Positions 1 to 52,480 of a stretch of 52,480 nt of DNA are shown piece by piece. The DNA is from Candidatus Aenigmatarchaeota archaeon (lineage in GTDB: Archaea; Aenigmatarchaeota; Aenigmatarchaeia; CG10238-14; SpSt-28). The notes under the pieces are model-generated. The model was given only the letters and a program-made list of their open reading frames with translations. It was not told where the DNA came from and searched no databases. The stretch is from positions 1 through 52,480 of the forward strand of contig JAVYKI010000005.1 in the NCBI GenBank assembly GCA_038742305.1, in the 5' to 3' direction. The translations under genes were made by a program, and so were the position numbers. How positions within the stretch are numbered: the first letter of the stretch is position 1; every line of letters begins with the position of its first letter.

Positions 1-53
1 ATAATAGTTTTCCTTCTGCTGGTCCACTCATATTATTTATGAAGAAATAATTT

Positions 54-527
54 ATGAAAGAAATTGTAATTGTTACTGCACTTTTTATTTTCTTAATTGA
101 AACCTTCTTGAATTTTAATTTTGAAAATAATTGTAAATTGCCATAAATTCCAGATAATTCTGAAAAATTAGTTACTAAAGTAATTGATGGAGATACATTT
201 TTAATAGAAGGTGGCTATAAAGTTAGAATTTTAGGAATTGATGCTGATGAAAAAGGTCAAAAATGTTATTATAAAGCAAAGGAAAAGCTTGAAGAATTAA
301 TTTTAGGAAAAGTTGTTAGATTAGAAAAAGACTCTCAAAATTTTGATAAATACTGCAGATATTTAAGGCATGTTTTTATTAATAATACTAATGTTGCTTT
401 AGAATTGTTGAAAAGCGGTTTAGTGGTTGCAAGAATAGAAAATTTAAATAAATATGTTTATGAAATTCAGTTAGCAGAAAAATATGCTAGAGAAAATAAA
501 ATTGGTTGCAAATGGAAAAATAACTAG
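54..527 (+). pseudogene. Thermonuclease (SNase-like) with N-terminal membrane anchor, interrupted by an in-frame TAA at 144-146
   Basis: Manual translation from ATG54: MKEIVIVTALFIFLIETFLNFNFENNCKLP*IPDNSEKLVTKVIDGDTF...VRILGIDADE...DKYCRYLRHVF...LLKSGL...ARENKIGCKW. SNase motifs VIDGDT, RxxGID and DKYxR follow the stop. Confidence 0.8.
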
Positions 528-2076
528 TTTAATTTTATTAGTTATTGTAGTCTTAGCATTTTATTTAAAAAGCTTAATTTTAATTTCTATTTTGCCAATT
601 CTACTTCTTTTCACTCTTTTAATTTATTTTAAGTTCCCTGCTTGGAAAGCGAGCGCAATATCTTCTGTTTTTGTTTTATTAGTTTCAATTTTTTATTTTC
701 AAGCTTTTAATTCTATAAACGCTTGGTTAATAGGAGCACTATTCGGAATTTGGAATGTTTCTTGGCTAATTTTTTGGACTATATTTTTCTTTAATGTTTT
801 TAAATTAACTGGATTATTAGAAGAATTTAAAAATTTTATTTTAAAAAATTCTGTTAATGACATAAGAGTTTTATCTTTAATTTTGGCTTTTTCTTTTGGA
901 GCAATTATTGAAGGAATAACAGGTTTTGGAACTCCTTGGGCTTATGTAGTTCCAATATTAGTTTCTTTCGGGATTCCAGAATTAAAAGCTATAACAATTT
1001 CTGCAATAGCAAATACTGCTCCAGTTTCTTTTGGAGCTTTTGGATTGCCAATGATAACTTTAGCAAGCGTAACTGACTTGCCTTTAATGATTTTGAGTCA
1101 TGCAGAAGCAACAATAACTTTTATTGAGGCTTTTTTAGTTACTTTTTTAATTTTATATATAGTTGACGGAATTAGGGGAATAAAAGAAGCTTGGCATTTT
1201 GCACTAATTGCTTCTCTTTCTTATGGAATTGTTCAATATTTAGTTGCAACTTATTTAGGGCCATATTTGCCAGATGTTTTGGGCTCTATTTCTTCTCTTA
1301 TAGCTTTATTTTTAGCTTCTAGATTTTTAAAAGCTAAAAGAATACAAGTTGAATTAAAATCTAAAAAATCTCTTATAGCTTTATTTGTTTTTATTTCTTT
1401 CTTAGCTTTTTGGACTTTTCCTTTCTTACCTTTTATAAACTTTTCTTTAATAAAGTTTAGCTATTCTTTAGAAAATTCTTTTGCTGAAAAAAGTTTTACA
1501 GTTTCTTATTCTTTTAATCCTTTTTCAATTGGTACAGGAGCATTTTTGGCATTTTTAATAAGTTTAGCAGTAATTAAGCCAAAAATTGAAATTTTAAAGC
1601 AAGCTCTAAAAAATACTTTAAAGCAAACTTATGGGGCAATTTTAACTTCTTTATTTGTTTTTAGCTTAGCATATACTTTTAATTTTATCGGTTTTTCATA
1701 CTTTATTGCATATTATGCTTCTCAACTTGGCTTTTTATTTTTTATTATTTCTCCTCTTCTAGGAACTTTAGGCGCAGCATTAACTGGAAGCAATACATCT
1801 TCAAATGCAATTTTTGGAAATATTCAATATTTAACAGGAATAAAGCTAGGATTTCCAGAAGCTTTGTTACCAATTGCAAATTCTACTGGAGCAGAATTAG
1901 GTAAGCCAATTGCCCCTCAAACTGTTTCTGTTGGGGTAACAACTTCTAGCTATGTAGGAAAAGAAGGAGAAATAATAAAAAATAATTTTAAGTATGTAAT
2001 GTTTTTAGTCGCTTGCTTAATTGTTATACTTTTTGTTTTATCTAAAATTTATCCTTATCCTTTTATTGTTAAATAA
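484..2076 (+). CDS. lctP: L-lactate permease family transporter
   Basis: Polytopic membrane protein with EGITGFGTP, ANTAPVSFGAFGLP and LTGSNTSSNAIFG motifs; exact start uncertain. Confidence 0.88.
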   Translation: MLEKIKLVANGKITSLILLVIVVLAFYLKSLILISILPILLLFTLLIYFKFPAWKASAISSVFVLLVSIFYFQAFNSINAWLIGALFGIWNVSWLIFWTIFFFNVFKLTGLLEEFKNFILKNSVNDIRVLSLILAFSFGAIIEGITGFGTPWAYVVPILVSFGIPELKAITISAIANTAPVSFGAFGLPMITLASVTDLPLMILSHAEATITFIEAFLVTFLILYIVDGIRGIKEAWHFALIASLSYGIVQYLVATYLGPYLPDVLGSISSLIALFLASRFLKAKRIQVELKSKKSLIALFVFISFLAFWTFPFLPFINFSLIKFSYSLENSFAEKSFTVSYSFNPFSIGTGAFLAFLISLAVIKPKIEILKQALKNTLKQTYGAILTSLFVFSLAYTFNFIGFSYFIAYYASQLGFLFFIISPLLGTLGAALTGSNTSSNAIFGNIQYLTGIKLGFPEALLPIANSTGAELGKPIAPQTVSVGVTTSSYVGKEGEIIKNNFKYVMFLVACLIVILFVLSKIYPYPFIVK

Positions 2077-2080
2077 ATTT

Positions 2081-2190
2081 TGGGCCGGGCGGGATTTGAA
2101 CCCGCGACCTACGGGTTTCATTTCATCTTTTTTCAAAGCTTTTAGTTTAGACTAAAAGCCCGCCGCTCTACCTAGCTGAGCTACCGGCCC
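2081..2190 (-). tRNA. tRNA-Lys(TTT) with 36-nt intron at 37/38 (intron 2117-2152)
   Basis: Reverse complement folds as GGGCCGG TA GCTC..GAGC G GCGGG CT TTT A [intron] A CCCGT AGGTC GCGGG TTCAAAT CCCGC CCGGCCC A. Confidence 0.95.
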
Positions 2191-2253
2191 AATAATTTTA
2201 ATTTTTAATCAAATTATTAATAAATCTAAAAATCAAAGGATATAATTTTATAT

Positions 2254-4791
2254 ATGGTAAATGAAAAAATAAAAGATTCTGAAACTTTGTTTTTTGAAAA
2301 ATTAAAAGAAGTTTTTATTGGTGCAAAAGTTGAAGGAGAATCAGGATACATAAATTTGATGAAAATAAAATCAAAGTATTTTGATAAAATTTTTGAAATT
2401 TTAAAAAAAGAAATACAGGAAAAAACAGCTGAATTTCCAGAATTTAAAGAAGAATTATTTACCAAACTTTATAATTTCTTTAGTAGATACTTTAGCGAAA
2501 GCGGATCGGTTTATTACAGATTTACACCATTTAACGAAAGAATATACGAAAGAGTTTATACAGATGATAAAGATGTTGTAATGTTTTGGAAAACTCATAT
2601 GCTCTACTATGTAAAAACAGAAAGATTGTTTAAAAGCATGTTTATAGAAATTAATGGTTTTAAATTTTATTTTGATGTTTCTAAATTACAGCATAAAAAA
2701 GCTTGGGAAAAGAAGGAGTTAGTCTATGAATTGAAAGAAGTTAAAGAAGACAAAACAATTGTATTTAATGTTTTATATTCAGAAAGAGGTAAAAAAACTA
2801 ATATTGATGAAATTTTAAAAGAATTAAAAAAGAAAGGTATAAATTTGGATGAAAATATTTTAGAAGAAGCTTTCAAAATTTTCGAAAAACAAAGCGAAGT
2901 AGATTATTTTATTAATAAAAATGCTAGGCAATTTTTAAAAGAGCAATTTGACCTTTGGCTCTATCAATATGTATTTTCTGATGAAACACAATTTACAGAA
3001 AAAAGAATTAAGCAACTAAAGGTTTTAAAAGAAATAGCGTATAAAATTATCGACTTTATTGCACAGTTTGAAGATGAGCTAGTTAAAATATGGAATAAAC
3101 CAAAGTTTGTTTTAAACAGCAATTATGTTATAACATTGGATAGAATAGCTAAAAAAGGAGAAAAAGGAATTAAACTAATTGAAAAGATAATAGATAAATT
3201 AGTTGAACAAAAGAAGGATTTTGAGAAAGAATTAGATAAGTGGAAGAAAATTAAGGAAAACAAAAAATATTATAGAGAAAGATTCGAGGAAGCGGGTGAA
3301 ATAAAAAATCAAATAGTTGATTGGTATTTATTGGATTTAATTAATGAAGATTTCGATCCAAGAAAAATCTTAATTCCAAAAATTACAGGCAAAGGAATTA
3401 ATCCAAAATATCAGTTTTTACCAATAGATACCAAATATTTTAAAGATTTAGAGTTTGAAATTCTAGATTTATTCGATAATTTGGATTATGAGTTAGATGG
3501 TTGGTTAATTAAAAGTGAAAATTATCAAGCTTTAAATACAATTCTACCCAAATTTAAAGAGAAAGTACAAACAATTTATATCGATCCTCCATTTAACAAA
3601 GAGCAAGACGCAGACTATTTCTATACTGTAAAATTTAAAGATTCTACTTGGATAACAATGCTTGAAAACAGATTAAGATTAGCAAGAGAATTTTTAAAAG
3701 ATACCGGAAGCATTTTTGTAAGATGTGATTATAACGGCAATATGTATGTTAGGTTATTAATGAATGAAATTTTTGGAGAAGAAAATTTTAGGAATGAGAT
3801 AATAGTAAGAAGAACTACTATGATGAAAAGAGAAACAAAGAGGTTTGAGGTAGAAAGTGATAGTTTGTTTCTCTACGATAGAAATAGGGAGAAAAATATC
3901 TTCAATATGATATGGGTTGAAAGAGAACCTTTTTGGGCAGAAATGCCAGTAAAATATAATAAGGGTGGTCCTACAGGAAAACCAATAGTTATAGAAGGTA
4001 AAATTTTCAATCCTCCAGAAGGCTATTCATGGGCTATAGGAAATGAAGTTGCAAATATAATGTATAAAGAAGGTAGATTAAAAATAGAGAATGATAAAAT
4101 TTATGTTTTGTTTGACAAAAAAGCAGTTGGCACTAATTGGACAGACATTCCCGGATATTCTACGAATTGGGGTTTTAAAACCGAAAATTCAGAAATTCTT
4201 CTAAAAAGAGTTATAGAATCAACTTCTAATGAAGGCGATTTAGTTATGGATTTCTTTTTAGGCTCTGGCACTACCACAGCAGTATCACATAAACTTAAAA
4301 GAAAATGGATTGGAATCGAAATGGGAGAACACTTTTATACAGTAGTTTTACCAAGAATGAAAAAAGTTTTAGCTTATGATAAAACAGGAATTTCAAAAGA
4401 AAAAGATGTTAAAGAAAAATATAATGAAAATAATGCTGGTGGATTTTTCAAATATTATGAATTAGAACAATATGAAGATACTTTAAGGAGAGTTAAATAT
4501 GCTGATGCCGATCCGTTTTTTGATCCAACACAAGATCCTTACAATCAATACATTTTCATGAAAGATTTGAAGTTATTAGAAGCATTAGAAATTGATTATA
4601 ATAACAATAAGGTTAAAGTAAATCTTGAAAAACTCTACAAAAACATAGACATCGCTGAAACACTTTCTAATTTGCTTGGTAAGTGGATAAAGAAAATAAC
4701 GGAAGATTATGTTGAGTTTGAAGACGGAGAAAAGGTAAATATTAAGGATTTAGACTACAGGCTGGTTAAACCTTTGATATGGTGGGAATAA
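2254..4791 (+). CDS. mod: Type III R-M DNA methyltransferase subunit (beta-class N6A/N4C MTase)
   Basis: Motif IV YIDPPFN precedes motif I DFFLGSGTT; FRNEII; followed by a res gene. Confidence 0.9.
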   Translation: MVNEKIKDSETLFFEKLKEVFIGAKVEGESGYINLMKIKSKYFDKIFEILKKEIQEKTAEFPEFKEELFTKLYNFFSRYFSESGSVYYRFTPFNERIYERVYTDDKDVVMFWKTHMLYYVKTERLFKSMFIEINGFKFYFDVSKLQHKKAWEKKELVYELKEVKEDKTIVFNVLYSERGKKTNIDEILKELKKKGINLDENILEEAFKIFEKQSEVDYFINKNARQFLKEQFDLWLYQYVFSDETQFTEKRIKQLKVLKEIAYKIIDFIAQFEDELVKIWNKPKFVLNSNYVITLDRIAKKGEKGIKLIEKIIDKLVEQKKDFEKELDKWKKIKENKKYYRERFEEAGEIKNQIVDWYLLDLINEDFDPRKILIPKITGKGINPKYQFLPIDTKYFKDLEFEILDLFDNLDYELDGWLIKSENYQALNTILPKFKEKVQTIYIDPPFNKEQDADYFYTVKFKDSTWITMLENRLRLAREFLKDTGSIFVRCDYNGNMYVRLLMNEIFGEENFRNEIIVRRTTMMKRETKRFEVESDSLFLYDRNREKNIFNMIWVEREPFWAEMPVKYNKGGPTGKPIVIEGKIFNPPEGYSWAIGNEVANIMYKEGRLKIENDKIYVLFDKKAVGTNWTDIPGYSTNWGFKTENSEILLKRVIESTSNEGDLVMDFFLGSGTTTAVSHKLKRKWIGIEMGEHFYTVVLPRMKKVLAYDKTGISKEKDVKEKYNENNAGGFFKYYELEQYEDTLRRVKYADADPFFDPTQDPYNQYIFMKDLKLLEALEIDYNNNKVKVNLEKLYKNIDIAETLSNLLGKWIKKITEDYVEFEDGEKVNIKDLDYRLVKPLIWWE

Positions 4792-4796
4792 AAGTG

Positions 4797-6014
4797 ATGT
4801 GGAATCAATTTAGGGAATTTTGGTATAATAAAATTCAGGGGAAACAATTTATACCTAATGAAGAAGATGTAAAAGAAGCTAAAAAGTTAGCAGAAAGATT
4901 GAAGGGAAAAGATGATGTAGAAACTCTTAATAATATTTTAGAGTGGCAAGAAAGAAATATACTCTATTGGAGAGAGCGAGGATATTTAGACATATCATTA
5001 TTTCCTTTTATTTGGCTTGGATATATAATTGTTTTTGCAATTATTTCAACTCCTATTTTTGTTTTCCTATACATTTTATTAACAAAATTTCTCATTATTT
5101 CAACCACTCTATCAATTTGGATATCCTTAAGTTTAACTATTTTAATTTTCGTTTGGATTATCTTCAAGACAAATACAACGTTTAAGCTTGTATATTTACT
5201 CTTATGGTCTTATCCTATATACGAATTAGTAAAATTAGAACTTCTAAAAAACTTAACAGTAGAAAAAATTTCTAAAGTATTAAATATTACAGTCTTAAAT
5301 TGGGCTATTTTTGGAATTTCATTTTTTTCTCTTATTTATTTAGTCATGATTTATAAATATTTTTCCCGAAGTGAGAAATCTATATTAAATAAAATTTATA
5401 AGATATGGAAATTAATAACTGCAACTTTTAAACTTTCTCTTACAACCAGCGAAATTCTTGAATATAAAATGGCGATTTGCAAAGATTACGCAAAACTTAC
5501 AGCATCTCTTTTATTGAACCTATATCCTAACAGTAAAATTTTCTTTTTTACTTTTCCTGGACATGTAGCCACAGGGATTGAGATTAACGGCAAGATATAT
5601 ATTTTAGACCAAAAATTACCTATAATGAATGAAACAGCCTGGCTTATCCAATGGAACAGAAAAGATGCAACAAAACTTGAAGTAAAAAGAAAAAACGGTA
5701 AGTATTTTGTAGAATATATTGGAAAAGTTTTTTTAAAAGAAAATTTGAAAATACAAGATTCAAAAAATTTGATTAAAGATTTGATTAAAAAAATAGAAAA
5801 AGCGATTAAATTAGGAAAAAGAAAAGTTGTCTATACACTGGAAGGAAAAGCAAAAATTTATGATGTGGAAGATGAAATTATAGAGGAATCACTATTAAGA
5901 AAGATAAGACTATTCTTAGAGAATGAAATGGTTAGTAATTTTTCAAAGATTAAAGAATTAAAGATAGAGAAAGATAACGATGATATACTTTTAGAGATAT
6001 ATCTGAATCATTAA
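4797..6014 (+). CDS. Transglutaminase-like (Cys-His-Asp) protein with a multi-TM insertion
   Basis: AICKDYAKL, PGHVA and ILDQ triad; hydrophobic block of about 4 TM between the N-terminal TGase helices and the catalytic Cys. ATG4797 has GGTGGGA upstream (ORF track start 4779). Confidence 0.75.
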   Translation: MWNQFREFWYNKIQGKQFIPNEEDVKEAKKLAERLKGKDDVETLNNILEWQERNILYWRERGYLDISLFPFIWLGYIIVFAIISTPIFVFLYILLTKFLIISTTLSIWISLSLTILIFVWIIFKTNTTFKLVYLLLWSYPIYELVKLELLKNLTVEKISKVLNITVLNWAIFGISFFSLIYLVMIYKYFSRSEKSILNKIYKIWKLITATFKLSLTTSEILEYKMAICKDYAKLTASLLLNLYPNSKIFFFTFPGHVATGIEINGKIYILDQKLPIMNETAWLIQWNRKDATKLEVKRKNGKYFVEYIGKVFLKENLKIQDSKNLIKDLIKKIEKAIKLGKRKVVYTLEGKAKIYDVEDEIIEESLLRKIRLFLENEMVSNFSKIKELKIEKDNDDILLEIYLNH

Positions 6015-6016
6015 AA

Positions 6017-8986
6017 ATGATTCTTAGACCAATCCTTCAATTGATGGTTGAAGATATTAATTTTGATGATTTACCTAGTGATTGGAATATGTTAGATATT
6101 GTAAGTTTTTCCAAAGGTAAGAAATTGTGGGATTTTCAGCAGGAAGCCTTAAAAAACGCTATTAAAGTTTTGTATCTTTACTTCAAAGAGGATGGAGCAG
6201 ATAAATTAAAATTCTATCAAAGATACAAATTTAACGGTTTAGATGAGGATCTAGAAAGAGGTTTAGATATAAGAATTTCTAAAATAAAAGCAAAAGTCTT
6301 ATCCATTATACAGCGATATTATCCAATAGAAGATGATAAAATAAAGTTTCACAATTTTATAAACAGAGCAGCTTTTTGGATGGCAACTGGAAGTGGCAAA
6401 ACTCTTTTGATTGTAAAACTTGTTGAAGTTTTAAAGAGATTAATGGAAGTTGGAGAAATTCCAAGAAAAGATATACTAATTCTTACACACAGAGATGATT
6501 TAATTAATCAACTAAAAAAGCATGTAAAAGAATTTAACGAATTAGTAGTAGAAAGGGGTTTCAAAATAAATTTAGTAGAATTAACAGAATATGATAAAGT
6601 AAAAAGAGAGAGCTTAATTCCGTTTTTTAATGAAATAACAGTCTTTTACTACAGGTCAGATTTGATAAGTGATGAACAAAAAGAGAAATTGATCGACTTT
6701 AGAAATTATGAGAACAACGGCAACTGGTACATAATACTTGATGAAGCACATAAAGGAGATAAAGAGGAGTCGAAAAGACAAATATATTATTCAATTATGT
6801 CAAGAAACGGTTTTTTGTTCAACTTTTCAGCTACATTTACTGATCTAAGAGATGTTATTACAACAGCTTATAACTTCAATTTAGAGAAGTTTATCTCGGA
6901 AGGTTATGGGAAGCACATCTATATACTTAAACAAGAAATGAGAGCTTTTAAAGAGAAGGAAGATTATAACAGAGAAGAAAAACAAAAAATTGTTTTAAAA
7001 TCCTTAATTTTACTCACTTATCTTAAAAAGATAAGAGAAAGAATAAAAGAAATTGCAGGAAATGTTTATCACGAGCCTTTAATGCTAACTTTAGTTAATA
7101 CAGTAAATTTTACTGAAGTTAAAGAGGAAAAACCTGACCTGGTTTTATTCTTTGAGGAAATAGAAAGAATAGGAAAAGGAGATATTAACGAGGAAACTTT
7201 TAAAAAGGCTAAAGAAGAATTAATTCAAGAATTTCAGGAAAATCCTAATTTAGTTTATGAAGATATTAGGATTAATATTAATCAGGATATAATTAGAAAT
7301 TTAAGTGTTGAAGACATTTTAAAATATGTTTACAATTCTGAAAGTCCAGGAAATATAGAAGCTATACTTATTCCGGAAAGAAGGCAAGAAGCTTTATTTA
7401 AGTTAAAAACTAGTGATAAACCTTTTGCTTTAATTAAAATAGGAGATGCAATAAAATGGATAAAAGAAAATCTTAAAGGCTATGAAGTTTTGGAGAGTTA
7501 TGAAGATAAAAGTATCTTTGAAAATATTGATAAAAGGGAAGATATAAGCATTTTGATGGGTTCTAGAGCTATTTATGAGGGCTGGGATTCTAACAGACCT
7601 AATATAATTCTATTCATAAATATAGGTGTTGGGAAAGATGCTAAAAAATTTGTTATTCAATCTATTGGAAGAGGAGTAAGAATAGAACCTATAAGAGATA
7701 AGAAAAGAAGATTACTGAATCTTTATAATAAAGGAGAAGATAATAATCTATTTCAAAAAATAAAAGAATATGTAGATCCAATAGAAACGTTGTTTATATT
7801 TGGTACAAATAGAAATGTTCTGTACGAAATTATAACAACATTAAAAATAGAGAGAGAAATTAAAGAGACTATAGAATTATTTGAAAATGAAATGGCTAAG
7901 CAATTCGTTCTTTTAATTCCTGTTTTTAAAGTTTCTGAAAAGAGGTTGTATCAAGAAAGAGAACCTCAAAAATTCTTAATTTCGGAGCCTCTTTTTAATA
8001 CACTTAAAGAGTATTTTACTTCTATTGATGATAGAATTCTTATAATACAAAATAATTTATCTCCAGAACTTCTTTCTATCATAAAAAGCAGTTTTGACAA
8101 TAAAGAAAAATATTATAAGATTACATCTGAGCATTTTAATATTCCATTGAAATCAATTATAAAAAAATTAATTACTCATTTTAACCTTAATGTTGAAGAA
8201 TTAGAAAAATTTAAACCACTAGAAGGAGAAATAATTCATTTCAAAAAGATTAAAGTATTTTTAAGAACTAAAGAAGAAATTGATGAATTAAAGGAGAAAG
8301 TGAATAAAGTTTCACAATTTAAGGACTTAGAATTAAAGAAAAAAGAATTAAAATCAATGTTAGAAAGAAAAGAAATTACAATAGATGAATATACATCTGA
8401 AATAGAGAAATTAGCTAAACTTTCAAAAGAAGAAACTTTTAAAGATTTAAAAATAAAAAACATAATAAATCATTATTACATTCCAGTTATTCTTTCTGAA
8501 AGAGAAAGAATAGATTATATAAAACATATAATAAAGACAAGAAGCGAAGTAAAGTTCATAAAAGATTTAGAAGAATACCTTGAGAAGAATAAAAATAATA
8601 TAAATGTTGATTGGTGGATGTTTAGTAAAATAGATGAACATTTAGACGAAATTTATATTCCTTACTACGATCCAGATAGTAATAAAATAAGAAAATTCAA
8701 ACCGGATTTCATATTTTGGTTTCAAAAAGGGAAAGAATACTATATTATCTTTGTTGATCCAAAAGGAATAAAGCATACAGAATTCGAACATAAAGTAGAT
8801 TGGTTCAGAAAATTCTTTTGCGAGGAAGAATCTCCTAAAACCTTCTTATATGATGGTTTTGAAATTAAAGTCTTTCTTTATTTATATACGGAAGATAAAA
8901 ATAAACTCTCAGAAGGATATAGAAAATATTGGTTTGATAGAATCGAAGATATATTCAAATACTTTAATAAGAAAAATGCTATTTAA
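6017..8986 (+). CDS. res: Type III R-M restriction subunit (SF2 helicase + PD-(D/E)XK nuclease)
   Basis: MATGSGKT, DEAH, FSAT, EGWD, QSIGRGVR and C-terminal FKPDF...VDPKG. Confidence 0.9.
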   Translation: MILRPILQLMVEDINFDDLPSDWNMLDIVSFSKGKKLWDFQQEALKNAIKVLYLYFKEDGADKLKFYQRYKFNGLDEDLERGLDIRISKIKAKVLSIIQRYYPIEDDKIKFHNFINRAAFWMATGSGKTLLIVKLVEVLKRLMEVGEIPRKDILILTHRDDLINQLKKHVKEFNELVVERGFKINLVELTEYDKVKRESLIPFFNEITVFYYRSDLISDEQKEKLIDFRNYENNGNWYIILDEAHKGDKEESKRQIYYSIMSRNGFLFNFSATFTDLRDVITTAYNFNLEKFISEGYGKHIYILKQEMRAFKEKEDYNREEKQKIVLKSLILLTYLKKIRERIKEIAGNVYHEPLMLTLVNTVNFTEVKEEKPDLVLFFEEIERIGKGDINEETFKKAKEELIQEFQENPNLVYEDIRININQDIIRNLSVEDILKYVYNSESPGNIEAILIPERRQEALFKLKTSDKPFALIKIGDAIKWIKENLKGYEVLESYEDKSIFENIDKREDISILMGSRAIYEGWDSNRPNIILFINIGVGKDAKKFVIQSIGRGVRIEPIRDKKRRLLNLYNKGEDNNLFQKIKEYVDPIETLFIFGTNRNVLYEIITTLKIEREIKETIELFENEMAKQFVLLIPVFKVSEKRLYQEREPQKFLISEPLFNTLKEYFTSIDDRILIIQNNLSPELLSIIKSSFDNKEKYYKITSEHFNIPLKSIIKKLITHFNLNVEELEKFKPLEGEIIHFKKIKVFLRTKEEIDELKEKVNKVSQFKDLELKKKELKSMLERKEITIDEYTSEIEKLAKLSKEETFKDLKIKNIINHYYIPVILSERERIDYIKHIIKTRSEVKFIKDLEEYLEKNKNNINVDWWMFSKIDEHLDEIYIPYYDPDSNKIRKFKPDFIFWFQKGKEYYIIFVDPKGIKHTEFEHKVDWFRKFFCEEESPKTFLYDGFEIKVFLYLYTEDKNKLSEGYRKYWFDRIEDIFKYFNKKNAI

Positions 8987-10539
8987 GCTAAAAACTTAAC
9001 CATATAAGGTCCTTCCCTTTCATATCCAAGCTTTCTATAATATTCTCTAGTTCCTATTGCACTTATTACAACAATTTTTCTTCTATCAAATTCGTTTAAT
9101 GCAATTTCTTCAGCAATTTGCATTAACTTTTTTCCAAAACCTTTATGCTGGAAATGAAATTCTTTTGGCAAAGAATTTATTGGCAAGTGTAAACCTAAAA
9201 CTTTCAGTTCTCTAATTAAAGCGCTTTTGCTATCTATTTCTTTTCTATGAGAACTGTCTGGAATTCTTAGCCTTAAATATGCATAAAGAGTTTCGTTTTT
9301 ATCTTCGAAAGAAAGAAAAATTTCATTTCCATCATTTGCAATGTAATCAATTCTTTCTAAATGAATGCTTTCAACATTTGGTTTAATCCCTTTTTTAATT
9401 CTTATTCCAACTTCTCTACATCTTATGCATTTACATTCAATATTTAACTCTTTTGCTCTTTTTTCAACATATTCTCTCAAATTTGTAAAAGTATAGCCAG
9501 CATCTATATCGTTAGCTGGTAAATCTCTTCCAAGCCTTTGAATTCTAACATATTTTGGAATAAACTTTAATGCTTTTGCAAGCAGATCAACTAATTCTTC
9601 AAATTCATAAAGCTTAAATTCTTTTCTTTCATACATTTGCCACAAAGGAGTATTTTTAAAAAGCTGCAAAGGATAAATTTTTAAGTAATCTGGCCTAAAG
9701 TTTTCATTTTCAAAAAGTTCTTTAAACATTTGCAAATCTTTATCTAAATCGCTCTTAGGTAAGTTTGGCATTATGTGATAAGTAATTTTTAGAGCTGCAT
9801 TCCTTGCAATTTTTGTTGCCTTAATTACATCTTCTATTGTATGATTTCTCCTTACAAAATCTAACACATCATTATAAATGCTCTGAACACCTATTTCAAC
9901 TCTAGTAACTCCATATCTTAGCATTTCATCTACATGCTTTTCAAAGCATAAATCTGGCCTAGTTTCAATAGTTAAGGCTACACATCTATATTTTGCTTTT
10001 TCGTTTTTTAATTGAGCTTCTTCTAAGCTGTTTGAATCTTCTTCATTTAATGCATCGAAAACTCTTTTAATAAACCATTCTTTATAATCTTTTTCTAATG
10101 CAAGAAAAGTTCCAAGAATTATTATTTCTATTTTTGAATTTTCAGAAAGCAGCCCCATCATTTTGTAATGATAAAGCCTAGTTTTTACTTGCTCATAAGG
10201 GTCAAAATCTACTCTTTTTGCTCTTTGGATTGCTGGCTCGCTAGGAGTATAGCTTCTAGGAATTCCATTAAACAAAGGACAATAAATGCAATTACCTCCA
10301 CAAGGCCCTGGCTTTGTTGCTAAAGTAATTATTAAAACTCCGCTGCTAGCTCTTATAGTTTTGCTTTTTATTTTTTCTGTTAAATCAATATTAAGCTTTT
10401 CTTTAATTAACTCTAAAACTTTTATAGTTCTTAGTACTGGAGCATTGTATTTTTTGGCTAAATAAATCTTTAACTTTTCAAATTCTTCCTTGTTTCTGGC
10501 TTTTGTTAATTCTTGTAAATATTGTAAAGGAATTTCCAT
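8983..10539 (-). CDS. elp3: Elp3 tRNA U34 carboxymethyltransferase (radical SAM + KAT)
   Basis: CGGNCIYCP, PRSYTPSEPA, ETRPD, VEIGVQS, CKCIRCRE and FQHKGFGKKL; likely start MEIPLQ at 10539. Confidence 0.93.
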   Translation of the reverse strand: MEIPLQYLQELTKARNKEEFEKLKIYLAKKYNAPVLRTIKVLELIKEKLNIDLTEKIKSKTIRASSGVLIITLATKPGPCGGNCIYCPLFNGIPRSYTPSEPAIQRAKRVDFDPYEQVKTRLYHYKMMGLLSENSKIEIIILGTFLALEKDYKEWFIKRVFDALNEEDSNSLEEAQLKNEKAKYRCVALTIETRPDLCFEKHVDEMLRYGVTRVEIGVQSIYNDVLDFVRRNHTIEDVIKATKIARNAALKITYHIMPNLPKSDLDKDLQMFKELFENENFRPDYLKIYPLQLFKNTPLWQMYERKEFKLYEFEELVDLLAKALKFIPKYVRIQRLGRDLPANDIDAGYTFTNLREYVEKRAKELNIECKCIRCREVGIRIKKGIKPNVESIHLERIDYIANDGNEIFLSFEDKNETLYAYLRLRIPDSSHRKEIDSKSALIRELKVLGLHLPINSLPKEFHFQHKGFGKKLMQIAEEIALNEFDRRKIVVISAIGTREYYRKLGYEREGPYMVKFLA

Positions 10540-10540
10540 A

Positions 10541-10861
10541 TTATATCGTAAAATAAAAGAATAGAAAACCTGCAGCCCAAAATATTGCATAAAGAAAAAC
10601 TTTTAAGAAAACATTTTCTTCAGTAAGTTGAATAAGTAATGGCAACAAAGAAAAGAAAAATGCCAAGAATATTGCTACATTTCTAACGTTCGTGCAAACG
10701 TAGTTTATTGTACTTTCGTTTACTTTAACTTTTTCGCAAAAGTAGGTTATTAAATGAGTAAATATTTTAGTTTCAGTCAGCTCTGTATTAGTTTTAATAA
10801 TAAGAGCTACAGAACTTCCAAGTATAAATCCGGCTACTATAAGAAGTAAAAGATTTCCCAT
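10541..10861 (-). CDS. Small hypothetical membrane protein
   Basis: Three hydrophobic segments; abuts the elp3 start. Confidence 0.65.
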   Translation of the reverse strand: MGNLLLLIVAGFILGSSVALIIKTNTELTETKIFTHLITYFCEKVKVNESTINYVCTNVRNVAIFLAFFFSLLPLLIQLTEENVFLKVFLYAIFWAAGFLFFYFTI

Positions 10862-10872
10862 AAATAAAAAGT

Positions 10873-11016
10873 TTATTTATTCAGAATTTTCTTCAAAAAT
10901 TCTATTCTAGCTTGTAATGCTCTTATTTCTCTTGTATTTTTTGCCTTTAATAATGCTTTTTTTGCCTTTTCCAATTCTTTTTCATAAAGCTTTTCCAATT
11001 CTTTTGTTATAGCCAT
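10873..11016 (-). CDS. Small basic helical hypothetical protein (47 aa)
   Basis: MAITKELEKLYEKELEKAKK... has the genome-typical charged composition; likely start at 11016. Confidence 0.55.
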   Translation of the reverse strand: MAITKELEKLYEKELEKAKKALLKAKNTREIRALQARIEFLKKILNK

Positions 11017-11083
11017 AATTAATATATGCTTGGGAATAATATATGCGTTACTATTAAATAGTGATAATCGAAAAAGATAAATA

Positions 11084-11746
11084 ATGTTGAAATACATAGA
11101 AGATAAATACGTTAAAAGAAGCTATGAAATAATTAGTGAAAGCTGGAAAAATTTAAGGAAAGCTTTTTGGTTTGTTAAAGAATTTGCTAAAAATTTTGAA
11201 AATAAAAAAGTTCTTGATGCTGGTTGTGGGGATTGTACTCAATTAATCGAATTTAAAAATAACGTGCTTTTTGGAATAGATTTTTCTAAAAAAATGATTA
11301 AAGAAGCAAAGAAAAAACATAAAAACGTTTATTTAGTAATTGGTGATATAAGAAATTTACCTTTTAAGAATAAAGCTTTCGATATAGTTCTTTGCATTGC
11401 AACTTTGCACCATATTCCAAAAAGAAAAGAAAGGATAATTGCTTTAAAAGAATTAAAAAGGGTTGCAAAAGAAAAAATTTTGATAAGCGTTTTGAAAAGG
11501 TTTTCTTCTTTAATTCTTAAAAAATTTCCTTTAGCTATTTTAATTGGAGAAGCTTTTCTAACTTGGAAATATAAAAAAGTTAGAATAAGAAGATATTATC
11601 ATGTTTACACTTTTTCTGAATTTAAAAAAGAATTAAAATTGGCTGGAATAAAAAATTTTAAAATAAAGAGAGATAAAGCTAATTTTATTGCAGAAATTAG
11701 TTTAAGAGAAAATAATTATGGCGATGAAAGAGCTGTCCCAGAGTGA
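11084..11746 (+). CDS. Class I SAM methyltransferase, Trm9/ALKBH8-like
   Basis: VLDAGCG, GIDFS, CIATLHH and RRYYHVY resemble Trm9 motifs; divergent from the elp3 unit. Confidence 0.75.
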   Translation: MLKYIEDKYVKRSYEIISESWKNLRKAFWFVKEFAKNFENKKVLDAGCGDCTQLIEFKNNVLFGIDFSKKMIKEAKKKHKNVYLVIGDIRNLPFKNKAFDIVLCIATLHHIPKRKERIIALKELKRVAKEKILISVLKRFSSLILKKFPLAILIGEAFLTWKYKKVRIRRYYHVYTFSEFKKELKLAGIKNFKIKRDKANFIAEISLRENNYGDERAVPE

Positions 11747-11778
11747 ATTAATGATCGACGGGGTAACTATTGAGCCCC
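11720..11778 (+). ncRNA. Probable box C/D guide sRNA
   Basis: GC-rich island GGC-GATGA-AAGAGCTGTCCCAGA-GTGA-ATT-AATGA-TCGACGGGGTAACTA-TTGA-GCC with terminal GGC/GCC stem and C, D', C', D-like boxes. Confidence 0.7.
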
Positions 11779-11884
11779 TTTAAAATAATTATGGAAGTTT
11801 ACAAAAAGCTAAGTGAAAAAGAGAAAGAAAATTAATTAAAGAAATAAAATAGATTTTCAAGCCTATATGGAAATATATAAAAAA

Positions 11885-12265
11885 CTATTGAATTCTAGTC
11901 TCAAGAATAAGTTTGTTAGGATTGTTTAGAATTATTTGAAAATTGTTTTTGTAAATAGTTAAAGTTCCAATTATACAAATACTTTTATTAATTTCTAGTT
12001 TATCTTTAACTAACTTATAAACATCTGGAAAAATTACTACAAGAAAATTTCTAGAATTTTCAAAATAAACATAATTCACTTTTTCTTTTTCTTCAATTCT
12101 TTCTATTTTTCCACAAACTTCAACTCTTTTATTTAAATAATTTTCAGAAATTTCTTTAGTGCTTAGTTTTATTGGACTAGAAGAATAAGTTAAGTAGATT
12201 AACAGGCTAAAACCAAAAATAAAATTTATAAGAGAAATTAAGAGCAAATGCTTTTCAAGTTTCAT
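11885..12265 (-). CDS. Membrane-anchored OB-fold protein
   Basis: N-terminal TM followed by VEVCGKI...IIGTLTIYKNNFQI OB-fold pattern. Confidence 0.65.
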   Translation of the reverse strand: MKLEKHLLLISLINFIFGFSLLIYLTYSSSPIKLSTKEISENYLNKRVEVCGKIERIEEKEKVNYVYFENSRNFLVVIFPDVYKLVKDKLEINKSICIIGTLTIYKNNFQIILNNPNKLILETRIQ

Positions 12266-12707
12266 AAAGTAATTGAGTTAAATGTCTTTCTAAATGTTCA
12301 GAAATTTCCTTTATTTCGAAAGGATTTATTTTAACAGCTATATAATCATCTTTCAGAACACTTAAATCTTGACTAACATAAGCTATGGAACCTATCTCAA
12401 ATACCCTAAATTTAACATTATCTTCGTCTAAAACTTCTATAACTTTAAATGGTTTTAAATTTATGTTTATAACGTTGCACTCTTCTTTCCTCAATTTGTT
12501 GCTAAGTAAATCTCTATAGTATGTTGTCGAAGAAATTATTGATGGATAAGAACTTAAACTTGAAATAACTATAGGATTTTCATTAAGGTTTAAATATTCC
12601 CTAATTTTTCTTTCTTTGTAATTTCCAATTTTACCTACAACTTTAAGTAAAAATATGTTTTCATTAATTTTTGTTAAATTGCTTCCTATCCTTTCTACAG
12701 TATACAT
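12255..12707 (-). CDS. Hypothetical protein
   Basis: 150-aa ORF overlapping both neighbours in the ileS operon; no family recognised. Confidence 0.6.
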   Translation of the reverse strand: MYTVERIGSNLTKINENIFLLKVVGKIGNYKERKIREYLNLNENPIVISSLSSYPSIISSTTYYRDLLSNKLRKEECNVININLKPFKVIEVLDEDNVKFRVFEIGSIAYVSQDLSVLKDDYIAVKINPFEIKEISEHLERHLTQLLYET

Positions 12708-15523
12708 TTGAAAAATATTTTTTCGTTTTCAAACTCTAAAACATTATCTGAAACATCAGAAACTATTATATCTTCGCTGCTTGTTTCTTTTTTAATTTTT
12801 TCCTTTTCTTTCATTAAAATTTTTATTAAGTTTTCGCTTCCGCTAACATAAAGCTTTACTAATTGTCTAACTTCTAAATTCATTTCTTTCCTTTTTTCTT
12901 GAACTGCTCTTATGAATTCTCTTATGAATGCTTCTTCTTTAAGCTTTTTAGTTAGTTTAGTATCTAGTGCAACAATATAATCTTCTGTTTCTTTTTTCAA
13001 ATAATTTTCTGGTACATTTTCACTAAACTTAACTCTTTTAACATTACACAAACTCTTAATTATTCCAAAAGCTCTTTTAACATTTTTTATTTCATCTTTT
13101 TTAGGAACAATTAAAACTTCTCTTAATGGCCATCTAATTTTAATTTTTGCAACATTTCTCAATTCATTTACATCTTCAACAATTTTCCTAGCAATTTCAA
13201 CTTCTTTAAACTCTTTTATAAAACTTTTTCTAGCTTTTGGAAAATCTTCTAAATGTACGCTTTCCAAATTTTTAATTAATTCTTGATAAAAGTATTCAGC
13301 TAAAAACGGCATCATTGGAGCTAATAATTTTAAAGATTTGTCTGCAATTTCTAATAAAGTGAATAGGGCACCATCTTTATCTCTTCCTTCATAATAAACC
13401 CAAACTCTATCTCTAACAAGTTTTATATAAAATCTTGAAACATCTTCAACCAAAAATTCTATTAGCCTTCTATTTAAACTAAAAAGCTTATCTAATTCAA
13501 AATTTTTTAAAGCATTATTATATTCTAAAATTAGAGAATGTAATTTAGATAAAATGTATTTATCTTCAATTTTAAGCTTTGGCTTTTCTGGCTTTTTATC
13601 TAAATACATTTTTATAAACCTAAATACATTTCTTATAATGTTTATTTTTCTGCTAAGCTCTTCTACTTCTTTCCAATCAAAATAATAATCTTCCCAAGGA
13701 TAACCAATTAAAAAGAATGCTCTTAATACATCTCTCCCATATTTTTCAATAACTTCTTCTGGTGCAACTATATTCCCTAAACTTTTACTCATTTTTCTTC
13801 CATGAGCATCTAAAACAAAGCCATGCATTATAATTCTTCTATAAGGAGCTTCTCCAAAAGTCATGTAGCTGGTTATTATTTGAGAATTCCACCAACCCCT
13901 AATTTGGTCAGGACCTTCTATTTCTAATTGAACAGGCCAAAACTTTTTGAACAGTTTTTTATCTTTATGCAATCCTATAGAAGCCCAAGGAGCAACTCCG
14001 CTATCAAACCATACATCCAAAACATCTTTAATTCTTTCCATTTCAGCTCCACATTTTTCGCATTTTAATTTAACTTCATCAACATATGGCCTATGCAAAT
14101 CTTTTAATTCTATTCCATATTTTTTCAAGCTATCAATTACTAAAACATTTCCGCATTCTCTGCAAATCCAAATTGGTAAAGGAATGCCCCAATATCTTTG
14201 CCTTGAAATTGGCCAATCGGATAAATTGCTTAGCCAATCTTTCATTCTAAACTTTGCAGCTTCTGGATACCATTTAACTTTTTCATTTTCTTCAAGTAAT
14301 TTTTCTCTAAAGCTTGTTACTTTAAAGAACCATTGCTCAATTGTTATAATATACAAAGGACTTTTACACCTCCAACAAATTGGATATTCATGTTTTATTT
14401 TCCCTTCTTTAACTAATGCATTCCTTTCTTTTAATATTTGAATAACTTTTTCATTCACTTCTTTAACTTCCATATCTTTGAAAGGTTCTATAGTGAAACT
14501 TCCATCAACTTTTACATTGTTTATTATGGGTAAATTATATTCTTTGCAAACTAAATAATCTTCTTTTCCATGAGCTGGAGCAGCATGAACTAAGCCAGTA
14601 CCTTCTTCCAAGCTTACAAACCTTTCGCTTAATATTACTTTATAAATATTGCTTTTATCAAAACCTAATAAATCTTCGAAAGGATGTTCATATTCTTTCA
14701 AATCTAGCTCTTTTCCCAAAAATTCTTTTAAAACTTCGTAATTTTGCCAATTTAATTCTTTAGCAACTTTTTCTAATAACTCTTTAGCAACTATATAAAC
14801 TTTTTCATTTACTTTTACTTCAACATAAGTTGCAGAAGGTTTTACCATTATTGCCTCGTTATCAACCAAAGTCCAAGGAGTAGTAGTCCAGATTAATAAA
14901 TATTTATCTTCATTTTTGAGCTTAAAAGAAACATAAATTGATGGGTCTTCCAATTCTTCATATTCAATTTCGTTATAAGCTACTACAGTTTCGCATCTTG
15001 GACAAGCATGAACAGGATAAAAGCCTTTTGTTAAAAATCCTTTTTCATGAGCAACTTTAAAAGTGTACCAAGCAGCTTCTATATATTCATTAGTTAAAGT
15101 TAAATAAGGATTATTCCAATCCATCCATACTCCTAAATTTTCAAATTGAGAATTCATTACGTCTATAAATTGAGTTGCAAAATTTCTACATTCTTTTATA
15201 AAATTTTCAATTCCAAAATTTTCAATATCTTTTTTATTTTTAAATCCAAGCTTTTTTTCTACTTGATATTCTATTGGTAAGCCATGAGTATCATATCCAG
15301 GCTGGTCCCAAACATTATATCCAAACATTTTGTAAATTCTAATAAAGAAATCTTTCAAAATTTTGTTTAGTGCAGTACCCATATGTATGTAGCCAGTAGC
15401 ATAAGGAGGACCGTCTAGAAAATAAAATATTTTTTTGTTTTTCAATTTTTCTTTTTGTTTAAAATATATTCCTCTTTCTTTCCAAAAATTTAAAATTTTT
15501 TCTTCAATTTCTTTAACATTCAT
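12695..15523 (-). CDS. ileS: Isoleucine--tRNA ligase
   Basis: DGPPYATGYIHMGT, WTTTPWTL, ISRQRYWG, KMSKS. Confidence 0.97.
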   Translation of the reverse strand: MNVKEIEEKILNFWKERGIYFKQKEKLKNKKIFYFLDGPPYATGYIHMGTALNKILKDFFIRIYKMFGYNVWDQPGYDTHGLPIEYQVEKKLGFKNKKDIENFGIENFIKECRNFATQFIDVMNSQFENLGVWMDWNNPYLTLTNEYIEAAWYTFKVAHEKGFLTKGFYPVHACPRCETVVAYNEIEYEELEDPSIYVSFKLKNEDKYLLIWTTTPWTLVDNEAIMVKPSATYVEVKVNEKVYIVAKELLEKVAKELNWQNYEVLKEFLGKELDLKEYEHPFEDLLGFDKSNIYKVILSERFVSLEEGTGLVHAAPAHGKEDYLVCKEYNLPIINNVKVDGSFTIEPFKDMEVKEVNEKVIQILKERNALVKEGKIKHEYPICWRCKSPLYIITIEQWFFKVTSFREKLLEENEKVKWYPEAAKFRMKDWLSNLSDWPISRQRYWGIPLPIWICRECGNVLVIDSLKKYGIELKDLHRPYVDEVKLKCEKCGAEMERIKDVLDVWFDSGVAPWASIGLHKDKKLFKKFWPVQLEIEGPDQIRGWWNSQIITSYMTFGEAPYRRIIMHGFVLDAHGRKMSKSLGNIVAPEEVIEKYGRDVLRAFFLIGYPWEDYYFDWKEVEELSRKINIIRNVFRFIKMYLDKKPEKPKLKIEDKYILSKLHSLILEYNNALKNFELDKLFSLNRRLIEFLVEDVSRFYIKLVRDRVWVYYEGRDKDGALFTLLEIADKSLKLLAPMMPFLAEYFYQELIKNLESVHLEDFPKARKSFIKEFKEVEIARKIVEDVNELRNVAKIKIRWPLREVLIVPKKDEIKNVKRAFGIIKSLCNVKRVKFSENVPENYLKKETEDYIVALDTKLTKKLKEEAFIREFIRAVQEKRKEMNLEVRQLVKLYVSGSENLIKILMKEKEKIKKETSSEDIIVSDVSDNVLEFENEKIFFKCIL

Positions 15524-15527
15524 AAAA

Positions 15528-15818
15528 TTATACTAATCCTAACTTCTTTTTTAGCTCTTCGCTAATATACTCTATTTTCCATTCTTCGTCAGAAATGATT
15601 ATTTCAGCTTCTTTATTAAACTTTTCCCTAATTTTCATTTTTATCATTTCCTCAATTAAATCTGGCAAGGGGCATAAAGGTGTAGTAAGAATTAAGGTTA
15701 GAACTATTTTATCGTCCTTTATTTCAATATTTCTAACTAATCCTAAATCTACAATATTTTCCCCTAATTCCGGGTCTATAACCTCTTTTAAAGCATTTAG
15801 AACCTCTTCTTTATTCAT
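15528..15818 (-). CDS. Metal-sulfur cluster assembly factor (DUF59/SufT/MIP18 family)
   Basis: [16 protein letters not shown] and LTTPLCPL. Confidence 0.9.
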
Positions 15819-15870
15819 AAAAACCTTAACCGAAAATTATTTATATACATTAAGTTATATAATTTTAACT

Positions 15871-16059
15871 ATGATTGTGCCGGTTAGATGTTTTACATGC
15901 GGCAAAGTAATTGGGCACTTATGGGAAGAATATGAGAAAAGGGTTAAAAATGAGCATCCAGCTAAGGTTTTAGATGATTTGGGCTTAAAGAAATATTGCT
16001 GCAGACAAATATTTTTGACTCACAGAGAGCTTATAAAGGAAATTGCTAAGTTAAAGTAA
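15871..16059 (+). CDS. rpoN: DNA-directed RNA polymerase subunit N (Rpo10)
   Basis: [12 protein letters not shown]...[12 protein letters not shown]; true start is ATG15871 inside the longer ORF. Confidence 0.96.
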
Positions 16060-16307
16060 TGTGGCCAAAAAATAGATTAACAAGGTTTGAAGTAGCAAGG
16101 CTTATTTCTGCAAGAGCTCTTCAAATAGAGCTAGGAGCACCTTGCTTAGTTAATATAAAAGGAAGCTCAAAAGAAAAAGCAAGAGAAGAATTTAGAAGAA
16201 AAGTTATACCTTTAACAATTTTAAGAAGAATGCCAGATGGTAGTTTAGTTGAAGTTGATATTGAAGAAGCAATTGAAAATTGGCTAAAAGAGCATGGCGA
16301 CATCTAA
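16059..16307 (+). CDS. rpoK: DNA-directed RNA polymerase subunit K (Rpo6)
   Basis: [22 protein letters not shown]...[12 protein letters not shown]. Confidence 0.95.
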
Positions 16308-16659
16308 AAAAGCAAGAAAACAAAGGAAAAGATTAAAAGAAGCTAAATGGCATGAAAGGCATAAGCTTCTTTCTGCTCATCTTTCAAAAGAATTAAGAGA
16401 AAAGTATAAGAGAAGAAGCTTTCCTATAAGGGCTGGAGACGAAGTTTTAATAATGAGAGGGGATTATAAGGGAAAAAAGGGAAAAGTTGTAAAAGTTGAT
16501 TATAAGAAACTAAAAATATATGTTGAAGGAATAACAGTAAAAAGGGCTGACGGTACAGAAAAACTAGTTCCAATTCATCCTTCTAATGTAATGATTGTTA
16601 ATTTAAACCTTTCTGATAAAAAAAGAATAGAAAAATTGGAAGAAAAAATAAAAAGTTAA
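16294..16659 (+). CDS. rpl24: 50S ribosomal protein uL24
   Basis: [33 protein letters not shown]. Confidence 0.96.
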
Positions 16660-16661
16660 GT

Positions 16662-18326
16662 TTATTCTTCTGTTTCAGTTTCTTCTTCTTTCTTCTTTTC
16701 TTCAGTTTTTGCTTTTCCGGCAGCTATTATATCATCAATCCTTAATATCATTTCTGCAGCTTCTGTTGCGCTGCTTAAAACTTGTAGCTTTACTTTTAGA
16801 GGATCTAATACTCCTTTTTCTAGCATATCTCCAACATCTCCTTTATCTACATCAACTCCATAAGTACTTTTTCCTTGCTCATGAGCAGCTCTTAGCTTTA
16901 ATATTATATCTATTGCATCCAAGCCAGCATTTTCTGCAATTGCTTTAGGAATTGCTTCTAATGCATCTGCAAATGCTAGTATTGCTAGTTGTTCTCTTCC
17001 AGAATACTTTTGAGCTTCTTTTCTAATTGTAACTGCAGCTTCTATTTCTGGAGCACCTCCGCCAGGTACAAATGCTCCTAATTCTAATGCAGAAACTACT
17101 GCACCTATTGCATCTTCTACGCTTCTATCTATTTCATCTACAACATGTTCAGTACCTCCTCTGCTTAATATTGTTACTGCTTTAGGATTTTTGCAGCCTC
17201 TTACAAATACCATGTTTTCTCCTCCAACTCTTTTTTCTTCAACTATTTCTGCATATCCTAAATCTTTTTCGCTTAAATCATCTAAGTTTGTAACTATTCT
17301 TGCTCCAGTTGCTTTTGCAAGCTTTTCCATATCACTTCTCTTTACTCTTCTAACGGCTAATATTCCGGCTTTTGCTAAATAATGCTGGGCTAAATCATCA
17401 ATTCCTTTTTGACAAAATACTACATTTGCTCCAACTTTTACTATTTTATCAACCATTTCTTTAATCATTCTTTCTTCTTCTTGCAAGAATGCTTTTAATT
17501 CTTCTGGTTTTGTAATTCTAATTTCTGCATCAGTTTCGGTTTCTTTAACTTCTAATGCAGTATCTAATAATGCTATTTTTGCGTTTTTAACAACTTTTGG
17601 CATTTGTGGATGAACTACTTCTTTATCTATTACAATACCTTTAATTAATTCTATATCTTCTATTCCTCCTCCAGCCTTCTTTTCTCTTTTAATATCTTCT
17701 TTATCAATTTTTATTTTTCCATTTTCTTCTCTCGCAACAGTTTTAACTGCTTCTACAACGAGCTTTGCAACTTTCTGAGCTACTTCTGGATTTGCAGATA
17801 ATGCACTTTTTCCGCTCATTGATGTAATTGCGATTTTAACTAGTAAATCTTCATCATTTAAGCTTACTTTTCTTGCCATTTTTTCTATTGCATTTCTAGC
17901 TATGTTTGATGCTATTTTGTAACCTCTTATTATTGTTGTTGGATGAATATTTTTATCTAGTAAATCTTCAGCCAATCTTAGTAATTCGCTAGCTAATACT
18001 ACGCTACTTGTAGTACCATCTCCAGCTTCTTGATTTAATGTTTTTGCAACTTCAACTAGCATTTTTGCTGCTGGATGTTCAATTTCCATTTCTTCTAGTA
18101 TTGTTACTCCATCGTTTGTTATTGTAATATCTCCTAAGCTATCTACTAGCATTTTGTCCATTCCTTTTGGTCCTAAAGTTGTTTTTATAGTTTCTCCTAG
18201 TGCCTTAGCAGCTGCTATATTGTTCCTTAAAGCATCCCTTCCAGTAGTTCTTATAGTGCCTTCTGGCAATATTAGTACTGGTTGCCCTCCTAGCTGTGCA
18301 AGTAAAGCTCTAGGTTGTTCTGCCAT
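16662..18326 (-). CDS. ths: Thermosome (group II chaperonin) subunit
   Basis: [32 protein letters not shown]. Confidence 0.97.
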
Positions 18327-18372
18327 ATTAATATTATATAAAAAAGAATATAAATACTGTGCAACTGGGTAA

Positions 18373-18705
18373 CTATCTCTCTATCTTAGCTATTGAAGGA
18401 GTAGCAATTATAAGGTCCTCTTCTACTCCAACAATATCCCCACCAATTGCTTCTACAGTTCTTTTTATTCTATCTACTACTCTTTTTAATTCTGCCATAT
18501 CTCTTTTTCTTAATTCTCTAATACTAATTACTACAATGTTATTCGCTCTTAAAAGGTTTAGAACATTTTCTACTTCAGAATATTCGTTTATTTTTCTTAC
18601 AAAAATTCTTACTTTTTGCTCTTCTTCTTCTGGAAGAATTTCTACTTCTCCCTCTTCTTCAACTTTTTTTCCTTTTAGTTTTTCAACAATTTTCTTTATT
18701 ACCAT
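18373..18705 (-). CDS. sepF: Cell division protein SepF (archaeal)
   Basis: [11 protein letters not shown]...LKRVVDRIK...GGDIVGV...IIATP. Confidence 0.85.
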
Positions 18706-18717
18706 AATTATATTAAT

Positions 18718-19011
18718 TTATTTACTTTTTTGCAATTCTTTTAACTTTTGAGTAAGTTCTTCTTTCTTCTTTTCAAGATTTTTAAGCCTTAAATCTATAA
18801 TTTCTTTGTTATCATTAAGCTCTTTAATTATTTCATCTTTACTCCTTTTAACAAGAACATTTCCAACAAATTTAAATACAGTATCTTCTTTTGATTTTGA
18901 TAATTCATCTAAAACTAATTCTATTTCCCTTTTTCTTAAGTTTAAGTTTTCAATTTCGATTATAACTAGCTGCAAATTTTGTTGCAACGTTTCTATATTT
19001 TCTTTTTCCAT
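18718..19011 (-). CDS. pfdB: Prefoldin beta subunit
   Basis: Coiled coils flanking the VFKFVGNVLVK hairpin; close to the thermosome gene. Confidence 0.88.
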   Translation of the reverse strand: MEKENIETLQQNLQLVIIEIENLNLRKREIELVLDELSKSKEDTVFKFVGNVLVKRSKDEIIKELNDNKEIIDLRLKNLEKKKEELTQKLKELQKSK

Positions 19012-19044
19012 TATTATCATTGCAGATTAATCTATTAATTTTTT

Positions 19045-19116
19045 TGGGCCGGGGGAGATTCGAACTCCCGACCTCCCGGTTATCAGCCGGGCGCTCTGCC
19101 GCTAAGCTACCGGCCC
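19045..19116 (-). tRNA. tRNA-Ile(GAT), no intron
   Basis: GGGCCGGTAGCTTAGCGGCAGAGCG CCCGG CT GAT AA CCGGG AGGTC GGGAG TTCGAAT CTCCC CCGGCCC A. Confidence 0.96.
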
Positions 19117-19607
19117 ATAATTTTATTGATTTGATTTTCTATTTCATTCAAAACTTGATTATAATTTTCTCTTGTTAGCCAATAAATTTTCCCAAAATTT
19201 TTAAAATTATTAATAAAGCTTCTATGCAATGTTGCTAGTAAGTTTTTATCCGATTTAATTAAAGAATTTATGAAAGAAGAAAATTTTTGGCTCATCATTT
19301 CCATTTTCCCTATTTCATCAATTATTACTAAGTCTGCATCTTTTACTTCTTCTATAACTTTTTCTAAAACTTCTAAATTCAAATAATAGCCAGCATAGCA
19401 TATGTTGCTAATTTTTTCTCTAGAAGCAAAAAGATAAAGTTTTTTATTTTTCAATTCAAAAATTTCAAATCCATCTCTTTTATTTCCATCTCTTTTTTCT
19501 AAAGTTAAAAATCCTGAAATTTTTATTTTTTCTTTATATTTTTCATAAATTTCTTTGCATAAAGTAGTTTTTCCAGTTCTAGGCAAGCCACTAATGAAAA
19601 TTTTCAT
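19107..19607 (-). CDS. THEP1/NTPase_1 family nucleoside-triphosphatase
   Basis: ISGLPRTGKTT, GFLTLEKR and IIDEIGKME. Confidence 0.9.
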   Translation of the reverse strand: MKIFISGLPRTGKTTLCKEIYEKYKEKIKISGFLTLEKRDGNKRDGFEIFELKNKKLYLFASREKISNICYAGYYLNLEVLEKVIEEVKDADLVIIDEIGKMEMMSQKFSSFINSLIKSDKNLLATLHRSFINNFKNFGKIYWLTRENYNQVLNEIENQINKIMGR

Positions 19608-20062
19608 AACATGCGCTTTATTAAATCATTAATTTTTTCTCCAACATATCCCAAATCTCCTTTTGGATATTCTAATTTTTTACTTTTTAAACCCCCTCTC
19701 GGGCTATTTAATCTAAAAACTTTTTTAAATTCTGGAAAATCTTTTAATTTTCTTTTTTGTTGCAACAATTCTTCTGCTAATTGCTCAAAAGAATTTATTC
19801 CATATTTTTTCAAATCTTCTTCACTAACTTTTTTATCTCCAATTTTTCTTAACCTTTTTTTAAGGAGCAAAACTAAAGTTTCTTTATTTATTTCTCCATA
19901 GCTTACATAATTTTTAACTTTTCTTAACATTCCTTCTATTGAAGGATTCTTTGGTAATAGAACGCAATTATTAATGTATTTTAAATTTAGAAAAAGTAAA
20001 GTATCCTTTACTTCTCTACTTGCTTTTATTCCGCTTCTTAGCCTTATTACTGCGTAGAGCAT
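19604..20062 (-). CDS. rpl30: 50S ribosomal protein uL30
   Basis: YAVIRLR, GMLRKVKNYVSYGEI, VFRLNSPRGG, INDLIKRM. Confidence 0.95.
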   Translation of the reverse strand: MLYAVIRLRSGIKASREVKDTLLFLNLKYINNCVLLPKNPSIEGMLRKVKNYVSYGEINKETLVLLLKKRLRKIGDKKVSEEDLKKYGINSFEQLAEELLQQKRKLKDFPEFKKVFRLNSPRGGLKSKKLEYPKGDLGYVGEKINDLIKRML

Positions 20063-20063
20063 A

Positions 20064-21764
20064 TTATATTTTATTTATTTTTTCAATTCCAATAATATCA
20101 AATATAAAATCATAAATTCTTTTTAATAAGAACAACAAATTTAATCTAAAAACTTTTTTATTTTCTACTTCATCTAATACTCTGCACTTTTCGTAAAACA
20201 AGTTTAAAGCTTGAGAAAGTTCAAAAATATAAGAGCATAGCCTATTGATTTTCAAATCTCTTAAAGTTCTTAACAAAACTATATCTAAATAAAAAACTCT
20301 TTTTAAAACTTCTATTTCTTCTTTTTCCAATTCGTATTCTTCAAACATTGAATCTATTTTTTCAGCTTTATTAATTATAGAATTTATCCTTGCATAACTG
20401 TAGAGCAAATAAACGGCCGAATTACCTTTAATATCTAGAGCTTCTTCAAAATCAAACAACATATCTTTATCTTTATCCAATTTAAGCATTTCATACCTTA
20501 TACAGCTTCTAACTATTTCATCAACATTTTCCTTAAAGCTTTGAGAAACAACTTCTTTAAATTTATTTATCAATTCATCAGCAAGAACTACAATTCCTTT
20601 TCTTCCACTCATTTTAAGCATTTTTGCTTCTTTGTTAAAAAGTTTAGCAGTTTTGCCAGAAAGAAAAACTAATCCATAAGGATAATAAACATACTTTTTT
20701 CCAAAACTTTCGAGCAATTTTTGAATAAATAACTGATTTAAAGCTTGTTCCCTTCCAATAACATTTACAGAAAAATCAAAATTTTCAAAATTTTCAATTT
20801 TTATTCCGTTTCTGCTAGTTATAAAAGTATCGTTAAACTTTTCAAAAAGAAAGTTTTTATTTATTATTTTGTGCTTCCAAAAAGCATATGCTATATCTTT
20901 TGCTAAATAAGTATAAGTATTGTTAGACCTAACTAATACTAGCTCAGTATTTTGCTCTTTAACAACTAAACAATTTTCTTTTTCTTTCGAATAGTATGCA
21001 ATTCCTTTTTCTTTTAAAAAATTTATTGTTGGCTCTATTAATTCAAAAGAAATTATATCACTTTCCTTATTTAAAAAATCGAACTTTATTTTTAAAAATT
21101 CTAAAGTTTTTAATTGCTCTTTTAAAATCCTTTTTACAAGATTTTCATTAAACTTAAAAACTTCGCTTTCAACATTTTCCAGCTCTTTAATTATTTTTTG
21201 CTTCTCTTCTTCAAGCTCCTTATTTTTTTCCAATTCTTTATTTACTTCTGAATAAACTTTGCTACAATAAACATCAAACTTTTCATCAGTTTCTAAGGGA
21301 TAATTAAGTTTTAAAAAAGCTAATAAGAGCTCTGCCATTTGAGCTCCAGTATCATCTATGTAGCTTGCAGAATAAACTTCATTTTCAAAAGCTTTTAAAA
21401 ATCTATAAATAGAGTCTCCCAAACAAGCATTTCTTATATGTCCAATATGTAAAGCTTTGTTTGGATTTGCACTAGTATGCTCTACAAGAATTTTTCCGAT
21501 TTTTCTATCTTTTATTAACTTTTTATCCTTATAATCTTTTAAAACTTTAAACCAGTTTAAAAAAATATTTACATAACCATTTTTAATTTCTATTTTTCCG
21601 TAATTTTCGAAAAAACTTTTTACAGCATTTATTATTTCTTCTTCACTTTTTTTACTCTTTTTAGAAACTTTTTTTAAGTTTATAGAATAATCGGCAAACT
21701 TACTTAATTCTATATCTTCTTCTTTAATGAAGTTGGCAAATTCCAAAAATTCTTCAAGTATCAT
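20064..21764 (-). CDS. argS: Arginine--tRNA ligase
   Basis: VEHTSANPNKALHIGH, KMSGRKG, YLLYSYARINSI. Confidence 0.95.
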   Translation of the reverse strand: MILEEFLEFANFIKEEDIELSKFADYSINLKKVSKKSKKSEEEIINAVKSFFENYGKIEIKNGYVNIFLNWFKVLKDYKDKKLIKDRKIGKILVEHTSANPNKALHIGHIRNACLGDSIYRFLKAFENEVYSASYIDDTGAQMAELLLAFLKLNYPLETDEKFDVYCSKVYSEVNKELEKNKELEEEKQKIIKELENVESEVFKFNENLVKRILKEQLKTLEFLKIKFDFLNKESDIISFELIEPTINFLKEKGIAYYSKEKENCLVVKEQNTELVLVRSNNTYTYLAKDIAYAFWKHKIINKNFLFEKFNDTFITSRNGIKIENFENFDFSVNVIGREQALNQLFIQKLLESFGKKYVYYPYGLVFLSGKTAKLFNKEAKMLKMSGRKGIVVLADELINKFKEVVSQSFKENVDEIVRSCIRYEMLKLDKDKDMLFDFEEALDIKGNSAVYLLYSYARINSIINKAEKIDSMFEEYELEKEEIEVLKRVFYLDIVLLRTLRDLKINRLCSYIFELSQALNLFYEKCRVLDEVENKKVFRLNLLFLLKRIYDFIFDIIGIEKINKI

Positions 21765-21773
21765 AATTATTTA

Positions 21774-22574
21774 ATGATATCTTTTGAAGCATTTCAAGCA
21801 ATTAAAAATTCAATAGTATTATTTTTCTTAGCAAGATTTTCTGTTGAAGATTTAAAAACTACAGAAATAAAAGATTTTGAAGCTTATTTATTTTTTTCTA
21901 TAAGCATTTTATTTTTTCTTTTGGAAGCGTTTTTGTTTGGAATAGAAAAAGAAAGATTATTGTCAATATTAGCTTTTAATTTAATTGCAGTTTTCCTTTA
22001 TCTTTTTGGTCAATGGGGTGCTGGAGATAGCGCAATATTAATGAGTTTAGGTTTTGTTCTAAACTTTACACTTTTTTATTCTTTTCTAAACTTATTATTC
22101 ATTTTTTCTTTAGGAATAGCTTATTCGTTTTTCTATTCTTTAGTTTTTGCAATAGTTAAAAAGAAAGATTATATTCTACTAGCTATATTACCTTTACTAT
22201 TTTTAATTTCTTCAATTTTATTTATTTCAAGTAATTTTATTCTTTCCTTATTTTTATTTTTAGGATTTTTATATTCTTCTTTACCTTTTATGATAAAAGT
22301 TCAAAAAGATTTTATAAAAAAAGTATCAACTAAAAATTTGAAAGAAGGAGACGTTTTGTATGATTTTAAAATTTGGAGAGGAATAACTAAAGAAGAATTG
22401 GAAAAACTTAGAAAAACTAGAAAATTTGTATATGTTAAGGAAGGAATAAGATATGCTCCAACTTTCTTAATTTATTTTGTTATTCTTATACTTTTACAAT
22501 TTTATAAGATAGAGGCAATTTCGATGCAGCCCTCTTTAGAGCAATTTTTGCATGTTCTTCAAAACCTTTTTTAA
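21774..22574 (+). CDS. A24 prepilin/pre-archaellin peptidase-like membrane protein
   Basis: SVEDLKTTEI, WGAGD (GxGD), LKEGDVL and GIRYAP. Confidence 0.82.
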   Translation: MISFEAFQAIKNSIVLFFLARFSVEDLKTTEIKDFEAYLFFSISILFFLLEAFLFGIEKERLLSILAFNLIAVFLYLFGQWGAGDSAILMSLGFVLNFTLFYSFLNLLFIFSLGIAYSFFYSLVFAIVKKKDYILLAILPLLFLISSILFISSNFILSLFLFLGFLYSSLPFMIKVQKDFIKKVSTKNLKEGDVLYDFKIWRGITKEELEKLRKTRKFVYVKEGIRYAPTFLIYFVILILLQFYKIEAISMQPSLEQFLHVLQNLF

Positions 22575-23001
22575 CTCTTAATAGCATTATTTCTTCATTT
22601 TTAAAAAGTTGAACAGCCCTTCCTATAGGTCTTCCGAATGCTAATCTCATACCTTGACTATATCTATCTGCTCCAGCCCCTAATGCAATAGGATGTTCTC
22701 TTAAAACATGGTGAGGATACTTTACAATTTTAAAATAATAGTTTTGTTGTCCAACATTTTTTTCCAAATATTTATTAGCTATTACTCTTGCAGCTTCTAG
22801 TGCATTGTCTCTTACTTGAACATCGTTTTGAGCAACAAGCTTAAACTCTACATATTCACTAAGCTCTTTATTTCCCATTTCAAATTGTCTAACTTTTGTA
22901 GGAGGAGCTCCGGGTATGTAATTCTTGCTTTTTACTTTATACGATATTCTAGTATAAGGTCTTTCTATATTTCTGAAACATCTTCCAGGCCTTAAAGCCA
23001 T
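22486..23001 (-). CDS. rpl10e: 50S ribosomal protein uL16 (L10e)
   Basis: RPGRCFR, NALEAAR, YPHHVLRE, GADRYSQGMRLAFGRP. Confidence 0.96.
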   Translation of the reverse strand: MALRPGRCFRNIERPYTRISYKVKSKNYIPGAPPTKVRQFEMGNKELSEYVEFKLVAQNDVQVRDNALEAARVIANKYLEKNVGQQNYYFKIVKYPHHVLREHPIALGAGADRYSQGMRLAFGRPIGRAVQLFKNEEIMLLRVKKGFEEHAKIALKRAASKLPLSYKIVKV

Positions 23002-23204
23002 ATATATTTTTTAAAATTATTTAATAAGAATTTCTTCTTATAGAAATGTCAATTTTCATTATTTGCATATCTAAATATTTTTAATATAAGAAAACTTAAG
23101 AATTGTAAATTTAACGGTTTTCATAATACTTTTTAATATCGAATCTTTAGTTGTGTGTAAAATGCACTTTCCTATTCAAATAAGTAATAAAAAAGCTTAA
23201 ATTT

Positions 23205-24104
23205 TTAAATAGTTTCAAGATTAAAATAATTTTTTAAAAATTCCCCTAAAATAAATGAAAGAGCTGTTACTATAAATATTAGAAGAACGCTTTCCATAAA
23301 TTCTCTGAAGAAGTTTTTATCCATCGTTATTGAAGAATAAAAGTTAAAAAAAGCTAACATTAGTATTGATAAAAAGACAGAGAGAGAAAATGCTATTATC
23401 ATATCTTTTATGAGAAAATAAGGTAAAGCTAGTATTATAACAGAAAGCATGTAAGAAACACCTGTTAAAATTCCTGCTACTTTAGAATTTAATTTTTCAT
23501 CCTGTTTAGCTTGTAAAAAAGCCGCTATTGCCATTGAAATTGAAGCAGAAAAACCTACTATTAAGCCAGCCAAACCAGCTACTATTGTTTGTGAAGTTAA
23601 ACCTAGGAAACCCGCATGTACTCCATTAATTTCAATTATAGCATCTGCTAATCCTAGAACAATAAAGCCAGAATATTTAAAGAAAGGATCTTCTAATCTC
23701 GAAATTAAAAAATTTTCATGAAATTCTTCATCTTTAATAATTTTTTTCAGTTTTTCTTTATCTTTACCTTTCAAAAATTTTAAGAAATTTTTATACTCTT
23801 TTATAACTCTTTTTTCATTTATTTCTAAAAGTTTAATTAAAAATTTTAGTCCAAAGAAAAGCTTTATAATGAGTAAAAAGTAGAAATAAAATTTGTTTAA
23901 CTTTACTTCTATTTTCTCTTTCAAAAACTTTTTCCAAAATTTGTGATGCTTTAATTCTTGAGAAGCTAACTTTTCCAAAATTTTACTATTTTTATTATCT
24001 ATTTTAGCTAAATTCTTGTAAATTAGATAATCTTTATACTCATCTTTGTAATATCTTATTATCTTTTCTTGTACTTCTTTAGATTCAAGTTTTGAATTTT
24101 TCAT
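23205..24104 (-). CDS. Ferritin/rubrerythrin-like domain fused to VIT1/CCC1 transporter (MbfA-like)
   Basis: ExxH pairs (QELKH, DEEFH) followed by VLGLADA and ASISMA membrane domain. Confidence 0.85.
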   Translation of the reverse strand: MKNSKLESKEVQEKIIRYYKDEYKDYLIYKNLAKIDNKNSKILEKLASQELKHHKFWKKFLKEKIEVKLNKFYFYFLLIIKLFFGLKFLIKLLEINEKRVIKEYKNFLKFLKGKDKEKLKKIIKDEEFHENFLISRLEDPFFKYSGFIVLGLADAIIEINGVHAGFLGLTSQTIVAGLAGLIVGFSASISMAIAAFLQAKQDEKLNSKVAGILTGVSYMLSVIILALPYFLIKDMIIAFSLSVFLSILMLAFFNFYSSITMDKNFFREFMESVLLIFIVTALSFILGEFLKNYFNLETI

Positions 24105-24163
24105 AAAATCTAATTTTTCGCTTTCAGGATATATATTTATTTCTTTATATTTTAATTATTAAC

Positions 24164-24337
24164 ATGGCAGAAAGAGACCTAATCGTAAAATCCGCAGTAA
24201 GAGAACTAGTAAAGGATATGAGAATAAGCGATAGCTTCTTTGAGGCTCTAAATAAAGCTGTTGAAGAACTTGTAAAGAAAGCTGTTGCAAGAGCAAAAGC
24301 AAACGGAAGAGCAACTTTAAGAGGAGAAGATGTTTAA
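24164..24337 (+). CDS. Short histone-fold protein (alpha3 / face-to-face type), missed by the ORF track
   Basis: MAERDLIVKSAVRELVKDMRISDSFFEALNKAVEELVKKAVARAKANGRATLRGEDV (57 aa); RxTxxxxD motif with truncated alpha3. Confidence 0.88.
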   Translation: MAERDLIVKSAVRELVKDMRISDSFFEALNKAVEELVKKAVARAKANGRATLRGEDV

Positions 24338-24351
24338 TTCCTTCTCTTTTT

Positions 24352-25509
24352 TTATTCTATTCCAAAAAGCTTATCTAACCAGCTAACTTTTTCTTCTTCT
24401 TTTCCATATTTTTCCCAATTTTCTTTAATAGTTTTTTCTAAATTTATGTTTTCCTCATCAGTATTGTAAATTCCTGCAGAATTTCCAACTCCAATAATAA
24501 GTATCGGATCTTTGCTTTCACTAATTATTTCTTTTAAAATTTCAACAGCTTTTTGAGAAGCATTGAAAACGTCTGGATGCATAGGTTTAATAGCTTCTTC
24601 AGCAGACATTTTTATTACAATAGCTTCTAATTCTATTCCATATTTTACAGCAATTTCTTCTATATTGAATTTTTCTACTCCTAAACCACCTATTGCAACT
24701 CCTATACCTTTAGCAATGCTTCCAGTCTTTTCTCCTTCAAGCTTTGCAGCAGCATCTATTGTTACAATTTTCTTTGGCTTATATTTTTTTACAAGATTTT
24801 CTACAACTTCATGAAGTCTTCCTAATCTACTTCCAGGACCTTTTGCTCTTACTAGAATAACTCTTTTATTATTTATCCTTTTTTTAACTATTATACAATC
24901 TTTTTCTTCATGAATTTTATCTTTTTTTGTTATTAGCTTAGAAACTACTAAAGGCCCTATTCCATCTCCAATGGGAGAATTTTTTAAAACTGTAATGCAA
25001 CCACTTGAATAAGCCTTAGCTATTTTTTCATATAAAGGCAAATACATTTGGACAAGCATTGCATACTGAATATTTCTCATTTTTTTTATTAATTGTGCAA
25101 AATGTTCCAAAACTTTTTTTAAAGTGTTTAATTCAATTAATATTTGTAATGAAACTTCCAAGTTTCTTTTAGCTTCTTTCTCAGCATCAAACATATCATT
25201 TACAAAACTTCTAATTTTTTCTTCTCCTTTTTTTACAATATAATCAATTTTTTTAACTATTCCAAAAGGATCCAAAGAAGTTGGTTGAATAATAAAGAAA
25301 TCTAAAATTTCTTCAATTTTTTTAATATCTTTTGGATTTCTTTTTCTAATTTCATTTTTTAAAAAGTTTAATTGAGAAGAAATGAAAGAAGTTAAAGATT
25401 CTATTCTCATAAGCGCATAAGAAATTATAACTCTAGGATAAATTATAGGATAAAGAAAAAGGAAAATAATAAAGAATATCCAAAATATTGTATCAATTTG
25501 GAGCATCAT
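24352..25509 (-). CDS. DUF1512 family protein
   Basis: PTSLDPFGIV, PIGDGIGPLV, AKGPG, IDAAAKLEGE, GVGN. Confidence 0.85.
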   Translation of the reverse strand: MMLQIDTIFWIFFIIFLFLYPIIYPRVIISYALMRIESLTSFISSQLNFLKNEIRKRNPKDIKKIEEILDFFIIQPTSLDPFGIVKKIDYIVKKGEEKIRSFVNDMFDAEKEAKRNLEVSLQILIELNTLKKVLEHFAQLIKKMRNIQYAMLVQMYLPLYEKIAKAYSSGCITVLKNSPIGDGIGPLVVSKLITKKDKIHEEKDCIIVKKRINNKRVILVRAKGPGSRLGRLHEVVENLVKKYKPKKIVTIDAAAKLEGEKTGSIAKGIGVAIGGLGVEKFNIEEIAVKYGIELEAIVIKMSAEEAIKPMHPDVFNASQKAVEILKEIISESKDPILIIGVGNSAGIYNTDEENINLEKTIKENWEKYGKEEEKVSWLDKLFGIE

Positions 25510-25538
25510 TATAAATATTTTAATTATTAAGTTAATAT

Positions 25539-26159
25539 ATGGATTTATTAAAAATTGCAGGATTAATAGCTATTGCAGCTTTTTTATTTTCTATTTTTTC
25601 CAGAGCAGAATTTAATCAGTTTTTTTCTAGTATTACGGGAATGTTTAGCAATATTTTAAACTTTATTCAACCAAAGCAACAAGAAATAATTTATGTTGAT
25701 ATAAAAACTTCCAATTTTATTCTAAATTCAAAAAATATTAACTTTAAATTTTTTGGAAAAGTAGATTCTTTAACCTTATCTTCTTTAGGAATAAAAATTA
25801 AGCGAGAAAACAATTCTTTAGAAATTTCTAATTTTGAGGGCAGCATTGAAATTTCAAATAATACTCTAAAAATAGCTGGGAAAACTAATTATTTTAGTTT
25901 GAATGAAATTGAGATAAACACATTAACCGATATAGTAGCTTCTTTGAATGGAAAAATAGAAAATTTGAAAATTGAAAGTGTAGATAAAGTAAGCATAAGA
26001 GTTAAAGAAGGGGAAATAACAATTAGAAAAGGAGAGTCTTCAACAAAAATGATTTTGCTTAATAAAGAAGTTGTTTTAACTGATGTAAAAAGTTTAGAAT
26101 ATAATGATGGAATTTTTTCTATAATGGCTAGTAATATAAACAGGGAAGATTTAATTTAA
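25539..26159 (+). CDS. Hypothetical membrane-anchored beta-rich protein
   Basis: N-terminal hydrophobic helix and beta-strand-like remainder. Confidence 0.65.
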   Translation: MDLLKIAGLIAIAAFLFSIFSRAEFNQFFSSITGMFSNILNFIQPKQQEIIYVDIKTSNFILNSKNINFKFFGKVDSLTLSSLGIKIKRENNSLEISNFEGSIEISNNTLKIAGKTNYFSLNEIEINTLTDIVASLNGKIENLKIESVDKVSIRVKEGEITIRKGESSTKMILLNKEVVLTDVKSLEYNDGIFSIMASNINREDLI

Positions 26160-26161
26160 TT

Positions 26162-26458
26162 ATGAAAAAGAAAGAAGAGGAAGAAAAATTTGAGTTGCCA
26201 GAAATTCAGGAAGAAATAAAATATTTTGTAAAAGTGGATAAAATAATTGATAGTAGAGATGTTGAAAGAGTAATTAAAACTGTAACTAAAGGAAAAGTTG
26301 TTCTTGCAAAGTTAAATGAAATAAAGAATCCAGAAGAATTTCATTTAGTAATAAGAGATTTAAAAAGAATGACAAACCTTTACAAATTAAACCTTTTAGT
26401 TATTCATGACGAATATGCACTAATTTCTCCAAAAAATTTAGAAATAGTAACTTCATAG
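26162..26458 (+). CDS. Divergent SepF-like protein
   Basis: VKVDKIIDSRDVERVI...VVLAKL...VIRDLK...YALISP aligns by eye with 18373-18705. Confidence 0.65.
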   Translation: MKKKEEEEKFELPEIQEEIKYFVKVDKIIDSRDVERVIKTVTKGKVVLAKLNEIKNPEEFHLVIRDLKRMTNLYKLNLLVIHDEYALISPKNLEIVTS

Positions 26459-26501
26459 TTTATCATTAATAAATATTTATTAATTTTTTCTGTTTTTTAA
26501 T

Positions 26502-27809
26502 ATGAAAATAAACTTTAAAATAGTAGAAAAGGAGGAATATCCTTTAATTAAACTTGATTCTCAGCAAAAAGAAAAAATTAAAAGAGAAATAGTAAATGGA
26601 AATGAAATTTTTAAATTGAAATATAAAAAGGGTTATGAAATTTTTATTGGAAGCAAAATTTTAGAAATTATAAAAAAATTTGAAATAAGCCCTTGCATAG
26701 ATTTTTCTAATGTTGAAGACCAAAAAAGTTTAATAGAAGGCTTAATGCTTTCTGCTTACGAGTTTTCTAAGTATAAGAAAGAAGAAAAAGAAATAACAGT
26801 TAAACTTTTGAATGTTGATAAATTGCAATTTCAAAAAGCAAGAATTATTTCTAAAGCAGTTTATATTGCTAGAGATTTAGCTAATGAACCATCAAATAAA
26901 TTATATCCTCAAAAGTTTGTAGAAGAAGTTGAAAAAATATTTGAAGGAGAATTCGAAGTTTTAACAGAAGTTTTGGATGAAAAAGATTTGGAAAGAGAGG
27001 GATTAGAAGGAATTTTAGCAGTAGGAAACTCTTCAGAAAACAAGCCAAGATTGTTAATTTTAAAATATTTGCCAGAAAAGAATAAAAGGCCAATAGTTAT
27101 AATTGGAAAAGGAGTTACTTTTGATACTGGTGGCTATAATTTAAAACCTAGCGAGGCCATTTATGATATGAATAAAGATAAAAGCGGTGCAGCTGCTGTA
27201 GTAGGAATAATTTATGCTGTTTCGAAATTAAAGTTGCCAATAAATGTTATAGGAATAATTCCTTTAGTTGAAAATGCGGTTTCAGGAAAAGCAATTAAGC
27301 CTGGGGATGTAATAAAAATTGGAAATAAGACTGTTGAAATAGTAAATACCGATGCAGAAGGAAGATTAATAATTGCAGATGCAATAGTTTACTCTAAAAG
27401 ATTTGAGCCGGAAATAATTATTGATCTAGCAACATTAACTGGAGCTCAAGTAGTTGCTTTAGGAAAATTAATATCTGCTTTTTATTCAAACGATAAAGAG
27501 CTTTCTAGGAAACTTTTTGAAGCAAGCAAAAAAACAAAAGAATTTGTATGGAAGATGCCTTTGCCAAAGTTTTATGAAAAAATGATAAAAGGAGAAATAA
27601 GTGATATAAAAAATTTACCTTCAATAACTTCTCGAGAAGCAGGTAGCATAATAGGAGCATTATTTATAAAGCAGTTTGTTGATACTAAATGGATACATTT
27701 AGATATTGCTGGTCCAGCAATATTAGATAAAGATTGGTACTTTATGAAAAAAGGAGGTAGCGGTTATGGAGTAAGGCTTATTGTTGAATTACTTCAATCT
27801 TTAGCTTAA
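26502..27809 (+). CDS. pepA: Leucyl aminopeptidase (M17)
   Basis: GKGVTFDTGG, NTDAEGRL, DLATLTGA, WIHLDIAG. Confidence 0.95.
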   Translation: MKINFKIVEKEEYPLIKLDSQQKEKIKREIVNGNEIFKLKYKKGYEIFIGSKILEIIKKFEISPCIDFSNVEDQKSLIEGLMLSAYEFSKYKKEEKEITVKLLNVDKLQFQKARIISKAVYIARDLANEPSNKLYPQKFVEEVEKIFEGEFEVLTEVLDEKDLEREGLEGILAVGNSSENKPRLLILKYLPEKNKRPIVIIGKGVTFDTGGYNLKPSEAIYDMNKDKSGAAAVVGIIYAVSKLKLPINVIGIIPLVENAVSGKAIKPGDVIKIGNKTVEIVNTDAEGRLIIADAIVYSKRFEPEIIIDLATLTGAQVVALGKLISAFYSNDKELSRKLFEASKKTKEFVWKMPLPKFYEKMIKGEISDIKNLPSITSREAGSIIGALFIKQFVDTKWIHLDIAGPAILDKDWYFMKKGGSGYGVRLIVELLQSLA

Positions 27810-27813
27810 TATT

Positions 27814-29598
27814 ATGGAAATAGATGCTGAAAAAGTAGTAGTGGATACTAGCATTTTAATAGATAGATTTATTTCTAAGAATTCAGATAAATTTCCAAAA
27901 TTAAAAGAAATAATAATTCCTATAGCAGTATTAGATGAATTGCAAAACCAAGCTTCTAAAGGAAGAAAAGTTGGTTTTGAAGGTTTAGAAGAAATAAAAA
28001 AGTTAAGAGAAAAATATAGTTTAACTTTTTTTGGAGAAAGACCAAGCTTAGAAGATATAAAATTAGCAAGAAGCGGTAGAATAGATGCTTTAATTAGGGA
28101 TGTTGCAAAAAAGCTTGACGTACCTTTAATTACTAGTGACTATGTTCAAGCTTTAGTTGGAGAAGCTGAAGGAATCAAAATAATTTATATAGCTCCTGAA
28201 GTTAAAGAACCAAGAATTTTTAAATATTTTGATAATGAAACGATGAGCATTCATTTAAAAGAAAATTCTTTCCCTTTTGCTAAAAAAGGTAAGCCAGGAA
28301 ATTTTAAACTTGTAAAGCTTGAAGAGAGAATATTAACAAAAGAAGAATTAGAAGAAATGGTAAAAGAAATTGTAGAATTTGCCAGAAAAGATGAAAAATC
28401 TTCTTTTGAAATAGTAAAAGATAATGTTTTAGTAATTCAATTAAGAGAATATAGAATTGCTATAGCAAAACCTCCTTTTTCAGATGGAATAGAAATAACT
28501 GTAGTTAAACCTATTGTTAAACTTTCTTTAGAAGATTATAAATTAAGTCAAAAGCTTTTGAAAAGGTTAGAAGAGAGAGCAGAAGGAATAATAATTTGTG
28601 GTCCTCCTGGCTCTGGAAAATCAACTTTTTGTGCTTCTTTAGTAGAATTTTACCTTAAAAAAGGAAAAATTGTTAAAACTTTAGAAAGTCCGAGAGATTT
28701 AATTGTTCCAGAAGAAGTTACTCAATATACTAAGCTAGAAGGCTCTTTTGAAAAAGTTGCAGATATTTTGCTTTTAGTGAGACCTGATTATACTGCTTTT
28801 GATGAAATAAGAAGAACTCAAGATTTCGAAGTTTTTGCTGATTTGAGATTAGCTGGAATTGGAATGATTGGTGTAGTTCATGCATCTAGTCCATTAGATG
28901 CAATTCAAAGATTTTTAACAAGATATGAACTTGGAATGCTGCCTCATATTGTGGATACAATAATTTTTATAAAAGACGGAGAAATAAAAAAAGTCTATAC
29001 TTTAGAAATAAAAGTTAAAGTTCCTACTGGTATGACAGAGCAAGATTTAGCAAGGCCAGTAGTTGAAGTAAGAGATTTTGAAACTGGAAAGCTCGAATAT
29101 GAAATTTATAGCTATGGAGAAGAAAATGTTGTAGTTCCAGTAAAAGAAGAAAAAGAGAATGCATTGTATAGATTAGCAAAAGAAAGATTAGTTCAAATTT
29201 TTAAAAAGTATGATAAAGACGTCGAAATAGAATTTTTGAGCGAAAACAAAATTCTTGTGAAAGTTGATAATGATGTAATTCCAAAATTAATAGGAAAAGA
29301 GGGCAAAAATATTAAAGAATTAGAAAATATGCTTGGATTAAGTATTGACGTTGAACCTAAAATACCTTCTTTAGGAAAAAAAGTTGAATATTTAATTTCT
29401 GAAAGCGGAAATTCTATAGAATTTAGATTTTTAGAAAATGTTGCATTAAAAAATGTAAAATTTTATTGGAAAAACGAATTTTTATTTTCTGCTGTTGCAG
29501 GGAAAAATAATTCTATAAAGATTAGTAAGGATAGTGAAATAGGTAAAAGAATTTTGAGATTAATTGCTAAAGGAGAAAAAATAGAGGCTTTTATTTGA
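27814..29598 (+). CDS. PINA ATPase (PIN + P-loop ATPase + KH)
   Basis: VVDTSIL PIN domain; GPPGSGKST, ESPRDL, RPDYTAFDEIR; LIGKEG KH domain. Confidence 0.92.
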   Translation: MEIDAEKVVVDTSILIDRFISKNSDKFPKLKEIIIPIAVLDELQNQASKGRKVGFEGLEEIKKLREKYSLTFFGERPSLEDIKLARSGRIDALIRDVAKKLDVPLITSDYVQALVGEAEGIKIIYIAPEVKEPRIFKYFDNETMSIHLKENSFPFAKKGKPGNFKLVKLEERILTKEELEEMVKEIVEFARKDEKSSFEIVKDNVLVIQLREYRIAIAKPPFSDGIEITVVKPIVKLSLEDYKLSQKLLKRLEERAEGIIICGPPGSGKSTFCASLVEFYLKKGKIVKTLESPRDLIVPEEVTQYTKLEGSFEKVADILLLVRPDYTAFDEIRRTQDFEVFADLRLAGIGMIGVVHASSPLDAIQRFLTRYELGMLPHIVDTIIFIKDGEIKKVYTLEIKVKVPTGMTEQDLARPVVEVRDFETGKLEYEIYSYGEENVVVPVKEEKENALYRLAKERLVQIFKKYDKDVEIEFLSENKILVKVDNDVIPKLIGKEGKNIKELENMLGLSIDVEPKIPSLGKKVEYLISESGNSIEFRFLENVALKNVKFYWKNEFLFSAVAGKNNSIKISKDSEIGKRILRLIAKGEKIEAFI

Positions 29599-29641
29599 TG
29601 TAGAATCTATTAAGTTTTTAAATTTTAAATCTAAATTATAT

Positions 29642-30145
29642 ATGCAGCATCAAAATTCAAAAAATGTTCTTTCCCAAGTTCTTAAAATTCTGTTTTCTGA
29701 TTTTGAATTACAAAATTTGACTAGAACAGAGCTTAAAAATTTATCTTGCTATTCTGAAGGAGAAAAAGTTTTTTGTAGAGAAATATATTCAGGTTATAAA
29801 ATTTGTGGCTCTCCGGATGCAGTAATACCATATTATACTAATGGATTATCAGAAGAATGTATTAATATTTTGCTTGATTTAGTTTATTATAAAGGATATT
29901 CAGAGATACCTGTTGAATGTAAAAGAACTAAAAGAAAAACGCTATCAAAATCTCATTTATTACAACTATTTAAGTACCTTTTTATTTTCGAATCTGATAA
30001 GGGTTTTTTAGTTTATTCTAATTCTGAAGAAACAATAGTTTATTTAGTTGAAATTAATAAAGAAAGCTTAAATTTTCTAGTTCGTGAAATAATAGAAAGA
30101 ATAAGAGAAACGCCGGGGGTGGGATTTGAACCCACGCGGGCGTAA
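29642..30145 (+). CDS. Cas4-like PD-(D/E)XK nuclease
   Basis: ICGSPDAV, PVECK, QLFKY and GFLVY; 3' end reads into the antisense of tRNA-Ser. Confidence 0.72.
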   Translation: MQHQNSKNVLSQVLKILFSDFELQNLTRTELKNLSCYSEGEKVFCREIYSGYKICGSPDAVIPYYTNGLSEECINILLDLVYYKGYSEIPVECKRTKRKTLSKSHLLQLFKYLFIFESDKGFLVYSNSEETIVYLVEINKESLNFLVREIIERIRETPGVGFEPTRA

Positions 30146-30207
30146 AGCCCACCGGCTTTCTCTATAAACTCCAGGCCGGCGCCCTGGTCCAGCTAGGCGA
30201 CCCCGGC
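30111..30207 (-). tRNA. tRNA-Ser(GGA) with 11-nt intron (30158-30168)
   Basis: GCCGGGG...CCGGC CT GGA G [TTTATAGAGAA] A GCCGG, long variable arm GGGC-TTTAC-GCCC, G73. Confidence 0.93.
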
Positions 30208-30229
30208 ATAATTAGAAATAATTCTTGAA

Positions 30230-30553
30230 TTAAAACTTACAAGGTATTAAAGCATTTTTGTAAAATTCTTGAGCTAATTTACAAATTTCTTTATGCAAAT
30301 CATTTTTACTTAATTCGTTATTTACTATTTTTTCGCAAATTTCATCAACTTTAATTTTTATTTCTCTTTTTTCCAATTCTTTTAATTTTACTCCTCTTAA
30401 TTCATATATATAATAAGAAACGCTTGCTTGAGAAACTCCTAAAATTTTTGCAATTTGAGTTTGAGATAGCTTATATTTTTCAAAAAGAGTTCTAGCTATT
30501 AAAGCTCTTATTGAGGGTAAAAATTCAAACGCAACTTTTTCACATATTATCAT
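30230..30553 (-). CDS. HTH transcriptional regulator (archaeal XRE-like)
   Basis: CE...LPSIRALIA...LSQTQIAKILGVSQASVSYY...RG. Confidence 0.85.
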   Translation of the reverse strand: MIICEKVAFEFLPSIRALIARTLFEKYKLSQTQIAKILGVSQASVSYYIYELRGVKLKELEKREIKIKVDEICEKIVNNELSKNDLHKEICKLAQEFYKNALIPCKF

Positions 30554-30588
30554 AAAAATATTTATAAATAGGAATATATAACATTGTT

Positions 30589-31596
30589 ATGATAACAAAT
30601 ACTAAATTAAGGATAGATGAGGAAGTAAAGAAAAGGTTAGAAAATGCTGGTTATAGAGTTTTTGGTCATTCTGCTGTAGAAATATGCCATTGGAATAAAA
30701 CTTCTTTAGTCGGAGAAGGGGAATGTTATAAAAATAAATTTTATGGAATTGAAACTCATAGGTGCATGCAATTTAGTCCTGCAGCAAATTATTGTCAGAA
30801 TAGATGCATTTATTGTTGGAGATTAACAGAATTTTATAACTTTTTGAAAATGGATGAAAATAGTGTAGATGATCCAGAAGAAATAATTAATAATTTAATA
30901 GTTTTAAGGAAACAATTGTTAAGCGGATTTGGAGGAAATGAAAAAGTTATAAGAGGAAAATTTGAGGAGGCATATCATTTAATGCCTTCTCACTATGCTA
31001 TTTCTTTAAGCGGAGAACCAACAATGTATCCTAAATTACCTAAAATGATAAAATTACTAAAAAGCTTACCAGAAACAAAATCCGTTTTTCTAGTAACTAA
31101 CGGTCAAGAGCCAGAAATGTTGGAAAAATTGCAAAAAGAAAATGCATTGCCACATCAATTATACTTATCTATGAATGCAGCAGACAGAGAAACTTTTATA
31201 AAAGTTAATGTGGCATTGAATAAAGATGCATGGGAAAGATGGAATAAAAGTCTAGAATTTTTATCTAGAGCAAATTGTAGAACAGTTATTAGAATAACTT
31301 TAATTAGAGGTATAAACGACGATAAATCAAAAATTCCTCTTTGGGCCGAATTAATTAAAAAGGGAAACCCGCATTTTATAGAAATTAAATCTTACATGCA
31401 TATTGGAGGCTCTTTATCTAGATTAACTAAAAAGCACATGCTAAGACATAATGAAGTAAGAATTTGGGCTTTTGAACTTTTAAAGCACTTGCCTAATTAC
31501 AGATATATGGATGAAGAAGAAAGGTCTAGAATTGTTGTTCTTCAAAATATGAGTAGATATGTTGATAGATGGTTAGTTAAACCTAACTCTTTTTAG
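30589..31596 (+). CDS. taw1: 4-demethylwyosine synthase Taw1/TYW1
   Basis: HSAVEICHW, CYKNKFYGIETHRC, CQNRCIYCWR, SLSGEPT, EIKSYM. Confidence 0.94.
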   Translation: MITNTKLRIDEEVKKRLENAGYRVFGHSAVEICHWNKTSLVGEGECYKNKFYGIETHRCMQFSPAANYCQNRCIYCWRLTEFYNFLKMDENSVDDPEEIINNLIVLRKQLLSGFGGNEKVIRGKFEEAYHLMPSHYAISLSGEPTMYPKLPKMIKLLKSLPETKSVFLVTNGQEPEMLEKLQKENALPHQLYLSMNAADRETFIKVNVALNKDAWERWNKSLEFLSRANCRTVIRITLIRGINDDKSKIPLWAELIKKGNPHFIEIKSYMHIGGSLSRLTKKHMLRHNEVRIWAFELLKHLPNYRYMDEEERSRIVVLQNMSRYVDRWLVKPNSF

Positions 31597-31861
31597 TTTT
31601 TGGCAAAATGTAATAAAGAACAAAAATAAAAATTAAGAAAAATATTAAGCCAAATAATGGGGAAAATCCTAAATTTGATAAAGGGAAAGTATAATAACCT
31701 TCTTTTGGAAAAGAAAAGAAATAAATAATTGATAACAGAGCTAGTATCATTGAAAAATTTAATAAGGATTGAATAAGCTTATTTGTTAATTCTTTACTTT
31801 CTTTTTCTTCTTTTTTTGAATACATAGAATTTACAATTTCTTCAATCTTCTTTTTTTGCAT
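31583..31861 (-). CDS. Small hypothetical membrane protein
   Basis: Two TM segments. Confidence 0.6.
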   Translation of the reverse strand: MQKKKIEEIVNSMYSKKEEKESKELTNKLIQSLLNFSMILALLSIIYFFSFPKEGYYTFPLSNLGFSPLFGLIFFLIFIFVLYYILPKTKKS

Positions 31862-31889
31862 AAATATATTATAAGCTAAATTTATTTAG

Positions 31890-32024
31890 CCCCGGGTAGC
31901 TCAGTCTGGAAGAGCGCCCGGCTGTAGAACCGCGCTTAATTGCGCGGGGAGCAGCCGCGCTCGGTTTTGCGAGCGGTGAGCTAAAGAAACCGGGAGGTCG
32001 CCGGTTCAAATCCGGCCCCGGGGA
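31890..32024 (+). tRNA. tRNA-Tyr(GTA) with 61-nt structured intron (31928-31988)
   Basis: CCCCGGG...CCCGG CT GTA G [intron] A CCGGG AGGTC GCCGG TTCAAAT CCGGC CCCGGGG A; C1:G72 and A73 identity elements. Confidence 0.95.
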
Positions 32025-32052
32025 AATTTTTTAAAAGATAATTTAATTATTT

Positions 32053-33501
32053 ATGGGAATTAAAGAGAAAGCAAGAAAAATTGATGAAGCAGTATATGAA
32101 GTACCTATTGGAGCTAAGCCAGGAATGAGAGTTCCTGCTAGATTATATTTAAGCGATAAATTATTCCAGCAAGTAGAAGACGGTGCTGTAGAACAAATTG
32201 TTAATGTAGCAACTTTACCAGGAATTTATAAGTATAGTATTGCATTACCAGATATGCATTTTGGTTATGGATTTTGTGTTGGAGGAGTTGCAGCATTTGA
32301 TTATGAAGAAGGAATAATTAGTCCTGGAGGAATAGGATTTGATATTAATTGTGGAGTAAGAGTTTTGAGAACAAATTTAACTTATGAAGAAATAAAAAAT
32401 AAAGTTAAAGATTTGTTAGACGAAATATTTAGGAATGTTCCTGCCGGAGTTGGAGAAACAGGAAAAGTTAAACTAACAATTTCTCAATTAGACGAAGTTT
32501 TAGAATATGGAGCTCATTGGGCTGTTAAAAATGGTTATGGTTTTGAAAAAGATTTAGAATTTATAGAATCTAATGGTAAAATACCTTTTGCAGATGCTAG
32601 TGCAGTTTCTGAATATGCAAAAAAGAGAGGAGCACCACAACTAGGAACATTAGGTTCTGGAAATCATTTCTTAGAAATACAAGTCGTAAATAGGATATTT
32701 TTACCCGAAGAAGCAAAAGTAATGGGAATTGAAAAAGTCGGGCAAATTATGGTTATGGTTCATACTGGTAGCAGAGGTCTGGGCCATCAAGTTGCTAGCG
32801 ATTATATAAGAATTCTTGAAAATAAATATAGAGATATATTAAAACAATTACCAGATAGAGAACTAATATACGCACCAGCTAAAAGTAAAGAAGCCGAGCA
32901 ATATTTAAAAGCAATGTCAGCAGCTGCAAATTTTGCTTTTGCAAATAGACAAATGATAACTCATTGGGTTAGAGAAAGTTTTGTTAAAGTTCTAAATATG
33001 AAACTAGAAGATATAGGATTGGAAATTGTTTACGATGTAGCTCATAATATTGCTAAAGTAGAAGAATACGAAATTAATGGAAAAAGAGTTAAAGTCTATG
33101 TTCATAGAAAAGGCGCAACTAGAGCTTTTCCGATTGGAAGTAAAGAAATACCTAAAAAATATCAAAGTATAGGCCAGCCAGTATTAGTTCCCGGTTCTAT
33201 GGGAACTTTTAGCTACATATTATTGCCAGCAGAAAGAGCTATAGATACATTTTTTTCCGCTCCTCACGGCTCTGGAAGAGTACAATCAAGAGCAGCTGCT
33301 GTTAGAAGCGAAAGCCCTCAATCAGTTATGAAGAGATTGGAAGAAAAAGGAATTTATTTAAGAGCAGCAAGCTTTAGAGAAGTTGCAGAAGAAAGACCAG
33401 AGGCATATAAGTATAGTACAGATGTAATCGAAGCTGCTGAAAAAGCAAAAATTGCAAAAGCTGTAGTAGAACTAAGACCTATAGCTGTTATGAAAGGTTA
33501 A
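32053..33501 (+). CDS. rtcB: tRNA-splicing ligase RtcB
   Basis: PDMHFGYGF, GFDINCG, GTLGSGNHFLE, HTGSRG, HRKGAT, HGSGR. Confidence 0.97.
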   Translation: MGIKEKARKIDEAVYEVPIGAKPGMRVPARLYLSDKLFQQVEDGAVEQIVNVATLPGIYKYSIALPDMHFGYGFCVGGVAAFDYEEGIISPGGIGFDINCGVRVLRTNLTYEEIKNKVKDLLDEIFRNVPAGVGETGKVKLTISQLDEVLEYGAHWAVKNGYGFEKDLEFIESNGKIPFADASAVSEYAKKRGAPQLGTLGSGNHFLEIQVVNRIFLPEEAKVMGIEKVGQIMVMVHTGSRGLGHQVASDYIRILENKYRDILKQLPDRELIYAPAKSKEAEQYLKAMSAAANFAFANRQMITHWVRESFVKVLNMKLEDIGLEIVYDVAHNIAKVEEYEINGKRVKVYVHRKGATRAFPIGSKEIPKKYQSIGQPVLVPGSMGTFSYILLPAERAIDTFFSAPHGSGRVQSRAAAVRSESPQSVMKRLEEKGIYLRAASFREVAEERPEAYKYSTDVIEAAEKAKIAKAVVELRPIAVMKG

Positions 33502-33911
33502 ACATCAAAAATTATTGTTGCTTTCCAAATATCGTTTTTCTCTATTTTCATCTTATGATAAGTTACGGCTTTTACAGAAATTCTTCTTTCATGTTTTTCA
33601 GGATTAAAGAATTCTCCATAACATTTCGCATAAAGTTTATTATTTTCAATCTTTATTTCAAAATCTGAAAAGAATAAATTTTCACTATCAACAAAAACTA
33701 GTAAATTTGTTAGCCAATCAAACAATAAAGATTCTAAATCTTGAGAAACTATTTCAACTTCTCTTACTTCTTTTTTCTCTATTTTTGAAATATCTGTCAT
33801 AGTTTCAAACATAGCAAGAGCAGCATTTTTAAATAATTCCTCTAAGCTTTTTCCATAAACTTCATAAGCTATATCTGCTGTAGCAAAATCTAGCACTTTA
33901 AATTTTTCCAT
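33498..33911 (-). CDS. Archease (RtcB cofactor)
   Basis: TADI...GKSLEELF...VKAVTYH...IFDV; convergent with rtcB. Confidence 0.93.
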   Translation of the reverse strand: MEKFKVLDFATADIAYEVYGKSLEELFKNAALAMFETMTDISKIEKKEVREVEIVSQDLESLLFDWLTNLLVFVDSENLFFSDFEIKIENNKLYAKCYGEFFNPEKHERRISVKAVTYHKMKIEKNDIWKATIIFDV

Positions 33912-33921
33912 AAATATATTT

Positions 33922-34281
33922 ATGGAATTGAAAACTGAATTTGGGTGGATAGAAATAAATGGTAAAAGGTTTGATTTTGATGTAATACTTTACTACGACG
34001 GAACAATTTATAAAAGAGAAAAGGAAAAGAGTAAAAAATTAGTTAAAGAAAATGAACATACTCCTTTTTCGATTTTTGAAGTAGAAGATTTATTTAAAAA
34101 AGATGTAGAAGTAGTTTATATTGGTTCTGGTCAAAAAGGAAAGCTTCCAATAAAAGAAGATGCTCTAGAAGAAATTAAGAAAAGAGTAAAAGAAATAATA
34201 ATAGATATTACTCCTAAAATTTTAGAAAAGATTAAAAACGATAATAGAAAGTGGGTTGCTCTAATTCATGTAACTTGTTAA
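33922..34281 (+). CDS. Mth938-like domain protein
   Basis: FGWIEINGK, IGSGQKG and LIHVTC. Confidence 0.85.
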   Translation: MELKTEFGWIEINGKRFDFDVILYYDGTIYKREKEKSKKLVKENEHTPFSIFEVEDLFKKDVEVVYIGSGQKGKLPIKEDALEEIKKRVKEIIIDITPKILEKIKNDNRKWVALIHVTC

Positions 34282-34700
34282 TGAGAGTTTATACTATTGG
34301 ACATAGTAACAGAAGTATAGAAGAATTCTTAGAAATTTTGAAAAAATATAGAATAAAAATGATTATTGACGTTAGAAGATTTCCTTTCAGTAAAAAATTT
34401 CCTTGGTTTAATAAAGAAAAATTGAAAAAGTATTTAGAAAAAGAAAATATAGAATATTTGCACTTTGAAAAATTGGGAGGCTTTAGAAAGGAAGGATATA
34501 GAAATTTTATTAAAACAGAAGAATTTAGAAATGCTTTAGAAGAACTGAAAAGTTTAATTAAAGAAAGTTCTGCAATAATGTGTAGTGAAAAATTTTGGTT
34601 TAGGTGTCATAGAAGGTTTATAGCTAAAGAGCTTTCTAAAAATGGTTACAAAGTAATTCATGTAATTGATAAAAATAAAGCTTATAAACAAAAATTATGA
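34281..34700 (+). CDS. DUF488 family protein
   Basis: YTIGHSNR, DVRRFP, LGG, MCSE...CHR; start ATG34281. Confidence 0.88.
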   Translation: MRVYTIGHSNRSIEEFLEILKKYRIKMIIDVRRFPFSKKFPWFNKEKLKKYLEKENIEYLHFEKLGGFRKEGYRNFIKTEEFRNALEELKSLIKESSAIMCSEKFWFRCHRRFIAKELSKNGYKVIHVIDKNKAYKQKL

Positions 34701-35413
34701 TAAAAATTGGTTGCTGCGGCTTTCCTGTAAGCAAAAAGAAATATTTTGAAAATTTTAATGTTGTAGAAATCCAGCAAACTTTTTATAAATTAATTGATAT
34801 AGAAACTATTAAAAAATGGAGAAAAGAAGCTCCAAAAGATTTTGAATTTACATTTAAAGCTTTTCAAGGCTTAACTCATACAATTAAAAGTCCTACTTGG
34901 AAAAGAAGCGGTTTAAGTAAAGAAGAATTGAAAAAGTTAGAAAAATATGTAGGAAATTTAAAATGGAATAAAGTAACTCAAGAATATTGGGAAAAAATGG
35001 TCGAATATTCTAAAGTTTTAAATTCTAAAATTGTTGTTATTCAATTGCCAAGTAGCTTTGAAGATAATGAAGAAAATATTAGAAATGTTATAGAGTTTTT
35101 AGAAAATGCTTCTAATGAAATAAAAATTGCATTAGAATTAAGAGGTTGGAAAAAGGAAAATATAAAGAAAATTGTAGAAAAATATGAAATAATTGATGTA
35201 GTAGATATTTTGAATGAGGAGCCTTTTTCAAAAATTTTATATACTAGATTGCATGGAAAAGTAGAAAATAAAAAAATAATTTATAAATACGATTATTCAA
35301 AAGAAGAATTAAAAAAGATATATGAAAAAGTCAAGAAATATAAAGAAGCATATGTAATGTTTAATAATGTGTATATGTTTAAAAATGCTTTAGAGCTCAA
35401 GTCTTTTCTTTAA
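34697..35413 (+). CDS. DUF72 family protein
   Basis: IGCCGF, VEIQQTFY, QLPSSF, YTRLHG, YVMFNN. Confidence 0.9.
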   Translation: MIKIGCCGFPVSKKKYFENFNVVEIQQTFYKLIDIETIKKWRKEAPKDFEFTFKAFQGLTHTIKSPTWKRSGLSKEELKKLEKYVGNLKWNKVTQEYWEKMVEYSKVLNSKIVVIQLPSSFEDNEENIRNVIEFLENASNEIKIALELRGWKKENIKKIVEKYEIIDVVDILNEEPFSKILYTRLHGKVENKKIIYKYDYSKEELKKIYEKVKKYKEAYVMFNNVYMFKNALELKSFL

Positions 35414-35764
35414 TTTTTCTTCTACTTTTTCAGGATTAGATATATATTTTGCTTCAAAAGTTTCTCCATCATAAGTTTTTATTATAATATTTCCATATCC
35501 AAAAATTCTAGCTAAAGGGCCTTTAATCTTTTTTATTGTAGAAATTTTACTTAGTTCAGCTCTTTTAATTTGAATGTTTATAATACCAACTTTTTCTATA
35601 ATTTCTTTTTCTGTTATTTCAAAATACCTATAAATTCTATAAATTTCTATAAAAAGAGCAAAAATCAAAATAAGAAATAAAAATATAAAAAAATTGAAAA
35701 AAATAAGAGGAATAAGAATTAAAGTAATTGGAAAAATAACCTTTCTACTTATTCTTAACTTCAT
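35390..35764 (-). CDS. Membrane protein with bacterial PH (bPH_2) domain
   Basis: Two TM segments, then RIFGYGNIII. Confidence 0.75.
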   Translation of the reverse strand: MKLRISRKVIFPITLILIPLIFFNFFIFLFLILIFALFIEIYRIYRYFEITEKEIIEKVGIINIQIKRAELSKISTIKKIKGPLARIFGYGNIIIKTYDGETFEAKYISNPEKVEEKLKKRLEL

Positions 35765-35773
35765 ATAAATAAT

Positions 35774-36331
35774 ATGGGAAAGTTAGAAGATTTATATTTA
35801 ACAGCATTAGCAGATTTGAGAGCATCTTTACCAAGATTTCTAGTATTTTTATCTGTAATTTTGCTACTAATAATTTTTTATCCAATAATTTCTAATTCTT
35901 TAGAAAATTCTTATTTGCAACTAGGAGAAGAAAAAGTTTCAGCTAAAAGTATTTTGAATATGTTAACATTCTTTTATATTACAATATTGTTAATATTAAC
36001 ATTTAGAGAAATATGGCTATTGTCATTTTCAATTTCCAAATTAATAGTATTTTTCAATTCTTCAGAAGATGAAAAATTGGAAAACTTAGATATTAGAATA
36101 AAAAAATTAAATAATGCATTTCTTCTTTTAATTTCTTTTCTTATTTCGCTTTTTGTTTTTTCTTTTATAAAAGATTATTTGATTAAACTTAACCAGACTT
36201 TAGTTAGCATTATTGGCATATTTTTAGTAATTTTTCTATTCTTATCTTTATTAATTTTTGGAATTGCAATAAGTTCTGAAATAGAGCACAAAATAAATTC
36301 CTTAATAGAAAAGCTAAAAAGTAAAAAATGA
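35774..36331 (+). CDS. Hypothetical membrane protein
   Basis: About 4 TM segments. Confidence 0.65.
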   Translation: MGKLEDLYLTALADLRASLPRFLVFLSVILLLIIFYPIISNSLENSYLQLGEEKVSAKSILNMLTFFYITILLILTFREIWLLSFSISKLIVFFNSSEDEKLENLDIRIKKLNNAFLLLISFLISLFVFSFIKDYLIKLNQTLVSIIGIFLVIFLFLSLLIFGIAISSEIEHKINSLIEKLKSKK

Positions 36332-36765
36332 AAAATTTAATAAAGAAAAACTTTGACTGCGAAATAGATGAAAATTTAGAATTTAGAATTAAAAAAGAAA
36401 AAGTTTTTGTTTTTAAAAAACATTTAATAAATTTTTGGCAAGAATTAAGATCTAAAAATGTTAAAGTTAATCCTTTAGGCATATATTTCGGAAAAATAAA
36501 AAATAATGAAAAAATTCAATTAAGTATAGAAGGAGCTCAAATTGTTGGAAAAAATGCTAAGAAAAACGTATTTGAAATAGATGATTATAAAGAGCTATAC
36601 GAGTTTTTACTAGGAAAGCCTATAGAAATAAAAGAAAATGTAGAAAAGCATAATTTTCCTATATTGAAATATAAGGATTTGCCAATATGTGCAGCTTCTA
36701 GTAGAGAAAATGAAATAATTAGTATATTTCCTAAAGTAGCTAAAAAAATGATTATGAAAGAGTAG
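36328..36765 (+). CDS. NIP7/PUA-like putative RNA-binding protein
   Basis: LGIYFGKI...LSIEGAQIVG...FLLG pattern. Confidence 0.6.
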   Translation: MKNLIKKNFDCEIDENLEFRIKKEKVFVFKKHLINFWQELRSKNVKVNPLGIYFGKIKNNEKIQLSIEGAQIVGKNAKKNVFEIDDYKELYEFLLGKPIEIKENVEKHNFPILKYKDLPICAASSRENEIISIFPKVAKKMIMKE

Positions 36766-36861
36766 CCGGGGTAGTTTAGCGGCAGAACGCCGCGCTCATA
36801 TCGAGCTTTGAAAGATGATAGAGAAACGCGGAGGTCGTGGGTTCAAATCCCACCCCCGGCA
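36765..36861 (+). tRNA. Elongator tRNA-Met(CAT) with 25-nt intron (36801-36825)
   Basis: GCCGGGG TA GTTT..GAAC G CCGCG CT CAT A [intron] A CGCGG AGGTC GTGGG TTCAAAT CCCAC CCCCGGC A; not initiator-type (no A1:U72). Confidence 0.92.
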
Positions 36862-37652
36862 GAATGAAACTTTATCATACTTATTAATAGGTCTATCGAT
36901 TTAGAAATTAAGTTGTAAAACTTTTTAGCATCATGTTCAACTTTAATTTCTTTTATTAACTTTGGTTCGTTATTATTGTTTATATGATAAACTCTAAGAA
37001 TACCTATTTCTGCATCAGTTAACCACATATATAAGATAACTTGATTTAAACCTCTTTTTATAGCATTTTCTAAATCGTCTATATATTTTACAGTTTTAAT
37101 TTCAATAACATATTTTATTAATTCTTCTTTTTCTTCTTTTAAAGCTACTAGATCTGGTTTTCCTCTAATTGTTATTGCCCAACCTTTATATCTTAAATCT
37201 TTTTCTCCTTCTATCGAACTCCTTATTATATAACCCTTTTTCTTAAACTCTCTTGCATTCGCTTGTACTATTTCTTCATGTATATAATCTCTTTCAAGAC
37301 TCTCTATAGCACGAGGATTATATGATTTAAAAAATTCATCTAAATTTTCGTAAAATGATAGTTCTGCTAATCCAGATACAGACGATTTTATATATCTATT
37401 TCCCGAATCTATTTTAACTCTTTCACTTCTTAAAAAGCATATTATTTTTAGAAGTTTTACGAAAAACTCTTTTATTTTTAATTCCTTTTCATACTCTTCA
37501 ATTTTAGCTTGAGATTCTTCAACTTCTTTTCTTAATTCTTCAACTTCTTTGTTTAATTTTTCGTTCTGACTTTTCAATTTCTCAATTTCTTCTTGTAAAG
37601 AATATAATTTTTCCTGCAATTCTTTAACAGCTTTGCCTCTAAAAGGTAGCAT
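36843..37652 (-). CDS. Coiled-coil + Cas4-like PD-(D/E)XK nuclease
   Basis: N-terminal coiled coil; YIHE, IRGKPDLV, IEIKT and QVILYM; stop codon lies inside the antisense of tRNA-Met. Confidence 0.78.
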   Translation of the reverse strand: MLPFRGKAVKELQEKLYSLQEEIEKLKSQNEKLNKEVEELRKEVEESQAKIEEYEKELKIKEFFVKLLKIICFLRSERVKIDSGNRYIKSSVSGLAELSFYENLDEFFKSYNPRAIESLERDYIHEEIVQANAREFKKKGYIIRSSIEGEKDLRYKGWAITIRGKPDLVALKEEKEELIKYVIEIKTVKYIDDLENAIKRGLNQVILYMWLTDAEIGILRVYHINNNNEPKLIKEIKVEHDAKKFYNLISKSIDLLISMIKFHSAGGGI

Positions 37653-37659
37653 AAATTAC

Positions 37660-39360
37660 TTATTTGTGAATAAAAATAAAAGTAAAAACATTTTCTACAA
37701 TTTTTTCTAATTTTACAAAACCAAACCTTACAAATTGAACTCTTTCTCCTAAAAATAGATTTTTTATATGACTTTCCCCTAAACCACTTATTATTTCTAA
37801 ACTTTTTGGATTTAGTTCTCCATTTAAAAATAATTTATTGGGCTTTATTACATTAACTTTTACAAAATCATCATGTAAAGATATCCAATGAATTTTAGGA
37901 ATTTCTTTTTTCAATTCTTCTCCTATATATTCTGCAACAATTTCATTTTCTGTTTTTTCTAAAATTTTTATATTATATACATCAATTAGTCTAACTTCAT
38001 CTCCAACTTTTAAATTTTCAAAATCGTTTTTTGAAATAAAAAATTCTCCTTTTGTTAAAATTTCTCTATAGCCTCTATCTTCGAAATCAGGATGATATTT
38101 TATTTTTGCAATTTTTGTTTTAGCATTTAAAACTTTTAATCTAATAGGATTGTCTACAAAAAAATATCTGTTAGCAAGTTTATCTAAATGTTGTCTATTT
38201 ATACTTTCTAGCATTTCAAATTCTAAATTTCCTTCAGCTTTTGAAATTCCGGTTCTATAAAGAAAATCTTTTATTGCTTGAGGTAAAAATCCTCTTCTCT
38301 TCAAGGCATCAATAGTTATTAATCTTATATCGCTCCAATCTTCTAAAACTTTTTTCTCTATAAGCTCTCTAATTTTTCTTCCAGAAGTTAAAAAACCTTT
38401 TATTTCAAACCTAGCAATTTCCATTATTGTAGGATGCTCCTTTATTCCTAAAGCTTCTCTTATCCAATTCTGAAGTTCTGTTCTCATTTCAAATTCTTTA
38501 CTTCTAAACCTATGAGTAATACCTTCCCAATGATCTAGTAAAGCTGTTCCAAAGTCATACAAAGGCCAAACATGATATTTTTCTCCAGTAATAGGATGTT
38601 TATGAAAGCTAATTCTTACTAGTGCTGGATCTCTCATAGCGGCATTTTTATGATTCATGTCAATTTTTGCCCTAACTATTGCATTTAATTCTTTGCTAAG
38701 CATTCTTTCCCAAAGTTTTAAATTTTCTTCAATGCTTTGATTTCTATGCTCACATTCAATTCCTTCTTTTCTATATTTCTTTATTTTTTCTCTTTCGCAA
38801 GTGCAAACATATGCTTTATTTTTAATTATAAGTTTGTAAACGGCATCGTAGTATTCTTCCAAATGCAAAGATAAAACATCTTCTTCTTGCCAATTAAGCT
38901 CTAACCATTTTAAAGCGTTTCTAAAGGCATCGTAATATTCTCTTTTTGCTTTTTCAGGATTGCTATCTTCAAACCTTAAAATAAATTTTCCATTGTACTT
39001 ACTTGCATAGTACCAATTAATAAATGCGGCCTTTGCATGACCTAAATGAGGATATTTGCTTGGCTCTGGAGGAAAAGCTGTAACAACTTTTCCTTTAACA
39101 TTTGGAAGCTCTGGGAATTCATACTCTTTAACTTTTTTAACTATTATTATATTTCTTTCAGCTGCAATTTTTTCAATTTCTTCTTTGCTTAAATTATTAA
39201 TTTTTTCAACAACTTCCCTTATTTTTTCTATTACATCTTTTTTATTTTCAACTTTTATTTGACTAAAAACTTTTTTTGCTACAGCATCAAAAGAAGCTTT
39301 TCCATATTTTAAAGCATTTTCGATGGCAGCATCTTCAATAATTTTGTTTATATCTTCCAT
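37660..39360 (-). CDS. gltX: Glutamate--tRNA ligase
   Basis: FPPEPSKYPHLGH, LRFEDSNP, AYVCTC, WPLYDF, QFVRFGF. Confidence 0.96.
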   Translation of the reverse strand: MEDINKIIEDAAIENALKYGKASFDAVAKKVFSQIKVENKKDVIEKIREVVEKINNLSKEEIEKIAAERNIIIVKKVKEYEFPELPNVKGKVVTAFPPEPSKYPHLGHAKAAFINWYYASKYNGKFILRFEDSNPEKAKREYYDAFRNALKWLELNWQEEDVLSLHLEEYYDAVYKLIIKNKAYVCTCEREKIKKYRKEGIECEHRNQSIEENLKLWERMLSKELNAIVRAKIDMNHKNAAMRDPALVRISFHKHPITGEKYHVWPLYDFGTALLDHWEGITHRFRSKEFEMRTELQNWIREALGIKEHPTIMEIARFEIKGFLTSGRKIRELIEKKVLEDWSDIRLITIDALKRRGFLPQAIKDFLYRTGISKAEGNLEFEMLESINRQHLDKLANRYFFVDNPIRLKVLNAKTKIAKIKYHPDFEDRGYREILTKGEFFISKNDFENLKVGDEVRLIDVYNIKILEKTENEIVAEYIGEELKKEIPKIHWISLHDDFVKVNVIKPNKLFLNGELNPKSLEIISGLGESHIKNLFLGERVQFVRFGFVKLEKIVENVFTFIFIHK

Positions 39361-39396
39361 AGTAAAGTATTTAAAGATTAATTTTATAAAAAATTA

Positions 39397-40377
39397 ATGA
39401 AATTTAAAATAACTGCAGAAAGAATAGCTATTTTTCTTCTAGCTTCTTTAGTAGTTGTTTTGCTTGTAGATAAATATACTGGCTTGTTTGCTTTTGGAAT
39501 AGATAAAAATGTCCTAGGACAAAAAGTTATAGATTACATTAATACATATTTAGTTGAGCCAGGAACAAAAGCAAGCTTAATATATGTTACAGATAAAGGA
39601 AGTTTTTATGATGTTTTAATAGAATATCAAAATAATAGAATACCGGTTTATGTTTCTAAAGATGGAAAGTATTTATTCTTAAATGTTTTCGAATTAACTC
39701 AAGCTCCTATTAATCAACAAACTCAAGTTTCAATAGAAAGTTTAAAGCTTCCAGAGCTGGATAGTCAAGATCCAACTATTGGAAATGGTAGCAGAATATT
39801 AATTTTTGAATATACAGATTATCAATGTCCTTTCTGTGCAAGGCATTCTATAAACACTTTTCCGAAAATATTATCGAATTATTTAGAAAAAGGATATGCA
39901 ACATATATATTTAAAGATTTTCCATTATCTTTCCATCCTTATGCTATGCCTGCCGCAAAGTATGCAAACTGTGTCTATAAGAACTATGGAAAAGAAAAAT
40001 ATTTAGAATTTAAAGATTGGATTTTTGAAAATCAAGATCAATGGTCAAATAGCAATTATAAAGAAGTTTTTGAAAATAAGATAGCAGAATTGGGAATGGA
40101 TAAAAATGTTATTTCAAGTTGCGTAAACGATAGCAAAATAGAAGAAGAAATAAATAATGATTTACAAGAAGTCAATTACTATGGGCTTGGAGGTACACCT
40201 TCTTTTGTAATAGCATTAAGTAAAGAATATGTAAATGAAAGCGAAATTAATGAAATTAGAAATACTTTAGGAGGATATTTAGATAAAATTGGAGAAACAG
40301 AAAATTATTGGTTAGTAATATTTTCTGGAGCATTGCCCTTTGAAGTTTTCGATTCTATTTTATCTAAAGCTCTTTAA
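39397..40377 (+). CDS. Membrane-anchored DsbA/thioredoxin-fold oxidoreductase
   Basis: EYTDYQCPFC, KDFPLSFH, GTPSF, GALP. Confidence 0.9.
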   Translation: MKFKITAERIAIFLLASLVVVLLVDKYTGLFAFGIDKNVLGQKVIDYINTYLVEPGTKASLIYVTDKGSFYDVLIEYQNNRIPVYVSKDGKYLFLNVFELTQAPINQQTQVSIESLKLPELDSQDPTIGNGSRILIFEYTDYQCPFCARHSINTFPKILSNYLEKGYATYIFKDFPLSFHPYAMPAAKYANCVYKNYGKEKYLEFKDWIFENQDQWSNSNYKEVFENKIAELGMDKNVISSCVNDSKIEEEINNDLQEVNYYGLGGTPSFVIALSKEYVNESEINEIRNTLGGYLDKIGETENYWLVIFSGALPFEVFDSILSKAL

Positions 40378-40399
40378 TTTTTAAAACTTAATTATTTAT

Positions 40400-41047
40400 A
40401 TGGTTACGCTTAGAAGTGGAGCTGTAATAGTTGGTGCATATGCAACAAAAATAAGAAAAACTCTTTTTGCTCAGCTAAGAGATAAGGTAAAATCTAAAGA
40501 AATAAGTAGTCAAGAAGTTGCTAGAGCTGCAGGGGAAGTTAATAAAGCTTTATACGTTCTTTTTGTAGAAAAACTAAGGCTAGATAAGGGAGATGTAGTA
40601 AGAATAACAATAGATTATGAAATAATAGATAATCAAATAAGGTGGCAATGGGAAACTTTAAAAGTAGAAGCTTATAGAAAAGTTCCAGAAGATGAAATAA
40701 ATAGATATTTGAAAGAAGTTCTTGAAGGATTAGAAAAAATTGCTACTATAGAAGCTAAAGATTATAGTTTTAAGAAGTTAAGAGAAACAAAACTTGGGGA
40801 TGTAATTTACGAAGTTTATAAAGATAAGAAAAAAGTTGGAATAATGATAGCAACTATACTAGAAGATGAAGTAGTTGTAAGAGGGGCAATTAAAGAGCCT
40901 CCAGTTTTAATTTCTAAAGTAAGAGTAAAATTAGAAGAAAATATTGATAATACAGTAACCAAGAATTTCGAAAATATAATTAAAAGAGCAGTTCCAAGCA
41001 ACGAAGAAGAAGTAGAAAAAACAATAGAAGAAATTTCCTCCCTTTAA
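40400..41047 (+). CDS. DUF2258 / ThermoDBP-related ssDNA-binding protein
   Basis: SGAVIVGAYATKIRKTLFAQ...DKGDVVRITIDY...W. Confidence 0.8.
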   Translation: MVTLRSGAVIVGAYATKIRKTLFAQLRDKVKSKEISSQEVARAAGEVNKALYVLFVEKLRLDKGDVVRITIDYEIIDNQIRWQWETLKVEAYRKVPEDEINRYLKEVLEGLEKIATIEAKDYSFKKLRETKLGDVIYEVYKDKKKVGIMIATILEDEVVVRGAIKEPPVLISKVRVKLEENIDNTVTKNFENIIKRAVPSNEEEVEKTIEEISSL

Positions 41048-41622
41048 TGCTTTATTTTTTGCAAAAAATTCAAGAAATTATTATTAAAAATTTAAAAATT
41101 GAGCATTTAGATTTTTCTAAAGTTGAAAAAGTTGGATTTTTTGATTGCGCTTTTGCTAAAAATAAAGTAATTTGTGCATGCGTTATTTATAACTGGAAAA
41201 AGAGAGAAACAGAAAATGAAATAGTTAAAAAAGATAAAGTTTATTTTCCTTATATACCAACTTATTTATTTATAAGAGAAGGACCAATAATTTTAGAAAT
41301 TCTAAAAGAAGTTGAATTAGATTTAATTGTAATAGATGGGCAAGGACTTGCTCATCCTAGAAAAGCTGGAATTGCAACTGTTGTAGGAATTTTAGCAGAT
41401 AAGCCAAGCATTGGAATAGCTAAAAGTTATTTATTTGGAACAATAATCAATAATGAAATTTTTGTTGAAAATCAAAAAGTTGGTTTAAAGTTTAATAATT
41501 ACTATATTAGTATTGGTAATAAGGTAGATTTAGAAAACTTAAAAGAATTCTTAGAATATTTTAATTATGAATATCCTTGGCCGATGGAAAAGGCTGATAA
41601 ATTGAGTAAAGCATGGAAATAA
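41047..41622 (+). CDS. nfi: Endonuclease V
   Basis: FPYIPTYLFIRE, IDGQGLAHPRKAGIA, SIGIAK. Confidence 0.92.
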   Translation: MLYFLQKIQEIIIKNLKIEHLDFSKVEKVGFFDCAFAKNKVICACVIYNWKKRETENEIVKKDKVYFPYIPTYLFIREGPIILEILKEVELDLIVIDGQGLAHPRKAGIATVVGILADKPSIGIAKSYLFGTIINNEIFVENQKVGLKFNNYYISIGNKVDLENLKEFLEYFNYEYPWPMEKADKLSKAWK

Positions 41623-43043
41623 AAATTTACAATACTTTAACAAGGAAAATTGAAATATTTAAGCCTCAAAGCGAAATTATTAAGATATATGTTTGCGGTC
41701 CAACAGTTTATTCTCATACTCATATTGGTCATGCAAGAACTTTTTTTGTTTTTGATGTTTTTATAAGATTTTTAGAATATTTAGGCTATAAAGTAAAATA
41801 CGCAAGAAATATAACCGATGTTGGTCATTTAAGTGGAGAATTGTTAGAAGGAGAAGATAAAATTGTTCTGGAAGCTAGAAAAGAAAAAGTTAGTCCTTTT
41901 GAAATTGTTGATAAATATATGTTTGAGTTTTTTGAATGCATGGATAAATTAAACATGAGAAGGCCTAACATTCAGCCAAGACCTTCTCAATTAATTCCAG
42001 AAATACTTGAAGCTGTAGATAAATTAATAGAAAAAGGTTATGCGTATGTAACTGAAAACGGTATATATTATGATGTTTCGAAGTTTGAAAATTATGGAAA
42101 GCTTAGCGGAATAAAAAAAGAAGAATTAATAAAGCACAGAATAGAGCCAGACCCAACAAAAAGAAATCCTGCAGATTTTGCTTTATGGAAATTTGTAAAA
42201 GACGAAAATTATCCATTGCAATGGAATTCTAAATATGGAAAAGGATTTCCCGGATGGCATATAGAATGTAGCATAATGAATTTAAAGTTTTTGGGAGAAA
42301 CTGTAGATGTACATGGAGGAGGAATAGATTTAATTTTTCCTCATCATGAAAATGAAATTGCTCAATCAGAAGCATTAACTGGAAAAAATTTTGTAAATTA
42401 TTGGATGCATGTTAACTTTTTAACTATTAACGGAGAAAAAATGAGCAAAAGCAAAGGAAACTTTTTAATACTTAAAAATGTTTTAGAAGAAATTGGAAAT
42501 CCAGAAATTTTAAGAGTTTTCTTTTTAACAGCTCATTATAGAAGTACAATTGATTATAATGAAAAAGCATTAAATGATGCAAAAGAAATTTTGGAAAAGT
42601 TTTACAGAACTTTAGATTATTTAAAGTTTTCAATTAATTTTTCAAAGGGAAATGAAAGTATTACTAATGAAGTTTTAAAATTAAAGAATGAAGTTTTAGA
42701 AGCTCTAGCTAATGACTTAAATTTTCCTCAAGCTTTAAGTAAATATATAGAAATGAGCAATTTAATTCTTTCGAAATTTGAATCAATTTCTTCACAATGC
42801 GCTAAAGAAGCTTATCAAATATTTTATGAAATTGGAAATAAAATATTTGGATTATTTTATTACTATAAGCCTAGAATTGATGAAAAGTTAGAGCAATTAA
42901 TAAATGATATATTGAAAATTAGAGAAGAATTGAGAAAAAGGGGAATTTATGATTTGAGCGATGAAATAAGAGTAAAGCTTAATAATTTTGGAATAGAAGT
43001 ATTTGATACTAAAGAAGGGCCAAAATGGAGAATTAAATTATGA
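41613..43043 (+). CDS. cysS: Cysteine--tRNA ligase
   Basis: YVCGPTVY, HIGH, PGWHIECS, FPHHENE, KMSKS. Confidence 0.97.
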   Translation: MEIKIYNTLTRKIEIFKPQSEIIKIYVCGPTVYSHTHIGHARTFFVFDVFIRFLEYLGYKVKYARNITDVGHLSGELLEGEDKIVLEARKEKVSPFEIVDKYMFEFFECMDKLNMRRPNIQPRPSQLIPEILEAVDKLIEKGYAYVTENGIYYDVSKFENYGKLSGIKKEELIKHRIEPDPTKRNPADFALWKFVKDENYPLQWNSKYGKGFPGWHIECSIMNLKFLGETVDVHGGGIDLIFPHHENEIAQSEALTGKNFVNYWMHVNFLTINGEKMSKSKGNFLILKNVLEEIGNPEILRVFFLTAHYRSTIDYNEKALNDAKEILEKFYRTLDYLKFSINFSKGNESITNEVLKLKNEVLEALANDLNFPQALSKYIEMSNLILSKFESISSQCAKEAYQIFYEIGNKIFGLFYYYKPRIDEKLEQLINDILKIREELRKRGIYDLSDEIRVKLNNFGIEVFDTKEGPKWRIKL

Positions 43044-43531
43044 TAGAGGAAGTAATATTGCCGAATAAAATATTGCAAAAAATTAGAAAAGAAACTATTG
43101 AAAGAATTTCGAAAAGTTTAGATGTTAAAATAGAGAAATTTAAAAGTGGATTAAAAATTTCTGGAGAGCCTTATAATTTGTTTAAAGTTAGAAAAGTTAT
43201 TTTTGCAATTCTTAAAAACTTTGATGAAGATTCTGCCTGCTTATTAATGGATGACGACTATATATTAGAAATAGTTAATATAAGAGATTTTACTAAAAGC
43301 AGAAATAGAATGAGAGAATTAAAAGGTAGAGTAATTGGAGAAAAAGGAAAAGCTAAAAAAAGGATTGAAGAATTAACAAATACAAAAATAACTATTTGTG
43401 GAAAAACTATTAATATTTTAGGAAAATATGATAATGTTTTTGTTGCTAAAAAAGCTGTTGAAATGTTGTTAGAAGGAAGAAAGCATTCTACAGTTTTTAA
43501 ATTTTTAGAAGAAGCTTCTTTAAATGTTTAA
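43040..43531 (+). CDS. KH-domain rRNA processing protein (Dim2/Pno1/Krr1-like)
   Basis: KGRVIGEKGK...IEELT...MLLEGRKHSTV. Confidence 0.88.
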   Translation: MIEEVILPNKILQKIRKETIERISKSLDVKIEKFKSGLKISGEPYNLFKVRKVIFAILKNFDEDSACLLMDDDYILEIVNIRDFTKSRNRMRELKGRVIGEKGKAKKRIEELTNTKITICGKTINILGKYDNVFVAKKAVEMLLEGRKHSTVFKFLEEASLNV

Positions 43532-44301
43532 GAAAACATTTTTTTAACTTTTTCATAAGCTTTCAAATCATTAATTGGTATCCAAATTTCTGAAGGAACT
43601 ATTAAGCTATACAGTTTATTTTGAGATGCCAGTAAAGGTAATATAACTTCTTCAAACTCTATTGCTTTTGGAGAGTTTAGGTCTATATATTTATCTATAT
43701 AATCTAAAACTTCTGGCTCAAAAATATAAAGGCCTATGCTAGTTAAAGTATTGACCAATGGCTTTTCTATAAAAGATATTATTCTTCCCTTTTCATCTAA
43801 CTTTGCAACTCCAAAAGGAAATTCTATTCCATTAGAAAGAGTTATTGTTCCTAATATATCTTCTCTTTCTCTTATGCTTAAATGCTGAGAAAGTAATTTT
43901 ATTGGTAAAGTGCTATCCAATTTTAGATCATCTGGAAAACTTATTATAAATCTTTCTCTTTTTATTTTCCCTTCTCTATATGCATATTTTAGAGCTTTTC
44001 CTTTTCCCCAATTTTGAGTAGTAGGATCAATGCTTATTTCTAAGTTTAAATAATTTTTATAACCTTTCTTTTCTATATGCTCTAGTATTTGTTCATGCTT
44101 ATATCCTAACAATAAAACGAAATTTTTAAAACCACAATTAGCAAAAAACTCTATTTCATTATCTAGTAAAGTTTTATTGCCTATTTCTAAAAGTGCTTTT
44201 GGTTTTTCTATATTTCCCATTCTTTTTGCACTCCCTCCTGCAAGAATTACTACTTGAGTTTTTTCAATTTCTTTTTTCAATTTCTCAAGAATAATGCTCA
44301 T
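43528..44301 (-). CDS. NDP-sugar pyrophosphorylase family nucleotidyltransferase
   Basis: ILAGGSAKRM, KPKAL, FIEKP, GLYIF. Confidence 0.88.
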   Translation of the reverse strand: MSIILEKLKKEIEKTQVVILAGGSAKRMGNIEKPKALLEIGNKTLLDNEIEFFANCGFKNFVLLLGYKHEQILEHIEKKGYKNYLNLEISIDPTTQNWGKGKALKYAYREGKIKRERFIISFPDDLKLDSTLPIKLLSQHLSIREREDILGTITLSNGIEFPFGVAKLDEKGRIISFIEKPLVNTLTSIGLYIFEPEVLDYIDKYIDLNSPKAIEFEEVILPLLASQNKLYSLIVPSEIWIPINDLKAYEKVKKMFS

Positions 44302-44326
44302 AATAAATATAGCATTAAATATTAGA

Positions 44327-44397
44327 TGCGCCGGCCGGGATTCGAACCCGGGCCATCGGCTTGGGAAGCCGATGTCCTGCCTCTAGACTACCGGCGC
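44327..44397 (-). tRNA. tRNA-Gly(CCC)
   Basis: GCGCCGG...TCGGC TT CCC AA GCCGA TGGC CCGGG TTCGAAT CCCGG CCGGCGC A. Confidence 0.96.
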
Positions 44398-44430
44398 TTT
44401 CATAATTTTTTGAATTAATTTTGATTATAA

Positions 44431-44502
44431 GGGCCGGTAGCTCAGAGGAAGAGCGCCTGCTTCGCAAGCAGGAGGCCGCGGGTTCAAATCCCGCCCGGTC
44501 CA
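44431..44502 (+). tRNA. tRNA-Ala(CGC)
   Basis: GGGCCGG...CCTGC TT CGC AA GCAGG...CCGGTCC A; G3:U70 identity pair. Confidence 0.96.
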
Positions 44503-44619
44503 AAAAGAAACTTTCTCAAAAAGTTAAAGTAAAAATAAGAAAAATTATAAGCTGTTGGATTCTAGATTTTTTTCACTTGTAATTTGAGAATATAAATTTA
44601 TTTATAAATTTTTTATTTT

Positions 44620-45174
44620 ATGGTGTTAGATACAGTAGTATTAGTATTAGACACAATTACAAAATTTATAGGTCTAATATTTGCATTAGTAATTTATTTG
44701 AAATTGAAAGAACGTCTAGTAGAAGCGGTAATTCAAAAAAGATTTGCATCTCCGACTATAATAAGCATGATAGATATAGCTATAGTATTGTTAATGCTTT
44801 CTCTAATTTTCAATATAGTACCAACAATTTTAGACCTTGCTAGAATTTCCTTTATAGAAAGCAAAATAATAAAAGATTTAGGTAATATAATTACTTCTAT
44901 TTTTGTTTATTACTTAATTTTCCTAGTAGTAATGGCAACAGTAGAAATTATTCCTTCTATTACTAATTTAAATCTACCTTTTATTAAAGAATTAAATATA
45001 TTCTTTATTGTATTAGTTTTATTCGCAGGATTTCTTATTTTTGTAAGATTTTTAATATCAAGTTCAGGTATAGAGTATATTTCTAAATTCAGTTATATAT
45101 TTATCTTTTCGTTTTCTCTAATCTTATATCCATTTTTACTTAGTTTAATAAAACAATTTGCTGAAAATTATTAA
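44620..45174 (+). CDS. Hypothetical polytopic membrane protein
   Basis: About 5 TM segments; no family recognised. Confidence 0.65.
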   Translation: MVLDTVVLVLDTITKFIGLIFALVIYLKLKERLVEAVIQKRFASPTIISMIDIAIVLLMLSLIFNIVPTILDLARISFIESKIIKDLGNIITSIFVYYLIFLVVMATVEIIPSITNLNLPFIKELNIFFIVLVLFAGFLIFVRFLISSSGIEYISKFSYIFIFSFSLILYPFLLSLIKQFAENY

Positions 45175-45219
45175 AACTTAATCTCGAACATTTTAAATAT
45201 AGGACAAAAAGAGTTTATA

Positions 45220-45420
45220 ATGAATATTATACTTATTATTTTTTCAATTTCATATTTGGTTGGTATGATAAATATCTTAGGATCAACATTTCCTGAAAGT
45301 AATCTTGAAAATATTTCCTCTTTCTTAAATTCAACCTCTTCAGCTTTAGGAAATATTATATGGTATACTTTTATATTTTCCTTGACTCTAGCAGCTTTAT
45401 ATTTCATTCAAAAAAGATAA
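45220..45420 (+). CDS. Small hypothetical membrane protein
   Basis: Two hydrophobic segments; preferred over the antisense ORF. Confidence 0.45.
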   Translation: MNIILIIFSISYLVGMINILGSTFPESNLENISSFLNSTSSALGNIIWYTFIFSLTLAALYFIQKR

Positions 45421-45429
45421 ATAAAAAAG

Positions 45430-45714
45430 TTAAATTTTAGAAATTTTTCCAAACCTTCCTATTGAAAGCTGAAGTTTACCTTTAAATTGAGTTACAAAGC
45501 CATTAGTTATTTGAACTTTATCTCCGACATCAAAAGCATCTATATCATCTTCCCATAAAACTAAAGTAATTTTTCCACTTTCATCTTCAATTTCAAAATT
45601 GCAAACTCTTCTTTTTCCAAATTTAGTTTCTACAACTTTTTCACTATCTTTTTTAACTATTTTTGCAATTAAATTAACATTCCTTTGCCCTTCTTTTAGC
45701 TCAGAAATTTTCAT
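45430..45714 (-). CDS. ssb: Single OB-fold ssDNA-binding protein (SSB/RPA-like)
   Basis: KISELK, IEDESGKITLVLW, NGFV...LQLSIGRFGKI. Confidence 0.88.
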   Translation of the reverse strand: MKISELKEGQRNVNLIAKIVKKDSEKVVETKFGKRRVCNFEIEDESGKITLVLWEDDIDAFDVGDKVQITNGFVTQFKGKLQLSIGRFGKISKI

Positions 45715-45908
45715 ACCTTTTCGGCAATTGCAAACCTGTTTTTCAAGCTTACTATTTTTATTCTTACTTTTTCTCCTTTTTTTGCATTCTTTACAAAAAC
45801 TACAAAGTTATTTATTCTTGCTACTCCATCTCCTTTACTTCCAACTTCAGTTATTTCTACATCGTATTCCTCTCCTATTTTTACAGGTTTCGGTATTTTA
45901 CGTTCCAT
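45711..45908 (-). CDS. Stand-alone TRAM-domain RNA chaperone
   Basis: PVKIGEEYDVEI...GDGVARINNFVVFV. Confidence 0.92.
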   Translation of the reverse strand: MERKIPKPVKIGEEYDVEITEVGSKGDGVARINNFVVFVKNAKKGEKVRIKIVSLKNRFAIAEKV

Positions 45909-46087
45909 CTATAAAAGTTTATGGGTTTTAAAGTATAAATAGAGAAAGTTTAAATTAGACTATTGAAAGTTTTTTACTTGACAAATTTTAATTAAATTCT
46001 TTTATTTCTATTTCAATAAAAAACAATTTCGGAAGAAATAAAAATGCAAATGTAATTTGTTTATCTACAGTTTTTAGTAAATACTTT

Positions 46088-46741
46088 ATGGAGGAAGAAA
46101 ATTATATACTAAGAACAGTCGAGGGATATAATAAACTAGCTTCTTTATATTTTAAATATTGTCACTCTCATACTTCTCAAGAAATAAAGAATCTTAAAAA
46201 ATTTTATGATTATTTATTTGAGAAAAAAATAGTTATTGATATAGGCTGTGGAACAGGAAAAGATGGTAAATTTTTAAAAGATAATTATGGTGTTGAAACT
46301 ATTGGGATAGATTTATCTGAAGAAATGTTAAAAATAAGTAAAAAGTATCTACCACATATAATTAAAGCTGATATGCGTTATTTGCCGCTTAGAAGCTGTA
46401 TAGCTGATGGAATTATTTCTAATTCTTCTTTAGTTCATTTGAAAAAAGAGGATAAAATTAAAACTTGTAAAGAAGTATATAGAGTATTAAAAAAGTATGG
46501 TATTTTCTATGTTGTTATCCAAAATAAATATAATATAAGATATTTTTTAAGACAGTTAAAGTTTATAATAAAAAATCGAAAATTAATATTAGGTTATAGC
46601 GATTATGATTATAGAAACTGGTATTATGAGAGTTATTGGTCTTTTAAAGAAATCTTATCTTATTTGCATTTCAGAATTTTATCTTCAACAAAAAATCCTT
46701 TTGCTAGGTTTTTAATTTTTTATTCTATTAAAGAAATATGA
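46088..46741 (+). CDS. Class I SAM-dependent methyltransferase
   Basis: VIDIGCGTG, GIDLSEEML, ADMRYLP, SLVHL, RVLK. Confidence 0.88.
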   Translation: MEEENYILRTVEGYNKLASLYFKYCHSHTSQEIKNLKKFYDYLFEKKIVIDIGCGTGKDGKFLKDNYGVETIGIDLSEEMLKISKKYLPHIIKADMRYLPLRSCIADGIISNSSLVHLKKEDKIKTCKEVYRVLKKYGIFYVVIQNKYNIRYFLRQLKFIIKNRKLILGYSDYDYRNWYYESYWSFKEILSYLHFRILSSTKNPFARFLIFYSIKEI

Positions 46742-48273
46742 ATTTAAAAACTTTAAAAGAAAAACTTTATTCTATAGAAAATTTACATACAGAAAAAACA
46801 AGAAAACTTATCGATGAAGCTGGTTTTCAACCCTTTATATTAACTTCTTATCATCCGAGAATTGGAATATCTCAAAATAACATAGCAGCAATATTTATAT
46901 CATCTATAATTACTAATAAAAATACAAAACCTATGCTAATGGCTTATGTATGGGATATAGTCAAAAAATCAGGAGTTAATAAAACCAAGTCACCGATAAT
47001 TTTAAACATTGAAAATGAGCATATCTACTTTAGAAATTTAAAGTTAGTAGGTTTAAAACCCCTAGTATTATTACCTACTGCTACTGAATCAGAAGTTGAA
47101 AGCTTTTTTAAAAAAATAGAAGAAAAAATAAATGAAAAAATAAACGAGTTTAACAATCTTCTTAAAAAGTATTTCTTAGATATATTTGGTCATCCTTTTT
47201 TCTGGTTAAGGAAGGTAGAATGGAAAGAGATAAAAGATAACTTAAATAAACTTAAGAAAATTTATACAGAGAGTATTAGTGGTACTTCAAATTTAGCGGA
47301 ATATATAATAAATGTTAATAGAAATCTTTTTTCTTATATTAACATACCTATAGATGCTGTAAGTCTAGATTATGCTATTAAAAAACTTCCTTCTTTTTGG
47401 TTAGAAATTTTCTCATTTTTGAAAAATCATACTATCGAATATAACAAACCATTTTTCAGAATAGTAACAGAAAGAGGTCTTCTTCCCCTAAAATTAGAAG
47501 ATGTAAAAAAAGAGGATTTCGAAAATCTTTTATATGAATCAAAAATTGTACCTTCTACTTTACCTTTTTTAATTTTCTTTTCTTCTCTCGGAGCCAAGTT
47601 AATCGTAGAGGGTTCACCAACGGAAAAATGGTATCCTTATGATTTGTATATTGCTAATAGAATATCAAGAAAGCTCGGGTATGATGGAAATTTATTCTTT
47701 TTAAGTTTTGGTAGGCTGAGAGTTTTAGATATTAGAGAAATTAGCGATTTTTCTGCATTTTTCGACCTTTTAACAAGAGTAATTGGTAAATCTATCTATC
47801 TTAAAGGCGAGTTTAAACTCATAGAAGATACTATTAATGATTTAATAGAGAGAGGGGGTGATGTACCAATTCAATTCAAAGAATATTTAAAAAATAAAAA
47901 TAATACATTATTTTTTGAAAAGAAAAAAGAAGATATAATAAAATATAGACTAAAGTTTTTAGGAGGTATTGTAGACAATAAGTCTGTAGAAGGTTTATTA
48001 GTAAAGAGTTTAAGATTTCCTACTTTGTTAGAATGTTTACTTTACGGTGTTGATATAAATTATCAATTTTTTGAAAAAGAGCAAGAAATTCTTAAAACTA
48101 ATCTTAAGAAAATTGATGAGTTTTCATATATTTTTAATCTATCTTCTGAAATAAAAATAGAAGAAAAATATTTTTCAAACTTTTCATCCTTAATTTCTTA
48201 TCTCTTTCCTAGTTCGTTACTCCCTTCTCCTATAAGAAGATCTTTAGATAAATTCTATAGACATGAGTTTTAA
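46738..48273 (+). CDS. Large hypothetical protein (511 aa)
   Basis: Long ORF overlapping both neighbours; no confident family. Confidence 0.7.
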   Translation: MNLKTLKEKLYSIENLHTEKTRKLIDEAGFQPFILTSYHPRIGISQNNIAAIFISSIITNKNTKPMLMAYVWDIVKKSGVNKTKSPIILNIENEHIYFRNLKLVGLKPLVLLPTATESEVESFFKKIEEKINEKINEFNNLLKKYFLDIFGHPFFWLRKVEWKEIKDNLNKLKKIYTESISGTSNLAEYIINVNRNLFSYINIPIDAVSLDYAIKKLPSFWLEIFSFLKNHTIEYNKPFFRIVTERGLLPLKLEDVKKEDFENLLYESKIVPSTLPFLIFFSSLGAKLIVEGSPTEKWYPYDLYIANRISRKLGYDGNLFFLSFGRLRVLDIREISDFSAFFDLLTRVIGKSIYLKGEFKLIEDTINDLIERGGDVPIQFKEYLKNKNNTLFFEKKKEDIIKYRLKFLGGIVDNKSVEGLLVKSLRFPTLLECLLYGVDINYQFFEKEQEILKTNLKKIDEFSYIFNLSSEIKIEEKYFSNFSSLISYLFPSSLLPSPIRRSLDKFYRHEF

Positions 48274-49564
48274 AAAACAAGAAGATTATTTAAAAAGAAA
48301 AATTTACTTTAGAATACTTTATAATTTGGAAAAATTTAATCACAAATATGTTATTTTTTCTCCAGGTATTCCAATTGAAAATATAGATTCTTCTAACCCT
48401 CTTTATTATAATTTGCTTCATAAAGGATACGCATGTGTAACTTATGAGTATGAAGGTTTTTGTAGAAGCAAAGGTAAATTTTCATTGTATAACTCATTAG
48501 AAAGTTTGAGAAATGTTATCAAAGAAATTCTTGGAGGAGATAAAAAATTAAATGAAATAATTCTTATAGGATTAAGTTTTGGAGCTCTATTAAGTTTAAT
48601 AGCGGCTTCAGATTTTAAAAAAGTTGAAAAAGTTATTGCTATATCAGCTCCTACTAGGTTAAAAGGTTTAGAAAATCATATAAAAGAAAAAATAAAAGAA
48701 ATGAAAAGATTTTCAATTTTAAGAACTAATAAAAATATTTTTTATAAAATTGATGAATTAGAAATTAAATATAATTCAAAGCTTGAAATTAAAGACATTC
48801 TTTTTATTCATGGAAAATTAGATGAATTAACTCCTTTTTCAGATATTGAAGATTTTGCAAAGAAATTTATTTTAAAACCTAAAATAATTACTTTAAATTC
48901 TAAGCATCTTGGTTGGTGGATATTTAATAATTCAAAAATTCTTAGAAAAACTTTAGAATTTATTAAATTCGATAACTGGAAAAAAATACTTAGAAAAATT
49001 TCAGAAAGAAGAGACGTTTCTGTGGTAGTTAGTGGTCCGCCACTATCAGGATCTTCAACTGTTGGTAGGATTATAGCCTCTTTTTTAGATTTTGATTTTT
49101 TCTCATTAGGAGAATTTTATAGAAAAAGAAGTAAAGGTAATATACCAATTTATCAAGCAATGGAAATAACTAAAAAGAAATCTTTTTACAAGATAATGAA
49201 GAGAATAGATTATCAAGTAAGTAAAAAATGTAAAAAAGGAGGTATGGTTTTAGATGCAAAAGCAGGTGTTTATCTTACTAGAAACTCAAAAAATATATTT
49301 AAAATCTATCTAGTTTCAGACTTCAAAGAAAGAGTAAAAAGGGGCTCTAAAAAAGATAAAATTCCCATGAATATTTTTAGAAAAGAATTAAAGAAACAAG
49401 AAAGACTTGAAAGAGAACTTTTTAAAAAGCTTTATGGAATAAATTATAGAATATATCAAAGAAGAATAGCTAATTTTGTTTGTAGAAATAAAAATCTAAC
49501 TCATACTATTTTTAGAATATTGAAAGCTCTTTCAACTTGGTATGAAAGCAAAAGAATTTCTTAA
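48263..49564 (+). CDS. Alpha/beta hydrolase fused to a cytidylate-kinase-like P-loop domain
   Basis: IGLSFGA, IHGKLDE and SKH triad; then VSGPPLSGSST, SLGEFYR, RIDY, ERVKR and KKLYGI. Confidence 0.8.
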   Translation: MSFKKQEDYLKRKIYFRILYNLEKFNHKYVIFSPGIPIENIDSSNPLYYNLLHKGYACVTYEYEGFCRSKGKFSLYNSLESLRNVIKEILGGDKKLNEIILIGLSFGALLSLIAASDFKKVEKVIAISAPTRLKGLENHIKEKIKEMKRFSILRTNKNIFYKIDELEIKYNSKLEIKDILFIHGKLDELTPFSDIEDFAKKFILKPKIITLNSKHLGWWIFNNSKILRKTLEFIKFDNWKKILRKISERRDVSVVVSGPPLSGSSTVGRIIASFLDFDFFSLGEFYRKRSKGNIPIYQAMEITKKKSFYKIMKRIDYQVSKKCKKGGMVLDAKAGVYLTRNSKNIFKIYLVSDFKERVKRGSKKDKIPMNIFRKELKKQERLERELFKKLYGINYRIYQRRIANFVCRNKNLTHTIFRILKALSTWYESKRIS

Positions 49565-49851
49565 TTTAAGTATTCTAATCTTTTTGCAGTTTTTCATCTA
49601 ACCAATAAGCTTATATTCCTCAATTTCTTAACTTTTCAGCAAAATATTTTGAAAGTATCCCAGTTTTACAAACAATTTTTTATCTTTTTCAAAATTAAAA
49701 TTTTCAATATTTTCAGTTCTTAAAACAATTAATTTTTCTTTACTTGGCAAATTAAAAATTATTTTCTTGTATTGTTTTAAATCAGACTAAATACAGGATT
49801 AAAAAATAAATGAGTAAGTTAGAAAGTATTAAGCAATTCGGTTATAATTTA

Positions 49852-49934
49852 AGCCCCGGCCGGGATTTGAACCCGGGACCTCTGCTTTACTGCTAGCTAC
49901 CAGAGCAGCGCTCTACCAGCTGAGCTACCGGGGC
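49852..49934 (-). tRNA. tRNA-Thr(GGT) with 10-nt intron (49888-49897)
   Basis: GCCCCGG...CTGCT CT GGT A [GCTAGCAGTA] A AGCAG AGGTC CCGGG TTCAAAT CCCGG CCGGGGC T. Confidence 0.92.
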
Positions 49935-49962
49935 ATCAATTAATTATTTTACATAAATTATT

Positions 49963-50901
49963 ATGGATGTAAAATTTTACAAAAGTTTAAATAAATTGTC
50001 TAAAAATTTTTCTCAAAAAATAACTAAAATTAAAAAAGCTTTAATTCTTTTTGATGAAAACGTTGATGGATTATCTTCTGCTTTAATATTTCTAGAATAC
50101 TTGAAAAATAAACTGGATGTTGAAATAAAAATTTATAGAAGAAATAATTTAGAGCAAATAAATGGTTATGATTTAGCTATAGTTTTAGATATTCCTTTAA
50201 CTAAGGAAAAATTATCTATGATAAAGACTATAAAAAATGTTTTTTGGTTTGATGACCAAAAACCAAAAACTTTTACTTTTCAAAAAAGTATAGTTATAAA
50301 TTCTCATCTTTTTAAACTTCCTCTTCCAACATCTTCTTTGTGCTATTTCTTTTTTAAAAACTTAAATTTGAACAGAACAATTATATTTCTTTCTCATTTA
50401 GGAAGTTATTCAGAATTTTACAAAATTGAAAAAATAAAGAAAAGATTTAAAAATTATTTTAATTCGGAAAATTTAGATAATGTTATTAATTCTTTGCATT
50501 TTTTCCTTAGAAAAACAAAAGAAAAAGAAATAGAAAAGTTTTTAGAAAAAGCTAAATCAAAAGAAATTCAAAGTTTATTGCTAAGGGAAGCTGAAAAATA
50601 TTTTCCAAAAGTTAAAAAAATTTATAAAAAATTGAAAAAGAGGAGCATTATAGAAAAATTTGAATTTGGTATTACAAGAATAGCTGCAAATTATCTTTTT
50701 GAAAAGCTTAATAAACCAATAATAGTTTCTTCGAAAGGAAAAAAATTAGAAATTACTATTAGGGCACCTCAAAAATTTATCGAACAAATAAAAATTAATG
50801 AATTAGAAGATTATGAATTCTTTATGACCGGAGCAGAAATAATAACTACTAAAGAAAATTATAATAAAATAAAAAAGCAATTAAGGAATGTTAGTAAATG
50901 A
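49963..50901 (+). CDS. Degenerate DHH/RecJ-family phosphoesterase-like protein
   Basis: FDENVDGLSS, IVLD, WFDDQ (in place of DHH), VINSH, PTSSLCY. Confidence 0.65.
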   Translation: MDVKFYKSLNKLSKNFSQKITKIKKALILFDENVDGLSSALIFLEYLKNKLDVEIKIYRRNNLEQINGYDLAIVLDIPLTKEKLSMIKTIKNVFWFDDQKPKTFTFQKSIVINSHLFKLPLPTSSLCYFFFKNLNLNRTIIFLSHLGSYSEFYKIEKIKKRFKNYFNSENLDNVINSLHFFLRKTKEKEIEKFLEKAKSKEIQSLLLREAEKYFPKVKKIYKKLKKRSIIEKFEFGITRIAANYLFEKLNKPIIVSSKGKKLEITIRAPQKFIEQIKINELEDYEFFMTGAEIITTKENYNKIKKQLRNVSK

Positions 50902-51664
50902 AAAATTAATATACGAAAAAATAAAAGGAAACGAACTGCTTACTTATATTTTTGAACTTTTGGAAAACGATGAAGAAGTTCAAGCTTTGCTTAAAATGGC
51001 TAACATTAATGCTGTTGAAAGGCTTTTTTATAATGATCATGGCTTAGTTCATTCTAGAATAGTAAGCGGAGCTGCTTTAGAAATATTGGATAGATTAGTA
51101 AAAAGTAATGTTTTGCCGAGTGTTGTAACAAATAATATTGGAACTATTGACGATGCAAAAATAATAGTTTTAATTTCTGCATATTTGCATGATATAGGAA
51201 ATTCAATACATAGAACTAATCATCATTTGTTTGGAGCTATAATAAGTTCTAGAATTGTTGAAAGAATACTTTCTGAAATTTATCCAGAAAGTAAGAAAAG
51301 ATTTTATATAAAAAGCGAAATTTTAAATTCAATATTTTCTCATGATGAAAGCGTTAATTCTATAACCATAGAAAGTGGAATAGTTAAAGTTGCAGATGGT
51401 TTAGATATGGCAGAAGGAAGGGCAAGAATTCCTTATAGATTGGGAAAAGCTGATATTCATGCTTTTTCTGCTCTTTCAATTAAAAGTGTTGAAATAGAAA
51501 GTTCAGATTATCCAATAACAATAAAAGTTAACATGGAAAATGAGAGCGGAATATTTCAAATAGAAAAAGTTTTGGGCGAAAAAATTAGAACTTCTAGTAT
51601 AAGGCAATACATTAAAGTAATAGCTATTAAAAATGGTAAAGAGTTGAGAACTTATGTTTTTTAA
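50888..51664 (+). CDS. HD-domain metal-dependent phosphohydrolase
   Basis: YNDHGLVH, LHDIGN, SHD, VADGLDMAEGRAR. Confidence 0.9.
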   Translation: MLVNEKLIYEKIKGNELLTYIFELLENDEEVQALLKMANINAVERLFYNDHGLVHSRIVSGAALEILDRLVKSNVLPSVVTNNIGTIDDAKIIVLISAYLHDIGNSIHRTNHHLFGAIISSRIVERILSEIYPESKKRFYIKSEILNSIFSHDESVNSITIESGIVKVADGLDMAEGRARIPYRLGKADIHAFSALSIKSVEIESSDYPITIKVNMENESGIFQIEKVLGEKIRTSSIRQYIKVIAIKNGKELRTYVF

Positions 51665-52172
51665 CCTTATCTTATTTTTTCTACTAATTATTTCTTTAAA
51701 AATTCTTTATGATTTAATAAGAGGAAAGCCTATATTCTTTCCTCTTCCAAAAAATACTATAAGAAAAGTTTTTAAAGAAGTTGGAATTTCTGAAAACGAT
51801 ATAGTTCTAGATTTAGGCAGCGGGGACGGAAGAGTTTTAATAATTGCTGTAAAAGAGTTTAAATGCAAAAAAGCTTATGGAATTGAAACAAACTACTTTC
51901 TTTATTTAATTTCAAAATTATTAGTTAAATTAAACAAACTTGAAGATAAAATAGAAATAATTCATGGAGATTTTTTAAAAATTAACTGGCCTAAAGCAAA
52001 TGTAATTACAATGTACCTTTTATGGGGAATAATGAAAGATGTTGAGAAAAAATTGCTAAAAGAAGTTAATAAGGCAAAAGTAATAAGTTTTGCTCATAAA
52101 TTACCAAATTTAAAAGAAAATAAGAGAATTAAAACAGGACATTTCTATACTTATGTTTATTTCTTAAATTGA
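51654..52172 (+). CDS. SAM-dependent methyltransferase (aKMT/FAM173-like protein MTase)
   Basis: N-terminal [25 protein letters not shown]. Confidence 0.8.
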
Positions 52173-52312
52173 GTAAAGTGACACTTTCCGCAATAAAATC
52201 TATCTTTATGTTCTGCTAAAAAAGAATTGCATTTAGGACAAAGCTTTCTTAATCTTTCTATTTTTTCATCTACTTTATAATATTTCCAGACTTGAGTGTT
52301 TTTATGCTTCAT
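52157..52312 (-). CDS. rps27ae: 30S ribosomal protein eS31 (S27ae), missed by the ORF track
   Basis: [14 protein letters not shown]...[26 protein letters not shown]. Confidence 0.94.
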
Positions 52313-52480
52313 AGTATATTTTTACTTTTGCTTTAGCTTTTTGTTCTCCTCTTTTGCTTAGTATATAGTCTATTACTATTTTTTCTTTTGTTGTATTGAA
52401 AATTTTTACTAGTTCGTTAGTTAGTTCTTCTCTGCTTGGAGTTGCTCTATTTTCATGGTTTATTTCTAAAAGTAGCTCTT
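52302..52480 (-). CDS. rps24e: 30S ribosomal protein eS24 (5'-truncated by the window edge)
   Basis: [19 protein letters not shown]...KAKVKIY; upstream of S27ae as usual. Confidence 0.88.

Follow-up and report, generated by a model that had tools for sequence, protein, structure and literature searches.

Why archaeal tRNA genes keep their introns is a long-standing question, whose sole accepted functional case is the guide RNA carried by the intron of pre-tRNA-Trp. The same question is raised by a tRNA-Lys(UUU) gene located in the stretch of DNA analysed here (52,480 nucleotides, hereinafter referred to as the window) and interrupted by a short intron, in which a preliminary description had recognised a possible box C/D guide directed to the wobble nucleotide U34 of its own precursor. 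The window represents one contig (C5) of a genome (G000) of 592,509 bp, assembled in 22 contigs, with a GC content of 26% and an estimated completeness of 91%. The comparative analysis of this intron suggests that it and its kin are probably natural box C/D guides provided with a single K-loop ("half-mer" guides) and devoted to the ribose methylation of nt 34.

The tRNA-Lys(UUU) intron and its two predicted folds

The tRNA-Lys(UUU) gene is located on the minus strand at positions 2081-2190 of the window and encodes a pre-tRNA of 110 nt, which matches the Rfam tRNA model (RF00005) with 63.3 bits; in the alignment of this region to the model, an insertion of 37 nt follows nt 37. The 5' exon (nt 1-37) covers positions 2153-2190 and the 3' exon (nt 38-73) positions 2081-2116 of the same strand, and the anticodon loop reads CUUUUA, followed by a 36-nt intron at the canonical position 37/38 (from 2152 down to 2117) and then by A38. 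The gene is missed by ARAGORN in its default mode; it is found when introns are allowed, but its anticodon is misnamed.

The minus-strand reading of the intron corresponds exactly to the one initially proposed: after GU, it comprises the tetranucleotide CUAA (intron nt 3-6, positions 2147-2150), the putative guide ACUAAAAGC (intron nt 7-15, 2138-2146), one spacer nucleotide (U, referred to as N1, at 2137), the D'-like box UUGA (intron nt 17-20, 2133-2136), the stretch AAAAA (2128-2132), the C'-like box GAUGA (intron nt 26-30, 2123-2127), and the 3' tail AAUGAA (2117-2122). In the predicted fold, the guide forms 9 bp with nt 31-37, i.e., the proposed target stretch G31-A37 (2159-2153), and with the first two nucleotides of the intron, and the resulting hairpin is closed by the CUAA loop; the assignment of the guide is based on this fold and on the covariation described below. 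Intron nt 12 (2141), which is the fifth nucleotide upstream of UUGA (D'+5), is placed opposite U34 (2156), as had been claimed. The AAAAA stretch would represent the loop of the K-loop, whose length ranges from 2 to 10 nt in the relatives, and a pair between N1 and the final A of the C'-like box is expected.

The intron shares with the pre-tRNA-Trp type the position 37/38 and a target located at nt 34 of the host tRNA, and its guide lies upstream of D' with the fifth nucleotide facing the one to be modified (9 bp, D'+5 opposite U34). The potential for the tandem G.A pairs of a D'/C' K-loop can be recognised, at the sequence level only, in the arrangement UUGA-5 nt-GAUGA, whose D' box departs from CUGA at the first nucleotide. 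A terminal K-turn pair formed by box C (RUGAUGA) and box D (CUGA) is absent from both the intron and the flanking exons, and there are just six nucleotides between the C' box and the splice site. Because of the lack of such a terminal pair the bipartite architecture is missing: the intron exhibits a single guide rather than the two spacers of about 12 nt of a bipartite, pseudo-symmetric RNA, and one K-loop with one guide rather than the four boxes of a full sRNA with a second guide for nt 39. The search of the intron against Rfam did not retrieve any snoRNA or sRNA family, even at E = 10. The comparison of positions 1950-2320 with two raw metatranscriptome runs and with one RNA and one DNA contig set retrieved just two reads and one contig piece, all of them on the conserved 3' exon, and in this sparse coverage no RNA splice or circle joints were found.

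The predicted minimum-free-energy fold of the whole pre-tRNA has an energy of -45.7 kcal/mol (z = -3.64), a value that was not reached by any of 200 shuffled sequences. The 9-bp hairpin between anticodon and intron, already proposed on the basis of the sequence, belongs to this fold as well as to that of the anticodon arm alone. A second fold, the bulge-helix-bulge in which two 3-nt bulges harbouring the splice sites flank a 4-bp helix, can be drawn by placing nt 32-35 opposite intron nt 31-34, that is, C32-U35 opposite the AAUG of the 3' tail, with three out of four positions paired and one U.U mismatch. The intron is therefore endowed with two anticodon-complementary stretches, one for each fold. 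The predicted energies of the Lys arm are -12.7 kcal/mol for the guide fold vs. -0.7 to -1.5 kcal/mol for the bulge-helix-bulge, which is thus weaker by about 11 kcal/mol. The idea that the guide fold excludes the splice-competent one is in full agreement with these predictions, in which the 5' splice site is buried inside the guide helix, so that the RNA must refold before the splicing endonuclease cuts.

The following series of events may be envisaged. The UUGA and GAUGA boxes would fold into a K-loop through tandem sheared G.A and A.G pairs, followed by U.U, U.G, and U-A; L7Ae would bind the K-loop and Nop5-fibrillarin would then dock, while the nine nucleotides upstream of the K-loop would be paired with nt 31-37 of the same precursor. 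Since U34 stands opposite the fifth nucleotide upstream of D', its ribose would be 2'-O-methylated (Um34). The 3' part of the intron would then re-pair with nt 32-35, giving the bulge-helix-bulge to be cut by the endonuclease; we infer from the two competing folds that methylation would precede splicing.

Introns of the same plan and their conservation

The preliminary description treated the Lys intron as a single case. The intron it reported is real; nevertheless, it is not a one-off, since it belongs to a lineage-wide family with eight members in this genome. ARAGORN, run with introns allowed, disclosed 41 tRNA genes, 16 of which harbor an intron at position 37/38, and misnamed several of the intron-bearing ones. 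The introns were analysed with a script that takes each xxGA word followed by GA within the next 2-10 nt and asks what pairs with the fifth nucleotide upstream. Half of the 16 introns (Lys-UUU, Glu-UUC, Gln-UUG, Arg-UCU, Leu-UAA, Leu-CAA, Met-CAU, as well as Trp-CCA) follow one plan, i.e., a segment complementary to nt 31-34 and to nucleotides beyond them (4-9 bp), one U, UUGA or CUGA, a loop of 2-6 nt, and GA-NNN (GAUGA or GAAGA), with D'+5 corresponding to nt 34 in all eight cases. The guides of the Trp, Met, and Leu-CAA introns have only 4 bp, and the Trp intron is just 23 nt long. The second member located in the window is tRNA-Met(CAU) (36765-36861, plus strand), whose 25-nt intron (36801-36825) contains the guide GAGC, the spacer U at 36807, UUGA, the loop AA, and GAUGA, with D'+5 opposite C34. 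No intron is present in the U34 tRNAs of four-codon boxes of this genome (Val-UAC, Arg-UCG, Leu-UAG, Gly-UCC, and Ala-UGC); this, together with the list of the eight hosts, indicates that, apart from Met and Trp, the hosts read split NNR boxes. On the two strands of the genome there are 26 copies of the word TTTGA-N2-6-GATGA, vs. a mean of 11.5 in block-shuffled sequences, and five of these 26 occurrences fall inside tRNA introns, which account for roughly 500 nt of the 1.18 Mb scanned.

The window also harbors tRNA-Ser(GGA) (30111-30207, minus strand), with an 11-nt intron, and tRNA-Thr(GGU) (49852-49934, minus strand), with a 10-nt intron, both devoid of box motifs; hence, not all the introns of this genome are guides. 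Two further tRNA genes deserve a mention on their own: one with anticodon UAU (Ile), rare in archaea, which has a 14-nt intron without boxes (contig C16, 4931-5016), and a partial tRNA(CAU) of 62 nt (contig C4, 33313-33374), exhibiting three G-C pairs next to the loop and probably representing the initiator.

The conservation of boxes and register in orthologous introns, on which the preliminary description had made its own proposal depend, was checked by a BLAST search of the Lys precursor against 61 genomes of the order. Out of the 30 best loci, 24 (the one studied here included) are tRNA-Lys(UUU) genes, and all 24 keep both features: the guide, a single spacer nucleotide, a D'-like box (UUGA, CUGA, or UCGA), a C'-like GA-NNN, and D'+5 opposite U34, while the hairpin loop and the loop of the K-loop drift in both length and sequence. 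The remaining six loci are Arg-UCU, Met, Thr, or Lys-CUU genes, and the Arg and Met ones share the same design. In some of the Lys-UUU loci (L017, L021-L023, L026, L032, and L034, from genera g5, g6, and others) a second intron is located near position 30/31, beside the 37/38 guide intron. In nine further genomes, where the BLAST matches covered the exon halves only, the Lys(UUU) gene is intronless in eight (from families f5, f7, and others) and has an intron elsewhere in the ninth; the element is therefore widespread, though not universal. As for a possible stand-alone guide in the intronless lineages, the pattern TAAAAGCNYTGA gave 26 matches in five genomes vs. three for the reversed control; the surroundings of these matches look protein-coding, two of them at most being ambiguous, and no replacement guide was recognised in this way.

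The covariation between guide and anticodon was analysed on an alignment of 26 anticodon arms, of which 16 belong to Lys orthologues and 10 to other tRNAs, bearing in mind that the rows were picked for showing the motif and that the structure was derived from the same rows. Considering stem and guide helix together, 98.3% of 292 cells are paired and nine out of 12 pairs change on both sides; for the guide helix alone the corresponding values are 97.3% and six out of eight pairs. None of 500 shuffles reached any of the observed covariation measures, and sliding the partner by 1-3 columns lowers the pairing to 37-57%. The pair 34:N5 is U-A in 22 arms and C-G in four, and the pair 31:N2 is G-C in 22 and C-G in four; the GA of D', embedded between loops differing in length and sequence, does not vary in any of the 26 arms. 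Guide and anticodon also change together within a single genome, where the seven other tRNAs carrying the module have a guide matched to their own anticodon loop.

A covariance model (R1) built from the 26 aligned arms recovers the eight introns of this genome at E ≤ 3e-7, the next match having an E-value of 0.0036. Matches were found in 80 of the 101 genomes of the order, with the following distribution by family: f1, 18/18; f2, 49/53; f3, 3/3; f4, 1/1; f5, 7/23; f6, 1/1; f7, 0/1. When the search was extended to 151 genomes drawn from the phylum, other orders included, 69 of them gave matches. The 25 matches from other orders that were retrieved for inspection comprise 17 readable ones, corresponding to Met, Trp, Arg-UCU, Gln-UUG, and Lys-UUU introns with guides of 5-9 bp, and eight in which ARAGORN found no tRNA and the parser returned nothing. 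In one f2 genome (G025), in which all the tRNAs were analysed, seven such introns are present (Met, Arg-UCU, Trp, Leu-CAA, Gln-UUG, Glu-UUC, and Lys-UUU), and in a genome of another order (G185) the intron-bearing tRNAs that were examined include four with such an intron at 37/38 (Met, Arg-UCU, Trp, and Gln-UUG). In the tRNA-Leu(CAA) of G185 the intron lies 5' of the anticodon loop, and its guide forms 9 bp with the loop located downstream, so that D'+5 still corresponds to C34; in our ranking, this gene would represent the strongest single argument that what is conserved is the register and not the splicing geometry. The same genome contains two shifted registers: the Lys intron would place D'+5 at C32 according to a manual reading, the scans having found no K-loop there, and in one other tRNA D'+5 falls at U33.

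A wider sample of 93 distinct parsed 37/38 introns, biased in that many loci came from BLAST or from the box-containing R1 model, yielded K-loop candidates in 67 introns. D'+5 corresponds to nt 34 in 49 of these, to nt 39 in six, to nt 32, 33, 35, or 36 in four, and is placed elsewhere or nowhere in eight. Among the 49 introns with D'+5 at nt 34, the D'1:C'6 pair is U:G in 26, C:G in 16, and U:A in seven, with none unpaired; D'2:C'5 is U:U in 33, U:A in 12, C:G in two, and other in two; N1:C'7 is U:A in 37, U:G in four, G:C in one, and unpaired in seven. Since the candidates had been pre-selected for at least two out of three pairs, these counts are weaker evidence than the guide covariation. 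The combinations of CUGA with GAAGA and of UCGA with GAGAG look compensatory. The nucleotide preceding the GA of C' is A in 29 introns, U in 15, G in three, and C in two, and the uridine of box C is listed among the features needed for L7Ae binding (PMC7994747). Given this uridine, the prevalence of A over the mere 15 cases of U counts against the interpretation of these introns as guides. The ribosomal Kt-7, which is bound by L7Ae, has an A at this same position.

Other introns of this genome have a guide-like aspect. In a second class the C' box is of the GAUGA type and D' is degenerate (AAGA, GUGA, GCGA, or AGGA); this class comprises Thr-UGU (contig C1, 78626-78731), Cys-GCA (contig C3, 50879-50979), Tyr-GUA (window 31890-32024), and the Thr-UGU of another genome (G011, locus L029). 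In this class, which accounts for the six candidates mentioned above, the pairing of the 6-8 nt located upstream spans the 3' splice site and brings D'+5 to nt 39, the second position for which the Haloferax Trp intron has a guide. The introns of Ser-UGA (contig C1, 92633-92771) and Ser-CGA (contig C2, 27917-28055), of 53-54 nt, look like full box C/D sRNAs, with CUGA, a loop of 3-6 nt, AUGAUGx in the middle of the intron, and degenerate terminal boxes. A stand-alone four-box C/D sRNA (locus L176) is located on the minus strand of contig C4 (approximately 63185-63234), with the layout C box, 12 nt, CUGA, UUA, C' box, 13 nt, and CUGA; it is the only match in the genome to a strict four-box pattern (0.05 expected), which none of the eight half-guide introns matches. 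For the two Ser introns and the C4 sRNA, the search of the assembly, in which the rRNA genes may be missing, yielded no convincing complement among tRNAs or rRNAs.

Protein genes and competing explanations

The genes that such a particle would require are present. Fibrillarin (220 aa, 272 bits) and Nop5 (323 aa) are encoded by adjacent genes, and an L7Ae gene is present as well. The nearest named relatives of Nop5 belong to Aenigmatarchaeota genomes; when this protein (L002:1024-1995) is compared with the structures from Pyrococcus and Sulfolobus, the two stretches that align have offsets differing by about 27 residues in the coiled-coil region, suggesting that the dimerisation arm may be shorter than in the model enzymes. 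The window also encodes an Elp3 homologue (8992-10503, minus strand; 584 bits to TIGR01211), 7 kb from the tRNA-Lys gene, so that U34 probably also carries an xm5 group; Um34 would then probably be formed on an Elp3-type xm5U, and the predicted product would be an xm5Um-type nucleoside. Concerning a protein-only route to Nm34, the two matches to the FtsJ model turned out to be a generic methyltransferase and an NSUN-type m5C enzyme; a true FtsJ/Trm7 gene was not found in the genome, nor any SpoU-family match above the cut-off; as the assembly is 91% complete, such an enzyme may have been missed. The splicing endonuclease (L175; contig C7, 7718-8527) is a single polypeptide composed of a catalytic unit and a beta-like C-terminal unit (363 aa in the stop-to-stop frame, 269 aa in the ORF starting from TTG), resembling the fused, broad-specificity types reported for ultrasmall archaea (PMC3239211).

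Three other explanations of the same introns can be taken into account. According to the first one, the guide is the same, but it would act in trans after splicing: the excised 36-nt intron, a stable small RNA either linear or circularised by tRNA ligase, would join L7Ae, Nop5, and fibrillarin and methylate another precursor or mature tRNA-Lys, the in-cis hairpin being a mere by-product of complementarity. The Haloferax pre-tRNA-Trp intron guide is reported to act in trans in two reviews (PMC4090602, PMC11408192), and circularisation is described for archaeal tRNA introns and C/D sRNAs (PMC7994747). The comparison of the guide helices formed with the precursor and with the mature tRNA by the 49 introns with D'+5 at nt 34 can be read both ways. 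The mature anticodon loop pairs as well or better in 27 of them (equally in 20, over a longer stretch in seven), while the helix is longer on the precursor in the other 22, since it runs on into the first nucleotides of the intron; the Lys guide gains in this way 2-3 bp that are unavailable on the mature tRNA. Moreover, one K-loop may offer little protection to an RNA of 36 nt. On the whole, the helix lengths lean towards an action on the precursor, without settling the choice between cis and trans, and the action in trans appears possible, albeit rather unlikely.

A second explanation, which we regard as quite improbable, assigns to the K-loop no role in methylation: L7Ae would bind it and act as chaperone or timer while the pre-tRNA folds and is spliced, with anticodon and 5' splice site masked by the hairpin until the protein leaves. 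The predicted mutual exclusion of the two folds fits this scheme, and so does the fact that 41 of the 49 introns keep the second anticodon-complementary stretch with at least three of the four central bulge-helix-bulge pairs (4/4 in 27, 3/4 in 14); furthermore, human pre-mRNA intronic kink-loop RNAs are claimed to regulate the splicing of their hosts, as stated in a preprint (bioRxiv 10.64898/2026.08.03.742641). However, a chaperone would not explain why the box is located exactly one nucleotide past the pairing with nt 31, why D'+5 corresponds to nt 34 in 49 out of 53 guides in which it lands on nt 32-36, why an intron relocated across the loop (as in the Leu-CAA of G185) preserves the register, or why the hosts are tRNAs known elsewhere to have a guided Nm34 (PMC7994747). 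The last and least probable explanation, according to which there would be no ribonucleoprotein at all and the shared elements would derive from the common descent of spreading introns, from splicing-motif constraints, and from A/U-rich composition, can appeal to the intron transposition between tRNA genes described in Thermoproteales (cited in PMC8450103), to the overlap of the C'-like GAAGA/GAUGA with the stretch pairing with CUUN in the splicing fold, and to the low GC content of the genome, yet it is hardly compatible with loops that drift around a D' GA, spacer, and guide register fixed across seven families and other orders, with compensatory guide changes matching each anticodon, with an enrichment of the motif by orders of magnitude in the introns over the rest of the genome, and with the presence of two anticodon-complementary segments where the splicing motif needs just one.

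The interpretation of the Lys intron and its kin as guides for nt 34 is itself confronted with some adverse observations, namely the lack of a terminal C/D pair, UUGA in place of CUGA, guides of 4 bp, the lineages with an intronless Lys(UUU) gene, in which the pattern search disclosed no stand-alone guide in its place, and the shifted registers.

Comparison with known guides and implications

The closest known system is the euryarchaeal pre-tRNA-Trp intron (Haloferax, and sR50 of Pyrococcus), described as a unique example in two reviews (PMC4090602, PMC11408192). As in the introns described here, the guide resides in a 37/38 intron and targets the wobble nucleotide of its own tRNA (C34 in Trp), and its fold competes with the splicing fold. 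Unlike them, the Trp intron constitutes a complete sRNA, in which the C, D', C', and D boxes are all present and accompany two guides (for C34 and U39), whereas the introns under study have one K-loop and one guide in 23-46 nt, and the module is found in eight different tRNAs per genome, five of which are U34 tRNAs. Trans-acting sRNAs directed to nt 34 are known too: C/D sRNAs for Leu-CAA, Leu-UAA, Met, and Trp are listed for Pyrococcus (PMC7994747), with which the set of nt-34 targets proposed here matches, and sR26 (Trp), sR27 (Gln), sR45 (Val), and sR46 (Thr) for Pyrobaculum (PMC6009581). These sRNAs share with the introns the rule of the fifth nucleotide upstream of D/D', the position 34, and an overlapping set of tRNAs; however, they are free-standing and bipartite, while here the guide is embedded in the intron of its own target and has no terminal C/D motif.

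As far as the single-motif architecture is concerned, the engineered half-mer guides MMG4 and MMG5, consisting of one K-turn or K-loop and a 5' guide, are reported to be efficient and strictly specific with L7Ae in vitro (PMC9670817). The order of the elements, a guide followed by a single K-loop, is the same; nevertheless, those are laboratory constructs acting on separate substrates, whereas the present ones are natural, conserved, and joined to their target by a loop of 4-9 nt. In an earlier work, a single-motif hemi-complex is described as active but non-specific, and the symmetric design is called absolutely conserved in nature (PMC1635284). In Drosophila, a minimal box C/D snoRNA with a single domain needs no more than one box set and a single antisense element (PMC7994747); it has these two features in common with the introns, and it differs in being eukaryotic, in having a K-turn in the terminal stem and the guide between C and D, and in not being located in a tRNA intron. 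Full-text searches of the literature, most subscription journals and supplements excluded, retrieved no description of single-K-loop guides in tRNA introns and, within the same limits, none of such guide introns in DPANN archaea. The Trp intron guide and the nt-34 sRNAs acting in trans were already known, while natural half-mer box C/D guides housed in tRNA introns appear to be new; the reading of these introns as guides is supported by the comparative evidence.

The presence of the module in eight tRNA introns implies that this lineage would store guides for wobble methylation inside the very genes they target. It is quite possible that this holds on a broader scale, and we would give an even chance to the idea that most of the canonical tRNA introns of Aenigmatarchaeota-like DPANN are single-K-loop guides wired in cis, in which a two-state switch would enforce methylation before splicing, and that Thr-UGU, Cys-GCA, and Tyr-GUA may serve nt 39. 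In this case, the intron would be kept because it represents the only copy of the guide, and natural half-mer box C/D particles would exist. The R1 model is ready for the annotation of such guides in DPANN genomes. If the proposed function is true, these introns are the smallest natural methylation guides known (23-46 nt), and the bipartite box C/D architecture, treated as defining and disputed in vitro, is not obligatory in nature. The proposed guide role provides a concrete and testable function for roughly half of the tRNA introns across an entire lineage, in which the retention of introns would be linked to decoding: apart from Met and Trp, the hosts are readers of split NNR boxes, and in these tRNAs the rigidity of the wobble nucleotide matters.

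Follow-up and report, generated by a model that had tools for sequence, protein, structure and literature searches.

Candidate single-K-loop guides for wobble methylation in the introns of tRNA-Met and other tRNAs of an Aenigmatarchaeota archaeon

Known guides for the wobble position

To our knowledge, intron-borne methylation guides are textbook matter only for tRNA-Trp, with one further case proposed for tRNA-Met of Nanoarchaeum, and both are full two-motif guides. The pre-tRNA-Trp guide, as described for Haloferax volcanii and for Pyrococcus (sR50), resides within the 37/38 intron of the targeted tRNA itself, and its antisense sets C34 against the guide nucleotide that lies fifth upstream of a D-type box. 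Its guide fold excludes the splicing fold, and its activity is reported to depend on L7Ae, Nop5 and fibrillarin. The intron is approximately 100 nt long and contains complete C, D', C' and D boxes and two guides, for C34 and U39. Randau 2012 (PMC3491384) states that, up to then, such a guide had been known from tRNA-Trp introns alone. The same source describes the 66-nt, C/D-like intron of Nanoarchaeum equitans tRNA-Met, with a box C, a consensus box D and a GC hairpin; it gives rise to a stable RNA, is a proposed methylation guide and is given as the single case in its genome. An earlier note on the DNA considered here had mentioned a longer C/D-type Met intron in Nanoarchaeum, and this is the intron that is in print.

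Position 34 is also the target of trans-acting box C/D sRNAs. Those described include the Pyrococcus guides for Leu-CAA, Leu-UAA, Met and Trp (Breuer 2021), guides for U34 of Gln in Sulfolobus and Pyrobaculum and for C34 of Trp (Wolff 2020, Lui 2018), Pyrobaculum sR26 and sR27, and a non-intronic guide for Cm34 of Haloferax tRNA-Met (Grosjean 2008). The earlier note had cited the latter as an established trans guide, which agrees with this source, but the name sR-tMet given to it there does not occur in that paper. Human SNORD97/SCARNA97 is described with the same target nucleotide. As described, the position-34 sRNAs are encoded by separate genes and have the full bipartite architecture with guides of 10-12 nt.

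Guides with one kink motif have been described in two settings. An engineered single-site "hemi" C/D RNP retains activity in vitro but loses site specificity, and both motifs are reported to be needed for such specificity (Hardin and Batey 2006); it is artificial and archaeal. A minimal single-domain snoRNA of Drosophila, as cited by Breuer 2021, is eukaryotic.

The candidate guides considered below can be compared with these systems. Like the pre-tRNA-Trp guide, they lie in the 37/38 intron of the tRNA they would target, follow the same register and occur in a genome that encodes the same three proteins. However, the module has one D'/C' box pair and one guide, of 4 bp in the tRNA-Met intron considered here and 6-9 bp in its relatives, within introns of 25-44 nt, and it occurs in eight tRNAs. 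With the N. equitans intron it shares the tRNA, the intron position, a DPANN host and the proposed function, but it has no terminal C/D pair. With the trans-acting sRNAs it shares the target nucleotide and, largely, the set of tRNAs. Unlike in the hemi RNP and the Drosophila snoRNA, a short hairpin would tether its target in cis, and this hairpin might substitute for the second motif that is absent. A literature search, whose recall is limited and in which "C/D" cannot be searched as a phrase, returned no description of single-K-loop guides in several tRNA introns or in DPANN.

The tRNA-Met intron and its sister modules

The window is a 52,480-nt stretch, positions 1 to 52,480 of contig JAVYKI010000005.1 of a Candidatus Aenigmatarchaeota archaeon; positions without a contig label refer to it. 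It contains a tRNA-Met(CAU) gene at 36765..36861 (+), intron included (Rfam RF00005, 61.8 bits). A scripted parse of the anticodon arm, which requires a 5-bp stem, a 7-nt loop and an insert between positions 37 and 38, has a single solution, with the stem CCGCG/CGCGG, the loop C32 U33 C34 A35 U36 A37 ... A38 and a 25-nt intron in the canonical position at 36801..36825. The intron reads UC-GAGC-U-UUGA-AA-GAUGA-UAGAGAA, exactly as transcribed in the earlier note. Judged by its sequence, the tRNA is of the elongator type, because it has the acceptor pair G1-C72 and its anticodon stem is devoid of the three G-C pairs of initiators. The CAU anticodon is taken to be read as Met, since a tRNA-Ile(UAU) is encoded in the genome and TiaS has no match in the assembly, which is 91% complete. 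A search of the assembly for a further tRNA with the CAU anticodon found none. The tRNA-Ile(UAU) gene (C16:4930-5017) contains an intron of 14 nt, and a U34 tRNA probably reads AUA, as in some other small archaea.

All parts of the module are on the + strand. The candidate guide GAGC (36803..36806) is complementary to G31-C32-U33-C34 (36794..36797), with the loop AUAUC between the strands, as the earlier note had it. G36803, the fifth nucleotide upstream of UUGA, faces C34 (36797), which is the proposed methylation site. The guide is followed by a single spacer U (36807), identical in all 30 parsed Met introns, and by the D'-like box UUGA (36808..36811), in place of which relatives have UUGA, CUGA or AUGA. 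The loop AA (36812..36813) separates it from the C'-like box GAUGA (36814..36818), which is also GAUGA in 37 of 44 further loci. This is the shortest spacing seen: counted from UUGA to AUGA, the spacer is 3 nt in this copy and 3-8 nt, with a mode of 6, in 44 other loci. The intron ends with the tail UAGAGAA (36819..36825).

Compared with archaeal box C/D sRNAs, the intron contains the internal succession of D' and C' boxes a few nucleotides apart, with UUGA where the D' consensus is CUGA. The guide is antisense to the anticodon loop of its own host tRNA, as in 37/38-intron guides. On the other hand, there is no terminal box C (RUGAUGA) or box D (CUGA): just UC precedes the guide and no CUGA follows GAUGA. 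Instead of a guide of 10-12 nt there are 4 bp in this copy and 6-9 bp in relatives, and instead of the dual guide for C34 and U39 there is a single one, the tail having no antisense to position 39. The module thus shares location, register rule and proteins with guides of this class, but is set apart from members of the box C/D sRNA family by the missing terminal C/D pair and the short guide.

The module is not confined to this gene. In the genome (592 kb, 22 contigs) ARAGORN finds 41 tRNA genes; 16 have an intron, and each of these parses uniquely with a 37/38 intron. The stem-based parse replaced the intron calls of ARAGORN, which missed the Met gene without the intron mode and misplaced its intron with it, and which named the Met, Lys, Leu-UAA and Glu tRNAs "Ser" and the Gln tRNA "Stop". 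The pattern YUGA-N1-9-AUGA is present in 10 of the 16 introns, and in eight of these ten the stretch upstream pairs with the anticodon loop from position 31 on, always starting two nucleotides before YUGA. The complete module, that is, antisense to 31-3x followed by N-YUGA-N2-6-(G/A)AUGA, thus occurs in eight of 16 introns: Met, Trp, Leu-CAA, Leu-UAA, Lys-UUU, Gln-UUG, Glu-UUC and Arg-UCU.

In the window the sister module is that of tRNA-Lys(UUU) at 2081..2190 (-), with a 36-nt intron at 2117-2152, identified by shared string, parse and pairing. The earlier note had pointed out that the two introns share a string. Indeed, the window contains two matches to AGCTTTGA-N1-8-GATGA, one in the Met intron and one at 2123-2140 (-) in the Lys intron, against an expectation of 0.04, and none of 100 shuffles yields two matches. 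The same note had seen in this pair what looked like a compensatory change from A to G at the fifth nucleotide before the D'-like box and had suggested a portable module; the change tracks U34 versus C34 in all eight modules, and the module extends well beyond the Lys/Met pair. The fifth nucleotide upstream of YUGA forms A:U with position 34 in Gln-UUG (7 anchored bp), Arg-UCU, Lys-UUU and Leu-UAA (9 each) and Glu-UUC (6), and G:C in Trp-CCA, Leu-CAA and Met-CAU (4 each).

The match between guides and tRNAs was assessed by re-assigning the modules to one another's tRNAs, with pairing capped at 7 bp and summed over modules. The sum with own tRNAs is 46, the maximum possible, and is reached by six of 40320 re-assignments. 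These six permute the three C34 modules, any of whose 4-bp guides can stand in for the others; the Met guide fits Trp and Leu-CAA equally well. When the anchor is slid by -4 to +4, the sums fall to 0-7. Thus the five U34 guides co-vary with their own anticodons. That the Met module is more than a chance resemblance is suggested by the family and by the relatives described below; four base pairs taken alone would be weak evidence.

The module is present in all five U34 tRNAs of two-codon NNR boxes (Gln, Lys, Glu, Leu-UAA, Arg-UCU) and in none of the seven U34 tRNAs of four-codon boxes (Thr-UGU, Ser-UGA, Arg-UCG, Val-UAC, Leu-UAG, Gly-UCC, Ala-UGC); Ile-UAU, the remaining one of the 13 U34 tRNAs found, has no module either. 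By hand count this split is one arrangement in 792, a figure that overstates the case, as the modules are paralogous and not independent. Among 14 C34 tRNAs, only Met, Trp and Leu-CAA carry the module. The carriers come close to the set of tRNAs for which guide methylation of the wobble position is known or predicted in other archaea.

Several further observations concern the introns of this genome. The three C34 modules all read CGAGC, in Met (36802-36806), Leu-CAA (C3:2376-2489) and Trp (C1:18552-18647); their sixth guide nucleotide is C, and the pairing ends right after position 34. The corresponding guides of congeners are of 6 bp each, AUGAGC (Met), UUGAGC (Leu-CAA) and UGGAGC (Trp). A parallel change to CGAGC in three separate introns could result from gene conversion or selection. 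The introns of Ser-UGA (C1:92632-92772, 54 nt) and Ser-CGA (C2:27916-28056, 53 nt) have fuller C/D-like box sets, with a box C-like start, CUGA, AUGAUGA and 12-nt spacers, and show no pairing in the position-34 register. The Cys-GCA intron (C3:50879-50979) contains a K-loop-like UGA-AAA-GAUGA without antisense to the anticodon loop, and a similar string is found in a congener (L040). The 61-nt intron of tRNA-Tyr(GUA), at 31890-32024 (+) of the window, is G+C-rich and forms two strong hairpins without boxes; in the unconstrained fold of this arm (-41 kcal/mol) the anticodon stem is disrupted. The initiator tRNA-Met and tRNA-Pro(UGG) are absent among the 41 tRNAs, and may be located in the missing 9% of the assembly or be too disrupted for the programs used.

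Recurrence in related genomes

The earlier note had proposed to look for recurrence in register in other genomes. A set of 61 related genomes, the genome studied here (G000) included, was scanned with the pattern CTCATA...GAGC-T-YTGA...ATGA, which demands only GAGC of the guide. It matched in 28 of the 61 genomes, the reversed control in none. Of the 30 matched places, 29 are in the anticodon arm of tRNA-Met; given the one exception (L005), there are 27 genomes with a real match. These 29 places and one variant from family f5 make up the 30 parsed Met introns; in this anchored parse the fifth guide nucleotide faces C34 in each of them. The guide is 6 bp long in 19 of them, 7 bp in five, 8 bp in three and 9 bp in two, and 4 bp in our genome only. 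Four base pairs, the length given in the earlier note, are not the general design of the family, as 29 of 30 introns have 6-9 bp. The introns of the relatives are 29-44 nt long; the 25-nt intron is the shortest of the 30, and by its guide, its 2 nt between the boxes and its length it is the weakest, extreme member of the family. The guide ((U)AUGAGC in relatives), the single U, xUGA and AUGA are constant, the two boxes being kept in 30 of 30 introns, whereas the hairpin loop, the spacer and the tail vary freely.

A worldwide scan of one genome per species used a stricter pattern demanding ATGAGC, so that guides are of at least 6 bp by construction. It yielded 67 loci, of which 44 pass an automatic tRNA-context test. 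Eleven of the 23 remaining loci were viewed and five of them are tRNA-Met by eye, which brings the confirmed total to 49 of 67, all in named records. Three of the eleven, all from bacterial records, have one identical coding-like context; the other 12 of the 23 loci have bacterial titles. The titles of the 49 confirmed records are mostly Candidatus Aenigmatarchaeota or "uncultured archaeon"; one is titled Nanoarchaeia and one is a 4-kb contig filed in a bacterial bin.

In a search of the phylum the pattern demanded TGAGC, so that our own genome is itself unmatched, and matches were counted by pattern alone. It matched in 77 of 371 genomes, against one for the reversed control. The matches fall in 65 of 117 other genomes of the same order and in 12 of 253 genomes outside it. 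At these places the guide is followed, at a constant distance, by a D'-like box that reads UUGA, AUGA or the canonical CUGA. All these counts overstate the support, since neither kin nor paralogues are independent cases.

Orthologous modules in other tRNAs were sought at 27 intron-bearing tRNA loci of five relatives. Guides with 6-9 anchored bp were found in Trp, Gln and Glu of G003, in Trp and Gln of G010, and in Lys, Gln and Trp of G026. The modules of Lys (G003) and Arg-UCU (G010) were missed by the script and seen by eye. In the Gln intron of G010 the boxes are degenerate (UCGA, GAUGG) and the antisense is kept. In the Lys and Gln introns of G026 (L053 and L055; family f3) the guide is preceded by an additional box C-like (U)GAUGA, and by their sequence it is possible that these introns are intermediate between a full guide and a half guide. 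In five tRNA-Met genes of family f2 (L012, L013, L015, L016, L017) a second insert seems to be present between the D arm and the anticodon stem, beside the 37/38 module intron.

Folding, proposed mechanism and alternative readings

When the anticodon arm is folded together with its intron, the five U34 modules of our genome have a minimum in which the guide hairpin stacks on the anticodon stem, and in three of them (Arg, Lys and Leu-UAA) the hairpin encloses the 5' splice junction. Among the 30 Met arms, the minimum pairs C34 with the fifth guide nucleotide in 22. Only in the arm studied here, out of the 30, is C34 paired with the intron tail in the minimum: G36821-A-G36823 pair with C34-U33-C32 at -11.4 kcal/mol, compared to -6.1 kcal/mol for the guide fold. 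In the same minimum, A36824-A36825 and A38 form a 3-nt bulge with the 3' splice site. Nearly all introns have GAA directly before A38, so that G(-3) can pair with C32 beside such a bulge, which by sequence looks like the expected splicing arrangement in a relaxed form. In the strict bulge-helix-bulge definition, 3-nt bulges hold the splice sites and a 4-bp helix lies between them; in the minimum of the Met arm the 3' bulge is AA|A, the helix has 3 bp (C32-C34:GAG) and the 5' site has no clean 3-nt bulge, making the motif a relaxed one. The guide fold and the splicing fold are mutually exclusive.

The splicing endonuclease is encoded as one open frame of 363 aa with tRNA_int_endo matches of 76 and 25.5 bits; at this locus (C7:7970-8455, +) the two matches to the catalytic domain are adjacent in a single frame. 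Two metatranscriptome runs (approximately 3/100 of each) and one RNA and one DNA contig set yielded two partial reads of 90-95% likeness to the 3' exon, with no joints, a result that bears on neither expression nor splicing.

Fibrillarin (272 bits), Nop5 (153 bits, 323 aa) and L7Ae (105 bits), whose presence the earlier note had proposed to confirm, are all encoded in the genome. There is one canonical 50-nt C/D sRNA with four boxes and guides of 12-13 nt, at C4:63185-63234 (-), the only match of a strict scan; since both this sRNA and the proteins are encoded, the C/D system is in use. The strict scan gave one match against none in the reversed control, whereas a relaxed scan gave five against three and hence is uninformative. 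The assembly contains no target of at least 10 nt for this sRNA; the target RNA itself may be missing from it. The earlier note had named a separate trans guide as the rival of its cis reading; for C34 of tRNA-Met, no other antisense of at least 8 bp in the right register is present in the whole assembly. The two FtsJ matches are more readily accounted for by an RsmB-type and a generic methyltransferase, and for SpoU the match falls below threshold. No Trm7- or TrmL-like route is visible, which is weak evidence in an assembly 91% complete.

We consider it reasonably likely that the Met intron is a cis-acting, single-K-loop derivative of a box C/D guide that sets Nm34 before splicing. L7Ae binding, methylation, cis action and the order of events are inferred from what is observed, namely the sequence, the register, the co-variation of guides and anticodons, the conservation in relatives and the protein genes. 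Of an archaeal box C/D guide, the intron would have retained just the internal D'/C' pair with the guide that belongs to it. In the precursor, the intron GAGC would pair with G31-C34, and UUGA and GAUGA would fold into a K-loop bound by L7Ae. Nop5 and fibrillarin would then dock on the L7Ae-bound K-loop, and fibrillarin would methylate the 2'-OH of the wobble C34, the nucleotide that pairs with the fifth position of the guide counted upstream from D'. After that the arm would refold into the relaxed bulge-helix-bulge, in which C32-C34 pair with GAG near the 3' end of the intron, beside the 3-nt bulge. The splicing endonuclease and a ligase would act last, removing the intron.

By the definitions of the boxes, the K-loop would contain tandem sheared G-A pairs, one U-U and one G-U, with the spacer U opposite the last A of GAUGA, with which it could pair. 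An alternative register might use the second GA of GAUGA, with a 5-nt loop and the pairs U-U, U-A and U-G formed with the following UAG.

The points against the guide reading are the 4-bp guide, the missing terminal C/D pair, the 2-nt gap between the boxes, the splicing-type minimum fold, the loss of site specificity by the single-motif complex in vitro, the Cys(GCA) boxes that lack antisense and the degenerate Gln boxes of G010. Being the weakest member, this copy may work poorly or lean on protein binding.

The boxes may also have a role free of any guide, as the K-loop-like boxes of the Cys(GCA) intron have no antisense. One possibility, which we consider unlikely, is that they form an L7Ae-binding kink while the antisense hairpin just gives the anticodon arm of the precursor its shape or hides it, whether to help folding, to gate the splice site or for protection, with no methylation involved. 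The Cys(GCA) intron and the similar string of its congener are in agreement with this, as are the burial of the 5' splice junction by the hairpin in the Arg, Lys and Leu-UAA modules and the reported lack of site specificity of half-size guides in vitro. However, it leaves unexplained why the pairing starts exactly two nucleotides before xUGA with position 34 at the fifth, why the carriers are tRNAs whose wobble base is guide-methylated in other archaea, and why the U34 tRNAs of four-codon boxes have no module.

Somewhat less probable is that the family is or was functional while the Met module of this genome is a decaying relic, its 25-nt copy being kept merely as a spliceable intron. The 4 bp compared to 6-9 bp in the 29 other Met introns, the shortest intron and box spacing, and the minimum coinciding with the splicing fold are what one would expect of a relic. 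On the other hand, this copy still has intact boxes, an intact spacer U and all four pairs, C34 included, the occurrence of CGAGC in all three C34 modules against 6 bp in congeners looks concerted rather than like random decay, and no other route to Cm34 was found in the 91% complete assembly.

It is very improbable that the excised intron or another precursor guides other tRNA molecules, as argued for Haloferax pre-tRNA-Trp. Reviews do report that the Trp intron guide works in trans or between molecules in vitro, but guides of 4-9 bp beside a hairpin loop of 4-6 nt favour intramolecular pairing, and an excised RNA of 25-36 nt would hardly exceed the K-loop and the guide. Chance resemblance in an A+T-rich intron can practically be dismissed: each of its elements, the four base pairs and the two short boxes, is common by itself, but against it stand the enrichment over shuffles and reversed-pattern controls, the exact register and the conservation across families.

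A stronger form of the cis-guide reading is possible, if tentative. The module may be a natural single-kink C/D enzyme acting strictly in cis on at least eight precursor tRNAs, where the tethered hairpin replaces the second box pair as a ruler and the buried 5' splice junction allows splicing only after release of the complex, a "methylate before you splice" checkpoint.

If the cis-guide reading is true, a very small programmable cis guide would become available for biochemical study, and nature would use a "half" enzyme judged unspecific in vitro. Many DPANN tRNA introns would have a concrete function, and wobble 2'-O-methylation would be tied to the decoding of two-codon boxes in genomes without protein-only enzymes. 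The strictly cis, single-kink form would explain why tiny genomes keep introns in exactly those tRNAs that need a restrained wobble base.
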